Origin: an uncultured Opitutia bacterium
Lineage (GTDB): Bacteria; Verrucomicrobiota; Verrucomicrobiia; Opitutales; Opitutaceae
Reading direction: 5' to 3'
DNA: 64,000 nt
NCBI GenBank assembly: GCA_903861185.1
Contig: CAIOTK010000429.1
Location: 4,099-68,098, forward strand
In this document: positions 1 through 64,000 of the stretch, one piece after another
How the letters are laid out: every line of letters starts with the position of its first letter
How positions within the stretch are numbered: the stretch's first letter is position 1
Program-made: the position numbers and the translations under genes
The notes under the pieces: generated by a model
Databases searched by the model: none
What the model was told of the DNA's origin: nothing
The model's input: only the letters and a program-made list of their open reading frames with translations

Positions 1-172
1 CAGCACCGCACCCCGCTTCGAGCAGGGGCGCCTCTCGGTCCGGGAAGAAACGCTCGATCAGCAGTCGTTCGGAGGCCCAGAGGCCGAGGCCGTGGGCTGC
101 GCGGGTGTAGTGCAGCACCGCGGCGAGGTCATTGAAGTCCGCGCGGACGGTGGCGGCGGTGATCCGGGCCAC
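1..172 (-). CDS. Class I SAM-dependent methyltransferase, 5' part (runs off the window start)
   Basis: Not in the ORF track. Manual translation from GTG at 172 gives MARITAATVRADFNDLAAVLHYTRAAHGLGLWASERLLIERFFPDREAPLLEAGCGA, ending in a motif-I-like LLEAGCGA. It starts 7 nt downstream of the RsmB-like gene stop. Confidence 0.7.
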   Translation of the reverse strand, partial: MARITAATVRADFNDLAAVLHYTRAAHGLGLWASERLLIERFFPDREAPLLEAGCGA

Positions 173-179
173 GTGCGAT

Positions 180-1295
180 TTAGCGCCGGCGCCAGGCGGC
201 TAGGAACATCCCGTTCGCCTCGAGTTCCTGTGGCCACAGGGTGAGGCTCGCCGGGCCGTCGGGCACGCCGAAGAGAGGCGTGGGTTCCAGTTCGGGGTGC
301 GCCGCGCCAAAGGCGGAAGCCAGCTCGGTCGTCTCGCGCCGGGTAAGGGTACAGACGGCGTAGACGAGGCGTCCGCCCGGCCGCACGGCGGGCAAAGTGT
401 GCTCCAACAAGGCGCGCTGGGTGACGGCCAGCTCGGCGACGTCCTCGGGGCCGGTCGTCCAGCGCGCGTGGGGGTTGCGCTGCCAGGTGCCGACGCCGCT
501 GCAGGGGGCGTCGAGGAGCACGCCATCGAACTTCGTCTTGGTGGGTAGCCGCGCGCCGCCGTCCCAAGTGGCGGGGCGGAAGTTGAAAACGCCCGCGCGG
601 GCCGCGCGGCGGCGGAGGGTCGCGAGCCGCCGCGGATTGCGGTCGGCCGCCCAGAGCAGGCCTTTGTTGCGCATCAGGTCGGAGAGGTGCAGGAGCTTGC
701 CGCCTTCCCCGGCGCAAGCGTCCCACCAGGTTTCGCCGGGCTGGGGCGCGCAGGCGAGGCCGACGAGTTGGGAGGCGAGGTCTTGGATTTCAAAGGCCCC
801 GCGATGGAAGGCCGGAGTGAGGAAGAGGTCTTGGGTGCCCCCGTAGCGGAGCGCGTCCGGCGCGCGATCGGAGGCGCGGCAATTGCCGAGTTCACGGCTG
901 AGCGTCACCGAAGTGCCCGGGCGAGCGCGGAGCCAGAGCACGGGCTCGCGCTGCAGCTGGCGCAGGAAGTCCGCGGGTAGGTCCATCTCCGCGCGTAGCC
1001 ACTCGGGGATCGCCCGGGCGGCGAGGGCCTCGGGCTTGATCGCTCGCGGGTCCGCGTTGAACCGAGCCTGCAACTCGAGGGCGGCTGCGGTCTGGCGCTG
1101 GAGGGAGTCGCTGGGGTTGAGCCACTCGCGCCAACGAAAGGCGGCGAAGACGGCGCGACTGATCTCCCGGCGCTCGCGGCCGCCCAGTCGGCCGGAATCC
1201 GCGAGGTGGCGGCGCAGGACCGCGTCGGCCGGGAGCTCACCGGTGACTCCGGCGAGGACCCGCGCGGCGTGATTGAGGATGGCTGATTCGTGCAT
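180..1295 (-). CDS. RsmB/NOP2-family RNA m5C methyltransferase
   Basis: SAM motif DACAGEGGK, LLDAPCSGVG (PC motif), YAVCT second Cys, FEIQDLASQ. Confidence 0.9.
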   Translation of the reverse strand: MHESAILNHAARVLAGVTGELPADAVLRRHLADSGRLGGRERREISRAVFAAFRWREWLNPSDSLQRQTAAALELQARFNADPRAIKPEALAARAIPEWLRAEMDLPADFLRQLQREPVLWLRARPGTSVTLSRELGNCRASDRAPDALRYGGTQDLFLTPAFHRGAFEIQDLASQLVGLACAPQPGETWWDACAGEGGKLLHLSDLMRNKGLLWAADRNPRRLATLRRRAARAGVFNFRPATWDGGARLPTKTKFDGVLLDAPCSGVGTWQRNPHARWTTGPEDVAELAVTQRALLEHTLPAVRPGGRLVYAVCTLTRRETTELASAFGAAHPELEPTPLFGVPDGPASLTLWPQELEANGMFLAAWRRR

Positions 1296-1316
1296 TTAAA
1301 GAGGCGGCGCGCCGGT

Positions 1317-4300
1317 TCACGACCGGCGCTTCCAGCGACGGTCCTCCTTCAGTTCGAGGCGGCGGGTCTCCACCAGCACGCCGGCGACGGCGGGGTGAGC
1401 GCGCAGTTCCTGAAAGGACGCGGCGTTGATCTTCCACGTAAGGGCGGGGCTGGCCTCTGCCACTGGCGTGAAGCGATCTGGGAAGGCGAAGGCGAACTCC
1501 ACGCGGGTGTCCCCGACCTGCCGGTCGATTGTCGCGCGCAGTCGGGTGAGGAATTCCGGTGTCCCTGGGGCTTCCGGGCGGAGCAGCCAGGTGACCTTGC
1601 TGACCAGAGCCGCGACCTGGCCGTCGAGCGGGTAGCATTCCTTCACATTGAGGCGCGCGCCCTCGGCGTTGACCAGCACGTTGCCCTGCACGAGCACCAG
1701 CGCATTCTCGCCGAGGCTCTGGCCGTAAGCGGCATAGCCGTCGGCGAAGAGGTTCAGCGCGAGGGTCGCCCGCCGGGTGGCCAGCGTGAAGGCGACCCAG
1801 GGCCGGTTGTCTTTCTTGGCCAGCTTCTTCACCAGGCTGCCGGCGATCCCGCAGAGGCGGAACTCGGTGCGATCCGGCTGCTGCAGCAGCGCCTCGGGGG
1901 CAAAGGTATCGATCGCCTCGGTGAGGCCCGCGTAGGCCTCAAGCGGGTGGCCGGAAACGTAGAAGCCGAGGAGTTCCTTTTCGAACGCGAGCTTCTCCGC
2001 GGGTGGAAAATCCTCGGCGGACGGCCGCGGCGTGACGGCCCCGCGTCCGGGCGCCGGGGCGGAGGGGGTGGGTTCGCCGCCGAGGAGGTCGAGGAAGCTG
2101 TGCTGGCCGGCCGCGCGGTCGCGGGCAGCAGCGGCGGCGGCGGCGAGCGCGCCGTCGATCCCGTCGAAGAGCGCGCGCCGCGGGGCGCCGGAATAGTCGA
2201 AGGCCCCCGTCTTCACTAGGTGCTCGAGCACACGCTTGTTGATCGCGCGGCCGTCGATCCGGCGCGCGAAATCCTCGAAGTCCCGGTAGGGCCCGCGCTG
2301 CTCGCGCTCGGCGATCACCTGCTGCGCGGCGACTTCGCCGACCCCTTTGATTGCGCCTAAGCCGAAGCGGACACGACCGCCCACTGGGGTAAAGGTCTCG
2401 CGCGACTCGTTCACGTCGGGACCGAGCACGGTGATGCCCATCGCGTTCGCCTCGGCGACGAAGTGGGCGACCTTGTCGGCGTTCCCCAGCTCCGCGGTGA
2501 GGACCGCGGCCATAAAGGCCACCGGGTGGTTGGCCTTGAGGTAGGCGGTTTGGTAACTGACGAGCGCGTAGGCGGCGGAGTGTGACTTGTTGAAACCGTA
2601 GCTGGCGAACTTGTTGAGCAGGTCGAAGATCTCGTTCGCCTTGCGCTCGTCGATGCGGTTCACCCGGCCGGCCCCTTCGACGAACTTCAAGCGTTCCTTG
2701 GCCATCGCCTCGGCGTCCTTTTTGCCCATCGCGCGCCGCAGCATATCGGCGCCGCCGAGCGTGTAACCTGCGATGATCTTGGCGCACTCCATCACCTGCT
2801 CTTGGTAGACGATGATCCCGTGCGTCTCGCGGAGGGATTGTTCGAGCAGCGGATGCGGGTAGGAGACGCTCGCCGGGTCCTTCTTGCCCCGCGCGTAGTC
2901 GGGGATGAACGCCATCGGCCCGGGTCGGTACAGGGCGCAGATGGCGTTGATGTCGTCGATGTTCGAGACGCCCACCTGGCGGCAGGCGTTCTGCATCCCC
3001 GGCGACTCAAGCTGGAACACGCCCACCGTGCGGCCGGCGTTAAGCAGCGCGTAGGTCGCGGGGTCATCGAGCGGGATCGTCTCGATATCGAAGGCCGGAT
3101 CCGCCCCGCGCCGGATGTGCGCCACCGCGTCGGCGATCACGGTCAGCGTCTTCAGCCCGAGGAAGTCCATCTTCAGCAGGCCCAGCTTGCCCACCGCGTT
3201 CATATCGAACTGCACCGTGATGTCGCCCTCCTGCAGGGTGAGCGGCACGAACTCCTCGAGCGGCTGGTCGGTGATGATGATGCCGGCAGCGTGCTTCCCG
3301 GTGTTGCGCACCATTCCCTCCAGCACCCGCGCCTGATCCATAATGCGCTTGGCCACCGGGTTGCGCGCCACCTCGTCGCGCAGTTCGGTACTCTTGGTGA
3401 TGGCGTCCTCTAGGGTGATGTTGAGCTCGTCCGGCACCATCTTGGCGAGCCGGTCGGCCTCGGCGAAGGGGAGGTTATGGACGCGCGAGACGTCGCGGAT
3501 CACCATTTTGGCCCCGAGGGTGCCGTAGGTGATGATGTTCGCGACGCACTGCTCCCCGTACTTGCCGCGGACGTAATCGATGACTTCGCCGCGGCGCCGC
3601 ATGCAGAAGTCGATGTCGAAGTCGGGCGGGGAGACGCGCTCGGGGTTGAGGAAACGCTCGAAGAGCAGCCGGAAGCGGATCGGGTCGAGGTTGGTGATCT
3701 CTAGGAGGTAGGCGACGAGACAGCCGGCGCCAGACCCACGGCCGGGACCGACCGGGATGCCCTGCGCCTTGGCCCAAGCGATGAAGTCCCAGACGACGAG
3801 GAAGTAATCGACGAACCCCGTCACGCCAATGATCGCCAGTTCGAACTCCAGCCGCACCACGAGCTCTTCGTCGCGCGTGAGGCCGGAATAGTCGGGCGCC
3901 TGTGGCTTTTGGCCCGCGGGAGGCTGGCGGATGCGCTCTAGCCGCTCGGCGATTGCGGGTTGCGCGGCAATGGGCGCGGGGTCGAAGCCGTAGCGGTGCC
4001 GCAGGCCCTCGAGGCAGAGGTGATGCAGGTAGCCCGTCCGGTCCGTCTTCACCTCCGGGGGCAGGGGATAACGCGGGTAACGTTCGCTGCCCTTGGGGAA
4101 GGGGATCGCGAGGTCGCACATCTCCGCGACGAGCCGGGTGTTGGGCACCGCGTCGGGTACTTCCGCGAAGAGGCGCGCCATTTCCGCGCCTGACTTCAGG
4201 TAGAATTCCTGCCCGGTGAAGCGCATTCGCTTCTCCTCCTCGATCTTGGCTCCCGTCTGGATGCAGAGCATCGCGTCGTGCGGACCGGCATCGGTCTGCC

Positions 4301-4949
4301 GCACGTAGTGCACGTCATTCGAGCAGACCACCTTCAGGCTGAACTCCTCCGCGAGCTGGAGCAGCCCGGGGATGATCTGCCGCTGTTCGGGGAGGCCGTG
4401 ATCCTGAAGTTCAACGAAGAAATTCTCGCGACCGAAAATCTCCACGAACCGACCGCACGCGCGGCGCGCCTCCTCCTCGCGGCCGTGCAGGAGGTGCTGG
4501 GGCACCAGCGAGGCGAGGCAGCCGGTGAACCCGATCAGGCCCTCGGCGTGGCGCGCGAGGGTGTCTAGGTCGGTCCGGGGCTTGTAGTAGAAGCCCTTGA
4601 GGTGGGCGTCCGAGACTAGCTTCAGCAGGTTCTGGTAGCCCTTGAGGTTCTTCGCGAGCAGGCCGAGGTGGAAGATGGTCTTCCCCTCGTCGTCGTTGCG
4701 CCCGTGTTTCTCCAGCCGGGAGGTTTCGACCAGGTACAGCTCACAGCCGATCAGCGGCTTTAGGCCACGTGCCTTCGCCTGCTGATAAAACTCGATTGCG
4801 CCGTAGAGGTTGCCGTGGTCCGTCAGCGCCATCGCGCCCATCCCCATCTCGACCGCCCGCTCCACCAGCCGGTCGATGCGGCAGCAGCCATCCAGCAGAC
4901 TGTAGTCGGTGTGGACGTGGAGATGGACGAACTGGGGATCGGCGGTCAC
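1317..4949 (-). CDS. dnaE: DNA polymerase III alpha subunit
   Basis: PHP motif FVHLHVHTDYSLLDG, GPGRGSGAG, PPDFDIDF catalytic motif, YGFNKSHS, C-terminal OB-fold. Start moved to GTG 4949 (VTADPQFVHLH); the track ORF extends to 5060. Confidence 0.97.
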   Translation of the reverse strand: MTADPQFVHLHVHTDYSLLDGCCRIDRLVERAVEMGMGAMALTDHGNLYGAIEFYQQAKARGLKPLIGCELYLVETSRLEKHGRNDDEGKTIFHLGLLAKNLKGYQNLLKLVSDAHLKGFYYKPRTDLDTLARHAEGLIGFTGCLASLVPQHLLHGREEEARRACGRFVEIFGRENFFVELQDHGLPEQRQIIPGLLQLAEEFSLKVVCSNDVHYVRQTDAGPHDAMLCIQTGAKIEEEKRMRFTGQEFYLKSGAEMARLFAEVPDAVPNTRLVAEMCDLAIPFPKGSERYPRYPLPPEVKTDRTGYLHHLCLEGLRHRYGFDPAPIAAQPAIAERLERIRQPPAGQKPQAPDYSGLTRDEELVVRLEFELAIIGVTGFVDYFLVVWDFIAWAKAQGIPVGPGRGSGAGCLVAYLLEITNLDPIRFRLLFERFLNPERVSPPDFDIDFCMRRRGEVIDYVRGKYGEQCVANIITYGTLGAKMVIRDVSRVHNLPFAEADRLAKMVPDELNITLEDAITKSTELRDEVARNPVAKRIMDQARVLEGMVRNTGKHAAGIIITDQPLEEFVPLTLQEGDITVQFDMNAVGKLGLLKMDFLGLKTLTVIADAVAHIRRGADPAFDIETIPLDDPATYALLNAGRTVGVFQLESPGMQNACRQVGVSNIDDINAICALYRPGPMAFIPDYARGKKDPASVSYPHPLLEQSLRETHGIIVYQEQVMECAKIIAGYTLGGADMLRRAMGKKDAEAMAKERLKFVEGAGRVNRIDERKANEIFDLLNKFASYGFNKSHSAAYALVSYQTAYLKANHPVAFMAAVLTAELGNADKVAHFVAEANAMGITVLGPDVNESRETFTPVGGRVRFGLGAIKGVGEVAAQQVIAEREQRGPYRDFEDFARRIDGRAINKRVLEHLVKTGAFDYSGAPRRALFDGIDGALAAAAAAARDRAAGQHSFLDLLGGEPTPSAPAPGRGAVTPRPSAEDFPPAEKLAFEKELLGFYVSGHPLEAYAGLTEAIDTFAPEALLQQPDRTEFRLCGIAGSLVKKLAKKDNRPWVAFTLATRRATLALNLFADGYAAYGQSLGENALVLVQGNVLVNAEGARLNVKECYPLDGQVAALVSKVTWLLRPEAPGTPEFLTRLRATIDRQVGDTRVEFAFAFPDRFTPVAEASPALTWKINAASFQELRAHPAVAGVLVETRRLELKEDRRWKRRS

Positions 4950-5094
4950 GCGCGGGCTGAGGGAAGCTGGTGCGCGCGGACGGGCAAGAACCGAAACGTC
5001 GGCGGCGCGTCGAGGGGTTTGCGCTCGCCATACCTGCCCGCCCAAACACGCTCTGGGCACCCCGCGCGTCGGCGTTCGGCGCGTTCCCCCTCCG

Positions 5095-6318
5095 ATGAGC
5101 TCCTCCGCCCCAGCCCCTGTTCCCGCCCCGCTCCCCGACCGCCTCCAGTCCCTCGACGTCTACCGCGGCCTGATCATGATCTCGCTCGCGTGCAACGGGT
5201 TCGGCCTCGCCGCGACGGCGCGCAACCACCTGAAGGCCGAGCTCGACTCCGGATTTTGGGGTTTGGTACTCCACCAATTTGAACACGCCGAATGGCGCGG
5301 GGGCGGCTACTGGGACCTCATCCAGCCGTCGTTTATGTTTATGGTGGGCGTCTCGATGGCGTACTCGTACGTGCGACGCCAGCGCGAGGGCGAGTCGTGG
5401 GGACGGATGTTCGTGCACGCCTGCTGGCGGGCGGTGGCGCTCGCGGCCCTCGGGATTTTCCTGATCTCGAACGGGCGTAACGGCACCGAGTGGTCCCTGA
5501 TGAACGTGCTGACGCAGATCGGCCTCGGCTACCCGTTCCTCTTCCTGCTCTGGGGACGATCCCCGCGCGTCCAGGCGGGCGCCGTGGCGGCGATTTTGTT
5601 CGGGACCTGGGCCCTGTACGCCACCTATCCGGCGCCGGGGATCGATCCCGCCGCGGGGGCCCCGAAGGTGGGCGTGACTGCCGCCTGGGCACAGCAGCAT
5701 CTCGCGGGCGTCGGCGCGGCGTGGCACAAGAGCGCGAACGTGGGCCACGTGATCGACACCTGGCTGCTGAACCTGCTGCCGCGGGCGGAACCGTTCGTCT
5801 TCAACGGCGGCGGCTACCAGACGCTCAATTTCCTGCCGTCCTTGGCGACGATGCTGCTCGGCCTGATGGCCGGGGAGTTGCTGCGCTCGGGGCGCGAGGC
5901 CCGGGAGAAGGCGCGCTGGCTTCTGCTCGCGGGGCTTGCCGGTCTGGCGCTGGGCCTGCTGGGTGCGGCGGTGGGGATTCCGCTGGTGAAGCGGATCTGG
6001 ACGCCGAGCTGGGCGCTTTGGTCGACCGGCTGGTGCGCGCTGATCCTTGGTACCCTTTATTGGGCGGTGGACGTTCGGCGGTGGCGGGGGTGGACCTTCC
6101 CCTTGGTCGTGGTCGGAATGAATTCCTTGGCGATCTACGCGATGGGGATGCTGCTGCGTCCGTGGACGGCGAAGACGTTCCAGACCCACCTCGGTGCGGA
6201 TATTTTCAAGGTGCTGGGCGCGGCGAATGCGCCCTTCGTGCAGGCGACCGTGGTGGGCCTGATGTTCTGGCTGGCCTGCTGGTGGCTGCACCGCCGCCGC
6301 ATCTTCCTCCGCCTCTGA
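5095..6318 (+). CDS. DUF5009/NagX-like (heparan-alpha-glucosaminide N-acetyltransferase-like) multi-pass membrane protein
   Basis: RLQSLDVYRG, HAEWRG, WDLIQPSFMFMVGVSM, IPLVKRIWTPSW, VVGMNSLAIY; many hydrophobic segments. Start moved to ATG 5095. Confidence 0.8.
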   Translation: MSSSAPAPVPAPLPDRLQSLDVYRGLIMISLACNGFGLAATARNHLKAELDSGFWGLVLHQFEHAEWRGGGYWDLIQPSFMFMVGVSMAYSYVRRQREGESWGRMFVHACWRAVALAALGIFLISNGRNGTEWSLMNVLTQIGLGYPFLFLLWGRSPRVQAGAVAAILFGTWALYATYPAPGIDPAAGAPKVGVTAAWAQQHLAGVGAAWHKSANVGHVIDTWLLNLLPRAEPFVFNGGGYQTLNFLPSLATMLLGLMAGELLRSGREAREKARWLLLAGLAGLALGLLGAAVGIPLVKRIWTPSWALWSTGWCALILGTLYWAVDVRRWRGWTFPLVVVGMNSLAIYAMGMLLRPWTAKTFQTHLGADIFKVLGAANAPFVQATVVGLMFWLACWWLHRRRIFLRL

Positions 6319-6352
6319 CGGCGCAGGTTTGGAATCGCCGCCAGCCTCCGCC

Positions 6353-7336
6353 TCAGAGCTCGCCGAGGCGGATGCAGGCCGCCTCGCGGGCGGGGCCGGC
6401 TGGGACGAGCGGAGGCACCGCCTCGCGGCAGCGCTCCACGGCGTGCGCGCAGCGGGGATGAAAAGCACAGCCCGAGGGCGGGTTGATCGGTGACGGCGGA
6501 TCGCCCGGCAATACCAGCCGCTGCCGGGTCCGCTCCACATCGGGATCCGGCACCGGGATCGCGCTCACCAAGGCCTTTGTGTACGGGTGCTGCGGACGCT
6601 CAATCACCTCCGTCGCCGTCCCCAGTTCCACGATCCGCCCCAAGTACATCACCGCCACCCGGTCCGAGATGTGCTTCACCACCGAGAGGTCGTGCGCGAT
6701 GAAGATCAGCGTGAGGTCCATCTCCCGGCACAGACTCGCAAGGAGGTTCAGGATCTGCGCCTGAATGGAGACGTCGAGGGCCGAGACAGGCTCGTCCGCC
6801 ACCACGATCCGCGGCTCCAGCGCGAGGGCCCGCGCGATCGCGATCCGTTGCCGCTGCCCGCCGGAAAACTCGTGCGGGTACTTGCGGAGGAAACGCGGGG
6901 CGAGCCCAACGCGCTCCATCAAGCGGTGCACGCGCGCCGGGATTTCCTCCGCGGGGCACACGCCGTGGACGCGCAGCGGCTCCGCGAGGGTATCGAACAC
7001 GGTCATCCGCGGGTTCAGCGACGCGTACGGATCCTGGAAGATCATCTGCAGTTCCCGCCGCGCCGCCCGCACCTCCTCGGCGCCCGCCGCCGTCAGGTTG
7101 CGGCCGCCGAGGAACACGGTCCCCGCGGTCGTCGGCAGCAGCTGCAAAATGGTGCGGGCGAGGGTGGATTTGCCACAGCCGGACTCCCCGACCAAGCCGA
7201 GGACCTCGCCGCGCTGAATGGTCAGGGAGACGCCGTCGACGGCCTTCACGGTGCCCGCGTCGCGCCGGAAAATCAGCCCGCGTTGCAGCGGGAAGTGGGT
7301 CTTGACGTCGCGGAGCTCGAGGATCGGGGCGGACAT
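6353..7336 (-). CDS. oppF: Oligopeptide/dipeptide ABC transporter ATP-binding protein (OppF/DppF-like)
   Basis: Walker [10 protein letters not shown], signature [15 protein letters not shown]-terminal PQHPYT...GCAFHPRC. Confidence 0.92.
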
Positions 7337-7349
7337 CGGACGGGCGGGT

Positions 7350-8324
7350 TTAGAGTTCGCTGGCGTGGGCGCGCGGGCACGCGTGGAGGTGGCCGGGCGC
7401 CAACGCCTGCAGCGCGGGACGCTCAGCGCGGCAGGCGTCAGTAGCGTGCTCGCAACGGGGGGCGAAGGCGCAGCCAGGCACGGGGCGCGAGAGATCCGGC
7501 GGGAGCCCCGGGATGGTGTAAAGCGTGGCGCCCTTGGCCTGGAGGGCCGGAATGGAGCGCTGCAGCGCGCGGGTGTAGGGGTGGCGCGGCGCGTGGAAGA
7601 GCGTCCGCGTGTCGGCGGTCTCCACGATGCGCCCCGCGTACATCACCTGCACGCGGTCGCAGAGGCCCGAGACCACCCCGAGGTCGTGGGTGATGAAGAT
7701 GACGGCCATCCCGAGCTCGCGCTGCATCCGGCGGATCAGCTCTAGGATCTGCGCCTGCACGGTTACGTCCAGCGCAGTGGTCGGCTCGTCGGCGATGAGT
7801 AGCTCCGGCTTGGTGATCAGGGCCATCGCGATCATCACGCGCTGGCGCATCCCACCCGAAAATTCGTGAGGGTAGAGGTCGAGGCGGCGTGCCGCATCGT
7901 TGATACCGACCGCCTCGAGCATCGCCAGCCCCCGGCGCCGCGCCTCTTCCCGGGGCAGTCGCTCGTGGATGAGTAGCGGCTCGATCAACTGGTCGCCGAT
8001 CCGCAGGTACGGGTTCAGCGACGTCATCGGGTCCTGGAAGATCATCGCGATCCGCTTGCCCCGTAGCGCCCGCGCCTCTTCCGGTCGGCAGCGGAGCAGG
8101 TCCGTCCCCGCGAAGACGGCGCTGCCGCCCTCGATCCGCCCCGGCGGCTGTGGGATCAGGCCGAGGATCGAGTAGCAGGTGACCGACTTGCCGGAGCCCG
8201 ATTCGCCAACGATGCCGAGCGTCTCGCCCCGTTCGAGGCTGAAGCTTACCCCATCGACGGCCCGGGTCACGCCAGTGCGGGTGTGGAAGCTGGTCCGGAG
8301 GTCGGTGACTTCAAGGAGGGGCAC
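7350..8324 (-). CDS. oppD: Oligopeptide/dipeptide ABC transporter ATP-binding protein (OppD/DppD-like)
   Basis: [46 protein letters not shown]...GCAFAPRC. Confidence 0.92.
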
Positions 8325-8343
8325 GGCGAGAGTCGAGGAAGGG

Positions 8344-10281
8344 TCAAGACGGGAACCGGCCGCCGGAAATAGGCAACATCTCCCGCACGGCCGCCGCGAC
8401 GGTCGCGGGGTTGAGCGCGGACAGGTCGCCGCCCCCGGTCGGCGGGCAGGCCGGGGGTTGTAGCACGCGGTACGGCGCGGCGAAGACCGGCCCGGTGCGG
8501 AGGGGGTTGGTCGGACCGAAGAGCGCGAGCACGGGCACGCCGAGGGCGTTGGCGAGGTGCATTCCCCCGGTGTCGTTGCTGACCAGCAGGCGGCAGGCGC
8601 CGAGTGCGGCGGCGAAGCCGGGCAGGTCGGTCTCGCCCGCCCGGTTGCGCACGCGCCCCGCCGGCCAGCCGTCCGCCACGGCCGCGGCGAGGGGCCGGTC
8701 TCCCGGGGTGCCGAACAGCTCGAAACGCGCTTCGGGTAGGGCCTCGATCAGCCCCCGCCACGCGGGCACCGGCCAGCGCTTGGCGGGAAAGTTTTCCGAG
8801 CCAACAATCAGGCCGATGGGCGCGTTCGGGCCCGGCGCCGTCGTCGCACCCAGCGGGCTGAGGTCGGGTGCTGCGGTCAGCCCGAAGTGCCCGAGGAACT
8901 CGGTCCAGAGCGCGAGTTGATGCTGGCGCGACTCATCCCACTCCCCGGGCACTCGGAATCGGTGCGAAAGCAGCGGCCGGCGCTGGCCGGCCCGGACGAG
9001 CCCGAAACGCTGGCGGGCTCCGGCGCACCACGCCTCGAGGTCGCCGCGCAGGGACTGCGTGAACAGCAGCCAGACATCCGGATGCTCCGCGGCCAGCCGC
9101 CGGAAGGCGCGGAAATAGCCCAGACCGCGCGCCGGCAACGGCACGAAACGATCTCCAAGCTTCCACGCGGTGACCAGCGGACCGAAGGCGGCTCGGCCGA
9201 CGAGGACAAGTTCCGCGTCGGGCCGGCCGCGACGGAGCGCGCGGAGCAGCGGTGCCGCCAGCACCACGTCGCCGAGCCAGTTCGGCAGTCGAATCCAGAT
9301 TCGCGTGCGGCGGGCCGGAGCGGCTAGGCCTAGCGCCGAGAGCTCCGCGGCGAGCAGGTTGCGCTTCGACTCGAGGCGGAAGCGGAGCGCGGGCTGGTCC
9401 TGATGCCGCCAACGGTCGTGCGCCCAGAGCCACGAGGCGCAGAGGTCCTCGTCCGTCGTGAGCAGGTTCTCCAGCCAGCGATTCAAGCCGAACGTGACGG
9501 CCTCCGAGGTGCCGTCGTGGGTCAGCTCGCGGGCCCCGATCTCGACGCGCCAGAAGCCGTGGCGGCGCGGGTAGATGCCGTAGACGCGGGCCGAAAACTT
9601 CTCCGCCAGCAGGCCGGGCAGCTCGGTGGTCGCGCAGACCCGGCCGAAGAGGGTCGTGAGGGCGCCCTGCAGGCCGGCGTTCTGGTCGAACAGGATACCG
9701 ACGAAGCCGCGCCGGCGCAGAATCTTGAGGGCTTCAGCGAACCCTTCCTTGCGCGAGAGCAGGCGCATCCCGAAGCGTTCCCGGGCCGCGCGGACGAATC
9801 GGTCCGCGGCCGGGGAGTCGAGCGGGCGGTAAATGATCCCAAACTCGGGAAACGTCCCCGGCACGGTGAGGGGTTGCGCCGTCTGCGCCTCCCAATGGGC
9901 AAGGTGGGGCGAGCAGATCAGGGTCGGCGCCGGATCCGCCTGATGCCGGGCGTGTAAAGCGAGCAACTCCGGCCCGGCCCAGGCGATGCGGCGCAGGCGT
10001 TCCGGACCCAGATAGGGCAGGGCGAGGGAAAGCAGTCCCGTTTCGACCAGACGGCGGCAGCTCTCGCGGCCGATGCGGCGGCGCCACGCCTCGTCCCGTT
10101 CCGGGAACGCGTGGTGCAGATTGGAAAGGATCAGCCGGCGGCGACGCGGCAGGAGCAGAAAGATCCCGTCGCCGAGCGCGTGCGAGAGCAGGCGCAGTAG
10201 GCCCTCGGGGCTGTGCGCCGCGAGGCGGCCGAGGAACTGGAGGAGTAAAAGCAGCACGGGTTGGTTTCCGCCGCCGGTCAT
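8344..10281 (-). CDS. Fusion of a lipid A late acyltransferase (LpxL/HtrB-like) and an LPS heptosyltransferase (WaaF-like, GT9)
   Basis: N-half: SPHLAHWE (HX4E), GILFDQNAG, WLWAHDRW. C-half: IRLPNWLGDVV, AKRWP, VSNDTGGMHLANALGVPVLALFGPT. One uninterrupted 645-aa ORF. Confidence 0.85.
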   Translation of the reverse strand: MTGGGNQPVLLLLLQFLGRLAAHSPEGLLRLLSHALGDGIFLLLPRRRRLILSNLHHAFPERDEAWRRRIGRESCRRLVETGLLSLALPYLGPERLRRIAWAGPELLALHARHQADPAPTLICSPHLAHWEAQTAQPLTVPGTFPEFGIIYRPLDSPAADRFVRAARERFGMRLLSRKEGFAEALKILRRRGFVGILFDQNAGLQGALTTLFGRVCATTELPGLLAEKFSARVYGIYPRRHGFWRVEIGARELTHDGTSEAVTFGLNRWLENLLTTDEDLCASWLWAHDRWRHQDQPALRFRLESKRNLLAAELSALGLAAPARRTRIWIRLPNWLGDVVLAAPLLRALRRGRPDAELVLVGRAAFGPLVTAWKLGDRFVPLPARGLGYFRAFRRLAAEHPDVWLLFTQSLRGDLEAWCAGARQRFGLVRAGQRRPLLSHRFRVPGEWDESRQHQLALWTEFLGHFGLTAAPDLSPLGATTAPGPNAPIGLIVGSENFPAKRWPVPAWRGLIEALPEARFELFGTPGDRPLAAAVADGWPAGRVRNRAGETDLPGFAAALGACRLLVSNDTGGMHLANALGVPVLALFGPTNPLRTGPVFAAPYRVLQPPACPPTGGGDLSALNPATVAAAVREMLPISGGRFPS

Positions 10282-10298
10282 CCGGCACGCGGGGCGGC

Positions 10299-11825
10299 TC
10301 AGGGTTCGCCGGCCTGGGCCGCGGCCTTGCGTTTACCGCCGCCGGCCTTGGCCCGGCCCGTGCCCGCGGCTCGCCTGGCTTCCGCCTCGGCCTCTACTGC
10401 GTGCATAAACGCGGCGCGCCGCGCCGGATCTTGGCGGGCACGGAAGACCTCGAGCAGCGGGTCGCGCGTGCGTACCATCCAGGCGTCCAACGCCCCGGTG
10501 AGTTGCTCCTCCGTCACACGATGGGCGGGCTGGCCGATCAGGTTGCGCAGGGCGTCCGGATCGGAGGCGTAGTGGTAGAGTTCCTCCGGACGCCGGTGTT
10601 CAAACAGATCGAGCCGGGCGGCCAGCGCCGGGTCGGTGCGGGCCAATTCCTGCATCCGCCGGAAGGTGGCGGTGCCGCGCGTGGCCGTCGCCATCACGCG
10701 CGTGCCGTCGGACCAGGGGTTGAACAGGTAGCCGTGCTCGCGGGTGATGAGGGTCCGCATCGGGTGGCGGTGGCCCCCGGAGTTCTCGTTGTACTCCGCC
10801 ACAATATGGTCGCGGCCCTCCTGCGTCGCTCCGCGCAGCACCGGGGCGAAGGACCGGCCGTCGACCCCGGTCGGTTCGGGCAAGCCGAGCATCTCGAGCA
10901 CCGTGGGCCGCAGGTCCACCCCAGAGACGAGATGAGGGTCATCTACGGCGCCCGCGCGGGGCACCCCGGGCCAGCGCACCATCCACGGCGTGCGCGTGCT
11001 GTGGAAATACAGCTGGGTCTTAGCGAAGGGGAGGGGCATCCCGTGGTCCGAGAGGAACATCACGATGGTGCGCTCCTCTTCGCCGGACTCGCGCAGCGCC
11101 GCGAGGATGGCGCCGAGGCCGTCGTCCGCGCGGCGGACGGAGGAGTGGTAACGGGCGAGTTCGGCCCGCACCTTTGGGTCGTCGAAGAGGAAGCCGGGCA
11201 CCGGGACCTCCGTCGGAGAAAATACGCGGCTCGGCCGGTAGCGGGCGTCGGCGGACGCGTCCTCGCCAAAGAAGGGCTTGTGGGGATCCGAGAGGTTGAG
11301 GTTCAGGAAGAACGGCTTCGCTGCGCTCCGAGCCTCGGCGATTCCGCGGCGCGCGCTCTCGCCGTAGGAGGCGGGGTCCTTCTGGTGCAGCGGGGTGCCA
11401 TCGGGACGCCGGTCGAGGATGACATCCCAGCCGGGGTAGGGGGAGTACGGCGTGGAGTGCTCCACCTTGTGCCGGATGCCGGTGTAGTAGCCGGCGGCGC
11501 GCAGGAGGTCGGAGAGGTGCGGCCAGCCGGGGTTGCGGACCTGGTAGAAGCCCTCGATCCGGTTGTTGTGTGGGTATCGTCCGGAGAAGAGCACGTTCCG
11601 CGAGGGCATGCAGTTGCCCACCTGCACGAAGGCGTGCGCGAAACGCAGGCTCGTCGCTGCGAGTCGGTCCATTTCGGGCGTGGCACCCGGCAGGGGGCAG
11701 CCGTACACACCGAGCGAGTCGCAGCTAAGGTCGTCGGCCGTGACCAGCAGCAGGTTCCAGCGCGGCGCCGCGGCCAGCAGCGGCGCGGCCAGCGCGAGGA
11801 GGCAGGCGAGGCGGAGGGGGCTCAT
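10299..11825 (-). CDS. Secreted sulfatase (N-sulfoglucosamine sulfohydrolase-like subgroup)
   Basis: Signal peptide; NLLLVTADD; formylglycine motif CMPSRNVLFSGRYP (CxPxR); FLSDHG; ELYHYASDP. Confidence 0.9.
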   Translation of the reverse strand: MSPLRLACLLALAAPLLAAAPRWNLLLVTADDLSCDSLGVYGCPLPGATPEMDRLAATSLRFAHAFVQVGNCMPSRNVLFSGRYPHNNRIEGFYQVRNPGWPHLSDLLRAAGYYTGIRHKVEHSTPYSPYPGWDVILDRRPDGTPLHQKDPASYGESARRGIAEARSAAKPFFLNLNLSDPHKPFFGEDASADARYRPSRVFSPTEVPVPGFLFDDPKVRAELARYHSSVRRADDGLGAILAALRESGEEERTIVMFLSDHGMPLPFAKTQLYFHSTRTPWMVRWPGVPRAGAVDDPHLVSGVDLRPTVLEMLGLPEPTGVDGRSFAPVLRGATQEGRDHIVAEYNENSGGHRHPMRTLITREHGYLFNPWSDGTRVMATATRGTATFRRMQELARTDPALAARLDLFEHRRPEELYHYASDPDALRNLIGQPAHRVTEEQLTGALDAWMVRTRDPLLEVFRARQDPARRAAFMHAVEAEAEARRAAGTGRAKAGGGKRKAAAQAGEP

Positions 11826-11944
11826 CGGTTGCGCCGGAGCGAGCCGGAACCCGTCCGCCGCGTCAACCGCGGTCGCGGGCGTTTTGGGGTTGAAACGGCG
11901 GGGCGAAAAGGCGGACTCGCCGCAGCCCCCTTTTTACCCCCTCT

Positions 11945-13648
11945 ATGAACATCGGCGGCGCCGGCACCACCCAGCACACCTATGACGCGATCGTCGTCGG
12001 CTCCGGCATCAGCGGTGGCTGGGCCGCGAAGGAGCTGACCGAGAAGGGCCTCCGCACACTACTCCTCGAGCGCGGCCGCGACGTGAAGCACGGGGATTAC
12101 CCGACGGCGATGCAGGAGGCGTGGGAGTTCCCGGGCCGTAACCGGCGCTCGAATACCGAGCTGGAACGCCAAGCGAAGCAGAACCGCACTGGTTACACGA
12201 CGCATCCGGCCTCGGCGCACTGGTTCGTGGATGACGTCGATAATCCCTACTCCGAGGATAAGCCCTTCGATTGGATGCGCGGCTACCACGTCGGGGGCCG
12301 CTCGCTGCTCTGGGGCCGGCAGTCGTATCGGTTCAGCGAGCTCGATTTTGAGGCCAATGCCCGCGACGGGGTGGGCGTCGACTGGCCGATCCGCTACCGC
12401 GACCTCGCCCCGTGGTACGAGGAGGTCGAGCGCTTCGCCGGCATCAGCGGCCAGCGGGAGGGCCTCGCGCAGTTGCCGGACGGCGAGTTCCTTCCGCCGA
12501 TGGCGATGAACTGCCTCGAGCAGGACGTGCGCGGGCGACTGGCGGAGAAGTTCAACGGCCGGGTGATGACCATCGGGCGCGCGGCGAACCTCACCGTGCC
12601 GCACCTCGGGCGCGGCTCCTGCCAATACCGCAACCGCTGCATTCGCGGCTGCCCCTACGGCGGCTACTTTAGCAGTAACTCCGCCACGCTCCCCGCCGCC
12701 TATGCCACCGGCCGGCTCACGCTCCGGCCGTTTTCGATCGTCACCGAAATCATCCCCGCCGCTGACGGCAAGCGCGCGGCCGGGGTGCGCGTGATCGATG
12801 CGGAGACGCGCGAGGTGATCGAGTTCCGCGCGCGTGTGATCTTCCTCTGCGCCTCCGCGGTGGCCTCGACGTTCATCCTGCTGAACTCCCGCTCCGACCG
12901 GTTTCCGCAGGGCTTCGGCAACGATAGCGGGGAACTTGGCCACAACCTGATGGATCACCACTTCAAGGTGGGCGCCGCCGGCATCTCCGACCGCTTCGCC
13001 GACCGCTATTTCCGCGGGAACCGACCGAACGGGATTTACATCCCCCGCTTCCGGAACCTCGACGCCGCCACGCGCCGCAAAGACTACCTGCGCGGCTTCG
13101 GCTACCAGGGCAGTGCCAGCCGCCTCGACTGGGCGCGCCCGATCCGCGAGCTGAGCTTCGGCGCCGGCCTCAAGACCGACTTGATCCGGCCCGGTCCGTG
13201 GCGCTTCGGCATCGGCGCGTGGGGCGAGTGCCTGCCCTACCACCGCAACCGGCTCTACCTGAACTCCGCGGTGCGGGACAAGTGGGGCCAACCCACCGTT
13301 ACCTTCGACTGCGCTTGGCAGGAGAACGAGCTCGCGATGCGTAAGGATATGCAGGCCGCAGCGGTGGAGATGCTCGAGGCCGCCGGCCTGCGCGACGTCC
13401 GCGGATTCGACGACGGTAGCGCCCCGGGGCTCTGCATCCACGAGATGGGCACCGCGCGGATGGGACGGGACCCGCGCACCTCCGTCCTCAACGCGTGGAA
13501 CCAAGTCCACGCAGCGCCCAATGTGTTCGTCACCGACGGCGCTTGCATGACCTCCAATTCCTGCGTCAACCCGTCCCTCACGTATATGGCGCTCACCGCG
13601 CGCGCCTGCGACCACGCCGTCGCGGAGATGAAGCGGAACCACCTGTGA
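11945..13648 (+). CDS. GMC-family FAD oxidoreductase (glycoside 3-dehydrogenase flavoprotein-like)
   Basis: DAIVVGSGISGGWAAKEL FAD-binding motif, VGGRSLLWGR, C-M-N-C/C-QYRNRC-IRGC Cys cluster, IHEMGTARMG, SCVNPSLT. Confidence 0.88.
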   Translation: MNIGGAGTTQHTYDAIVVGSGISGGWAAKELTEKGLRTLLLERGRDVKHGDYPTAMQEAWEFPGRNRRSNTELERQAKQNRTGYTTHPASAHWFVDDVDNPYSEDKPFDWMRGYHVGGRSLLWGRQSYRFSELDFEANARDGVGVDWPIRYRDLAPWYEEVERFAGISGQREGLAQLPDGEFLPPMAMNCLEQDVRGRLAEKFNGRVMTIGRAANLTVPHLGRGSCQYRNRCIRGCPYGGYFSSNSATLPAAYATGRLTLRPFSIVTEIIPAADGKRAAGVRVIDAETREVIEFRARVIFLCASAVASTFILLNSRSDRFPQGFGNDSGELGHNLMDHHFKVGAAGISDRFADRYFRGNRPNGIYIPRFRNLDAATRRKDYLRGFGYQGSASRLDWARPIRELSFGAGLKTDLIRPGPWRFGIGAWGECLPYHRNRLYLNSAVRDKWGQPTVTFDCAWQENELAMRKDMQAAAVEMLEAAGLRDVRGFDDGSAPGLCIHEMGTARMGRDPRTSVLNAWNQVHAAPNVFVTDGACMTSNSCVNPSLTYMALTARACDHAVAEMKRNHL

Positions 13649-14196
13649 ACCCGCCCGCCCCCGCTCCCTACACCCGCCGCGAGGCGCTCGTCCGCGCGGC
13701 CGCTCTCGCCGGGCTGAGCCTCACGCCGGCCTGGATCGACCGCGTCCTGGCCGCCGCTGCCGGTCCGGTAGTTGCGCTTCCTCCCGCCCGTGCGGCCGTG
13801 CTGGCCGCGGCGGCGGAGCGGATCTTGCCCCGCACTGACACCCCGGGTGCGACTGACGTCGGGGTCCCGGCTTTTCTGGCCCGCCTGTTGGAGGGTTACG
13901 TTTCTCCCGCCGATCGTGACACGGTGCTGGTGGGCCTCGATGCGCTCGAGGCGGCGGCGCGTGCCGCGCACGGGCGGGGTTTTGCGGAGGTGGCCCCTGC
14001 GGCGCAGGACGCCTTCGTGCGCGCCGCGGCGGAGGCCGGCGGGCGCTTCTTCCCGCTGCTACGCGAATACACCCTGCTCGGCTATTTTACGTCCGAGCGG
14101 GTCGGCCGGGAGGTCCTGCATTACGACCCCGTGCCCGGCCGGTGGGACCCCTGCGTGCCGCTCGCGGAGGTGGGTGACCGACTCTGGACCCGCTGA
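13645..14196 (+). CDS. Gluconate 2-dehydrogenase subunit 3 family protein (Tat-type small subunit)
   Basis: GTG start overlaps the GMC stop (GTGA). YTRREALVR twin-Arg signal, ILPRTDTPGATDVGV, TLLGYFTSE, VPGRWDPC. Confidence 0.85.
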   Translation: MNPPAPAPYTRREALVRAAALAGLSLTPAWIDRVLAAAAGPVVALPPARAAVLAAAAERILPRTDTPGATDVGVPAFLARLLEGYVSPADRDTVLVGLDALEAAARAAHGRGFAEVAPAAQDAFVRAAAEAGGRFFPLLREYTLLGYFTSERVGREVLHYDPVPGRWDPCVPLAEVGDRLWTR

Positions 14197-14260
14197 CCGC
14201 CGGCGCCGTCCCCGGCGGGCCGGGGTTGGCGCGGAGCTAATGTGCAACCTCGCCGCTGCT

Positions 14261-15535
14261 TCAGAGCAGCAGGAGGGCGGGGCTCTCGAGCAGCGACTTG
14301 AGGGCGTTGAGGTATTGAGCGCCGACGGCGCCGTCGACCACACGGTGGTCGCAGGATAGAGTGACGGTGAGCGTCTGGCCGATCTCGATGCGGTCGCCGC
14401 GGACGACGGGTTTCCGCACCGCCGCGCCAACCGCAAGGATGGCCGCGTTGGGCGGGTTGATGATCGCGCTGAAGCGCGGGATCCCCATCATTCCGAGGTT
14501 GGACACGCAGAACGTGCCGCCAGTGAATTCCGCGGGGGCGAGTTTCTTCTCCTTGGCTCGCTTGCCGAGGGCTTTCGCCTCGGCCGAAATTGCGAAGATC
14601 GACTTCAGGTGGGCGTCGCGCACGACGGGGGTGATCAACCCATCCTCAATCGCAACCGCGAACGAGACGTGGGCGGCGGCGAAGTAACGGATCTGGTTGC
14701 CCTCCCAAGACGCGTTGACCTGGGGTACCCGGCGCAGCGCTTCGGCGCTCGCCTTAAGGATAAAGTCGTTGACCGAGAGTTTAACCCCCTCGCCTTCGAG
14801 CGCCGCGTTCAGCTGCTCGCGGAGCGTGGTGAGTGGGGCCGCGTCGATCTCAATCTCGACGTAGAAGTGGGGCAGTTGGGTCTTGGACTCCAGCAGCCGG
14901 CGTGCGATGGCGCCGCGCATATTCGAGACGGCGACGGCGCGTTCTTCTTGAATCGGACCCTTAGCGAGGACGGAGGCGGCGGCGCGGGCGGCGGCCGGGG
15001 CAGGCGCTGCGGCGGCGGCGAGGACATCGGCGCGGCGGATGCGGCCTCCGGGGCCAGAGCCTTGGACGCGCGCGAGGTCGATGCCTTTGGCGGCGGCGAC
15101 TTTGCGAGCTAGGGGAGTGGCCTTGATGCGGCCGGCCGCGGTGGGCGCGGGCGCCGGCGCGGGAGCGGGAGCCGCGACGGCAGCGGGCGCGGGCGCAGCG
15201 ACAGGTGCCGGGGCGGGAGCGGGAGCGGGAGCCGGTGCGGGGCTGGTTGCGGCGGGAGCCGCGGGGGCCTTGGGGGCGGGCGCGGGGGCTGCCTCGCCGG
15301 GCTTGCCGATGGCGCACAGCGGGGCCCCGAGGGCGACCTGCGAGCCACCGGGCGCGTAGATCTTGAGGATCGTCCCGTCGAAGAAGCATTCCAGCTCCAT
15401 CGTGGCCTTATCGGTCTCGACCTCGGCGAGCATATCGCCCGCCTTCACGACGTCGCCCTCTTTCTTCAGCCATTTGGCCAGCGTGCCCACCGTCATGGTG
15501 TCGCTGAGCTTTGGCATTTCGATGATGTTGGCCAT
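14261..15535 (-). CDS. pdhC: Pyruvate dehydrogenase E2, dihydrolipoamide acetyltransferase
   Basis: Single lipoyl domain EVETDKATME, Ala/Pro linker, E3-binding ATPLARKVA, catalytic SCDHRVVDG. Confidence 0.95.
   Translation of the reverse strand: MANIIEMPKLSDTMTVGTLAKWLKKEGDVVKAGDMLAEVETDKATMELECFFDGTILKIYAPGGSQVALGAPLCAIGKPGEAAPAPAPKAPAAPAATSPAPAPAPAPAPAPVAAPAPAAVAAPAPAPAPAPTAAGRIKATPLARKVAAAKGIDLARVQGSGPGGRIRRADVLAAAAAPAPAAARAAASVLAKGPIQEERAVAVSNMRGAIARRLLESKTQLPHFYVEIEIDAAPLTTLREQLNAALEGEGVKLSVNDFILKASAEALRRVPQVNASWEGNQIRYFAAAHVSFAVAIEDGLITPVVRDAHLKSIFAISAEAKALGKRAKEKKLAPAEFTGGTFCVSNLGMMGIPRFSAIINPPNAAILAVGAAVRKPVVRGDRIEIGQTLTVTLSCDHRVVDGAVGAQYLNALKSLLESPALLLL
15160..15290 (-). repeat. Low-complexity GC hexamer-like repeats encoding the (AP)n linker of PDH E2
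   Basis: gcgggagcgggagcgggagcc and similar tracts translate to APAPAPAPAP in pdhC. Confidence 0.6.
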
Positions 15536-15555
15536 GGCGGTGCGGGAAACGGGGT

Positions 15556-16533
15556 TCAGGCGAGCGTCTCGAGGGCGGCCTGGAGGACGCGGCGCGGGTT
15601 GGGAAGCTGCTCGACCTCGACGGGCGGGCTGTAGATCGCGGGCGCGTCGACCGTCGCGAGACGGTGGACCGGGCCGTCTAGCTCATCGAAGGCCTCACGC
15701 TGGATCATATAGGCGAGTTGGGAGCCGACGGAGGCGAAGGGCTTCTGCTCCTCGACGATCAGCACCCGGTGCGTCTTGGCGACCGAGCGCAGGACGGAAT
15801 CGATATCCAAGGGACGGATCGTGCGTAGGTCGAGGACCTCGGCGGAGACCTTGTGCTCACGCTCCAGGACTTCCGCGGCGGCGAGCGAGTGTAGCACGGA
15901 GCGGCCGTAGGTGACGATCGTCAGGTCAGTACCGGGCCGTTTCACGTCGGCCAGACCCAGCGGGACGACATGTTCTCCGGCGGGCACTTCGCCCTTTTCC
16001 CCGTAGAGCATCGTGTTCTCGAGGAAGAACACTGGGTCGTTGTCGCGGATGGCCGACTTGAGCAGGCCCTTCGCGTCGGCGGGCGTGGAGGGGACGACAA
16101 CCTTCACGCCGGGGTGGTTGGCGAGGACGTTCTCCGGCGTGTGCGAGTGCGTGGCGCCGACGTTCGTGCCGCCGTTGGCCGGGCCGCGGATCACGATGGG
16201 GCAGTGAATCTGGCCGCCGCTCATATAACGCACGTTGGCGGCGTTATTCAGAATTTGGTCGAAGGCGACGGAGTAGAAGGACCAGAACATCAGCTCCATC
16301 ACGGGGCGGATGCCGAGCATGGAGGCGCCGATGCCGACGCCGATGAATCCAGCCTCGCTGATCGGGGTGTCGACGATCCGCTGGGGGCCGAAGCGGGCGA
16401 GGAGGCCCTCGGTGACCTTGTAGGCACCGTTGAACTGGGCGACTTCCTCGCCCATAACGACGACGTTGGGATCGCGTTCCAGCTCCTCTGCAAGGGCGTG
16501 GCGGACGGCTTCGCGGTAGGTGATGACAGGCAC
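15556..16533 (-). CDS. pdhB: Pyruvate dehydrogenase E1 beta subunit
   Basis: ITYREAV...MGEEVAQFNGAYKVTEGL, DTPISEAGF, GATHS, DLRTIRPLD. Start moved to GTG 16533; the track ORF begins at 16974 inside pdhA. Confidence 0.95.
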   Translation of the reverse strand: MPVITYREAVRHALAEELERDPNVVVMGEEVAQFNGAYKVTEGLLARFGPQRIVDTPISEAGFIGVGIGASMLGIRPVMELMFWSFYSVAFDQILNNAANVRYMSGGQIHCPIVIRGPANGGTNVGATHSHTPENVLANHPGVKVVVPSTPADAKGLLKSAIRDNDPVFFLENTMLYGEKGEVPAGEHVVPLGLADVKRPGTDLTIVTYGRSVLHSLAAAEVLEREHKVSAEVLDLRTIRPLDIDSVLRSVAKTHRVLIVEEQKPFASVGSQLAYMIQREAFDELDGPVHRLATVDAPAIYSPPVEVEQLPNPRRVLQAALETLA

Positions 16534-16559
16534 GGTGGAAGGGGGCTGCGGCGGTCCGT

Positions 16560-17645
16560 TCAGGTGAAGAAGAGGCGGCCCTGCGAGCGGCGCTCGGAGG
16601 GGTTGTCCGCCTCCCAGTAGACATCGGTTTGGATGTCGGCCGGGGTGGGGAAGGGGCTCGCCTCCGAGAAGTCGGCGGCGACATCGGCCTCGGCCCGCGC
16701 CTCGGTGTCGATCTGCTCCGCGGTGGCGGCGGTGAGCACGCCCTCGGCCAGCAATTTGTCTTGGAACAGCTGGATCGGATCCCGGGTGCGCCGGTACTCC
16801 TCGATCTCCTGCTTGCTGCGGTAGGTGTTGTCCGGGTCGGCGACTGAGTGGCCGCGGTAGCGGTAGGTGTCGATCTCGACGGTGCTCGGCTTGCCGGTCT
16901 CGCGGGCCAGCGTGAGGAACTTGTCCATCATCGCGCGCACCTCGTAAACGTCGTGGCCGCTGCACTGGCCCCACTGCATATCGTAGCCGGCCGCCCGCTG
17001 GGCGAGTTCGCCGGCGGAGGAGCGCGCCTGGCTGGTGCCCATCGAGTAGCCGTTATTCTCGATGACGAACACCACGGGAAGGTTCCAGAGGGAGGCCAAG
17101 TTGTAGGCCTCGTGGACGGCGCCCTGATTCACGGCGCCGTCACCCATAAAGGCCATCGCGGCGCCCTTCAGTCCCTTGTATTTCAGGGCGTAGGCGAGGC
17201 CGGCGCCGAGCGGGATCTGGCCGCCGACGATGCCGTGGCCGCCCCAGTAATTGCGGGACGGATCAAAGTAGTGCATCGAGCCCCCTTTGCCCTTGGAGCA
17301 GCCCGTGGCCTTGCCGTAGAGCTCGGCCATCAGCGCCTTGGTATCCATCCCGACGGCGATCGCGTGGCCGTGGTCGCGGTAGGCGGTGATCACGTGGTCG
17401 TTGGGCCCCATCAGCGAACAGCAGCCGACGGCGACGGCCTCCTGGCCGATGTAAAGGTGGAGGAACCCACCGATCTTCTTGGCTTGGTAGGCGCGGAGGC
17501 TGCGCTCCTCGAACCGGCGGATCCGCATCATCTTGCGGAAGAGCTCGATCCGCTCCTCGGGGGTCAGGCGGGCGTTCACGGGCGCCTGCGCGTGATCGTT
17601 GGCGGCGGGGGACGTTGCTTCCTTGGCGGTCGGTTTCTTGCTCAC
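16560..17645 (-). CDS. pdhA: Pyruvate dehydrogenase E1 alpha subunit
   Basis: IGGFLHLYIGQEA, GKGGSMH, ThDP motif GDGAVNQG...ENNGY, YRYRGHSVADP. Confidence 0.96.
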   Translation of the reverse strand: MSKKPTAKEATSPAANDHAQAPVNARLTPEERIELFRKMMRIRRFEERSLRAYQAKKIGGFLHLYIGQEAVAVGCCSLMGPNDHVITAYRDHGHAIAVGMDTKALMAELYGKATGCSKGKGGSMHYFDPSRNYWGGHGIVGGQIPLGAGLAYALKYKGLKGAAMAFMGDGAVNQGAVHEAYNLASLWNLPVVFVIENNGYSMGTSQARSSAGELAQRAAGYDMQWGQCSGHDVYEVRAMMDKFLTLARETGKPSTVEIDTYRYRGHSVADPDNTYRSKQEIEEYRRTRDPIQLFQDKLLAEGVLTAATAEQIDTEARAEADVAADFSEASPFPTPADIQTDVYWEADNPSERRSQGRLFFT

Positions 17646-17691
17646 GGAGGACGAAGGGAAAGGCTCAAGCTGCGGCTGCCGCTGCGGCGAA

Positions 17692-18228
17692 TCAAGCGCG
17701 GAGATTCGCGGTCGTGCCGGGGCCGGGGATTACTTCCTCGATCTCGATGCGCAGGGGCGCATCCGGGGCGCAATCCGCCTTGAGGGCTACGAAGCCGTCC
17801 CGGTGCCGGTCGTAGATCGGCCAGAGCGCCTGGCGATCGGTGTCGGGAATGGGCAGGGCGTCGATCGCCGCACGGGAGAAGAAGGCGAAGCTGCCCTCGT
17901 CGATCGGGGGCGGGAGTGCGCGCAGCGGCACGCGGCAGCGGAAGAGGAACATCAGCCAGTGGGCGTGCCCCTCGTAGGCTTTCTCGGCGATCAGGGCGAA
18001 AAGGTGGAAGTCGCCCGCCGCGACCCGGTGGCCGGTCTCCTCGAACGTTTCCCGAACCGCGCACTCAAAAGGGGACTCGCCGCGCGCGGTCTCCAGCTTG
18101 CCCCCGATCGGGCTCCAAACGCCCAAGTTCGGTGCCTTGGCCCGTAGCATCAGCAGGAGTTCCCCGGACTCGTTTTCCAAGAAGACAAGAACGGCGAGTT
18201 TGTGGGCGAGCGGGGCGGGGGAGGACAT
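17692..18228 (-). CDS. NUDIX hydrolase
   Basis: Nudix box GGKLETARGESPFECAVRETFEETG; upstream of and co-oriented with pdhA. Confidence 0.88.
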   Translation of the reverse strand: MSSPAPLAHKLAVLVFLENESGELLLMLRAKAPNLGVWSPIGGKLETARGESPFECAVRETFEETGHRVAAGDFHLFALIAEKAYEGHAHWLMFLFRCRVPLRALPPPIDEGSFAFFSRAAIDALPIPDTDRQALWPIYDRHRDGFVALKADCAPDAPLRIEIEEVIPGPGTTANLRA

Positions 18229-18284
18229 AGGCCGCGAAAAAGTTTGAGCGTGACCCCGGTTAAGGAGCGCTCAACTTTTTTCGG

Positions 18285-18887
18285 GTGCTCCGCCTCGCCC
18301 GCGTTCTCGCCTGCACCCTTGCCTTCCCCTGGGCGACGGCGGCCCCGGCTCCCGCCCCGTCCGTCGAGGTGGTGAATCTGCGCACCAATCAAGTGCGGCC
18401 GAGCAATGGCGGCCCCGCGTGGCTGGAGACCACGCTCTCGCTTAACGTGCGGCCCCCCGGCGGCGGTCCCGCGCCGGTCGTCGCGGCAGTGCGGGTTGCA
18501 CTGCTCCTCGCGTTCGAGCTGCCGGGTTCGGCCGGCGGCCCTCGTCGCACGCAGGCCTACGCCGCCGCGGTGGAGTGCGTAGCGCTGGAACCAGGGCGAG
18601 CGGAGGTCCGTTTCTACCTACCCCCGGAAATCCTCAAACGGGACCAGATTCGGGGGGACCCCAAATTTTGGGGGGTGGAACTCATCGCAGGCGGCGAGGC
18701 CCTCCCTGCCGCCCGCACGGCGTACTCCGCCAACCTCGGCCCCCCCGCCGCCCGAACCGAGTTCCAGCGACGCTGGGCGCCGGCGGCGGCGGCCAACGAC
18801 GGGATCCTGCAACCGCAGCACCTCACGCCATTCGCCTTGGAGTACCCGCGTTCGACCCCGTCGGTCGTCCGCCGGGAGCCCCGCTGA
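18285..18887 (+). CDS. Secreted hypothetical protein, positional equivalent of Akkermansia Amuc_1102
   Basis: Signal-peptide-like N-terminus, beta-rich mature region, first gene before the pilM-like cluster. The family assignment rests on synteny only. Confidence 0.6.
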   Translation: MLRLARVLACTLAFPWATAAPAPAPSVEVVNLRTNQVRPSNGGPAWLETTLSLNVRPPGGGPAPVVAAVRVALLLAFELPGSAGGPRRTQAYAAAVECVALEPGRAEVRFYLPPEILKRDQIRGDPKFWGVELIAGGEALPAARTAYSANLGPPAARTEFQRRWAPAAAANDGILQPQHLTPFALEYPRSTPSVVRREPR

Positions 18888-18961
18888 AGGTTCCCCGTAA
18901 CCATAATACGCTTGCCGCGTCTCGCCCCATTTGAAATCGCCTTACTCCTTCTTGCCCAATT

Positions 18962-20704
18962 ATGCGCCCCCCCCGCATTCTCGCCGTTGACGTCGGCGCC
19001 GGCCATGTCGCCTGCGGGGTTTTCTCCGTCGGCGCGTCGGGCAGGCTGGTGCTACAGCAGTTCGCGCTCGAGCCGCATAGCCCGGACCCCGCCCACGACA
19101 ACCGCTGGTCGCTTGAGGTGGCGCAGTCGCTCGGCGCCATCGTTGCCCGCCGCCGCCTCGGTGGTCTCGCCGCCCTCGCGGTCCCCGGCCACCTTGCGCT
19201 AACCAAGTTCATCAAGACCCCCTCCGTCGCGAAGGAGAAGCGGGGTCGGATCGTCGCCTTCGAGGCGGCGGAGAACATCCCCCACGCCCTCGAGGAGGTC
19301 GTCTGGGACCACGCGGTCATCGCGGACGACGGCTTCGATCTCGAGGTCCTGCTCACCGCCGTGAAGTTCGAGGCGATGCAGTCGCTCTGTGCGGCCGCCG
19401 ATGCCGCGGGGTTCCCGGTCGAGCGCGCCACGCCCGCCGGAGTGGCGCTGTATCACGCTTTCCGCCACACGCATCCGCAGCAGGCGGAGCCGGTGATCGT
19501 CGCGAACGTCGGCGCGCGCACGACCACCTTGCTCTTCGCGGAGGGGGACCGCTACTCGCTCCGCAGCCTCGGGCTGGCGGGCAACGCGGTGACTCAGGCG
19601 ATCGCCGACGAGCTGCGCATCGACTTCGCCTCGGCGGAGACGCTCAAGCTCCAAGTACTCACCGGTCAGACGGATCTGCCGGCCGCCTCGCCCTCGCGCG
19701 CCGCGGTGCAACGCGCGGCAGCCACATTCTGCTCCCGGCTCCAGCTCGAAATCACCCGGTCGGCCGTGAACCACCGGCGGCACACGGGCGCCAGTCCCGC
19801 TGTTGCCGTCTACCTCACGGGAGGCGGCTCCCTGCTCGCCGAGCTCCCCGCGGTTCTCGCCGAAAAGCTTCGGCTGCCGGTCGAGCGCCTGGAGGTCCTG
19901 CGCCAGGTCGACGTGGCCGCGGATGCTCGGGCGGGCGGTGCCGAGGCTTCCGCTGCGGTGCTGGCCGACCTCGTCGGCCTCGCCACCCGCCTGGTGAATC
20001 CCCGCGAGGAGGAGCCCAGCCTACTGCCCCCGGCGCTCACCCGGGCGCTCGCTTTCCGGAAACGCCAGCCAATGTTGCTCGCCGCCGCCGCTGCCGCGAC
20101 CCTCGCGTTTGCGCCCCCCGCTTACTATTACCATCACGTCACGCGCGGCCTGCAGGAGCAGATCTCCCGCTACGACGGCCAGTTGATGCCGCTCCGCTCG
20201 GTGCAGAACCGCAACGAGGGCAATCTCCGCCAGATTGCAGAGGCCGGTCGCCAGATCACCGCGCTCAAGGGCGCCTTCGAGACCAAGGCCAACTGGGTTA
20301 ACTTTTTGGCGAGTCTTCAGGAACGCTTGGTCCAGATCGAGGACGTCTGGCTTGACCGCCTACAGGTGCAACGCCCACCCGTTGAAGAAACGGCTGCGGT
20401 GGACGCCCCCCCGCCTCCCGAGGAGCCCACTCCGGACGGCCAAGCCCCCGCCCCCTCAGCCGTACCCCCGCCAGTGCCGGCGGGTCCCCCCGTCCGCCTC
20501 GCCTTGAGCGGCCGATTGCTCGACGTGAAGAACCCGCAGTCGAAGGTGAGCCCGGAATCGATCGAGCGCGTAAAGCGGCTCCTCGCAGGTTTCGCTGGTT
20601 CGCCGTTCGTGACCGCGGTGGAGAACGAGCGCTTCGACACCAGCCAGAACGGCATCCTGCGCTTTGATTTTACGCTCGTGATTAACCCCCGTCAGACTCT
20701 CTGA
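18962..20704 (+). CDS. pilM: PilM-like actin-fold ATPase fused to a TM + PilN-like periplasmic domain (Amuc_1101-like)
   Basis: ILAVDVGAGH, IPHALEEVVWD, ANVGARTT, VYLTGGGSLL (PilM/FtsA fold); then hydrophobic PMLLAAAAAATLAFAP, a coiled coil, and DVWLDRL...LALSGRL...LRFDFTLVINP. Confidence 0.82.
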   Translation: MRPPRILAVDVGAGHVACGVFSVGASGRLVLQQFALEPHSPDPAHDNRWSLEVAQSLGAIVARRRLGGLAALAVPGHLALTKFIKTPSVAKEKRGRIVAFEAAENIPHALEEVVWDHAVIADDGFDLEVLLTAVKFEAMQSLCAAADAAGFPVERATPAGVALYHAFRHTHPQQAEPVIVANVGARTTTLLFAEGDRYSLRSLGLAGNAVTQAIADELRIDFASAETLKLQVLTGQTDLPAASPSRAAVQRAAATFCSRLQLEITRSAVNHRRHTGASPAVAVYLTGGGSLLAELPAVLAEKLRLPVERLEVLRQVDVAADARAGGAEASAAVLADLVGLATRLVNPREEEPSLLPPALTRALAFRKRQPMLLAAAAAATLAFAPPAYYYHHVTRGLQEQISRYDGQLMPLRSVQNRNEGNLRQIAEAGRQITALKGAFETKANWVNFLASLQERLVQIEDVWLDRLQVQRPPVEETAAVDAPPPPEEPTPDGQAPAPSAVPPPVPAGPPVRLALSGRLLDVKNPQSKVSPESIERVKRLLAGFAGSPFVTAVENERFDTSQNGILRFDFTLVINPRQTL

Positions 20705-20715
20705 GCGGCCTCCCG

Positions 20716-21750
20716 ATGAACTGGTACCGTCACTATCCGGGATTCGCGATCGGCCTCACCGTCTGCGGGCTGGTCGCCGCGGGCGGGATCTCCCTCGGTG
20801 TCGAGCGCTGGATGGCCTCGCGAGCGGAGGCGACCCGCCTGCAGCAGCGACGGGCTGAACTTGAGGGGATGGGGCAGGTGAACCCTGCGCCGACGCGCGA
20901 GGTGGCGGCGGCGATTGAGGCGGACCTAGCCCGCGCCCAAGCCGCGCTGGCGGCGATGAAGTCGGAACTTTCCGGTCAGCCGGCCGCCGTCGAGAAGCTG
21001 CGGGCGGTCAAGGTCCCGGCCGCCCGCACGGACGCTTTCTTCGATCTCGCCACGTACGTGGAGCGGGTGAAGGAGGCCGCGGCGAAAGCCGGCGTCCAAC
21101 TCCGCCCCGAAGCGGCCCGGGCCGGTTTCGCACAGTACGCCAACGAAGGCCCCGAGACGGACCGGATCGAGCCGGTGTTCCGGCAACGCCAGCTGGCGGA
21201 GCATCTGCTGAACCTGCTGCTCGAGGCCCGGCCGGAAGCGATCGTCGCGCTCCGGCGGGAGCGCCCGCGGACCAAGGTCGAGCGTGAGGCGGAGGCTCAA
21301 GCGCTCGCCAATGGCCAGCCGCCCCCAGCCCCCGAGGGCGGCGACGGCCCGGACTTTTTCACGTTGGATCCCCGTGGTAGCGCGCGCGTGCCGGGCTTCG
21401 TGGAAACCAGCGCTTTCCGCCTCACCTTTCAGGGCGAAACGGCCGCGCTCCGACTTTTCCTCAACCGGCTCGCGGCCTTCGAGCTGCCGTTCCTCGTGCG
21501 GGAAATCGAAGTGGAGCCGGTGAGCGCCGAGGATGTCGCGGCGGATGCGCCCGCAGCCGCCCTCGCGCCGGTTGTCGCGTTGCCGAGCGCCGCGCCGGCC
21601 GCTCGCGACGCTGCGACGACCGCGACGAAGGCCCCCGCGCAAACCCCGCTGGTGCCGCGATCAACCTCCCGTTTCACCGTCACGGTCGAACACCTCGAGC
21701 TCCTCACCCCGCCGCCCGCCGAGGGCGGCGCGGAGGCGACCAACCCCTGA
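20716..21750 (+). CDS. PilO-like inner-membrane-anchored protein (Amuc_1100-like)
   Basis: N-terminal TM helix, coiled coil, then alpha/beta domain (AFRLTFQGETAALRLFLNRLA...PFLVREIEVE...FTVTVEHLEL). Sits between the PilM/N gene and the secretin. Confidence 0.65.
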   Translation: MNWYRHYPGFAIGLTVCGLVAAGGISLGVERWMASRAEATRLQQRRAELEGMGQVNPAPTREVAAAIEADLARAQAALAAMKSELSGQPAAVEKLRAVKVPAARTDAFFDLATYVERVKEAAAKAGVQLRPEAARAGFAQYANEGPETDRIEPVFRQRQLAEHLLNLLLEARPEAIVALRRERPRTKVEREAEAQALANGQPPPAPEGGDGPDFFTLDPRGSARVPGFVETSAFRLTFQGETAALRLFLNRLAAFELPFLVREIEVEPVSAEDVAADAPAAALAPVVALPSAAPAARDAATTATKAPAQTPLVPRSTSRFTVTVEHLELLTPPPAEGGAEATNP

Positions 21751-21767
21751 CCTGGTAACCCGTCCGT

Positions 21768-22640
21768 ATGGCCGCCCTCCCCAGCGAAAAGATTTATCTC
21801 GGACTCGCCCTGCTGGTCGTCGCCGGCTCCGCGGCTGGCTTCGGCGCGCTCGTCCTGCGCCAAGAGCGCGCGGACGCGTCTCCATTGCCCGCCGCGCAGT
21901 TGAATGAGGAGCCGTACGCGCCGAAGGCCGCCGTGGCACCGCCCGTTAAAGTGGAGGCTTGGGCCGCTCCCGCCCCGCAGACCCGCGGCCGTGACTGGGT
22001 CTACGATGCCTTCTCGCCGCCCGAGATTTACTACAACGGCCGCTCGCGACAGTTCTCGGTCAAGCCGCCCGCGAGTCTCGTCGAGGGCGATGCCGCCGAA
22101 CCTTTCGGGCTGGAACTGGTCGCGGTGCGTCCGGAGCCATTCCGGCTGCAGTTGATCGGTTATGTGGGCGCCGCCGGCAATTGGCGCGGGACATTCCAAA
22201 ACACCCGCACCGGAGAGGTTTTCCTCGCTGCTGCCGGGCGCCGGCTGCCGACCCTCGGCCTGACCATCCGGAGCCTCGACGTTGGGCCCCAGCCAGTGGC
22301 CGTAGCTGACAGTATGACCACCCGCCAGCGCGTCGCCTCCGCTGTGGTGCGCGATGAACAGGCCGGGCGCGACGTTACCCTGACGCATCGCGAGCGCGTT
22401 TACACCGGCACCCTCTTCGCCTTCGTGGCGGCGCCCGCCCAGTCCGCGACCCGCGAGGTGCGCATCGGCGATTCCTTCAAGCTGGGTGAGGCGAACTACC
22501 GGATCGAAAAGATCGAGGCGACCCCGCCTGCCGTCGAGGTGCTGAAGGAGGCTACGAGCCTGCCCCAGCCCGACCGCCGCATCCTGCTGCCGCGCGAACC
22601 CGAGGGCCCCGAGGAGGGGACTCCTGCGCCTACCTCCTGA
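21768..22640 (+). CDS. Membrane-anchored hypothetical protein (Amuc_1099-like position)
   Basis: N-terminal TM (IYLGLALLVVAGSAAGFGALVL), beta-rich periplasmic region, 17-nt and 29-nt gaps to its neighbours. Confidence 0.6.
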   Translation: MAALPSEKIYLGLALLVVAGSAAGFGALVLRQERADASPLPAAQLNEEPYAPKAAVAPPVKVEAWAAPAPQTRGRDWVYDAFSPPEIYYNGRSRQFSVKPPASLVEGDAAEPFGLELVAVRPEPFRLQLIGYVGAAGNWRGTFQNTRTGEVFLAAAGRRLPTLGLTIRSLDVGPQPVAVADSMTTRQRVASAVVRDEQAGRDVTLTHRERVYTGTLFAFVAAPAQSATREVRIGDSFKLGEANYRIEKIEATPPAVEVLKEATSLPQPDRRILLPREPEGPEEGTPAPTS

Positions 22641-22669
22641 CCCTTTCCCCGCCGACCCCTTCCTTTGCA

Positions 22670-25441
22670 ATGAATACCCGCTCCGTTCCCGTGTCCCTGT
22701 CCGTCGCGCTGGCCGCCGCCCTCTGCTGCTCGGCCCCCCTCGCGCGCGATGTCCGGGCACAAACCCCCACGGACACCAAGATTCGCCTGATGGCCGAAGC
22801 GCTCCGCGCGCGTGACGCGGGAGACCTGACGGCGGCCCAGGCGGCCCTAACGCGGCTCGCGGCGCTCAGCCCGGACGATCGCGCTGTGCAGCGACTCCGC
22901 GCCGAGGTCGAGGCGCAGGCGCGGACTCGGCCCGCTTCCGCCGCCGTCGCGGCAGCGCCCGCCCGCCCGGCCCCGGCGATGGTCGAGGTGCGGATCCCGG
23001 ATCCGGCCCAGCCGCCGGCGCCCCCCGCCCCGAGCCAAGAACAGGAAGCCGAGGCTCTGGCCCGGGCGGAGACCGCCCGCTTGGAGCAACTCGTCGCCAC
23101 CGCCCAGACCCAGCTTTCGACCGCCCGGACCCAGGCCCGCGGCGGCCGCTACGAAGAGGCGATCACCACCGTGGATGCCGCGCTCGCGGCGCTCCCCGCG
23201 AATCCGGTCACCCAGAAGGTCGCCGGTGACCTCCGGGCCGAGAAAGCCTCCGCGCTGCTCGACCGAGCCCAGGCCCTGGTCCGCGGCGGCGACATCGCCG
23301 GTTCCCGCGCCGCGATGATCGCTCACGACCAGCTCGCCAGCCCGAACGCCCGCGCCGCCGGGATCGAGCGCCAGATCGCCCGCGCCGAGACGCGCCCGCT
23401 GGCCGCCGGGGTCGATCCCGCCTTCGTTTCGGATCGCGCGGCGACGGCGCAGCTGATCGCCAAGGGCCGGGCCCAGTACGTGGCGGGTGACCTCGATGGC
23501 GCCCAAGAGACCTTTCGGGGCATCGAGGCGCAGGAACCCGACAATACGGTCGCGAAGGGGTTTCTGCTCCGGATCGCCGAGGAGAAGACCGAGATGGGCG
23601 CATTGAACCGCGAGAAGACCCGCGCCCAGCTGCTCGAGGAAGTCGCCAAGAGCTGGCAGCGGCCCGGGATTTACCAGGAGCGCCCCCGTGAAACGGATCG
23701 CGCCGCCGCCGTGGGCCCGCTCGCCCAGAAGTTGGCCCAGATCACCCTGCCAGCGGTCAGCTGGACGCGGGCCCCGATCGGCGACGTGGTTGCCGCTCTG
23801 AGCGCGATCTCCGAAGAGTTCGACACCACCGGCGCCTCGGGTGCTAAGGGCGTCAACGTCGTCCTGATCGACACCAGCAACAAGAATCCGCTCGTCACGC
23901 TCACCCTGCGCAACGCCACCCTGAAGCGTGTCCTCGACTTCGTTACGGAGGCGGTCGGCTATCAGTACGAGGTGCAGGCTGACGCGGTGGTGGTCCGCCC
24001 GGGCGGTGAGACCACGACGCTCGAGACTCAGTTCTTCCCGGTCACCCGGGCCACTGTGCTCCGGATGACCGGCATCGCCGGTGCGGCCTCCGCTAGCGCG
24101 TCCCGCGAGGGTGGGGCGGCGAGCGAGGGCGAGGCTGCCGCGCCTGGAGGCGAGGCAGCGGCGATGAAGGCCTTCCTGCAGCAGGCGGGCGTCAGCTTCA
24201 CGGTGGAGGGCAGCTCGCTGGCCTATGACGGCTCGGCGATCCTCGTCACCCAGACCGCGCGCAACAACGAGCGCATCCGCAATATCCTCGCCCGTTACAA
24301 CGACGTGCGCCAGGTCGAGATCGAAGCCAAGTTTATGGAGGTGCAGGAGGGCGCGCTCGAGGAGCTCGGCGTCACCTGGAACCTCAACCGCCGCGGCATC
24401 GCCCGGGTCAACCCGTCCACCGGCGCGCCGGTGCTCGACGTGAACGGCCGCCAAATCTTCGACCCGCAGGAGACCTACACCAGCGCCGGAGTCACGCGCC
24501 CCCTCGTCGGCGCCTTCCCCAGCACTTCGAACGCCAATGCCCTCGTGATCAAGGATCCGGCGATTTCGCTGTCGGAGACGGACCCGAACCAGACGCAGGG
24601 CCAGCTGCGGGTCCCGGTCTCGCCGACCGGTGTGCCCGGCAGCGTCCAGCTCGCGGCCACCGCCAACGCCCTCGCGAACATCGTGGGCTTCGTGGGTGAG
24701 TTCGACGTCAGCGCGGCGGTTCGCGCCCTCTCCCAGAAGCAGGGTACGGACCTGCTCAGCTCGCCCAAGTTGACGGTGCTCTCCGGCAACCCTGCCAACA
24801 TCACGGTCGCCCAGGAGCTGCGGTATCCGCAGAGCTACGGCGAAATCCAGAGCCAGGTCGGCACCGGCGCGGTTGCTGGTGGCGCGGCCGGCGTGACGAT
24901 TACCGCGGGCACGCCGCAGGAGTTTACCGCGCGCAATGTCGGCGTGGAGCTGAAAGTCACCCCGACCGTGGAGGAGGACGATTACAGCATCAGCCTCGAT
25001 CTGAACCCCCGCGTCACCGAATTCGAGGGCTTTGTCGAGTATGGCGGCCCGAGCGTGGCCATCTCGGGTACGACCACGGTTACGGTCCCCCCCGGTTTCT
25101 ACCAACCGATCTTCTCGGTCCGCGACATCTCGACCAAGGTGACGATTTGGGACGGGGCGACGCTCGTGATGGGCGGCCTGACCCGGGAGGAGGTCAAGAA
25201 GGTCAACGATAAGATCCCGTTCTTCGGGGACCTCCCGCTCGTGGGCCGGCTCTTCCGCTCGAAGGGCGAGAGCGCCCAGAAGCGTAACCTGCTCATCTTC
25301 GTGACCGCGAATCTGGTCAGCCCCGGCGGTTCGCCGAAGAAGCAGAACCTAAAGAGTACCCCGGCGAACTCGCTCTTCCAGAACCCGACGATCGTGACCC
25401 CGGCCAGCGCCGAGCCGCGCACCCGCAGCGGCGCGAAGTAA
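22670..25441 (+). CDS. Secretin (PilQ/GspD family) with N-terminal TPR-like extension (Amuc_1098-like)
   Basis: Signal peptide, helical TPR-like repeats, N-domain (LTLRNATLKRVLDFV), QVEIEAKFMEV, LLSSPKLTVLSG, RNVGVELKVTP, GATLVMGGL, KIPFFGDLPLVGRLFRS...KRNLLIFVTA. Confidence 0.93.
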   Translation: MNTRSVPVSLSVALAAALCCSAPLARDVRAQTPTDTKIRLMAEALRARDAGDLTAAQAALTRLAALSPDDRAVQRLRAEVEAQARTRPASAAVAAAPARPAPAMVEVRIPDPAQPPAPPAPSQEQEAEALARAETARLEQLVATAQTQLSTARTQARGGRYEEAITTVDAALAALPANPVTQKVAGDLRAEKASALLDRAQALVRGGDIAGSRAAMIAHDQLASPNARAAGIERQIARAETRPLAAGVDPAFVSDRAATAQLIAKGRAQYVAGDLDGAQETFRGIEAQEPDNTVAKGFLLRIAEEKTEMGALNREKTRAQLLEEVAKSWQRPGIYQERPRETDRAAAVGPLAQKLAQITLPAVSWTRAPIGDVVAALSAISEEFDTTGASGAKGVNVVLIDTSNKNPLVTLTLRNATLKRVLDFVTEAVGYQYEVQADAVVVRPGGETTTLETQFFPVTRATVLRMTGIAGAASASASREGGAASEGEAAAPGGEAAAMKAFLQQAGVSFTVEGSSLAYDGSAILVTQTARNNERIRNILARYNDVRQVEIEAKFMEVQEGALEELGVTWNLNRRGIARVNPSTGAPVLDVNGRQIFDPQETYTSAGVTRPLVGAFPSTSNANALVIKDPAISLSETDPNQTQGQLRVPVSPTGVPGSVQLAATANALANIVGFVGEFDVSAAVRALSQKQGTDLLSSPKLTVLSGNPANITVAQELRYPQSYGEIQSQVGTGAVAGGAAGVTITAGTPQEFTARNVGVELKVTPTVEEDDYSISLDLNPRVTEFEGFVEYGGPSVAISGTTTVTVPPGFYQPIFSVRDISTKVTIWDGATLVMGGLTREEVKKVNDKIPFFGDLPLVGRLFRSKGESAQKRNLLIFVTANLVSPGGSPKKQNLKSTPANSLFQNPTIVTPASAEPRTRSGAK

Positions 25442-25459
25442 ACCGCCCTGCCGACCGCC

Positions 25460-28400
25460 ATGCCTCCCTTCTTCCGCCGCGTCTCGTCGGTGCTGGCCGG
25501 CCTCGCCGCGCTGGCCGCCGTCCCCGGTGCACTCGGCACCCCGACGATCTCCTTCACCCCTGGTTCCTTCCCGGCGACGGGTTCGCCGGCCGGCGTGGTC
25601 AGCACCCCGGCCGGGCTGGTCATCAGCGTCAACGCCTCGCCCACCGCTTCGGCCTCCATCGTTGGAGTCGTCGTCTCCGTCAACGGGACCAACCTCGGGA
25701 CCGCCACCGGCTCCTCGCCGTTCACGGTGCCGTGGTTCCCGAGCGTTGCGGGAACCTATACGATCTCCGCCACGGTCACGGACACCTCTGCCAACGCCAC
25801 CGGCGCCGGGGCCTCGGTCAACAATGCCACCGCCAACAGCATTGTCACCTTGGGCGCGGCCCGCGCCGCCCAAGTGCTCGCGCCGGCGAGTGGCGCCTCG
25901 TTAGTGCTCGGTTCACGCGTCTTTCTTCGCTCCTCTGCGGCGCTCTCCGACGGGGTGGTACAGCAGGTCGAATTTGTCCTCGATGCTGGAACCCCCGGCG
26001 AGTCCGTCCTCGCGGCGGCCACCCAGCCGCCCTACAACGTTTCCTACTTGGTGGGTGGCCTTGCGCCCGGCGCGCATACCCTCACGGCCCGCGCGACGGC
26101 CAACACCGGCGGCGGTGCCACTCTCTTCGATTCCCCTGCGGTCAGCTTCAACGTCGTCTCCGCCGTTGGCGTGCCACCCACGGTCGCAATCACCGCACCG
26201 GTCGCCAGCGCGTTCCTCGCGACTAGCACGGCCGTCACCCTGACCGCCACCGCCTCCGACGCGGACGGTTTCATCCCGAGTTCCTCGGGCGGCGGTGTCA
26301 CCTTCTTCGCCGATGGCGAGCCGGTTGGGACCGACCTCACCGCACCGTATTCGGTCACGTGGACTCCGTCCGTCGCCAAGAGCTATTCGCTGGTCGCGCA
26401 GGCGGTCGATGACCGCGGTAACGTCGGCCAGTCCGCGCCGGTTACGGTCAGTGCCGTCGCCTCGCTACCCACGGTCACCGTCTCGGCGCCGGCCACCGCT
26501 ACCGCCGGCACCGCCGCCACGATTACCGCCGCCGCCACGGCCAGCACCGGCGCCACGGTCACGTCGGTTCAGTTCCTCGTGAACGGCGTCGCGCTGGGCG
26601 CAGCTTTGAACGCCCCGCCCTACAGCGTGGTGTGGACCCCTTCCGTTCTGGGCAGCAACGCGATCACGGCGCAGGTCACCGATTCCGTCGGGATTATCGC
26701 CACTTCCGCGTCCGCGAACGTCACGGTATCCACCGCGAGTGGCACCGCGGTCAGCCTGCTGGCCCCGATCAACGGCGCGACGCTGCCGCAGGGCTCACAG
26801 GTGTTCCTGCGCTCCACGGCGGCGATCGCCGGCAGCATCGTCAGCCGCGTGGATTACTACCTGGACGGGGTCGCGCTGCCCGGCGCCTCCGTGACCCAGG
26901 CCCCGTACAATGTCGCCTACACGGTGACGGCGCCCGCCGGCCCCCACACCCTGTTCGCCCGGGCGGTGGCCAGCGACGGCGCGACGGTGGATTCCTCCAC
27001 GGCCGCCATCACGGTCGTGCCGCCGGTGGGCGTCTCACCCACGGTTTCGCTGACCGCGCCGGCTTCCGGTTCGTTCGTGGCCACCGGTGCCTCGGTTTCG
27101 CTGACCGCGCTAGCGGCGGACGCCGACGGCTTCATCTCGCCGAACGCGGGCGGGGGCGTGACGTTTTTCGCCGACGGCGAGCCGATTGGCAGTGATCTCG
27201 TGGCGCCCTACGCCACCACCTGGACCCCGGCCGTGGCCAAGGCCTACTCGCTGCGGGCGCAGACCGTGGACGACAAGGGCAACCTGACGCTCTCCGCCCC
27301 GGTCACGGTGACCGCGCTCGCCGCTTTGCCCACCGTGTCGCTTGTCTCACCGCCGACGGTCGCCACCGTCGGAGCGCCGGTTACTTTGACCGCGACGGCC
27401 AACGCCAGCCCCGGTGCGACGGTGACTTCGGTGGTCTTCTTGGCTAACGGAACGCCGATTGGTGTGCCCGCGGCGGTCTCGCCCTACACGGTCTCGTGGA
27501 CCCCGGCCGCGAGCGGCGCCGTCTCGCTGACCGCACAGGTCACGGATTCCGCCGGCGCTGTCATCACCTCCTCGGCCTCCGCGGTCACCGTCGGTTCGGC
27601 GGCAGCCTCGGTCGCCCTGATCGCGCCGACGACCGGTTCGGTGGTCGCGGTGGGCACCCCGATCGATGTCAGCGCGACGGCCACCGCCTCGGCGCCCGGC
27701 GCCTCCGTGGCCAGCGTGCAGTTTCTCGCCGGGACCTCGGTCATCGGTACCGCCACGGTGCCGACCGGGGGTGTTTACTCCGTCAAGTGGACCCCGACGT
27801 CCGGCAACACGACGCTCACGGCGCGGGTCACTGATACCCTAGGGAGCACGGTCACTTCTACCGGCGTCACGGTCACCGGCGTCGCCCAGACGGCCGTGAC
27901 CCTGACCGCGCCGGCGAGCAATGCCTCGGCGACGCTTGGGGTGCCGTTCACGTTGACCGCCTCCGCCTCGGCTACTCCGGGTACCGTGGTGACTCAGGTG
28001 GAGTTTTTCGCTGGGGCGACCTCGCTTGGCGTGGTCCCCGCTACGCCCTTCACGCTGGCGTGGACTCCGGCCGCAGTCGGCACCTTCGCGATCAAGGCGC
28101 GGGTCACCGATTCCGCCGGCACCACCGCTGAATCCGCCTCCGTCAATGTCACGGTCGGGCAGTCTTCCTCGGCCTTCGTCGCCGTTACGAGCCCCGTTCC
28201 GGGCGCAGTCGTTACGGTCGGTGTACCCGCAGAGGTGACGGCCACGGCCACCGCGCCCACGGCGGGCGCCATCGTCAGTCAGGTGCAGTTCCTCGCCGGC
28301 ACCTCGGTGATCGGCACGGTGACGACCCCGTTGGGCGGGGTGTACTCGGTCAAATGGACCCCGACGGCGGGCAACACCACTCTCACCGCTCGCGTGACCG

Positions 28401-31400
28401 ACACCTTGGGCGGCACCGCCACCTCGTCTGGCGTGACTGTCACCGGTGTGGTTGCGACGAGTGTCTCGCTCACCGCACCCGCCAACAACTCCACCGCCGT
28501 AGTCGGAACTGCGGTGAACCTCACGGCCTCTGCCGCGGCCACCGCGGGGGCGATTATCACCCAAGTCGAGTTTCTCGCCGCGGGCGTGCCGGTTGGGACG
28601 GTGACCACCGCGCCGTTCACCCTAGCTTGGACGCCCGCCGCCTCGGGTCCCACGGCCGTGACCGCTCGTGCGACCGATTCGTTCGGTAACATCGTCACCT
28701 CCGCCGCGATCAACGTGACGGTCAATGCGGCCCCGCCTACGATCGTCCTCACTAGCCCGACCCCAGGTAACCAGCTGAACGCCGGTACGCCGGTGCCGAT
28801 CACGGCGACGGTCAACCCCGGTTCCGCCGGAGCGGCCATCACCCGGGTGCAGTTCCTCGCGGGCAGCACGGTCGTCTCTACGGTCGCCGGCGATCCTACC
28901 ACCGCGACTTACACGGGCACTTGGACCCCGGCCTCCGCCGGCGACTTCAACCTCAGTGCCCGCGTGACCGACGCCAACGGCACGGTAGTCACCTCGGCGA
29001 CCGTCAACGTCACGGTGATCACCGTGAGCACCCAGGTCGTCATCACCAGTCCGACCGCGGGTGGCGCTCAGGTGGGCACCCCGCTCGTCTTCAGCGCGAA
29101 TGTCGACGCTGCCCCTGGAGTCACGATCACCCAGGTGCAGTTCCTCGCTGGTTCCACGGTGGTCGCGACGCTGCCGGGCAATGCCGCCGCAACGAGCTAC
29201 AGCACCACTTGGACGCCCACCGCCGCGGGTTCGTACAACCTCACGGTGCGGACGACCGACTCGAACGGCGTGGTGCGCAACTCGGCCGCGGTCCAAGTCG
29301 TGGCCCAGGCCACGACGGTCAGCCTCTCGCTGCTGCCCAATAACACCAGCATCGCGGTGAACTCCTCGCGGATGATCAGCGCCAGCGCCTCGGCGCCCGC
29401 GGGCGTCGCCTCGGTGGAGTTCTACTACGTGGGGGCCTCCGGCATTACCCTGATCGGCACGGACACCGCCCCGCCGTATAACATCCTCTTTACCGCGCCC
29501 GATGAGCCCGGGCGCCGGGTGCTGCGGGCCCGGGCCTACGACATCTTGGGGCAGTCGGTGGATTCGGCCGACTTCACGATCAACATCACCGGACAGATCG
29601 GGGAACCGCCGGTGCTGGGCATTCTCACCCCGGTCAGCGGCTCCTTTGTCGCTGCCAACAACACCACGACCATCTCCGGTACGGCGACCGACGCCGACGG
29701 CTCGATCAGTAGCATCCAAGTGTTCGTTAATGGCACCACCGCCGGCCTCGGCGGCGCGGGCGTCACTGGTGTCACCAACGGGGTCTGGTCCGTCAGTTGG
29801 ACGCCCACCTCCTCAGGTGTCGCCTCGATTTCCGCTATCGCCACCGACAATGCGGGCAACTCTGTTGCCGCGCCCGCGGTGGGAGTGAACATTTCGGATA
29901 GCACGTCCCCGTTCATTAACCTCTCCCTTTCGCCCCGCACCGCCGCGGCGGCCGCCAGCACGACGCTGCCCAGCGGCGCGGTACGCACGCTGGTCGCGGA
30001 TGTCGCCGCGTCCTCCGGACGCGCCGTGGTGCGGGTCGAGTTCTTCGTGGATGGCACCAAGGTCGGCGAGGATACCTCCGCCCCCTACACGCACCGCTAC
30101 ACCGCGCCGGCCCTCGCCGCCGGGGAGCTCTCCCGCCCGTACGTGCTGTCCGCCCGGGCAACCGATAACGCGGGCACCGCCCGCGACGTCCAGGTTTCGG
30201 TGCTGGTCATCTCGCCGGTCGGCGCGCCGCCCACGGTGAACCTCCTCACCCCGGCCAACGGGGCTTCTACCACCCCGGGGTCCGCCATCAGCCTCGCTGC
30301 CACCTCCACCTCCATCGACAGCACAATCGCGAGCGTCCAGTTCTACGTGAACGGTAGCCCCGCGCCGGTCAACGGAGGTAACGGCATCACGGCCGCGCCG
30401 TACGTAACCACCTTCGTGCCGACTCTGCCCGGCTCCTATGTCATCGACGCGATCGCGACCGATGCCCGCGGCAATACGGCGGTCTCGAACTCGGTGACGG
30501 TGTCGGCCGCCTTGCCGGTGCCGACGATCGTCTTCACCGCGCCCAATCCGAACGCCACCGCCCGCGCCACGCCCGGGGTCCCGCTCACCCTCGCGGCCAC
30601 CCCCTCCGTCCTCGGCGGCGGCGCCCAGTTCCTGCTGGTGGAGTTTCTCCTGGATGGCGTGCAGATCGGGGCGGACACGACCGCCCCCTACACCTTCTCG
30701 TGGATCCCGACGGCCGCCCAACTCGGGGAGCGGGTCCTGACTGCGCGCGTCACTGACCTCAACGCCCAGGTCGTCACTACGGCTCCGCTCACGGTCAACG
30801 TCGCCAATGTCGTCGGTTCGCCGCCGACGGTCACGGTCTCCGCGACGCCCATCCCGGGCAACGGCCTCCAGACTGCTTCGACCATCAACTTCCAGGCCAC
30901 GGCCGTCGCCACCGGCACCGGCTCCACCCTGCGTAATGTCGAAATCTTCCTCAATGACGTCAGCATCGGCCTCGCGACTCGCGAGCAGACCACGAACTTC
31001 TACCGCCGCGCGTTCGACCTCAGCCAATTCGACTTCAGCACGATCACGCCGACGATCAACGAGAACACCGGCGCGGTGACTTACCCGGTGCGGCTTTACG
31101 CCATCGCCCGTGACAGCAACAACAACCAGACGGTCTCGCCCACGGTCAACCTCACCATCTTCCCGGCCACCAGCGCTCCGCCGACCATTCAGGTCCAGGC
31201 GTTGACCCCGACGAACATCACCGCCGGCACCCAGTTCTTCATGCAGGCGAACCTGAACGACCCGGATGGCAACGTGAGCACGGTCCAGCTCTACGCCAAC
31301 GGCAGCCTGGTGGGGAACTTCCCGAACCCGCAGCAGGGCCAGCTCCTGACCTACACCGCCAACACGGCGGGCCGGTTCAACCTCTATGCGGTCGTCACGG

Positions 31401-34213
31401 ACGAGACGGGCAACACCGCCGTCTCTACGCCCTCGATCGTCATCAATGTCACCGCCGTCACCGCTCCCACCACCGCGATCACCCGGCCCGAGGACAACAG
31501 TACCGCAACGACCGTCGGTTCCCCGGTCTTCCTCGAGGGCACCGCCGTCAATGCCGTGACGACCCAAGTTCCCACTCTTCAGTTCATCGCGACCGCGGCC
31601 GGCGGCGCCCGCCAAGTCATCACCGGCACCCGCGTCGGCACCACCACCAGCTACCGCGCGATTTGGACCCCCACCAACCCCGACACCTATACGATCACAA
31701 CCCAGGCCTCCGTCGGCAATGTGCAGGGCACGAGCACGACCTCCCGCCGGGTGGTGGTCAGCGATGTCGTGGGCCTCGCCCCGACGATCAGCCTGACGCG
31801 TTCGCCCGGGGTCCTCGGCTACCCGACGTCGGCCCAGACCGCCTCGTCTGCCGACTTCGCCGCCACCGCGCAGGATCCCGATGGCGCCGTCGTCGCCGTC
31901 GAGTTCTTCCTCAATCGATTCAGCATCGGTCAGGCGCGCCGGGATCCGCAGGGCAATACCTGGCGCCTGCAAGCATCGTTCGCGGGGCTCCAGCCCGGGT
32001 CGACCGAGATCGTGGCCCTCGCCCGCGATAGCTCCGGCAACGTCGTCCCCTCGGCCACGGGATTCATCAACGTGACCGCCGCCGCCAGCATCGCGCCTTC
32101 GATCACGATCACCCCGTCAACGACCAATCCGGCCTTTAATCGTCAGGTCCAGCTCCGCGCCAACGCCCGGGACACCGACGGCACGGTGACGAGCGTTCAG
32201 TACTTCGCCAACGCGCTGCCCATCACGTCCTCGACCAACGGCGGCTCTCTGTTCCTCTCCAATTGGACTCCCACCTCCGAGGGCAAGTACCTGCTCTGGG
32301 CGCTCGCCACGGACAGCTCGGGCATCACGACCGTCTCGCCGACGCTCGAGCTCAACGTCCGCCGCAATAATCCCGTCCTCGAGAACGCCGCCTTCATTCT
32401 GCAGACCTACCAGGACATCGCGAACACCACGACGATCAACCCGCTGGTGTTCGATGATCTGGACGAGCGGCTCGGTTCCGGCGCGCTCACCCGGGCCGAT
32501 TTCGTCGCCTCCCTCCTCGACCAGCCTGGCTTCCTCGCTCCGGTCCAGTTCCTTGCGACCTATCAGGTGCTGATGGGCCGCTGGCCGACCCCGCAGGACT
32601 ACTCGAACTTCCTCGCCGTCGCCCGAGGTAGTCTCAGCAACGCCGTGGGCGGGGTGCTCTTTGCGAATGATTACTTCGCCAAGTACGGGACCGTTCCTAC
32701 GACAGGGCTGCTCAATAGCCCGACGAGCGCCATCCCGGCGCGCACGTTCTTGGATCGTCTCTGGGCCAATGCCGGTTCCAGCCCGTCCACCAACCGGGAG
32801 ACCGATCTCGTCCGGTTCATGAGTAACAACGTGCTGAGCACGAACATCGGTCGCGGGTACAACGTGATCGGGGTGAATCAGGCCGTCGCCGAGTTCGTCG
32901 TGAATACGAACGCAGCGAATACCGCCCTCTGGAACCGAGCCCGGGCCGCCGCGATCTTCTATCAGCTCGCCCGCCCGCCCGTCACGGTGACTTACGAGGA
33001 GATCACGGCCCGCGTCGATGCGCTCCTGCGTCTGCCTGACACGAAGGCGATCGTCGACGCCGTGCTGAAGGACGAGCTCTACGGCTACCGCTATGTGACG
33101 ATCACCCGACACCCGCAGTCGCTGGTCGTGTCGCCGCGTTCCGGCGCGATCTTCTCGGTCGAGGCTCAAGGTGCTCCCCCGCTGGTCTATCAGTGGCTCC
33201 TGAACGGCGCCCCGATTCCCGGCGCCACCAGCCCCGTGCTGAGCCTCACGAACGTGGATACGAGCCGCGTCGGCACCTACACCGCGGTCATCACCTCCGC
33301 GGCAGGAGTCGCCACCTCCGATCCGGCGACGCTCACGCTCTCGAACGTCACCACCCGGCTCGCGAACATCTCCACGCGTGGCCAGACCTCGGCGGGTGCC
33401 AACGTGCTGATCGGTGGGTTCGTGGTGAACGCCCCGGCGGGTCAGACCCGTCAGATGCTGATCCGGGTCGTCGGCCCGACGCTCGCGGGTGCCCCCTTCA
33501 ACCTAGCGAATACCCTGAACAACCCGTCGCTCGCCCTCTACGTTGGCACGAACCAGAACCCTGTGCTCACGAACGACGACTGGGGGACGCAGGCCGCCGG
33601 CGCTGCCCAAGTTCAGGCGATCCAGCAGGCGACCAACCGTGCCGCCGCGTTCGCCCTGCAGGCCAATTCCCGCGACGCGGCGATTCTCGCCACCCTGCCC
33701 GCCGGACCTTACACGGTTCAAGCTCAGGTCGGGCCCGGTTCGACCAACCCCTCTGGCTTGGTGCTAATCGAGGTCTACGATGTCACCCAAGGGGGTCCGG
33801 CCGCCCCCAAGGCGATCAACGTCTCCACCCGCGGCGCGGTCGGAACGGGAGCCAACTCCCTGATCGCCGGCTTCGTGGTCACCGGCCAGGTCTCCCGCCG
33901 GATGCTCATCCGCGGTGCGGGTCCGACCCTCGCCAACCTCGGAGTTCCCGGGGTGCTCGCCGACCCGGTACTCACCCTTTCCGCCCAGTCGACGGGCCAG
34001 GTCCTTCGGACTAACGATAACTGGGGCACGGGCGAGGAAGCGGGCATCATTGCCAGCGCGGCTTCCGCCGCCGGGGCCTTCCCGTTCCCGGCCGGCAGTC
34101 GCGACGCGGCGATGATCGTGATGCTTCCCCCCGGCGCCTATACGGTCCAGCTGGCCGGCGTGGGCGGCGGTACCGGGGTTGGCATCGTCGAGGTCTACGA
34201 CGTCGATCCCTGA
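25460..34213 (+). CDS. Giant secreted Ig-repeat surface protein (2917 aa): 23 bacterial Ig (Big_7-like) domains, a helical S-layer/DUF4214-like region, an I-set Ig and two tandem C-terminal 'NISTR' domains
   Basis: Signal peptide MPPFFRRVSSVLAGLAALAAVPGALG. About 95-100-aa repeats with consensus PTVxLTAP...V.FF.xG..xG....PYxxxWTP...G...LxAxxxD..G....S..VxVxV, counted by eye as 23. QWLLNGAPIPGATSPVL I-set Ig. Duplicated C-terminal domain. Confidence 0.9.
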   Translation: MPPFFRRVSSVLAGLAALAAVPGALGTPTISFTPGSFPATGSPAGVVSTPAGLVISVNASPTASASIVGVVVSVNGTNLGTATGSSPFTVPWFPSVAGTYTISATVTDTSANATGAGASVNNATANSIVTLGAARAAQVLAPASGASLVLGSRVFLRSSAALSDGVVQQVEFVLDAGTPGESVLAAATQPPYNVSYLVGGLAPGAHTLTARATANTGGGATLFDSPAVSFNVVSAVGVPPTVAITAPVASAFLATSTAVTLTATASDADGFIPSSSGGGVTFFADGEPVGTDLTAPYSVTWTPSVAKSYSLVAQAVDDRGNVGQSAPVTVSAVASLPTVTVSAPATATAGTAATITAAATASTGATVTSVQFLVNGVALGAALNAPPYSVVWTPSVLGSNAITAQVTDSVGIIATSASANVTVSTASGTAVSLLAPINGATLPQGSQVFLRSTAAIAGSIVSRVDYYLDGVALPGASVTQAPYNVAYTVTAPAGPHTLFARAVASDGATVDSSTAAITVVPPVGVSPTVSLTAPASGSFVATGASVSLTALAADADGFISPNAGGGVTFFADGEPIGSDLVAPYATTWTPAVAKAYSLRAQTVDDKGNLTLSAPVTVTALAALPTVSLVSPPTVATVGAPVTLTATANASPGATVTSVVFLANGTPIGVPAAVSPYTVSWTPAASGAVSLTAQVTDSAGAVITSSASAVTVGSAAASVALIAPTTGSVVAVGTPIDVSATATASAPGASVASVQFLAGTSVIGTATVPTGGVYSVKWTPTSGNTTLTARVTDTLGSTVTSTGVTVTGVAQTAVTLTAPASNASATLGVPFTLTASASATPGTVVTQVEFFAGATSLGVVPATPFTLAWTPAAVGTFAIKARVTDSAGTTAESASVNVTVGQSSSAFVAVTSPVPGAVVTVGVPAEVTATATAPTAGAIVSQVQFLAGTSVIGTVTTPLGGVYSVKWTPTAGNTTLTARVTDTLGGTATSSGVTVTGVVATSVSLTAPANNSTAVVGTAVNLTASAAATAGAIITQVEFLAAGVPVGTVTTAPFTLAWTPAASGPTAVTARATDSFGNIVTSAAINVTVNAAPPTIVLTSPTPGNQLNAGTPVPITATVNPGSAGAAITRVQFLAGSTVVSTVAGDPTTATYTGTWTPASAGDFNLSARVTDANGTVVTSATVNVTVITVSTQVVITSPTAGGAQVGTPLVFSANVDAAPGVTITQVQFLAGSTVVATLPGNAAATSYSTTWTPTAAGSYNLTVRTTDSNGVVRNSAAVQVVAQATTVSLSLLPNNTSIAVNSSRMISASASAPAGVASVEFYYVGASGITLIGTDTAPPYNILFTAPDEPGRRVLRARAYDILGQSVDSADFTINITGQIGEPPVLGILTPVSGSFVAANNTTTISGTATDADGSISSIQVFVNGTTAGLGGAGVTGVTNGVWSVSWTPTSSGVASISAIATDNAGNSVAAPAVGVNISDSTSPFINLSLSPRTAAAAASTTLPSGAVRTLVADVAASSGRAVVRVEFFVDGTKVGEDTSAPYTHRYTAPALAAGELSRPYVLSARATDNAGTARDVQVSVLVISPVGAPPTVNLLTPANGASTTPGSAISLAATSTSIDSTIASVQFYVNGSPAPVNGGNGITAAPYVTTFVPTLPGSYVIDAIATDARGNTAVSNSVTVSAALPVPTIVFTAPNPNATARATPGVPLTLAATPSVLGGGAQFLLVEFLLDGVQIGADTTAPYTFSWIPTAAQLGERVLTARVTDLNAQVVTTAPLTVNVANVVGSPPTVTVSATPIPGNGLQTASTINFQATAVATGTGSTLRNVEIFLNDVSIGLATREQTTNFYRRAFDLSQFDFSTITPTINENTGAVTYPVRLYAIARDSNNNQTVSPTVNLTIFPATSAPPTIQVQALTPTNITAGTQFFMQANLNDPDGNVSTVQLYANGSLVGNFPNPQQGQLLTYTANTAGRFNLYAVVTDETGNTAVSTPSIVINVTAVTAPTTAITRPEDNSTATTVGSPVFLEGTAVNAVTTQVPTLQFIATAAGGARQVITGTRVGTTTSYRAIWTPTNPDTYTITTQASVGNVQGTSTTSRRVVVSDVVGLAPTISLTRSPGVLGYPTSAQTASSADFAATAQDPDGAVVAVEFFLNRFSIGQARRDPQGNTWRLQASFAGLQPGSTEIVALARDSSGNVVPSATGFINVTAAASIAPSITITPSTTNPAFNRQVQLRANARDTDGTVTSVQYFANALPITSSTNGGSLFLSNWTPTSEGKYLLWALATDSSGITTVSPTLELNVRRNNPVLENAAFILQTYQDIANTTTINPLVFDDLDERLGSGALTRADFVASLLDQPGFLAPVQFLATYQVLMGRWPTPQDYSNFLAVARGSLSNAVGGVLFANDYFAKYGTVPTTGLLNSPTSAIPARTFLDRLWANAGSSPSTNRETDLVRFMSNNVLSTNIGRGYNVIGVNQAVAEFVVNTNAANTALWNRARAAAIFYQLARPPVTVTYEEITARVDALLRLPDTKAIVDAVLKDELYGYRYVTITRHPQSLVVSPRSGAIFSVEAQGAPPLVYQWLLNGAPIPGATSPVLSLTNVDTSRVGTYTAVITSAAGVATSDPATLTLSNVTTRLANISTRGQTSAGANVLIGGFVVNAPAGQTRQMLIRVVGPTLAGAPFNLANTLNNPSLALYVGTNQNPVLTNDDWGTQAAGAAQVQAIQQATNRAAAFALQANSRDAAILATLPAGPYTVQAQVGPGSTNPSGLVLIEVYDVTQGGPAAPKAINVSTRGAVGTGANSLIAGFVVTGQVSRRMLIRGAGPTLANLGVPGVLADPVLTLSAQSTGQVLRTNDNWGTGEEAGIIASAASAAGAFPFPAGSRDAAMIVMLPPGAYTVQLAGVGGGTGVGIVEVYDVDP
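25538..32365 (+). repeat. Array of 23 tandem Ig-domain repeats with nested block duplications
   Basis: FFADGE recurs at 26303 and 27164 (861 nt, a 3-domain period). VKWTPT recurs at 27782 and 28349 (567 nt, a 2-domain period). Confidence 0.85.
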
Positions 34214-34334
34214 GCGCCGCTCCCGGGGCGCATCCTATTCCGCTCGGTTCCTTCCCGTCGCTTTGCGCGGGGAGGGCAGGGGTGTTGTTGAGGGAAACTC
34301 TCCCGTGCCGCCCGCGGGGCCGCGGCGCCCCGAC

Positions 34335-36068
34335 TTACTCCGCTACCGTGAGCGCGCGGCGAAAGACCGCCGGGGAGAGCTTGGCCGGTAAGACGTGGGT
34401 CTCCCAGAGCACGCTGGAGCTTTCCCGACGCTGGTACCGGGTGTCATCCGCGGTGCGCGCGATGCGTTCGAAGGAAGCGGGAGCCTCGACGGTCGGCCGC
34501 GTCTGGTCCGTCAGCAGCGTCGCACGCTGCAGCACTGCAAGGTAAAGCCCGTCCCGGCGGCGCTCGGCCTGCAGGAAGCGTAGGTACGCGTCGAGGCTGC
34601 GGAGCTCAGCCGCGGGAACGCTACGAGGTCGGCCGGTGAGTTCGTCGAGTACCCGCCCGGGCGCCAGAACGAGCTCGAGGGTGCGACCAGACCAGTCAGC
34701 AGCGACGGGAACCGGCACGCTGAGGTGGGCGTTGCGCCCTTGGGCGTCCCGCCACGCAAGGTCCGCGGTCAGTTCGGCGCCTGGCGCCACCGTGGCCCGG
34801 GAGAGCACGAACCGCTCGATCGTGATGCCGGGGAGATCGTGGAGGGCCTCGACCTCTAGACGGATGGATTCGGGAAAGACCCGGGCCAGTGGGTTCTGCA
34901 GCACCGCGGAAAGGGATTGCACGATCTCCCCGAGCGCCTGCGCGAACCCCTGCGCGCCCGCGTAGAGCACGTTTTGCCGCCATTCGAGCCCCCCGGGAAA
35001 GGTTAGGTGGCTGGCCACCCGAAAACCCTCGTGGAAGCCCGCATCGTTCGCCCCGAGCACCGCTTGGCTGATTCCGGCCCCGACTACCAGCGGCGCCAGC
35101 TGCGAATGGCGCGCGGCGGCAAAGCGGAGCGGGGTCGCGCCCCCGGGCCGCGTAATCTCGACCGGGATCATCGCCGGTCCGGGCCCCAACTCGCCGGCCA
35201 CCGCGGAAAGCCGGTCCTGCCGGATGGTACCGATGACGGGTCCGATGTTCGCCACCTTCACCGACTGCATCTGCGAGGGCAAAATGGTCAGCACCTCGGC
35301 GTGGCAGAGCGGCAGGGCCACCTCGCCGAGCGCGAGCAAGGGATGGCCGAAAGCGACGATCTCACGCCCGCGGACCAGCGATACGGTACCCGTTGCCGCG
35401 AGGGTGATATCCCCGGTCGCCAAGGCCACGGCCACCGCTCCGCCGGGGACCAACCGGGGTTCCGCCGCCGCGGTGCCGCCCTGGGTCGAGGTCACGACGC
35501 CGCCCGGGAGGACTGGACCGATACCGTGTTCGGCCAGCAAGGGTGCCAGAGCCGCCGCCGCGACGGGGGAGAGGCCGGCCAAACTGAAGGCGGGCTGGAG
35601 GGGCGCAGTAGGGGACAGGCCACCGGAGCCGCCGCCGAGGCGGGTTCCAGAGGCGGGCAGGGTGCGGACCTCCTCGAGGTCCGCCACCGGGGTGAAGCCC
35701 GCGTGCCGCACCGTTTCGAAACGCTGGATCTGGTAACTCAGCGCCCCGGCCAGCTTGCCGTCGATGTACAGCGGGCTGCCGCTCATCCCGGCCACCGCTC
35801 CCATCGGTTGCACGCGCGGATCGGTCAGTTCGCAGACGATCAGGGATTTCCCGGGCCCGAGACCGTTCTGGATCACGCCCGTCACCACGACCCCAAAGGG
35901 CTCCGGTTCCGTGCCCCGGAAGACGGTCCAGACCTCACCCCGCCGGCCCGGGGTCAGCTCGGACAGCGGTAAGGACGGGGCATCCAGCGGGGGCGCGGCC
36001 AGCAGGACCGAAGACCCGGCGAGCAGGGCCGCAAGCCACCGGGGATCAAAGGCCGGCGATCGCATCAC
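34335..36068 (-). CDS. SpoIVB-like serine peptidase (family S55)
   Basis: Signal peptide, [15 protein letters not shown], catalytic [23 protein letters not shown], second domain IVAFGHP. Start is GTG 36068 or ATG 36065. Confidence 0.85.
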
Positions 36069-37323
36069 TGAGCACCGCGCAGGCTTGGTCGATGTCGCGC
36101 CCCTCGTGGGCCGTGCTCAGGAAACCGGCCTCGTACGCGCTGGGGGCGAGGTAGACCCCGCGCTCCAAGCAGGAATGGAAGAGCCGAGCGAAGAGTTTGC
36201 CGTCGGAACGCAACGCGGAGTCGTAATCGCGCACCGGTTCTGGATTGAAGAAGAGACTGAACATCGATCCTCGCTGCGGGAACTGCACCGCCAGGCCCTT
36301 CGCGCGCGCCGCGTCTAGCACCGCTTGGCGCATTTGGCCGCCGAGCCGTTCCAAGCGCTGGTAGGGTTCATCGGTCGCCAGCATCCGCAGGCTGGCGATG
36401 CCCGCCGCCATCGCGAGCGGGTTACCGCTGAGGGTGCCCGCCTGATAAACGGGTCCGAGGGGGGCAAGGTGGTCCATCACGTCCGCCCGGCCGCCAAAGG
36501 CCCCGACGGGCAGGCCCCCGCCGATGATTTTCCCGAGGCAGGTCAGGTCGGGCGTGATCCGCTCGAGTTCCTGCGCCCCGCCGCGCGCGAGCCGGAAACC
36601 GGTCATCACCTCATCAAAGATGAGCAGCGCCCCGTGGCGCGCGGTCACCTCGCGGGTGAACGCCAGGTAGCCCGGGTCCGGCGCGATGAAGCCCACGTTC
36701 CCGCAATAGGGCTCGATGATCACCGCGGCGATCGCCCCCGGGTGCGCCGCGAAGGCCGCCTCGAGGGCCGCCGGGTCGTTGTAGGGCAGCACCAGCGTCT
36801 CTCGCGCGAACGCCGCCGGGATCCCGGCGCTGTCCGGATGGCCGTGCGTCAGGGCCCCGGAGCCCGCCTTAATCAGCAGCGAGTCAGAGTGTCCGTGGTA
36901 ACAGCCGGAAAACTTGATAATCTTATCCCGCCCGGTGAAGCCCCGCGCTAGCCGCAGGGCGGACATCGTCGCCTCGGTGCCGCTGCTGCACATCCGTACC
37001 TTGCGGATGGAAGGCACGTAGCGGGTGATGAGCTCCGCCATCTCCACCTCGAGGGGGTTGGGCGTGCCGAAGGAAGTCCCGTGCTCCAGGGCCTCCGCCA
37101 GCGCGGCCCGGATCACGGGATGGTTGTGCCCGTGGATCGCCGGGCCCCAAGTGCACACAAAATCGATCAGCTCCCGCCCGTCGGCGGTGATCAGCCGGGC
37201 CCCGCGAGCCGCCCGGACGAAGAAGGGCGCGCCGCCCACCGAGCGGAAGGCGCGCACCGGGGAGTTGACCCCGCCCGGGATGAGTTCCCGGGCGCGGGCG
37301 AAAAGTTCAGCAGAGGAGGACAT
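36046..37323 (-). CDS. hemL: Glutamate-1-semialdehyde 2,1-aminomutase
   Basis: [36 protein letters not shown] Lys in [19 protein letters not shown]. Start moved to ATG 37323. Confidence 0.96.
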
Positions 37324-37330
37324 CGGAAAA

Positions 37331-38980
37331 TCAGCCGGCGTAGCGTTGCACGATCGGGATGCGACGGCCAACGCCGAAGGCAAGGGGCGTGACCTTCAGC
37401 CCCGGCGCGGCCTGCTTCCGCTTGTACTCGCTGGCGTCCACCTTCCGCGTGACGTCGCGCACCATCGGCTCCGGGAAGCCGCGTGCGACGAGCTCCCGCC
37501 GGGATAGACCCTCCTCGACGTACCCCGCCAGCAATGCGTCGAGCGTGTCGTAGGGCGGCAGCGTGTCCTGATCGGTTTGCCCCGGGCGCAGCTCGGCACT
37601 GGGCGGTTTCTCGATCGTTGAGTGCGGGATGATCTCGCGCTCCCGGTTGATCCAGCGGGCGAGCGCATAGACCTGAGTCTTGTACACGTCACTGATGACG
37701 GCCAGGCCGCCGCACATATCCCCGTAAAGGGTGCAGTACCCCACCGCCATCTCACTCTTGTTGCCGGTGGTCAGCAGCAGGGCGCCAAACTTGTTCGACC
37801 AAGCCATCATCAGCAGGCCGCGGGCCCGCGCCTGCAGGTTCTCCTCGGTCACGTCCGGCGCGCGCCCGGCGAAGGCCGGTGCGAGGGCCGCTTCGCAGCC
37901 GGCCACGATGCCCGCGATCGGGATGGTCTCGCAGCGGATCCCGAGGTTCGCCGCTAACGCCTGCGCGTCCGTGCGCGAATGCTCCGAAGAGATCGCGGAA
38001 GGCAGCGAGACCCCGACGACATTCTCCGGCCCGAACGCGGCCGCCGCGATCACGCCCACGATCGCCGAGTCGATCCCGCCGGAAAGGGCCACCAGCGCGC
38101 GCCGGAAACCGCTCTTGTGCCCGTAGTCCCGCAACCCGAGCACGAGCGCCGCAAACAGGTCCGCCGCGCCGTCCACGGGCACCGGCGCCTCCTCCGGCGC
38201 GCTCTGGCCCCGCGAGGGTACCGTGACCACCCGCGACTCCTCCCGAAACGCGGCCAGCGCCGCAATCGTCCGGCCCGCCGCGTCCGCCACTTGGCTCCGC
38301 CCATCGAAGATCAGCTCATCGTTGCCGCCCACCGCGTTGACGTAGGCCACCGGGCAGCCCAGCCGCCGCGCCGCGTCCGCCACCACCAGCCGCCGGCGGA
38401 CCTCCTCCTTGCCAAGGCACCAAGGGCTGGCCGAGAGATTCACCATCAGGTCGCAGCCCTCGCCGGCGAGCCGCTCAAGTGGCAGCGGGCCCGGGTAGCG
38501 CCGCGGACCGAGCTGCGGGTTGGTCCAGATGTCCTCGCAAAGGGTCACTCCGATCCGCCGTCCCGCGTGCGTGAGCACCAGCGGCTCGGTCGCCGCTTCA
38601 AAGTAGCGGTCCTCGTCGAACACGTCGTACGTCGGCAGCAGGCACTTGCGCGCCATCGCCTCGATCCGCCCGGCTCGGCAGAAGGCCGCCGCGTTAAAGC
38701 AGGGTCGGCCCGCCCCCGCGGGATTCGGCTCCACGGTCCCGATCAGAGCCGGAACTTCCCCCACGCCCGCCGCGATCTCCGCGAGCGAGGCCGCCACGTC
38801 GGGTACGAACCCACGGCGGAAGAGCAGGTCCCGCGGCGGGTAGCCGCAAGTGGCCAGTTCTGGAAATACCACCAGTTCCGCCCCCTGCGCCACGAGCGCG
38901 GTGTACGCCTCTAGGATCAGCCGGCGGTTGCCGGCCAAGTCGCCCACCGTGGGATTGATCTGCGCGAGTCCGAGTCGCAT
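37331..38980 (-). CDS. nadE: Glutamine-dependent NAD+ synthetase
   Basis: [14 protein letters not shown] nitrilase domain ([26 protein letters not shown]) plus synthetase domain ([40 protein letters not shown]). The real start is ATG 38980; the track's 991-aa ORF is a spurious extension. Confidence 0.95.
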
Positions 38981-39073
38981 CGAACGGGCCAGCTTGAGAG
39001 CTTTGCCGTCCGTGACAACCCGCAACCCGGGCTTGCAGCATCCCGGCCCGGCGGCGTTTGCTGGCAGCGTCGT

Positions 39074-40384
39074 ATGCGCTTCCCCCGCGTCCCCGGTCTT
39101 CTCCTGCTCGGCCTGCTCCGCCTCCCGCTCCCGGCCGCCGAGGGCGGGGCGCTGACACTCGAGGAGGCGCTCGCCGCGGTCGAGCGAGTTAGCCTTACGG
39201 TACTCCTCAGCCGCGAGTCGGCGGTGCAGGCGCTGGAGGCGGCCCACCAGCAGCGCGCGGCCAACCTGCCTAATCTTTCCGCCTCCCTCCAACAGCGACG
39301 TTCCCAAGGCGTCAGCATCGCCACGGTGGTGGTCACCTCCGGCCGCCCCGCGAACCGCTTCGACGCGCTCCTCACCGGTTCCTACGCGCTCTACAATCCC
39401 AGCTTGCGCGTCCTCGCGGAGGCCTCCCGCACGGGCGCGGAGGTGGCCCGCGCCAACCAGGCGGCCGCCCTGCAGGCCGTGCTCGCGGACGTCGCGGGCG
39501 GTTACTTCCTCAATTTGCGCAACCTCCGCCGGCGCGAGGTGCTCGATGCCAACATCACCCGCACTCAAGCCCTGCTCGGGCTCGCGCGGAGCCAGTTTGC
39601 CGCGGGCGTGGCGACCCAGATCGATGTCACCCGGGCCGAGGCCCAACTCGCCCTCGCCGAGCAAGCCCGGCTGCAGCACGATACCGCGGTGCTGCAGAGC
39701 CAGATCCTGCTGCAGCGCATCCTCGACCTGCCTCCGGGCCGGCCGCTGCAACTGGCCGGCTTCGAGGTGCGCCGAGTGCCCGGCACCCTGCTCGCCGTAG
39801 GAGAGGAATCGACTGCCTTCGAACGTCGCGCGGAACACTTGGCTGGCCGCCTCGCGGTCGACCAATCCCGCCTGACGGTCCGCGCGGCCGAACGCGAACG
39901 CTGGCCGGCGCTCGCGCTTTCCGGCAACGTCGGGGTGGCCGCACCCCGCTTTGATGACGGTGGCAAGCAGGAGCAGTGGGCCTTTGGGGTCGGGGTTACG
40001 GTGCCCGTGTTCGATGGCTTCCGCCTGAGCGCGAGCCGACGCAGCGCACAGTCGCGCCAACGCTCTCAGGAGGCCCGGTTGCACCATCTTGAGCTCCAGA
40101 TCTCGGCCGAGCTTCGGCTCGCGGCCCAGGACGCCACTTCGCGCCACGCGCAGGTGGCCGTCGCGGAGAAGGGGCTCGGCCTCGCCCGCGAGGAGCTGCG
40201 CCTCGCCCAGCAGCGCTACCAGCAGGGCGTGGCCGACAACCGCGAGGTCGTCGAAGCCCAGAACCGCCTGGCTCAAGCCGAGGACAACCTCGTCGAGGCA
40301 GTGCACCAGTACAACCTGAGCCGGGTCGAGCTCGCCCGCGCCCGCGGGGACGTCCGCACTATCCTCGCGGAACGCGCCCCGTGA
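39074..40384 (+). CDS. TolC-family outer membrane protein
   Basis: Signal peptide, LTLEEAL, duplicated OEP repeats ([18 protein letters not shown]; [18 protein letters not shown]), [10 protein letters not shown]. Confidence 0.88.
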
Positions 40385-40992
40385 CGCCTAATCCAGCCGG
40401 GCTCATCCTCGCCTCCGCCTCCCCGCGGCGTCAGGAACTGCTGGCCCGCCTGGGCCTGCCCTTCACGGTCGTCGTGGCCGGGGTGGTCGAGGACGAAACC
40501 CCGGACGCAGACCCCCGCCGACTGGTCGGGCATAATGCCGCCCTCAAGGCCGCTTCGGTCGCGGCCCGCTTCCCCGCCGCCACGGTCCTAGGTGCGGACA
40601 CCACCGTATGCCTCGAAGGCCAGGTGCTGAACAAGCCGGCCGACGCGGCTGACGCCCGCGCGATGCTCCGGCGGCTCAGCGGTCGGACCCATACGGTCCA
40701 CACCGGCCTCGCCCTCCGCCGCGGGCGGGACGCCCTCGCTTTGGATATGGTGGTCGACAGCGCGGTTCGCTTCCGCGACCTCGACGAGGCGGTAATCGAG
40801 GCCTACCTCGCCCGCGTCCACACCCTTGATAAGGCGGGCGGCTACGCGATTCAGGAACATCCGGAGCTGATCATCGCGAGTTACGAGGGCTCCCTCACGA
40901 ACATCGTCGGCCTGCCGCTGTCGGAAACGAAACAGATTTTGACCCGCGCCGGCCTGACCCCAGACTTTTCTGCTTCGGGCACGTCCCTGTGA
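40381..40992 (+). CDS. maf: Maf family nucleoside triphosphate pyrophosphatase
   Basis: [45 protein letters not shown] overlaps the tolC-like stop. Confidence 0.93.
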
Positions 40993-40999
40993 TTCGAAT

Positions 41000-42124
41000 A
41001 TGACGAGCGATACCATCCTCCGGCCTCCGCCGCTCACCGTGCTGCGGCGCGCGGTGGTCCGTGGCTGGCGGGATCCGGACACCCGCTCCGTCCTGATCGG
41101 GATCCTCGGGGTTGTCCTGATCCATCTGCTGCTCTGGCTCCTGGGTCCCGCGGTGCTGCGCTTCGAGGCCGTGCCGGTGTCGGCCCGTCCGGAGTCCACC
41201 GAGCGGAATTTCTCCATCGAGCTGGAGCCGGAGGTGAAGGTACAGCCGCAGCCCAAACCTGCGGATCCTTTCCGTTTCGTGGAGACCAACCCGGAGGCGC
41301 CGGAGAATGTGCCGGATAAGACGAATAATTTCGCCGCCCAGAATCAGCAGGTCGCTCAGGAGAAGCCCACGCCGGAAGGCCGCAGCGACCGCCCTGCGCT
41401 CGAGGGGCGCACCGACATCGAGTCTAACCAGATTGTGAGCGGCCGGCTGACCCAGCCCCAAGAGTTCACCCCGGCGCCGCCGCCCCCGACCGAGGCTCCG
41501 CCCGCCCCAGAGGTGGTCGCCGCGCCGCGCCGCGAGCAGAACCCGCTCTCCGGCGTCGAAAAGGTGGAGGGCGAGAACCTCGAGGGAATCGGGAGCAGTC
41601 TCGCCAAGCGTTTGGAGCGCGCGGAGGCGGTGCCCGAGCGCGTCGAAGGAACTAAGGAAGGGGAGGGCGCCACCGCCCAGCCCGCCCCGCGCCCGGCGAT
41701 TGACCCACGCCGACCCCAGCCTCGCCCGCAGTTGGTCAAGACCATCCAGACCCGCCCAGCGATCCTCGCGGAGAATAAATTCGGCACCACCAACATTGGC
41801 CCCACGGCCGTCGACGCGCGCTGGAGCAACTACGGGGCGTACCTCCAGCGGATGATCGATTCCGTGCAGATTCAGTGGGAGCGGATCGTCATCGAGCAGA
41901 AGGCGAACCCGGTCGGAGGCAGCTCCGTGACCGTGAAGTTCGTGATGAACGACGAGGGCCGCATCGTCGATATCGGCGTCGAGAACTCGACCGCGAACGA
42001 CACCGCCACCCGGGCCTGCGTCAGCGCGATCACCGATCGGATGCCCTACGGACCGTGGACCGATGATATGAAGGCCGTCCTCGGGGATCGGCAGCAGATG
42101 ACCTTCACGTTTTACTACCAGTGA
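41000..42124 (+). CDS. TonB/TolA-like protein (N-terminal TM, Pro/Glu-rich linker, TonB C-terminal-like domain)
   Basis: TM VLIGILGVVLIHLLLWLLG; long P/E/Q-rich spacer; C-terminal YLQRMIDSVQIQW...VTVKFVMNDEGRIVDI...ACVSAI...PYGPW. Confidence 0.7.
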   Translation: MTSDTILRPPPLTVLRRAVVRGWRDPDTRSVLIGILGVVLIHLLLWLLGPAVLRFEAVPVSARPESTERNFSIELEPEVKVQPQPKPADPFRFVETNPEAPENVPDKTNNFAAQNQQVAQEKPTPEGRSDRPALEGRTDIESNQIVSGRLTQPQEFTPAPPPPTEAPPAPEVVAAPRREQNPLSGVEKVEGENLEGIGSSLAKRLERAEAVPERVEGTKEGEGATAQPAPRPAIDPRRPQPRPQLVKTIQTRPAILAENKFGTTNIGPTAVDARWSNYGAYLQRMIDSVQIQWERIVIEQKANPVGGSSVTVKFVMNDEGRIVDIGVENSTANDTATRACVSAITDRMPYGPWTDDMKAVLGDRQQMTFTFYYQ

Positions 42125-42879
42125 CCCCCCCGCCGGACACCTCCGACCTTCCCCTTGGCCGCGGGGTGACGCTCCTGCAGGTAGATCCGCAGGGCGTGCT
42201 CGCCTTCGCCAAGCCGGCCGGCCTGCTCTCGCATCCCAACGAGCCCGGGGATGAGCCGCGCTCCACCCTCCGGGCCAGCTACGATCTTAAGTCCGAGGCC
42301 TACGAGTGGGAATCCCCCGCGGGCGGGCCGGTGCGACGCTGCTGGCTGCTCAACCGCATCGACTCTGCCACTTCAGGCGTCCTGCTCGGGTGCCTGCGGC
42401 AGGATCTGGCGGTCGAGATCCGCGCCCAGTTCCGCCGGAAGCAGGTGCGAAAGGTCTATTTCGCCCTCGTCTTCGGTGGCCCCCGCGCCCCGCTGGAACT
42501 TTGGCGGGATATGTTGGCCGTGGAGCGTCGCGAGGGCCGCCTCCGCACCTCTGCTCGCGCGGGCAACATCCCCGCCGAATGCCGGATGAGCGTCGCGCGA
42601 CGGGGCCTCCGGGAGCCGCGCCTGACCCTCTTGCGCCTCGAGCCTCGCACGGGCCGCAGCCACCAACTGCGGGTGCAGTGCGCCCAGCGCGGGCTGCCGA
42701 TTGTCGGCGACCAGACCTACGGAGATTTTCCCCGCAATCGCGAATTCGCCCGCGCCGCCGGCACCCGTCGGCTCTTCCTGCACGCGGCCGAGACCAGCTT
42801 TGAGTACCAATGGGAGGGCGCCCCCCACGCCTTCGCCGCGCGCGCTCCGGTGCCCCCCGAGTTCGAGCAGTCCCTCTGA
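42121..42879 (+). CDS. RluA-family RNA pseudouridine synthase
   Basis: FAKPAGLLSHP, NRIDSATSG (catalytic Asp), PRTGRSHQLRVQ, PIVGDQTYG, LFLHA. Confidence 0.9.
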   Translation: MTPPPDTSDLPLGRGVTLLQVDPQGVLAFAKPAGLLSHPNEPGDEPRSTLRASYDLKSEAYEWESPAGGPVRRCWLLNRIDSATSGVLLGCLRQDLAVEIRAQFRRKQVRKVYFALVFGGPRAPLELWRDMLAVERREGRLRTSARAGNIPAECRMSVARRGLREPRLTLLRLEPRTGRSHQLRVQCAQRGLPIVGDQTYGDFPRNREFARAAGTRRLFLHAAETSFEYQWEGAPHAFAARAPVPPEFEQSL

Positions 42880-42981
42880 GTCCGGCCCGTCCCCGGCGAA
42901 ATGCCCTCCCGGAGCGACGCGGCTCCGACGGCGCGAAAAACCGGTTTGTCCTCCGGGCCCGCCCGGCTCCAAGCTCTCCGT

Positions 42982-44025
42982 ATGATTTTGCCCAAGTCCA
43001 ACCGCCTGACGCCGGCGCAACTCGCCGAAGTCACCGGGATCGTCGCCGAATTCGGCTGCACCATTCAGCCGATTATCGGCGCCCTCCGCACGATTTACGC
43101 GATCGTTGGCGACGAGCGGGACGACCTGATGATCAACCGGCTGGAGGGCCTCGACTACATCGAGCGGATCGACCGCATCCAGTCGCCGTTCAAGCTGATG
43201 GACAAGCGCTCGGACCTCGCTAGCCACCGCATCCGGCTCGGGGGCGTGACGCTGGGGGAGGAACTCTTCGTGATCGCCGGGCCCTGCACGATCGACCCGA
43301 AGAACCCGAACTATTTCTACGAGAGCGCCGCGGCGGTGAAGGAGGCGGGCGCCCATATGATCCGAGGCGGAGTCTGGAAGCCCCGCACCAACCCCTATAC
43401 ATTCCAGGGAGACACGCGTTCGATGGATATTCTGCTGGAGGGCTCCCGGCGCACCGGCCTCCCGGTCGACACCGAGGTGATGGAGGAGGCGCACATCGGG
43501 CTGGCCCTCGAGGCGGGCGTGAACTGCCTGCAGGTCGGGGCCCGCAATGCCCTCAATTACTCGCTCCTCCGCGCCATCGGCCGCGCGGTGGCCGGACGGG
43601 ACACGGCGGTCCTGCTTAAGCGCAGCATCCATATGGGCCCGGTGAACGAGTTCATCTCGGCCGCCGAGTACATCGCCGCCTTCGGCAACCCCAATATCTT
43701 GCTCTGCCCCCGCGGCACTGCCCCCGGACTCGACGGCTACCGTAATCATCCCGACGAGAGCATCACGCCGCTGCTGAAGGAGAAGACGTGGGCGCCCGTG
43801 GTGGTCGACCCCTCTCACTCGGTGGGCAAGGCCGCCTATGTGCCCGCCAGCGCCCTCGCCGCCGTGGCCTACGGGGCCGACGGGCTCTGCCTCGAGGCTC
43901 ACGTTAGTCCGAGCCACGGGATCGGGGATGATCCCAAGCAGGCGCTGACCCCCGAAGGGCTGGCCGAGACGATCCGTCAGGCGCGCGCCCTCTGGCAGTT
44001 GCGGCGCGGCGTCAAAGCAGGCTGA
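42982..44025 (+). CDS. aroF: DAHP synthase, type I-beta, with N-terminal regulatory domain
   Basis: IAGPCTID, RGGVWKPRTNPYTFQG, LQVGARN, VLLKRS, VDPSH, EAH. Start moved to ATG 42982 (MILPKSN). Confidence 0.88.
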   Translation: MILPKSNRLTPAQLAEVTGIVAEFGCTIQPIIGALRTIYAIVGDERDDLMINRLEGLDYIERIDRIQSPFKLMDKRSDLASHRIRLGGVTLGEELFVIAGPCTIDPKNPNYFYESAAAVKEAGAHMIRGGVWKPRTNPYTFQGDTRSMDILLEGSRRTGLPVDTEVMEEAHIGLALEAGVNCLQVGARNALNYSLLRAIGRAVAGRDTAVLLKRSIHMGPVNEFISAAEYIAAFGNPNILLCPRGTAPGLDGYRNHPDESITPLLKEKTWAPVVVDPSHSVGKAAYVPASALAAVAYGADGLCLEAHVSPSHGIGDDPKQALTPEGLAETIRQARALWQLRRGVKAG

Positions 44026-46570
44026 GCTGGGAGTCGTCCGCCGGCGCCACCCGCAGCTTGCGTCGCGGGCGGACCTCCGGGGCGGGGAGCTCCACATCCG
44101 GGTTCTCGCCTTCCAGCCGGCCGAGGATGGTCCGCGCCCGTTGAATCACGCTCGGCGGTAGACCGGCGAGGCGCGCGACTTGGATGCCGTAGCTGCGGTC
44201 CGCCGCTCCGGGGACAATCCGGCGCACGAACAGGATCTCGTCGTTCCACTCCTTCACAGCCACCGAGAAGTTCCGCAGGCGCGGCAGATGCCGCTCGAGC
44301 TGCGTCAGCTCTTGGTAATGCGTCGCGAACAGGGTACGCGGACCCCGCTCGGGCCCTTGGTGCAGGTGCTCCACGACCGCCCAAGCGATCGCGAGGCCAT
44401 CGTAGGTCGAGGTGCCGCGCCCGATCTCATCGAGGATGATGAGCGAACGGTCAGTCGTATTGTTGAGGATGTTCGCGGTCTCGTTCATCTCGACCATAAA
44501 GGTCGAATTGCCCCGGGCGAGGTCGTCGCTCGCGCCGACGCGGGAGAAGATCCGGTCGACCAACCCCACGCGACACCGGCGCGCCGGCACCCAGCAGCCG
44601 ATCTGCGCTAATAGGGTGATCAGGGCGACCTGCCGGATGTAGGTCGATTTACCCGCCATATTGGGGCCGGTCAGGAGCATCAGCTGCGCCTCGTCGGCCC
44701 GCAGCGCCGTGTCGTTCGGCACGAACCCCGCCGTGCCCCCGAGCGCCACGGAAGCGTCCGGTGCGCGCAGCACCTGCTCCACCACGGGATGGCGTCCCTC
44801 GGTGATCTCTAGCGCTTCCCCTTCGTCCAACTCAGGCCGGCAATAGTCCCATTCCCGCGCCAGCAGCGCCCAGCCCGCGAGCACGTCGAGCTCCGCCAGC
44901 GTCTCGGCCGTTCGCATCAGGGCGAGGGCCTCGTCCAGCACGGCCGCGACTAGGGCGGAGAAGAGCTCCAATTCCCGCGCCTGCGCCCCTTCCTCGGCGT
45001 GGAAGATCTCCTTCTCCTTCGCGCGCAGAGCCTCGGTGACGTACCGCTCGCCGCCCACCGTCGTCTGGCGCCGGATATAGTCGGCGGGGACCAGGTGCAG
45101 GTTGGCCTTGGTCACCTCGATGTAGTACCCGAAGTTCTGGGTGAAGCGCACCTTCAGGCTGCGGATCCCGGTGCGCTCCTGTTCCGCGCGCTCCAGGTCC
45201 GAGAGCCAAGTGCGGTTACCGCTGGTCAGCGCCCGCAAGCGATCGAGCTCGGCATCGTGCCCCGCGCGGATGAAATTGCCGTCCGCGAGGTCGTTCGGGA
45301 GCTCTTCCGCGAGGCCGCGGCGCAGCAGGTCCAGCAGGGCCGGCTGCTCGGTCAGCGCCTCCGCTGCTCCGGCGAGCGGCGACTCCGGCCCGAACGCCGC
45401 CAGCACCGCGCGCAGGCCCGGCAGTCGCTCCAAGGTGTCGCGGATGCCGCCGAGCTCTCGCGGATTACGCAACCGGTTCTGCAGGCGGCCGAGGATCCGG
45501 GGGATATCCCGCACCGCCTGCAGGAGCTCGTGCAACTCGCCGAGGCGCAACGGCTGGGTCAGCAGGTCGCCGACCATCGCCTGGCGCCGCCGGATCTCCG
45601 CTAAATCGAGCGTTGGCGCGGCGAGCCACCGCTCCAAGAGCCGCGCGCCGGAGGCGGTCGCCGTCCGGTTCACGGCCTGCAGCAGCGAGCCTTCCCGCGA
45701 ACCGCGGCTTGAGCTGAAGATCTCCAGATTCCGCAGGGTGGCAGGATCGAGGAGGAGCGCGCGGCCGCTGCGGTATTCCTGGAGCCGGGTGAGGTTCTCC
45801 GGCCGGGCCCGCAGGTTCTCGGTCACGTATTGCACCAGCGCGCCCGCCGGTCCCAGCCCCGGGTGGTCAGCGGCCAAGCCAAAGCCCTCGAGGTTGAGCA
45901 CGCGCAGCGCATCGAGCACGGCCCGCGCGCCCGCCCGCGAGTCGAAGTGGTAGCCGGGCAGCTCCGAGACGAGCCGTTCGCTCGCGAACGCGTGGAGAGC
46001 CCGCAGGCCCGCCTCCTCCGCCGGCGCCGCGGCCCAACGCTCCCGCTCGCCCTCGATCACCAGCAGCTCGGCCGGGGCGAGGGCGGTCAGCACCGGCAGC
46101 AGGTTCGCGGGACGGGAATCCGTCGCCACTCGAAACTCGCCCGTCGACAGATCCAGCCAAGCCGCGTGCAGCCCTGCGCGGTCCGCCACCAGGGCCGCCA
46201 GATAGTGGTTGCGCCCCGCCTCCATCTGGCCGGGCGCGAGGGTGGTCCCCGGGGAAAGGATCCGGGTGAGTTGGCGGCGCACCAGCTTGCCCGCCTTGGC
46301 CGGTTCCGCCTGGTCGCAGAGGGCCACCTTGCGGCCGGCGGCCAGGAGCTTGGTCACGTACCCGTCCGCCGCGTGCGCCGGGAGGCCCGCCATCGGCACC
46401 TCGTTCCGGCGGGTCAGGGTCAGGCCCAGCAGGCGCGACGCGGTCACGGCGTCCTCGAAGAACAGCTCGAAGAAGTCGCCGAGCCGGAAGAGCAGCAGGG
46501 TGTCCTTCGGCAGGCCGCGGCGGACCTCGAAGTACTGCTGCATCATGGGCGTGAGCTTCGCGTCCGACAT
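44012..46570 (-). CDS. mutS: DNA mismatch repair protein MutS
   Basis: LTPMMQQY, FRLGDFFELF, LTGPNMAGKSTY, GNSTFMVEM, LDEIGRGTSTYDG, DRSYGIQVA. Start ATG 46570. The 3' end overlaps the convergent aroF by 14 nt. Confidence 0.97.
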   Translation of the reverse strand: MSDAKLTPMMQQYFEVRRGLPKDTLLLFRLGDFFELFFEDAVTASRLLGLTLTRRNEVPMAGLPAHAADGYVTKLLAAGRKVALCDQAEPAKAGKLVRRQLTRILSPGTTLAPGQMEAGRNHYLAALVADRAGLHAAWLDLSTGEFRVATDSRPANLLPVLTALAPAELLVIEGERERWAAAPAEEAGLRALHAFASERLVSELPGYHFDSRAGARAVLDALRVLNLEGFGLAADHPGLGPAGALVQYVTENLRARPENLTRLQEYRSGRALLLDPATLRNLEIFSSSRGSREGSLLQAVNRTATASGARLLERWLAAPTLDLAEIRRRQAMVGDLLTQPLRLGELHELLQAVRDIPRILGRLQNRLRNPRELGGIRDTLERLPGLRAVLAAFGPESPLAGAAEALTEQPALLDLLRRGLAEELPNDLADGNFIRAGHDAELDRLRALTSGNRTWLSDLERAEQERTGIRSLKVRFTQNFGYYIEVTKANLHLVPADYIRRQTTVGGERYVTEALRAKEKEIFHAEEGAQARELELFSALVAAVLDEALALMRTAETLAELDVLAGWALLAREWDYCRPELDEGEALEITEGRHPVVEQVLRAPDASVALGGTAGFVPNDTALRADEAQLMLLTGPNMAGKSTYIRQVALITLLAQIGCWVPARRCRVGLVDRIFSRVGASDDLARGNSTFMVEMNETANILNNTTDRSLIILDEIGRGTSTYDGLAIAWAVVEHLHQGPERGPRTLFATHYQELTQLERHLPRLRNFSVAVKEWNDEILFVRRIVPGAADRSYGIQVARLAGLPPSVIQRARTILGRLEGENPDVELPAPEVRPRRKLRVAPADDSQLSLL

Positions 46571-46754
46571 CGGGCCGAGACGAAGGTCCCGACGGCACGG
46601 AGGCAAGCCCCGGCCCGCGCTAGCCAACCCCCCGAAACGCAGGCCTAGCTCAGCCTGTGGTTGCCGGCCGCACGCTCCAGTCGGGCTACCACTTCGGGCG
46701 GCGCAGCGGGTCAAGGGGCCGCCCGCGGCGCCGGTGACGTTCCGGCGTCGGCCG

Positions 46755-46767
46755 CGAATAATATTCG
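46755..46767. promoter_or_regulatory. AT-rich palindrome CGAATA-A-TATTCG in the mutS / phoH-like divergent region (possible operator)
   Basis: Perfect 6-bp arms with a 1-nt centre in an otherwise GC-rich region; no regulator assigned. Confidence 0.3.
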
Positions 46768-46818
46768 ACAGCCAGCGGGGGACGGGCTTGTTGTTCGGAA
46801 GTTATTCACACCCTACCG

Positions 46819-48330
46819 ATGGAACACATGCGTGGGGCGGAAGCCCCGGTCTCGCGGTTCAAGGTCTCGGCCAAGGTGAAGACGTTTGTCCTCGATACAA
46901 ACGTCCTCCTCCACGATCCCCAGTGCATCCTGAAATTTCAGGATAACAACTTGGCGATCCCGGTGGAAGTCCTCGAGGAACTCGACGCCATCAAAGGCGA
47001 ACAGTCCACGGAGCGCGGCCGCAACGCGCGGCGCGTGCACCGGATGCTCCAGGAACTGCTCCCCGACACCCGCTCGATGCACGAGGGCGTCGAGCTCGAG
47101 ACTGGCGGCACGCTCTCGATCATCATCAACCCGTACCTGCTCAACCCAGGACACTGGTCGCCGGCGATGGACCGGCTGCGGGCAATTTTGCCCGACTTGA
47201 CCAAGAAGGATAACCGCATCCTCGCCTGCGCGCTCTTCGTGCAGGAGCGCTTCCCACCCCCGACGATCCTGGTGACAAAGGACGTCAACGTGCAGCTGAA
47301 GGCCCGCGCGGTTGGGCTCGAGTCCCAAGATTACCTGAACGACAAGGTCCCCGCGTCCGACGACGAGGCGAGCTACCGCGAGGTGGCGCTCGACCAGTAC
47401 GAGTTGCAGCGCTTCTGCTCCGAGGGCGCGTACACGCTGTCGGCCTCCGCCGGGGCGCCGCTGTTCCTGAACGAGTACGTCCTCCTGCGCTCCCCGGAGG
47501 GCAAGACGATGCCCGCCCGCCATTACGGTGAGGGCGTCCTGCGCCGGCTGAAGCTGCCTGACTTCGTGAAGGCCCCGGGCGGCATCCCCATCCGCGCGCG
47601 CAACCTGGAACAACAGTTCCTGATGGACGCCCTGCTCGACGAGAGCCTCTCGCTCATCACCTGCTTCGGGAAGGCGGGCACCGGCAAGACGTTGCTGTCC
47701 ACCGCGTGCGCCCTGCACCAGCTGCAGGATGAACATTGCCGGTACGACGGCCTGTCCATTTCCCGCCCCATCATCAGCCTCGGCAAGGACCTCGGTTTCC
47801 TCCCCGGTTCTCTGGAGGAGAAGATGCGCCCGTGGTTGCAGCCCTACCACGATGCGCTGGAGGTTCTGATCCCCTCGAAGCCCCCCAAGGAGCCGCAGTT
47901 CGCCGCCAAGAAGGTGGCGCGGCCGAAGGGCAAACGGCAGAATCTCCCGCCAGCCCCCATCCCGGCGCCGACCGGTGCGCCGGGCGCGGCCCTGAAGCCC
48001 TACGAGCGTTTGCTGCGGAGCGGGCTGGTGGAGATCGAGGCGCTCGCCTTCATCCGCGGCCGCTCGATCGCACGGCGCTTCTTCATCCTCGACGAGGCCC
48101 AGCAGCTCACGCCTCACGAAGTGAAGACCGTCATCACCCGCATCAGCGAGGGCTCCAAGATTGTGCTGATCGGCGACCCCGCGCAGATCGACAACCCGTA
48201 CGTGGATGCCCGCAGCAACGGCTTGGTGTACTGCCACAACCGGATGAAGGGCCAGCCCCTGGCGGCCCACGTGAAGCTCACCAAGGGCGAGCGCTCCCGC
48301 CTCGCCGAACTGGCCGCTGATCTGCTCTAG
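46819..48330 (+). CDS. PIN-PhoH fusion (PhoH2/YlaK family)
   Basis: PIN motif KTFVLDTNVLLHDP, DNRIL, LVTKDVN; Walker A GKAGTGKT; RGRS, ILDEAQ, GDPAQID, ERSRLAE. Start codon uncertain (46819/46825/46876). Confidence 0.9.
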   Translation: MEHMRGAEAPVSRFKVSAKVKTFVLDTNVLLHDPQCILKFQDNNLAIPVEVLEELDAIKGEQSTERGRNARRVHRMLQELLPDTRSMHEGVELETGGTLSIIINPYLLNPGHWSPAMDRLRAILPDLTKKDNRILACALFVQERFPPPTILVTKDVNVQLKARAVGLESQDYLNDKVPASDDEASYREVALDQYELQRFCSEGAYTLSASAGAPLFLNEYVLLRSPEGKTMPARHYGEGVLRRLKLPDFVKAPGGIPIRARNLEQQFLMDALLDESLSLITCFGKAGTGKTLLSTACALHQLQDEHCRYDGLSISRPIISLGKDLGFLPGSLEEKMRPWLQPYHDALEVLIPSKPPKEPQFAAKKVARPKGKRQNLPPAPIPAPTGAPGAALKPYERLLRSGLVEIEALAFIRGRSIARRFFILDEAQQLTPHEVKTVITRISEGSKIVLIGDPAQIDNPYVDARSNGLVYCHNRMKGQPLAAHVKLTKGERSRLAELAADLL

Positions 48331-48505
48331 GCGCCGAGTGGTCCAGGCGGTGGCGTCCGTCTAGGCCAACCGATCCGCACCCTTTGCGGGGGCTATGGAT
48401 CCTAATCACCTGCGCGGCAGGTGGTTGCGGTTAAGCGCGGGCTCGTCGACCGGTGCCGAAGCCCCTTCGGCGTCGAAAGCCTGCTCCTCCTATCCTCCTA
48501 GCCTT

Positions 48506-48605
48506 ATCCTTCGGTCATCCTTCGGTCATCCTTCGGTCTTCCCTAGGAAAGAAAGGGAGCTTACCTCTGAAGAACCGAAGGATAACCGAAGAATAACCGA
48601 AGGAT
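48506..48605. repeat. Long inverted repeat made of 3+3 tandem 11-mers (ATCCTTCGGTC / AACCGAAGGAT)
   Basis: Left arm 48506-48541 atccttcggtc atccttcggtc atccttcggtc ttc; right arm 48569-48605 gaag aaccgaaggat aaccgaagaat aaccgaaggat; 27-nt spacer. Confidence 0.9.
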
Positions 48606-48731
48606 TTAGGTGCGAAGAGGCTTCCCGCAACGAAGCGAGCCCGCAGGGGAAGGGAAAAGGGCAGGGCAGGGCCGGGGCGACGCGCCCCAGCTCCAACGGC
48701 CCCGTCTGCACCGCGGGAAGGAAATTGGAAC

Positions 48732-48789
48732 GCATTGGCTCGATTTAGCCGGGGCGCGCCGCCCCGGTGATTCCAGCTTAAGCCAATGC
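48732..48789. other. Nested stem-loop (9-bp outer stem, 8-bp inner stem) just downstream of the SNF2 gene
   Basis: gcattggct (48732-40) / agccaatgc (48781-89) encloses ccggggcg-cgc-cgccccgg (48749-67); both stems are perfect. Confidence 0.55.
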
Positions 48790-48826
48790 CAAAAGGCACT
48801 TCAGAACCCGCCCCCGGCCCAGCCTC

Positions 48827-51211
48827 TTACTTCGCCGCGCCCCCGAGCAGCCCGCGGAGGTCCGCTAGGCTGAGCTTAGCCGCTGCGGCGTCACTCGCCT
48901 CGAACACCTCGGCCAGCAGGGTCCGCTTCTCGTCCTGCAGCGCCAGCACCCGCTCCTCAACGGTACCGGTCGCGATGAGCTTGTAACTGGTCACGGTCCG
49001 GGTCTGCCCGATGCGGTGCGCGCGATCGGTCGCCTGCGCCTCCGCCGCCGGGTTCCACCACGGATCGAGATGCACCACAGTGTCCGCGCCCGTCAGATTA
49101 AGGCCAGTCCCGCCCGCCTTGAGGGAGAGGAGAAACACCGGGACGCCTGGGCCGGACTGGAAGCGGTCGACCTCTGCCTGCCGCTGCGCGGGGGACATCG
49201 TGCCGTCCAGCCGGCACCACGGGATGCCCTGCGCCTCCAATTCCGCCCCGACGAGGTCCAGTAGGCGCGTGAACTGCGAGAAGACGAGGAGCCGGTGCCC
49301 GTCGTCGACGGCCTCCGCGAGCAGTTCACGAAACGCGTCCAGCTTGGCGGAAACGGCCGCCGTCGGCTTCTCCGGCAAGGTGGCGACCAAGCGGGGGTCG
49401 CAACAAATCTGGCGGAGGCGCAGCAGTTGGGTGAGCGCGGCCAGCCGCAGACTTGATTCGGCCGCTCCGGCCGCCGCGAGGTCGAGCAGCTGCCGTTCGC
49501 CCTCCTGCTCCATCCGCCGGTAAAGATCGGCCTGTTCCGGGGTCAACTCGACCCACAGGACTTGCTCCAGACGCGGCGGCAACTCCGGAGCCACCGCCCG
49601 TTTGGTCCGGCGCAACAGGTAAGGCGCCGCCTGCCGGCGCAGCCGGTCGTCGTGCCACGTGCGTTCCTCCGCGCTGAGGCCGGCGGGCAGCCGGGGCAAG
49701 TAGCCGGGCAACAGGAATTCGAGGAGCGAGCGGAGGTCCGCGAGGGAGTTCTCCAGCGGGGTGCCGGTCAGGAGGAAGCGGGTGCGCGCCCGCAGGGCCC
49801 GCAACGCCGCCGCGCTCTGCGAGCGCCGGTTCTTGATGTGCTGGGCCTCGTCCGCCACGACGGCGGCGAACTCCACCGAGGAGAGCAGGTCCTGGTCCCG
49901 GGCGAGGGTGCCGTAGCTCGTGATGATCAGATCCGCCTGCGTGAGATCCGCGGCGTGGGCCACCCGGCGGGCACCGTGATGCACGCCCACCCGGAGTTCT
50001 GGGGTGAACCGCGCGGCCTCCCGGCGCCAGTTCTCCAGCAGGGAAGCCGGGCATACCACCAAGGTGGTCCCGACCGGGGTCCCCGCTGGACGGTGCAGCG
50101 CAGCCAAAAACGCGAGCGCCTGCAGGGTCTTCCCCAGGCCCATCTCGTCCGCCAAAATCCCGCCCAGCCCTTGCCGGTGGAGGTGCCACAGCCACGCCAC
50201 CCCGAGTCGCTGGTACGGGCGTAAAAGTGTGTCGAGGGCGGCCGGGACTGGCGCGGGCTCGAGGGCGGACAGCCGTTCCACCGCCCCGGTCAGGCGCTGC
50301 CAGTCCGCCGGCGGACGGAAGCCCGGCGCGAGTTCCTCGAGCAACTCCGCGACCTCAGCCACGCGGCTCCGCGGCACCCGCTGGCGCGCCACCGGGGCCA
50401 TCGCGACGCGTGGATCGCCGGCGAGCGCTTGCTGCGCTTGGGCGAGACGGCCGGTCAGCTCGGGATCGATCAGCAGCACCCGGCCCTTGGCTTCAAGGTA
50501 ACCGCGACCCGTGGCGAGGGCGGCCCGGAGCTCGGCTTCCGAGGCACCCTCCGCGGCGAGTCCTAGTTCCACGCTGAACTGATTTCCGGTGGTCTCCACG
50601 TGCGCGGCCAGGCGCGCGGGTACGAGGTGTGCGGTCTGCCGCGTAAAGGCTGGGGTGAAACGGGCGGCGAGCGCGCCGCGCAGCCGCTCGCCGTGCCGCG
50701 CGAGAAAGGAGAGCGTACGGTGCCGGTCCCGCAGCCACCAGCGCCCGTTCGAGGGCTCCAGCAAAAAGCCCGCTTCCTTCACCAGCGCGAGCGCCTCCGC
50801 GTACTGCGGATGCTCCCGCGAGGGCAGGGTCAGCGCGAGGTAGTGCTCGGTGCCGTCGACCTCGAGCGGCCGAGCGTCCTCGCCCGCTTTGCCGCGGGTG
50901 CCCCGAAGGGAGGCGGCCGGAGCCGCGGTTACGGCCGGCTCTCGTAGCAGGTCATCGTGCCGCCAGGCCACCGCAGTGCCACCCTCCACGAAAAGGCGCT
51001 GACCCGCTGCCGCACGGCTCAACTCCCCGAGCTGACGCCGGTTCAATTGCAGGACTCCCGGCGGCTGCGGCCCGCACCAGCGTTGCAACAAGGCCAGCAG
51101 CGGCAGCAGTTCCGCCGCCGGCGCGGTACTGAGATCCAGCTCCACTCGCACCGCGACCGCGTCCCGCGCGGCGGCGGCGACGAGGTTGGGCGGCAGGTGG
51201 AGGCGCAGCAT
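48827..51211 (-). CDS. SNF2-family (Swi2/Snf2) helicase-like ATPase
   Basis: LRPYQRLGVAWL, ILADEMGLGKT, LVVCPASL, VADEAQHIKN, LTGTPLEN, LVFSQF, SLKAGGTGLNLT, DPWWNPAAEAQATDRAHRIGQ. Confidence 0.94.
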   Translation of the reverse strand: MLRLHLPPNLVAAAARDAVAVRVELDLSTAPAAELLPLLALLQRWCGPQPPGVLQLNRRQLGELSRAAAGQRLFVEGGTAVAWRHDDLLREPAVTAAPAASLRGTRGKAGEDARPLEVDGTEHYLALTLPSREHPQYAEALALVKEAGFLLEPSNGRWWLRDRHRTLSFLARHGERLRGALAARFTPAFTRQTAHLVPARLAAHVETTGNQFSVELGLAAEGASEAELRAALATGRGYLEAKGRVLLIDPELTGRLAQAQQALAGDPRVAMAPVARQRVPRSRVAEVAELLEELAPGFRPPADWQRLTGAVERLSALEPAPVPAALDTLLRPYQRLGVAWLWHLHRQGLGGILADEMGLGKTLQALAFLAALHRPAGTPVGTTLVVCPASLLENWRREAARFTPELRVGVHHGARRVAHAADLTQADLIITSYGTLARDQDLLSSVEFAAVVADEAQHIKNRRSQSAAALRALRARTRFLLTGTPLENSLADLRSLLEFLLPGYLPRLPAGLSAEERTWHDDRLRRQAAPYLLRRTKRAVAPELPPRLEQVLWVELTPEQADLYRRMEQEGERQLLDLAAAGAAESSLRLAALTQLLRLRQICCDPRLVATLPEKPTAAVSAKLDAFRELLAEAVDDGHRLLVFSQFTRLLDLVGAELEAQGIPWCRLDGTMSPAQRQAEVDRFQSGPGVPVFLLSLKAGGTGLNLTGADTVVHLDPWWNPAAEAQATDRAHRIGQTRTVTSYKLIATGTVEERVLALQDEKRTLLAEVFEASDAAAAKLSLADLRGLLGGAAK

Positions 51212-51268
51212 TCTGTCAGCCAGCGAGCGACGCGAAGGCCCCGCAAGTGCTTACTGCAGGGCGACCCG

Positions 51269-51293
51269 TACCGAGGGAAAAGTTCCCTCGGTA
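51269..51293. promoter_or_regulatory. Perfect 11-bp palindrome TACCGAGGGAA-AAG-TTCCCTCGGTA in the SNF2 / SLT-like divergent region
   Basis: Read directly from the sequence; function unknown. Confidence 0.5.
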
Positions 51294-51356
51294 GCAGCAG
51301 AAAAACTTATTCACAGGATGAACCCGGCTGCTGGCGGAACGGTCTCTGCGTGCGCT

Positions 51357-51863
51357 ATGCCCAAACTCCCACCCAGCCCCGCGCGTTCGGTCTTTCAGAC
51401 CGGGCTGCGCTTGTTTGTCCTCTCGGTAGTGGTCGAATCCGTGGAGGCCTCCCCGGAGCGCGCCGTGACGCTCGAGGCGATCCGTTTGATCGAGAACCCC
51501 CGCAATGTCTCCCGGCCAGGTCCCGGCGGTGAACTAGGCCCCTGGCAGTTCAAGGCCGACACGTGGCGGATGCACACCTCCCGCCCCTTCGCAGATGCGC
51601 TCGACCGCGAGGAAGCCCTGCGGGTCGCCTGCCGCCACTACGAGTGGATCTGCCGGGGACTCGCCAAGGCGAAGAAACCGCAGGATGCCTATCACGTCGC
51701 CCTCGCGTGGAACAGCGGGCTGTACGCGGTGCTGAAGGGACAGTCCCCCGCGCGGGCCCACCGCTATGCCGAAAGGGCCGCCAATCTCGCCGAGACGCTG
51801 CGGCAAGGGCCCCTGGTCGCGGTCCACGATCCCTCCCCACCGGCCTTGGGGCGCGTGCCCTGA
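51357..51863 (+). CDS. Small lysozyme-like / lytic transglycosylase-like protein
   Basis: TLEAIRLIEN (catalytic Glu position), GELGPWQF..DTW (GxxQ motif), ALAWNSG (AYNxG-like). N-terminal hydrophobic segment. Start is ATG 51357 or 51318. Confidence 0.6.
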   Translation: MPKLPPSPARSVFQTGLRLFVLSVVVESVEASPERAVTLEAIRLIENPRNVSRPGPGGELGPWQFKADTWRMHTSRPFADALDREEALRVACRHYEWICRGLAKAKKPQDAYHVALAWNSGLYAVLKGQSPARAHRYAERAANLAETLRQGPLVAVHDPSPPALGRVP

Positions 51864-51913
51864 CGGCCAGCGAACCCGGTGCGAGGGAACCAACCTTCGC
51901 GCCGGGTCTCCCG

Positions 51914-53371
51914 TCAGGCGAAGAGCTGGTGGTTCACCTTGCCGTGGACGTCCGTCAGCCGGAAGTCCCGGCCTTGGAAGCGGAACGTGAGCCGCGTGTG
52001 ATCGAGGCCGAGCAAGTGCAGGATGGTCGCGTGCAGGTCGTGCACGTGCATCGGGTCCCGCACCGCGTTGAACCCGAGTTCATCGGTCTCGCCGATCACT
52101 TGGCCTGCCTTCGTCCCGCCACCGGCAAACCACATCGTGAACGCGTCGATGTGGTGGTTGCGTCCGGTGGTATCGCGATTTTCGCCCATTGGGGTGCGGC
52201 CGAACTCACCCCCCCAGATAACGAGGGTGTCCTGGAGCAGGCCGCGCTCCTTTAGGTCCTGCACGAGGGCGGCCTGGCCCTGGTCCACCTCGCGGCAGAC
52301 CTTCTCGAAGTCTGCCTGGAGGTTCTCTCCCGGCCCGCCGTGGCTGTCCCAATTGGTGTGGTAGAGCTGCACGAACCGCACCCCCCGCTCCACGAGGCGC
52401 CGGGCCAGGAGGCAGTTGCGCGCGAAGGACGGACGCTGGTCCTCGATGCCGTAGCTTTTCAGCGTGGCCGCGCTCTCCGCCTTGAGGTCGATCAGTTCGG
52501 GCGCGCTGGACTGCATCCGGGACGCCATCTCGTAGGCGGCGATACGGGTGGCAATCTCGGGGTCGCCGGTGGCGACGGACCGCTGCAGGTTAAGGTCGCG
52601 CAGCGCATCGAGCGCGTCCCGCTGCCCGTCCGCGGTCACCGCCGCTGGCCGGGTCAGGTTGAGGATGGGTTCCCCCGTACCCCGAAAGGGCACGCCTTGG
52701 TAGGTGGTCGGCAGGAAGCCCGACCCCCAATTGACCGCGCCGCCGCGGGGGCCGCGCGGGCCGGACTGGAGGACCACGAAGCCGGGCAGATCCTGGCACT
52801 CGCTGCCGAGGCCGTAGTTCAGCCAAGAACCCATACTGGGGCGCCCGAATTGGCCCGACCCCGTGTTCATAAAGAGCTTCGCGGGGGCGTGATTGAAGAG
52901 GGTCGCTTGGCAGGACTTCACCATCGTCAGGTCGTCGACGATCCGCGCCGTGTGCGGGAAAAGCTCGGAAACCCACATCCCACTGCGGCCGTGTTGCGCG
53001 AACTGGCGCCGCGTGCCCATCAGCCGCGTGCCGTGGCTGGAGTCCATAAAGGCGAAGCGCTTCCCCTCGATGAACGACTGCGGGATCGGTTGGCCGTTTA
53101 ACTCGGCCAGCTTCGGCTTGTAATCGAAGAGCTCCAGCTGGCTGGGCCCGCCGGCCATAAAGAGATAGATGATGTTTTTCGCGCGCGCCGGGAAGTGGGT
53201 CGGCTTCGGGGCGAGGGGACCGGCGGGTGCGGCCCCGGCCCCGCGCGCCTGGTTGAGCATTGATGCGAGGGCGATGCCCCCGAGGCCGACCGCGCAGCGG
53301 CTGAGGAAGTGGCGGCGCGTGCGGGCGGCGAGGAAGTCCGGCCAGTTCTGGGGTGTGAGGGTCGGGTTCAT
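51914..53371 (-). CDS. DUF1501 family protein with twin-arginine signal
   Basis: TRRHFLSRC, IIYLFMAGGPSQLELFDYKP, RPSMGSWLNYGLG, GVRFVQL, WDSH, WGGEFGRTP, HVHDLHATILHLLG. ATG 53371 overlaps the upstream stop (ATGA). Confidence 0.9.
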   Translation of the reverse strand: MNPTLTPQNWPDFLAARTRRHFLSRCAVGLGGIALASMLNQARGAGAAPAGPLAPKPTHFPARAKNIIYLFMAGGPSQLELFDYKPKLAELNGQPIPQSFIEGKRFAFMDSSHGTRLMGTRRQFAQHGRSGMWVSELFPHTARIVDDLTMVKSCQATLFNHAPAKLFMNTGSGQFGRPSMGSWLNYGLGSECQDLPGFVVLQSGPRGPRGGAVNWGSGFLPTTYQGVPFRGTGEPILNLTRPAAVTADGQRDALDALRDLNLQRSVATGDPEIATRIAAYEMASRMQSSAPELIDLKAESAATLKSYGIEDQRPSFARNCLLARRLVERGVRFVQLYHTNWDSHGGPGENLQADFEKVCREVDQGQAALVQDLKERGLLQDTLVIWGGEFGRTPMGENRDTTGRNHHIDAFTMWFAGGGTKAGQVIGETDELGFNAVRDPMHVHDLHATILHLLGLDHTRLTFRFQGRDFRLTDVHGKVNHQLFA

Positions 53372-55839
53372 TCGCGGGTGATGGTTTCGTCGAGGTTCAG
53401 CAGCACGCGGGCCACGGCGATCCACGCCGCGCGCTGGCGGGCCGCGGGTTCCCCAGTCTCCGCCGCGAGGCGCCGCGCAAAGAGGCTGGCGAGGCGGTCG
53501 CGCTCAAACGCGCTCGGTCGGCGGGCGGTGCTCAGGCGGAAGGCGTGGGCCAATTGTTCTGGGAGCGGCGCGCCCGGCCGCTCGCGGAGCACGCGGTCCG
53601 CGAGGCCCTCGGCAAATTCGTAGAACTGCTGGTCGTTGAGCAAGGTCAGGGCCTGCAGCGGCGTGTTCGAACGCAGGCGGCGGGTGCAGCTGCTGAAGCC
53701 GTCGGCGGCATCGAACACCGCCAGCGCGGGATGCGGCGTCGCGCGCCAGAAATGCGTGTACAGTCCGCGGCGATAACGGTCCTCGCCGGTGCTCGCCTTC
53801 CACTCCCGCTTGACCTGGCCTAGGCTCATCACGCCGTCCGGTTGCGGCGGATAGACCGGTGGGCCCCCCAGCCGCGGCACGAGCAGGCCGCTTGCGGTGA
53901 GGGCGGCATCCCGCACCAGCTCGGCATCGAGCCGCAGCCGTTGCTGCCTCGACAGCAGCCGGTTCAGCGGGTCCACGAGCGCCAGATCCTCGCGGGCGTT
54001 AGACGATTGCCGGTAGGTGGCCGAAGTTACGATGAGCCGATGGAGTGCCTTCAGGCTCCAACCCCGCGCGGTGAACTCGGTCGCCAGCCAATCGAGCAAC
54101 TCGGGGTGCGAGGGCGGGATCCCTTGGGAACCGAAATCGTTCTCGGTCTCGACCAGACCGAGGCCGAAGTATTGCAGCCAGACGCGATTGACGATGACTC
54201 GCGCCGTCAGGGGGTGGCTCGGATCGGCGGTCCAGCGAGCGAGGTCGAGGCGGTTCGGCCGCGGTCCGGCGGCCCGCAGGGGAGGCAAAATGGCCGGCGT
54301 GCCCGGCTCCACGCGTTCGCCGAGGCGGGTGAAGTCTCCTTGCACGAACAGGTGGCTCGGGCGCGGCTCCGGCAATTCTTCCATCACCAGCGTCGTGATC
54401 GCCCCCGGGACTGCGCGCTGCAATTCCGTCAGCGCGGCGGAGAGCGCCTTAAAGTCGGCATCCCCGGGACGGGCCAGCGGATACACGCTGCGGCGCTGGG
54501 CGAAGGACTGTTTCTCCCACGGAACGTCGAGGGCGGCGCGCACGCTGGCCGGACGCTGGGTCGCCCGCTTCTCCGCCGGCAGCGCCTGCCGCCAGGCCTC
54601 GATGGCCGCCGCGTGGGCCGTGAAGAGAGCCTCGAGCTTCTCCTGCGCCTCGGCGACCCGCGCCTCGAGGCCTTCGTCGACCCGGCCCTCCGGGGAGAGC
54701 GTCAGGACGCCGGTGGAGCGCGAGCGGCGGCCGCCGTGGCCGTCGTCCACGCTGCTGTTGAAAAAGGCGAACAGCTGATAGTAGTCCCGGTGGGAAATGG
54801 GGTCGAACTTGTGGTCGTGGCATTGGGCACACGAGACCGTCAGCCCGAGGAAGGCGGTACCGTACGTGTTCACACGGTCCAGTACCGATTCGATGCGGAA
54901 CTGCTCCGGGTCGATGCCTCCCTCCTGATTGATCTGGGTGTTGCGGTTGAAGCCGGTCGCGATCCGCTGTTCCACGGTTGCCCCCGGCAACAGGTCGCCG
55001 GCCAGTTGCTCGACGATGAATTGATCGTAGGGCAGGTCGCGGTTCAGGGCGGACACGACCCAGTCCCGGTACTTCCAAATCTGCCGGGGCGCATCGATGC
55101 TGTAGCCATTAGAGTCTCCGTAGCGGGCGACATCGAGCCACGGACGGGCCCAGCGTTCGCCGTGATGCGGGGAGGCGAGAAGGCGGTCGACCGCCCGTTC
55201 CCAGGCCCCGGGGGCTCGGTCCGCGAGGAAGGCATCGACCTCCGCGGGCGTGGGGGGCAGCCCGGTCAGATCCAAGGCGGCGCGGCGCAGGAGCGTTACC
55301 GGGTCCGCCTCCGGGGCCGGCGGTAGCTTCACGGCGGCCAGGCGCTGCAGGATAAAGGCGTCGATGGGATTGCTCGTCCAACCCGCGGGCGCAGCGGCGA
55401 CGGCAGGAACGGCCGGACGGGCCGGCGAACGGTAGGCCCAGTGTTCGAAGCGGCCCGGTTCCTCCTGTTCCGGGGCGGGAGCACCGGCGTCGACCCACGC
55501 CTTGAGCAGCGCGATCTCCGCGGCGCCCAGCGGGGGCTTCTTGTAGGGCATCGCGGGGATGTCCTCGTGCGTGCCGAGGACGACCGCCAAGAGTAGGCTT
55601 TCGCGACCGCCGGGGGTGCGGACCACCGACCCGCTCGCCCCGCCGAGGCGCGCATTGGCGGCCGTGTCCAACCGCAACCCCGCCTCTTCCTTCGCGGCGC
55701 CGTGGCACCGCACGCAGTGCTGCGTGAGGATCGGCTTCACCTCGCGGACGTAGTCCGGAACGGCGGCGAATGCGGGGAGCACCCCCCAGACCGCGGCCAG
55801 TGTCAGGAGGAAAGCACGAGGGGTCGAGGGGCGGCGCAT
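53368..55839 (-). CDS. Planctomycete cytochrome c + DUF1549 + DUF1553 (PSD1) protein
   Basis: Signal peptide, CVRCH heme motif, NPIDAFI, GERWARPWLDVARY, CAQCHDHKFDP, ARVIVNRVW..YFGLGLV, PSHPELLDWLA, NTPLQAL. Confidence 0.92.
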   Translation of the reverse strand: MRRPSTPRAFLLTLAAVWGVLPAFAAVPDYVREVKPILTQHCVRCHGAAKEEAGLRLDTAANARLGGASGSVVRTPGGRESLLLAVVLGTHEDIPAMPYKKPPLGAAEIALLKAWVDAGAPAPEQEEPGRFEHWAYRSPARPAVPAVAAAPAGWTSNPIDAFILQRLAAVKLPPAPEADPVTLLRRAALDLTGLPPTPAEVDAFLADRAPGAWERAVDRLLASPHHGERWARPWLDVARYGDSNGYSIDAPRQIWKYRDWVVSALNRDLPYDQFIVEQLAGDLLPGATVEQRIATGFNRNTQINQEGGIDPEQFRIESVLDRVNTYGTAFLGLTVSCAQCHDHKFDPISHRDYYQLFAFFNSSVDDGHGGRRSRSTGVLTLSPEGRVDEGLEARVAEAQEKLEALFTAHAAAIEAWRQALPAEKRATQRPASVRAALDVPWEKQSFAQRRSVYPLARPGDADFKALSAALTELQRAVPGAITTLVMEELPEPRPSHLFVQGDFTRLGERVEPGTPAILPPLRAAGPRPNRLDLARWTADPSHPLTARVIVNRVWLQYFGLGLVETENDFGSQGIPPSHPELLDWLATEFTARGWSLKALHRLIVTSATYRQSSNAREDLALVDPLNRLLSRQQRLRLDAELVRDAALTASGLLVPRLGGPPVYPPQPDGVMSLGQVKREWKASTGEDRYRRGLYTHFWRATPHPALAVFDAADGFSSCTRRLRSNTPLQALTLLNDQQFYEFAEGLADRVLRERPGAPLPEQLAHAFRLSTARRPSAFERDRLASLFARRLAAETGEPAARQRAAWIAVARVLLNLDETITRE

Positions 55840-55913
55840 AACTGCAGTCGAACGTGAGTCGCACCTGCGCCCTTGGCAACCCGCGGGTGGACCAATGGAA
55901 AACGCGTTGGACG

Positions 55914-57266
55914 CTAGAACCGGCCGGGGCCCCCCGGCCCGCCGCGGCCGCGCATCGCCTCCATCTGGCGGAGGAACTTCTTCCCGCCGCCCCCCTTCAT
56001 CATCTTCATCATCTGCTGCATCTGCTGGAACTGCTTCAGCAGCTGGTTCACTTCGACAATCTTCACGCCCGCTCCGTCCGCGATCCGCTTGCGGCGGCTC
56101 CCATTGAGGATGTCCGGCTTGCGGCGCTCCTGCTTGGTCATCGACTTGATGATCGCCTCCGTCCGCGCCATCTGGCGGTCCGCGCCCTCCGGCAACTGCA
56201 TCCCGTTCATCCCCGGGATCATGCCCATGATGCTCTGCATCGAGCCCATCTTTTTCACCTGCTGCATCTGCGCGAGGAAGTCCTCGAGGTTGAAATCGGC
56301 CTGCCGGAGCTTCTCGGCCATCCGCTCCGCCTCCTTCTGGTCGATGTTCTCCTGCGCCTTCTCAACCAGCGAGACCACGTCGCCCATCCCGAGGATCCGC
56401 GACGCCAGCCGGTCCGGGTGGAACGCCTCGAAATCCTCCGCTTTCTCACCCGTGCCGATGAACTTGATCGGCACGCCGGTGACCGCCTTGATCGAGAGCG
56501 CTGCGCCGCCCCGGGTGTCGCCGTCCAGCTTGGTCAGGACGAGCCCCGTCAGCTTCAGGGCATCGTGGAACGCCTGTGCGACGTTCACCGCTTCCTGGCC
56601 CAGCGCGCCGTCCGCCACCAGCAGCACTTCGTCCGGCTGCACGCGCTCCCTGAGGCGGCGTACCTCCTCGATCAGCTCGGCATCAATCTGAAGCCGCCCC
56701 GCCGTATCGAAGAGGATGCAATCTGCTCCCGCCGCCCGCGCCGCGTCCAAGCCGGCGGCACCGATGGCTGGCACATCGCGGGACTGGCGGTCCGCGTAGA
56801 AGCCCAGTTCCTCCTGCCGCGCGAGGATCTCCAGTTGGTCGATCGCGGCGGGCCGGTAGATATCCGCCCCGATCACGAAAGGCTTGCCCCCGCGGCGGCG
56901 CAGCAAACGGCCGAGCTTGGCGGTGGAGGTGGTCTTGCCGGAGCCGTGGAGGCCGACGAGCAGGACCTTCAATGGCCGGGTGGCGGTGAGGCCGGTGGAC
57001 CCTTCGCCCAGCAGGCGCACGAGCTCGTCGTGGATCACCTTAATGACCTGCTGGCCCGGGGCGACGCCCTTCAGGACCTCTTGGCCCACGCACTGGAGCT
57101 GGACGCGATCAATGAAGTCCCGGACCACCCGGAAGTGCACGTCGGCCGCGAGCAGGGCGGTGCGGACCTCCTGCAGGGCCGCGGCCATGTTTTCCTCGGT
57201 CAGCTTGCCCGCGCCGCGGAGGTTGCGCAGCGCGCCGGTGAGTTTCTCGGTGAGGGAGGCGAACAT
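55914..57266 (-). CDS. ffh: Signal recognition particle protein
   Basis: [45 protein letters not shown], Met-rich M domain. Start moved to ATG 57266. Confidence 0.97.
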
Positions 57267-57376
57267 CGGAGCGGGGATAGCTGGGGCGATTTCGGGCGGG
57301 TTGCAATCCGGCGCTCGCGCCCGGCGCAACTTCGTCCTCGTCAAGGGGGGAGGGATGACCGATAACCGCCGGTCCT

Positions 57377-57865
57377 ATGAATCCAGTGCTCAAGCTCCTC
57401 ATCGACGGCGGTAGCCTCACCACCGGCCAACTGGCCCAGGTGGCTGGGCTGACCGAGGCCGAGGTGAACCAGCACCTGGAGCAGCTGCGTCGGGAAGGGA
57501 TCTTCCTTGGCTGGCGCCCGGTGCTCGACCTCTCCCGCGAGGCCGCCGCGGCTCTCGCCGTGCGCGCCGTGATCGAGGTCAAGGTTACCCCAGAGCGGGG
57601 CGGCGGCTTCAATCGCCTAGCCGAGCGGATCGCCCGGTTCGACGAAGTGGAATCGTGTTATCTGGTTTCGGGTGGCTACGACCTCCTGGTCTTTGTCCGC
57701 GGCGCTTCGCTCCAGCGGGTCGCCTCCTTCGTTTCCGAGAAGCTCTCCACGATCGAGGGCGTCCTTTCCACGTCCACCCACTTCATGCTCCGCTGCTACA
57801 AAGAGCAGGGTTTCCTGCTTGGAGCGGACGACTCCCAGACGCAGCGGCTGAACGTCGCGCCCTGA
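57377..57865 (+). CDS. Lrp/AsnC family transcriptional regulator
   Basis: N-terminal HTH (LTTGQLAQVAGLTEAEV), C-terminal RAM domain (YLVSGGYDL...STSTHFML). Confidence 0.9.
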   Translation: MNPVLKLLIDGGSLTTGQLAQVAGLTEAEVNQHLEQLRREGIFLGWRPVLDLSREAAAALAVRAVIEVKVTPERGGGFNRLAERIARFDEVESCYLVSGGYDLLVFVRGASLQRVASFVSEKLSTIEGVLSTSTHFMLRCYKEQGFLLGADDSQTQRLNVAP

Positions 57866-57876
57866 ACGCCACCCGT

Positions 57877-59058
57877 ATGAGCACCGACGCGCAACGGTGG
57901 GTGGCCAGCCACGTGGCCGGCCTCCCCAAGAGCGGGATCCGCGACTTCTTTGAATTGGTCGCGAAGATGAAGGGTCAGGACGTCATCTCGCTGGGGGTGG
58001 GGGAACCCGACTTCGTCACCCCTTGGCACGTCCGCGAGGCCGCCATCTACGCCCTCGAACGGGGTAAGACCTATTACACCTCCAACTTGGGGATGATCGA
58101 GCTGCGGCGCGAGATCTCCACCTACGTGGAGCGGCACTTTGGGGTCACTTACCGCCCAGACGATCAGGTGATTGTCACGGTCGGGGTCAGTGAGGCGCTC
58201 GATCTCGCTTTCCGCGCCTTCTGCAACCCGGGCGACAAGGTGATGTTCCACCAGCCCTGCTACGTCAGCTACCACCCGAGCATCTCCTTGGTGCACGGGA
58301 CCGGGATCGCAGTGCCCACGTTCGCTAGCGACAATTTCGCCCTCACCGCTGCCGCGCTGCGCGCTGCCTGGCAGCCGGGGGCCAAGATCCTGATGCTCAA
58401 TCTCCCCTGCAACCCCACGGGCGGCACCTGCACCCGCGGCCAGTTGGAGGAGATTGCCGCCTTCTGCCGCGAGAAGGACCTGCTCGTGCTCAGCGACGAA
58501 ATCTATTCGGAGCTCACCTTTGAGGGCACCCATACCAGCATCGCCAGCCTCCCGGGGATGGCGGAGCGCACCATCTTCCTCCACGGTTTCTCCAAGGCCT
58601 TCGCGATGACCGGCTGGCGCATCGGTTACGCCTGCGGCCCCGCCCCCCTGATCGACGCGATGATGAAGGTCCACCAGTACGCGATGATGTGCGCCTCCAT
58701 CATCGCCCAAGAGGGCGCCCTCGAGGCCCTCAAAAACGGCTGGGACAACGTCCTGCGGATGCGCGAGCAGTACCATCGTCGCCGCGACGTGATCGTCCGT
58801 CGGCTCAACGAGTCGGGCCTGCCCTGCCACCTGCCTCGGGGCAGCTTCTACGCCTTTCCGGACGTCTCCCCGACCGGCCTGTCCGAGAAAGACTTCTCCG
58901 TCGGCCTCCTGCAGCACCACAAGGTCGCCGTGGTCCCCGGCCTCGCCTTCGGTGAGAACGGCCGCGGACACGTCCGCGCCTGCTTCGCCACGGCCTACGA
59001 TCAGGTGATCGAGGCCTGCGACCGCATCGACCGCTTCGTCCAAGGGCTCCGCAAGTGA
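57877..59058 (+). CDS. PLP-dependent aminotransferase class I/II (AlaT/YugH-like)
   Basis: KSGIRDFF, SLGVGEPDF, CNPTG, SDEIYSEL, PLP Lys in GFSKAFAMTGWRIGY. Start moved to ATG 57877. The Lrp + aminotransferase pairing is a known arrangement. Confidence 0.92.
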   Translation: MSTDAQRWVASHVAGLPKSGIRDFFELVAKMKGQDVISLGVGEPDFVTPWHVREAAIYALERGKTYYTSNLGMIELRREISTYVERHFGVTYRPDDQVIVTVGVSEALDLAFRAFCNPGDKVMFHQPCYVSYHPSISLVHGTGIAVPTFASDNFALTAAALRAAWQPGAKILMLNLPCNPTGGTCTRGQLEEIAAFCREKDLLVLSDEIYSELTFEGTHTSIASLPGMAERTIFLHGFSKAFAMTGWRIGYACGPAPLIDAMMKVHQYAMMCASIIAQEGALEALKNGWDNVLRMREQYHRRRDVIVRRLNESGLPCHLPRGSFYAFPDVSPTGLSEKDFSVGLLQHHKVAVVPGLAFGENGRGHVRACFATAYDQVIEACDRIDRFVQGLRK

Positions 59059-60551
59059 GCCCCCCCATGAACCGCATCGTGGCGATCGTCGGCCGACCCA
59101 ATGTCGGCAAGAGCCGCCTGTTCAACCGGGTGGCGGGGCGACGGATCTCCATCGTCCACGACCAGCCGGGGGTCACCCGGGACGTCATTTCCGCCGAGGT
59201 GGCCGACGGGGGGTACACGCTGCTCGACACCGGTGGCCTAGGTTACGAGGGCGTGGACACGCCGGCCGCCCTCACGCGGGCGTCCGAGCGTCAGGTCGAG
59301 TTCGCCATCGCTACGGCCAGCCTCATTCTCTTCGTCGTTGATGGCTTGGCCGGCATCGCGGCGCTGGATGAGCGGATCGCGGCCAAGCTCCGCCGTTCCA
59401 AGCGCCAGGTTCGCCTCGTGGTGAACAAGGCCGACTTCGGAGACGAGAAGGTTGCCCTCGACGAGGCCTACCGCCTTGGCTTTGGCGAACCACTGCGGGT
59501 CTCCGCGGAACACGGCCGCGGCGAGCCGGAACTGCGGGCCGCAATCGCCGAGGCGCTCGGCCCGGCCCCCGAAGCCGCGCCCGCGCGCACCGCCGCGGAC
59601 CCGCTCTGCGTCTGCTTCATCGGCCGGCCCAATGTCGGCAAATCCTCCCTCAGCAATCGCCTGCTGCAGAGCGAGCGCCTGATCGTCAGCGAAGTTCCCG
59701 GCACCACTCGGGATTCCATCGAACTGCCTTTCGAGTTTCTCGGCCGAGACGGGAAGCAACATCCGTTCCGTCTCATCGATACGGCCGGCATCAAGGCGGC
59801 GACGAAGCTCGCCTCCCCGGTGGAGTATTTCTCCCGCCTCCGCTCGCTCGACGCCATCAAGCGCACGGATGTGGTCTTTTTGGTCCTCGATGCTCTCGAA
59901 GGCGTTACCCAGCAGGACAAGGCGATCGCCGGCGAGGCGGTGAAGGAAGGCAAACCCATCGTCATCGTCGTCAATAAATGGGATTTGGTGAAAGATGCGT
60001 TCAAGGCCCAGGGGGGCTTCGAGCCGTACAAGAGCGAGCGCGATTACCGGGAGAAGTATGAAAAGGCGCTCTTTGATCGCCTGTTCTTCACGCCGGGCTC
60101 GCCGGTTATCTTCGTCTCGGCGATGAGCGGGTACGAGGTGGACCGGATGCTCAACGCAGCGGTGAAGCTCAATCGCGCGCTGGATAAGCGCATCCCGACG
60201 GCCAAGCTGAACCAGCAGCTGACGTTCCTCGCTGAGCGCAATCCGCCGGCTGCGATCGCCGGGCGTCGTTTCCGGATCTACTACGCCACGCAGACGGGCA
60301 ACCGTCCTTTCCGGATCCGACTGTTCTGCAATCGAGAGGAGAAGCTTTCCGAGCAGTACCGCCGCTACTTGGAGGCGGGACTGGTGGATGAGTTTGGCCT
60401 GCAGGGCTGCCCGGTGTTCTTCGAGCTGGTCGGCAAGACCCGCGATGACGAGCGGGCCGCGGCCCACGCTGGAGGTGCCGGAAGCGGGCGGGATGGTCCG
60501 CCCCGCCCGCGCTGGGCGGCCGCCGAGGAACGGACGATCGAGGAGGACTAG
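59055..60551 (+). CDS. der: Ribosome biogenesis GTPase Der (EngA)
   Basis: Two G domains (GRPNVGKS twice, DTGG/DTAG, NKAD/NKWD), KH-like C-terminus with YATQ. Start GTG 59055 or ATG 59067. Confidence 0.96.
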   Translation: MSPPMNRIVAIVGRPNVGKSRLFNRVAGRRISIVHDQPGVTRDVISAEVADGGYTLLDTGGLGYEGVDTPAALTRASERQVEFAIATASLILFVVDGLAGIAALDERIAAKLRRSKRQVRLVVNKADFGDEKVALDEAYRLGFGEPLRVSAEHGRGEPELRAAIAEALGPAPEAAPARTAADPLCVCFIGRPNVGKSSLSNRLLQSERLIVSEVPGTTRDSIELPFEFLGRDGKQHPFRLIDTAGIKAATKLASPVEYFSRLRSLDAIKRTDVVFLVLDALEGVTQQDKAIAGEAVKEGKPIVIVVNKWDLVKDAFKAQGGFEPYKSERDYREKYEKALFDRLFFTPGSPVIFVSAMSGYEVDRMLNAAVKLNRALDKRIPTAKLNQQLTFLAERNPPAAIAGRRFRIYYATQTGNRPFRIRLFCNREEKLSEQYRRYLEAGLVDEFGLQGCPVFFELVGKTRDDERAAAHAGGAGSGRDGPPRPRWAAAEERTIEED

Positions 60552-60558
60552 GCCCGGG

Positions 60559-61539
60559 TTAGCGCCGCTGGCGCTGCCGGTATTCGTCCCCGTTCATCAG
60601 GGCCCGGCGCAAGTCGCGCTCCGTCAGGCCCTGTTCGCGCATCTGGCGTTCGTAGTTGGCTAGGCCCGCCGGATCGGGGTCCCGCCCCAGCAGTTCCCGG
60701 TAGGCCCGGACGATGATCTCGCGCCCGTTGCGTCCCCGGCCTTCCTGGCTGCGGCGAAGGTCCTCGCGGATCTGCCCTTGCGTCCAGCCCTCGCGCCATT
60801 TGGCGCGATAGTGGGCGAGGCCCGCGGGGTCCGCTTCCCGTCCGAGGACCTCCCGGTACATCCGCCGGATGGCGGGCTCCGGCTGGATCGCGCGCGCCTC
60901 CGGGCTCCGCTGGAGTTGCTGGATGACCTCCTGTTGGCTCCATCCCTCCTGCATCACCCGCTCCCGGTAGGTCCGGAGGCCGGTGGGATCCGCGGGGCGG
61001 TCGAGGACCTCGCGAAAGGCGTGTTCCACCATCCGCTCGGCGGTCCGGCGGTCGATTCGCGGCCGTGGCGGCTCGACGATCACCACCCGGGGCGGCGGGG
61101 GCGGGGGAGGGACCACGACTACTGGCCCCGGGCGCCGCTCCGCCGCTGGAGGAGCTGGCGCGGGGGGCGTTTGGCCGTGCACCTGGATCGCCGCGATGGC
61201 CCGATCCCAAGTCTGGCCGCCCCGCGCTTGCGCGTAGAGGTCCGGGATGCTGGCCCCGAGTTCCAGCCGCTCGCCGCGGAACCCGGGAGCGCTGGCCACG
61301 GTCGCCCGGGCCGCGCCTTCGATTTGGACCGAGGAAATGGCCCCCCGCCACGATTGCTGGTTGGCGCGTTGCAGCGTGGCCAGATCCTCTACTCGTGCGC
61401 CGGCCTCGACCCGCAGCGCTTCTCCTTGGAAGTTCGGTTCCGTGTAGAAGACTACGGCGTCCGCCGCGCCTACCCGCGCCAGTACCGCCAGCAAGAGGCA
61501 GGGGAGCGGCCAGAGAGTAAGGCGGAAGGGCAGTAGCAT
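60559..61539 (-). CDS. Secreted beta/gamma-crystallin-like domain + Pro-rich linker + three DUF4214-like helical repeats
   Basis: Signal peptide; VVFYTEPNFQG...ISSVQI...ATVASAPGFRG Greek-key pattern; repeats FREVLDRPADPTGLRTY / YREVLGREADPAGLAHY / YRELLGRDPDPAGLANY. Confidence 0.72.
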   Translation of the reverse strand: MLLPFRLTLWPLPCLLLAVLARVGAADAVVFYTEPNFQGEALRVEAGARVEDLATLQRANQQSWRGAISSVQIEGAARATVASAPGFRGERLELGASIPDLYAQARGGQTWDRAIAAIQVHGQTPPAPAPPAAERRPGPVVVVPPPPPPPRVVIVEPPRPRIDRRTAERMVEHAFREVLDRPADPTGLRTYRERVMQEGWSQQEVIQQLQRSPEARAIQPEPAIRRMYREVLGREADPAGLAHYRAKWREGWTQGQIREDLRRSQEGRGRNGREIIVRAYRELLGRDPDPAGLANYERQMREQGLTERDLRRALMNGDEYRQRQRR

Positions 61540-61542
61540 CGG

Positions 61543-62367
61543 CTAGCGGGCGAAGAAGGGGTTGTGGACTTTCTCCTGGTCGAGGGTCGTCAGCGGCCCG
61601 TGGCCACAGGCGAGCACGGTGTCGCGGGGAAGGGACAGGATCTTCCGGCGATTGTTGCGTAGCTGGTCTTTGAAGTGGGTGGCGCTGCCGCCCATTGAGC
61701 TGGCGAAGATCGAATCTCCGACCACCGCCAAGGGCCAACTGAGGCCGGTGACGTAAAAGGTGGTCTGCCCGGGTGAGTGCCCGGAGGTCAGCAGGGTCTT
61801 CACCGCCAACGCACCGACGTGGAAGTGGGCGTTCTCCGGAAAGGTGCGCGCGCCGGGGTGCGCCACCGGTTCCAGTTCACTGCTCCAGACTTCCGCCCCG
61901 GTGGCCTCGGCCAGTCGCGGCAGGTCCGCGATATGATCCGAATGCGTGTGGGTCAGGAAGATATAACGCAGCCGTAGACCCTCGGTGGCGATAATATCGA
62001 GCATCGCGGTACAGTCGGCACCCGTGTCGAACGCCGCCGCGATCTTGGCCCGGGGATCCCAGATCAGGTAGCTATTGACCAGCATCTCACCGTGGCGGGT
62101 GCTGAAGGCGGCGAAGGCGATCGGGAAATCGGGGATCCGGGGGTACCAGCGCTGATGCGCCAGCGCCTCTAGGGCGTCCGGTGACAGCCCGAGGTGCCGC
62201 GCCACGCGCCGGAGCACCGCGTCCTTGGCTTGGCCCGCCTGGAGGGCTTGAAGGTCCTCCAGGCTCACCTCGGCGCGCCGGGCCAGATCGGCGTCGCTGA
62301 TCCCGAGGCCGCGCTGAGCCTTGGCGATCACGTCCTGGCAATTGTCCTCGAGCGGCAGATGGGGCAT
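61543..62367 (-). CDS. MBL-fold metallo-hydrolase with N-terminal HTH-like domain
   Basis: [12 protein letters not shown] (HxHxDH), GHSPG, VGDSIF, CGHG; N-terminal [21 protein letters not shown]-like HTH. Start moved to ATG 62367. Confidence 0.85.
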
Positions 62368-62475
62368 GCCTTGGGCATACCCGTGGAGAGCGGTGCCCGG
62401 CAAGCCGGATGCGCCGCCGGGTTTGCCGTTGCCTTGTCCGCAGCGCGGGCTTTGCCTCCGTTTTTTACTCCTCCT

Positions 62476-63267
62476 ATGACCACCTCCGCGGAATATCTCG
62501 CTTCACTCTATGCGCTCACCGGTAAGGTGGCTGTCGTCATCGGGGGCACCGGTGAACTGTGCGGTGCGATGGCCGAGGGCCTCGCCGGCGCCGGGGCGGA
62601 GGTCGTTCTGGTCGGACGGCAGGCCGAGAAGGCGGCCCCGCGCCTCGAGCGGATCCACGCCGCCGGTGGCCGCGGCTACTTCCTCGCCGCGGAAGCCTCG
62701 GAAAAGGCCTCGCTTGAGGCCCTGCTGGCCACTGTGCGCGAGCGCTCCGGTGGGATTGATATTGTCGTCAATGGCGCTGGGGTGAACTCGGCGACGCCCT
62801 TCCTCGACATCTCCGAGGACGAGTTTGACCGCATCATGCGCGTTAATGTGAAGGGGGTGTTCCTCGGCTGCCAGGTGTTCGGCCGCTATCTGGTCGAACG
62901 CGGCCAGGGGGGCAGTATTATCAACCTAGGCTCGATGAGCGCCGTGGTGCCGCTGTCCCGCGTGTTCACCTATTCCGCCTCCAAGGCGGCGGTGCACAAC
63001 CTCTCGAAGAACCTCGCCCGCGAGTGGGCGCCGCAGCGGATCCGCGTCAACACGTTGGTGCCGGGCTTCTTCCCCGCCGAGCAGAACCGCAAGATCCTCT
63101 CGCCGGACCGCGTGGCCAGCATCCTCGGGCATACCCCGATGAAGCGCTTCGGTGAGGCCCGCGAACTGATCGGCGCGACGTTGCTCCTGGCCAGCGAGCG
63201 GGCCGGCGGCTTTGTCACCGGTTCCGAACTCATCGTGGACGGGGGTTATCACGCGATGACCATCTGA
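62476..63267 (+). CDS. Short-chain dehydrogenase/reductase (sugar-acid dehydrogenase, KduD/UxuB-like)
   Basis: [48 protein letters not shown]. Start moved to ATG 62476. Confidence 0.9.
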
Positions 63268-63301
63268 GTTCTATAGTATTCTTCCGGGCTAAAATAGAAC
63301 T
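63267..63301. promoter_or_regulatory. AT-rich 8-bp inverted repeat AGTTCTAT-N19-ATAGAACT overlapping a TAAAAT -10-like hexamer
   Basis: Arms 63267-74 and 63294-301; TAAAAT at 63290-95; lies directly upstream of the small basic protein gene. Confidence 0.35.
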
Positions 63302-63337
63302 TGATATACGCCCCCTTGCCTCAGATCATTGCCGCGT

Positions 63338-63718
63338 ATGTTCTCCAAAAAGTTGAAGGAATTGCAGGCCGCGCGGGACCGTCTCGCCAGCCTCGAGAAG
63401 ACGATCGAAGGCGAACTGGCGGCCTTACCCGCCCAGTTCGGCTTTGATTCTGCCCAGGCGTTCGCGGACGCGGTGGTGAAGGCCTCCGCGAGCGGTGCCC
63501 GCCTAGCGCGGAAGGGCGGTCGCGGTCAGGGTGCGGCGAAGCCCAAGGGCAAGCGCAAGCGGAGCGTTGTGACCGACGAGCTGCGCAATCAAGTCAAGCA
63601 GTTGGCTGAGGCGGGCCAGACCGGCAATCAGATCAAGGCCGCCACCGGCCTCTCCCTCCCCACAATCCAGCTCATCAAGAAGGCGTTCGGACTGGTGAAG
63701 TCCCGGACCGCTTCCTGA
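63338..63718 (+). CDS. Small basic protein (coiled coil + Lys/Arg linker + C-terminal HTH); candidate nucleoid-associated protein
   Basis: LKELQAARDRLASLEKTIEGEL coiled coil; AKPKGKRKRSVVTDELR; GQTGNQIKAATGLSLPTIQLIKKAFGL HTH. Followed by its own terminator. Confidence 0.7.
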   Translation: MFSKKLKELQAARDRLASLEKTIEGELAALPAQFGFDSAQAFADAVVKASASGARLARKGGRGQGAAKPKGKRKRSVVTDELRNQVKQLAEAGQTGNQIKAATGLSLPTIQLIKKAFGLVKSRTAS

Positions 63719-63738
63719 TTCGCGACCGTGGTCGCTCC

Positions 63739-64000: not shown

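Follow-up and report, generated by a model that had tools for sequence, protein, structure and literature searches.

The closest described counterparts of the module reported here are the PPC domains and the collagen-binding domains (CBD) of collagenases: β-jelly-rolls which, like the present module, stand in tandem at the C-terminus of Sec-secreted proteins, subtilases and metalloproteases among them. The ColG CBD, the PPC domains, and the C-terminal domain of the C. perfringens enterotoxin are established binding modules. Resemblances of another kind are found in systems that label many proteins of one organism. The T9SS CTD of the Bacteroidota is likewise a folded β-sandwich, found in one lineage at the end of secreted or surface proteins that are unrelated to each other and number from dozens to hundreds; the PEP-CTERM/exosortase signal is also a C-terminal tag expanded by lineage on secreted proteins; and dockerin and SLH modules are duplicated, position-flexible, and tie many unrelated secreted proteins to a scaffold or a cell-wall polymer. 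The last likeness would be one of working alike only: the pair is unrelated to these modules in sequence and structure, and a cohesin-like partner for it was not found. Opitutaceae occur abundantly in soil, freshwater, and termite guts, and to our knowledge their handling of secreted proteins is essentially unstudied.

The tandem pair described below departs from each of these. In comparison with PPC domains (~100–115 aa), the Opitutaceae unit is longer (~135 aa), with an inserted α-helix at residues 78–88, and it has motifs of its own: N-x-S-x-R, R-x-x-G-P-x-L, N-D-x-W, and S-R-D-A-A. It is nearly always found as a fixed pair, sometimes N-terminal, on far more than peptidases, and it is confined to the Opitutaceae and one other family, at 50 to >100 copies per genome. 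Unlike the T9SS CTD, the pair is duplicated, not strictly C-terminal, and without co-varying machinery that we could find; its top structural match belongs to a different fold class, and it has no NCBIfam T9SS-CTD match. The PEP-CTERM signal is a motif of ~25 aa with a transmembrane helix and a basic tail, whereas the pair is 270 aa, folded, and ends in YELP or YDVDP.

The giant protein and its terminal pair

The window, by which we mean the whole 64,000-nucleotide stretch analysed, encodes on its forward strand a secreted protein of 2917 aa (25460–34213, from the ORF list and its translation). Its layout runs from a signal-peptide-like N-terminus (MPPFFRRVSSVLAGLAALAAVPGALG) through Big_7 Ig repeats (22 matched stretches in Pfam, E 5.6e-165), a non-Ig region, and an Ig_3/I-set domain (33098–33337, forward strand, aa 2547–2626; Pfam Ig_3 E 1.2e-6, I-set E 5.4e-4) to the tandem pair that follows directly. 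Both PPC-like units lie on the forward strand, with boundaries set as envelopes of an HMM built from the units: unit 1 at 33356–33799 (aa 2633–2780, 148 aa) and unit 2 at 33809–34210 (aa 2784–2917, 134 aa), followed by the stop codon at 34211–34213. Translation of 33356–34213 recovers the motif strings quoted in the initial annotation, and the protein closes with ...GIVEVYDVDP-stop. The two units it had called homologous are indeed so, with 45% identity over 120 columns (BLASTP, E 5e-22). Its remark that the domain usually follows an I-set Ig was too strong, since among the 50 domain-bearing ORFs of the genome only 17 have an Ig_3 match. That the domain has no assigned function holds: the pair has no meaningful match in sequence searches of Pfam, NCBIfam, and PDB, no match to a Pfam CBM family, and a literature search on the domain in Opitutaceae returned nothing. 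PDB profile matches to the LAO-binding protein and BamC (E 0.1–10) were rejected as chance.

Fold and probable kinship to PPC and collagen-binding domains

Confident AlphaFold models were obtained for the pair (pLDDT 93.3, pTM 0.88) and for unit 2 alone (pLDDT 95.9). In Foldseek, the best match of unit 2 is the ColG CBD s3b (1nqj_A, E 2e-4, TM 0.55 on the query and 0.74 on the target), and the PPC domain of the B. anthracis collagenase (5sv5) is matched with a TM of 0.68 on the target, both at a probability of 1.00. Other top PDB matches of the unit are the C-terminal claudin-binding domain of the C. perfringens enterotoxin and the C-terminal domains of the subtilases Tk-SP, KP-43, and SubHal, while the pair as a whole best matches the ColG tandem CBD (5iku, E 1.8e-7). 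Model and Foldseek together place the β-jelly-roll fold of the collagenase CBD/PPC type in the unit.

The corresponding sequence profile, PF04151, matches neither the pair nor either unit in hmmscan at E ≤ 1, and the Pfam gathering score of 25.9 bits, which is the threshold of membership, is not reached by the pair; a six-frame search of the whole genome gave 0 matches. An hhalign comparison of A3 with 28 PF04151 domains from Verrucomicrobiota gave a score of 27.7 (E 2.6e-4, 60 columns) at a probability of 42%, which is below the usual confidence level, whereas the controls, a reversed alignment and 20 column shuffles, scored ≤12.6 with E ≥ 0.14. The “D..L.L” and “G.Y...V” motifs of PPC domains are in register with the units: “DPxLxL” falls on PPC “DxDLYL” and “PGxYTxxV” on “GxYYxxV”. 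Protein binding by protease E495 depends on the residues of these PPC motifs (PMC3327674). On the predicted structure, the unit, a β-sandwich of ~135 residues, is probably a very distant relative of the collagen-binding/PPC domain. A match to a characterised family had been named in the initial annotation as what would speak against a sorting domain; what was found is a PPC/CBD-like fold, with a profile match to PF04151 that is weak but stands above the controls.

Family size, position, and passengers

An HMM search of the host's 4-Mb genome found 88 units in 50 ORFs, in line with the earlier remark that the domain sits on many unrelated secreted Opitutaceae proteins. It is present in all 24 sampled genomes of the genus and in 44 of the 63 sampled genera of the family, with tens to >100 copies per domain-bearing genome; outside the family it was found in 2 of 275 sampled genomes of the phylum, both of one other family. 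Metagenome and genome proteins contribute 19,227 cluster representatives, and in the databases relatives from MAGs of Opitutaceae and Chthoniobacterales bear the label “hypothetical protein”. It is a large family and, among the sampled Verrucomicrobiota, a lineage-restricted one. With the module in ~50 ORFs of a 4-Mb genome and in 19,227 representatives, a family model would annotate a large, so far “hypothetical” share of verrucomicrobial exoproteomes.

The module is mostly, though not always, C-terminal as had been expected: it ends at the stop codon in 39 of the 45 host-genome ORFs with a judgeable 3′ end, and among the best 150 of the 19,227 representatives 141 end at the stop, 5 are N-terminal, and 4 are internal (~90% at the stop overall). 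In 5 of the 50 host-genome ORFs, the pair directly follows the signal peptide, with Kelch, Metallophos/PhoD, or Calx-beta + CHRD + DUF1800 passengers behind it, and outside this genome ~5% of the proteins have the same layout; a sorting signal bound strictly to the C-terminus would not tolerate this. There are also arrays of 4 and of 6 units, and one protein (L022) consists of a signal peptide and the pair, and nothing else. The C-terminal tails keep YELP/YEVP in 20 of the 34 tabulated. Upstream of unit 1 no conserved cleavage motif was found; the linker is short, often ...PG|RL.

Most domain-bearing proteins carry Sec signal peptides. Their passengers include subtilase, matrixin, sulfatase, pectinesterase, PhoD, phytase-like, and CotH domains, as well as NHL, PQQ, and Kelch propellers and Ig-only giants. 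Glycoside hydrolases are absent from the 25 most frequent passenger families (0 of 25), with one pectinesterase and one sulfatase seen.

Proposed surface retention weighed against export and other roles

We consider it most likely that the pair is a binding or surface-retention module rather than a classical cleaved sorting signal. The data agree better with anchoring or binding than with export signals such as the T9SS CTD or PEP-CTERM. In its full form, the prediction of a portable, non-catalytic binding module that keeps exported proteins at the cell surface is one that we hold with even confidence. Each unit is modelled as a divergent β-jelly-roll of the PPC/clostridial collagen-binding type, two of them forming a rigid tandem pair, which the Opitutaceae have fused, as an extracytoplasmic and portable module, to 50 or more different proteins exported by Sec in each genome. 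A candidate face of conserved polar and aromatic residues (N4, R35, D52-P53, N69-D70-x-W72, D99, Y111, and E128-x-Y130) may recognise a single ligand throughout. Since the passengers do not share a substrate, this putative ligand is probably a component of the producer's own envelope or matrix. Enzymes and giant Ig adhesins would then be held on the cell surface after secretin-dependent export. The initial annotation's “export or anchoring signal” therefore stands in part: the module is portable, mostly C-terminal, and found on varied Sec passengers, but the PPC-like fold, the N-terminal and occasional internal cases, a distribution that does not track the secretin, and giants behind the secretin that have no pair in two domain-free genomes (see below) go against the export half.

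That half is nevertheless where the genomic neighbourhood has to be weighed. A co-oriented cluster on the forward strand includes a PilM-like gene (18962–20704; PilM_2 E 2.8e-18) and a TPR-STN-secretin gene (22670–25441; PF00263 E 3.7e-35, with TPR and STN matches), the latter ending 18 nt upstream of the giant ORF, so the pair-bearing gene does lie directly behind a secretin, as first noted; orthologues of the window secretin likewise have a pair-bearing giant ORF behind them in G147, G121, G154, and G102. Type II secretion (T2SS) exports folded proteins, and a folded tag could thus work at either end of its passenger. In an export reading, the folded pair might be what the Opitutaceae have in place of a T9SS C-terminal domain: a conformational signal that a secretin-based, T2SS-like pathway reads in the periplasm and that is perhaps cleaved after export. 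In favour are the extreme C-terminal position of ~90% of the modules with their conserved tail, a bias beyond what a purely modular binding domain would call for; the number of copies on unrelated Sec-dependent passengers, which is like that of T9SS CTDs; the arrangement of secretin genes, 7 of 21 of which are directly followed by a pair-bearing giant ORF (2 of 4 in the host genome, 5 of 17 across five complete relatives); and pair genes close to a GspD/GspE-type cluster in four genomes. Classical PPC domains, moreover, are reported to be usually cleaved after secretion, possibly aiding it (PMC3327674), so the pair too could be transient. The distribution across the family, however, does not follow the Amuc_1098-like/PilMNO-secretin cluster as the initial annotation had proposed: the window-type secretin is about equally common in domain-positive (59/78) and domain-negative (30/43) genomes, counts from a stricter first pass in which absences are soft, and more than half of the domain-negative ones have a second secretin type. 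Strict co-occurrence with either type was rejected. The positional homologues of the giant behind the secretin in the domain-free genomes G091 and G136 are without the pair, which is thus dispensable for the secretin–giant gene module; within 5 kb of the 50 domain genes no dedicated machinery and no recurrent partner or processing gene was found, the largest cluster of neighbours having 4 ORFs; the pair-only protein and the arrays of 4–6 units are odd for a tag; and the PPC domains of protease MCP-03 are reported, in work cited in PMC3327674, to be unnecessary for secretion. An export tag of this kind is, in our view, somewhat unlikely. The related idea that the pair is a position-independent address label of an unrecognised display or export route, read by the secretin machinery or by an envelope receptor, we regard as unlikely; if true, the pair would define most of the exoproteome (50 to >100 proteins per genome), as a functional analogue of the Bacteroidota T9SS CTD on a PPC scaffold, limited among the sampled Verrucomicrobiota to the Opitutaceae and one other family.

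The nearest structures, ColG CBD and PPC, being substrate-binding domains, the pair could instead act in a CBM/CBD-like manner, binding an abundant environmental polymer (polysaccharide, protein, or mineral-associated organic matter) and concentrating scavenging enzymes there. PPC domains are reported to bind insoluble or protein substrates (PMC3327674; PMC6168687), and hydrolases (sulfatase, pectinesterase, phosphatases, proteases) are frequent among the passengers. We hold such targeting to be distinctly improbable. The substrates of the passengers are chemically unrelated, many passengers have no enzyme domain (Ig-only giants, propellers, CHRD, DUF1800), and sharp confinement to one soil and freshwater family is not expected of a general polymer binder. 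Very improbable is a helper that stabilises, folds, or inhibits its own passenger, with no external ligand. The structural matches to the C-terminal domains of Tk-SP, KP-43, and SubHal point that way, as do the inhibitory PPC domain of Vibrio cholerae Lap (PMC10709122) and the PPC domains of MCP-03, reported in work cited in PMC3327674 to be stabilising; but specific intramolecular contacts are hard to square with a single module that occurs at either terminus and on more than 30 unrelated folds, and likewise with the pair-only protein and the polar and aromatic residues strongly conserved across paralogues.

Should the pair prove to be a surface-retention or export label, the display of enzymes and giant adhesins by these bacteria could be approached through it directly, and it could itself be used as a portable surface-display tag; a secretin gene with a giant Ig protein behind it, an arrangement that recurs, would serve as a genetic system for testing the pair's role.

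The giant protein, with its ...GIVEVYDVDP end, carries no PEP-CTERM signal; elsewhere in the genome, TIGR02595 is matched by just two ORFs. Domain-rich genomes have a median of 3.5 PEP-CTERM matches against 11, in genomes that are related and hence non-independent; the lower count would fit the retention reading but may reflect phylogeny only. Orthologues of the pectinesterase/CotH passengers were sought in five domain-free, PEP-CTERM-rich genomes, where the one homologue found ends without a tag. Finally, units A and B were rejected as two ancient clades: the position signal is only weak, with 56 of 74 units sharing the label of their nearest neighbour, the best A/B split separating 44 of 74, and mean identities of 0.42 (A–A), 0.46 (B–B), and 0.43 (A–B).

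The terminal pair and its predicted fold

The giant protein is encoded by an ORF of 2917 aa (25460-34213, + strand), in which a signal peptide, Big_7 Ig repeats (22 matched stretches), a non-Ig stretch and one Ig_3/I-set domain, as assigned with Pfam, precede the pair at the 3' end (33356-34213). An HMM built from the two units places unit 1 at 33356-33799 and unit 2 at 33809-34210, both on the + strand. The initial annotation described a protein closing with two homologous units that carry common motifs, and this is borne out by the translation, which ends in ...EVYDVDP followed by the stop codon, and by 45% identity between the two halves of the region (BLASTP E 5e-22). The first strand of every unit holds a near-invariant Asn in an N-x-S/T pattern (NIS, NVS, NLS; for example, window 33365-33373 and 33818-33826); because Ala stands for the Ser in some units, a structural role is more probable for this pattern than that of a glycosylation sequon. 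The giant gene converges with a 577-aa ORF (34335-36068, - strand) that has only a match to Peptidase_S55 (SpoIVB; E 4.6e-5), which at 24 bits stays below the cut-off of 25.

The domain had been described as lacking an assigned function, in agreement with the databases: neither the pair nor either unit alone had a relevant hmmscan match in Pfam (E<=1) or NCBIfam, phmmer and profile searches of PDB sequences gave no credible match to the pair, and the close relatives in a collection of 5.8 billion proteins, from Opitutaceae MAGs and one Chthoniobacterales MAG, are named "hypothetical protein" and have no precomputed Pfam domain across the pair.

AlphaFold2, fed with paralogue alignments, modelled the single unit with a pLDDT of 95.9, predicting eight or nine beta-strands and an 11-residue helix per unit, and the pair with a pLDDT of 93.3 and a pTM of 0.88; the latter values imply that the orientation between the units would be fixed. 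In Foldseek searches the PDB structure nearest to the pair is the tandem collagen-binding domain (CBD) of ColG (5iku, E 1.8e-7), and those nearest to the single unit are ColG CBD s3b (1nqj; target-normalised TM 0.74) and the PPC domain of a B. anthracis collagenase (5sv5), followed by the C-terminal claudin-binding domain of C. perfringens enterotoxin and the C-terminal jelly-roll domains of the subtilases Tk-SP, KP-43 and SubHal. Aligned by hhalign with 28 PF04151 domains from Verrucomicrobiota genomes, the unit alignment scored 27.7 (probability 42%, E 2.6e-4); as controls, the reversed alignment and 20 shuffles of columns reached no more than 12.6. The register agrees with the fold, setting "DPxLxL" on the PPC motif "DxDLYL" and "PGxYTxxV" on "GxYYxxV", with the helix as an insertion. 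In protease E495, protein binding needs D26, D28, Y30 and Y/W65 of these two PPC motifs (PMC3327674). We accordingly assign the domain to the PPC/CBD superfamily as an enlarged offshoot that has diverged very far; under Pfam's criterion it does not belong to PF04151.

Copy number, passengers and position

An iterated HMM run on the stop-to-stop ORFs of the window's own genome (4.0 Mb, 514 contigs, 94% complete) found 88 units in 50 ORFs on about 45 contigs, with complete pairs in 36 ORFs and single units, or units cut by contig ends, in the others. A profile of 84 units matched 19,227 of 1.84 billion cluster representatives at E<=1e-3 (10,830 at E<=1e-30); the best 150 of these 19,227 have two units in 101 cases, four in 38, three in nine and six in two. 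The domain is sharply lineage-restricted: whole-genome searches found it in all 24 genomes of the genus, several with at least 103 matches, in 78 of 121 genomes and 44 of 63 genera of the family, and in none of 16 genomes from 16 other families of the order. In a phylum sample 14 of 301 genomes were positive, 12 of them among the 26 sampled relatives in the family and both others from one other family of the class.

The claim that the domain sits on many unrelated secreted Opitutaceae proteins holds for the 50 ORFs, since a simple heuristic recognises a Sec-type signal peptide at the start of most of those complete at the 5' end, and the passengers are extremely diverse: Ig_3/I-set, CHRD, DUF1800, PhoD/Metallophos, phytase-like, PKD, SGL/NHL, PQQ and Kelch propellers, matrixin, subtilase S8, sulfatase, pectinesterase, CotH+LTD, Big_7 giants, YDG/MBG repeats and a DUF5122 propeller.

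In 39 of the 50 ORFs the stop codon follows the last strand exactly, the usual tail being YELP or YEVP; one ORF has a 43-aa tail behind the domain, and five end with their contig and cannot be judged. Five further ORFs have an N-terminal pair, with the first strand of unit 1 directly behind the signal-peptide cleavage region (for example, LVNIATR directly after ...APGAAAQGAY), and continue with Kelch (L013), Metallophos/PhoD (L017) or Calx-beta+CHRD+DUF1800 (L019, L027, L030). In a 301-aa ORF (L022, contig C25:179-1081) a single pair behind the signal peptide makes up the whole protein, and passenger domains are absent. The linker ahead of unit 1 has 3-6 residues and yielded no conserved cleavage motif, and the position-specific signal distinguishing the first unit from the second is weak. 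On contig C191 (1001-13085) five consecutive same-strand genes (L013-L017) carry the domain, two with the pair N-terminal (Kelch; Metallophos/PhoD) and three C-terminal, an arrangement suggestive of a local duplication or shuffling hot spot.

Association with secretin genes

Directly upstream of the giant lies a TPR-STN-secretin gene, in a cluster that also holds a PilM-like gene. The genome has four secretin genes. Only 3 nt separate the second (contig C297; L107, L031) from a downstream 2323-aa Big_7 giant with a terminal pair; the third is of GspD type, precedes a GspE-like ORF and has a divergently oriented neighbour that bears the pair (contig C85:23710-30149; L047, L108). Among 17 secretin genes of five complete relatives, 5 have a giant ORF with the pair immediately downstream in the same orientation, and pair genes lie within 3-9 kb of three more. 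Since only about 1-2% of genes bear the pair, pair genes are truly enriched beside secretins, probably through two inherited modules rather than many independent events. One recurrent arrangement has a giant Big_7 Ig-repeat protein encoded no more than a few nt downstream of a secretin (window 22670-34213; C297:2-8872); it spans two secretin types (about 920 aa with TPR-STN; about 630 aa) and is found at two loci here and at five in three of the five relatives (L091, L093, L094, L101, L104). Around GspD-type secretins with a GspE-like ATPase, pair-bearing genes are divergent or nearby (0.5-9 kb) in four genomes (C85; L099, L105, L106).

The domain had also been noted to lie directly behind a secretin. 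The adjacency does recur, but the phylogenetic profile does not follow the secretin cluster: the window-type secretin was detected in 59 of the 78 family genomes with the domain and in 30 of the 43 without it (a stricter first pass, in which absences are soft), and a second secretin type in more than half of the domain-negative ones. The link looks non-obligatory. Behind the secretin, three domain-positive genomes (G147, G121, G154) have an orthologous giant closing with the pair and an identical ...EVYDVDP tail, while two domain-negative ones (G091, G136) have at the equivalent place pair-free Ig-repeat giants of 3142 and 3159 aa, 28-30% identical across the repeats and different at the C-terminus (L054 96-9521; L055 161-9637; reverse-oriented loci); G088 and G081 have no giant gene there. 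The secretin-giant module therefore predates the pair and functions without it.

Candidate functions of the pair

The fold class is already known, as is the general idea of a PPC-like extension at the C-terminus of secreted proteins. New are the family itself, which has no Pfam or NCBIfam model, the obligate pairing of units that contain an inserted helix, the dozens of non-peptidase passengers that bear it at either terminus, a distribution restricted to Opitutaceae at 50 to >100 copies per genome, and the association with modules of a secretin and a giant protein.

Terminal placement had been read as typical of sorting domains. The C-terminal preference stands (141 of the best 150 of the 19,227 representatives), but five of these have the domain N-terminal and four internal, and such pairs, like the arrays of four and six units and the pair-only protein, contradict a sorting signal confined to the C-terminus in the manner of T9SS-CTD, PEP-CTERM or LPXTG. 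What is indicated instead is a putative binding module for one common ligand, in view of the fold and the structures closest to it, the fixed tandem arrangement, and the polar and aromatic positions that are strongly conserved across 84 paralogous units.

The pair could serve as an export tag, given that T2SS-type pathways handle folded proteins, that pair genes are enriched beside secretins and that the pair has a strong C-terminal bias. Classical PPC domains are, moreover, often removed after secretion (PMC3327674). We nevertheless hold an export tag to be rather unlikely; less likely again is that the pair targets an environmental polymer, and a purely intramolecular role is the least probable of these. 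We favour, as an evenly balanced judgement, a ligand on the producer's own envelope or matrix, through which the pair would keep proteins at the cell surface after export, because the passengers share no common substrate and the module, confined to one lineage, marks much of the exoproteome there. Surface display or export, if true, would be of high interest. Division of labour between anchoring devices would fit the lower number of PEP-CTERM matches in domain-positive than in domain-negative Opitutaceae genomes (median 3.5 versus 11, among related and hence not independent genomes); the window's own genome has only two.
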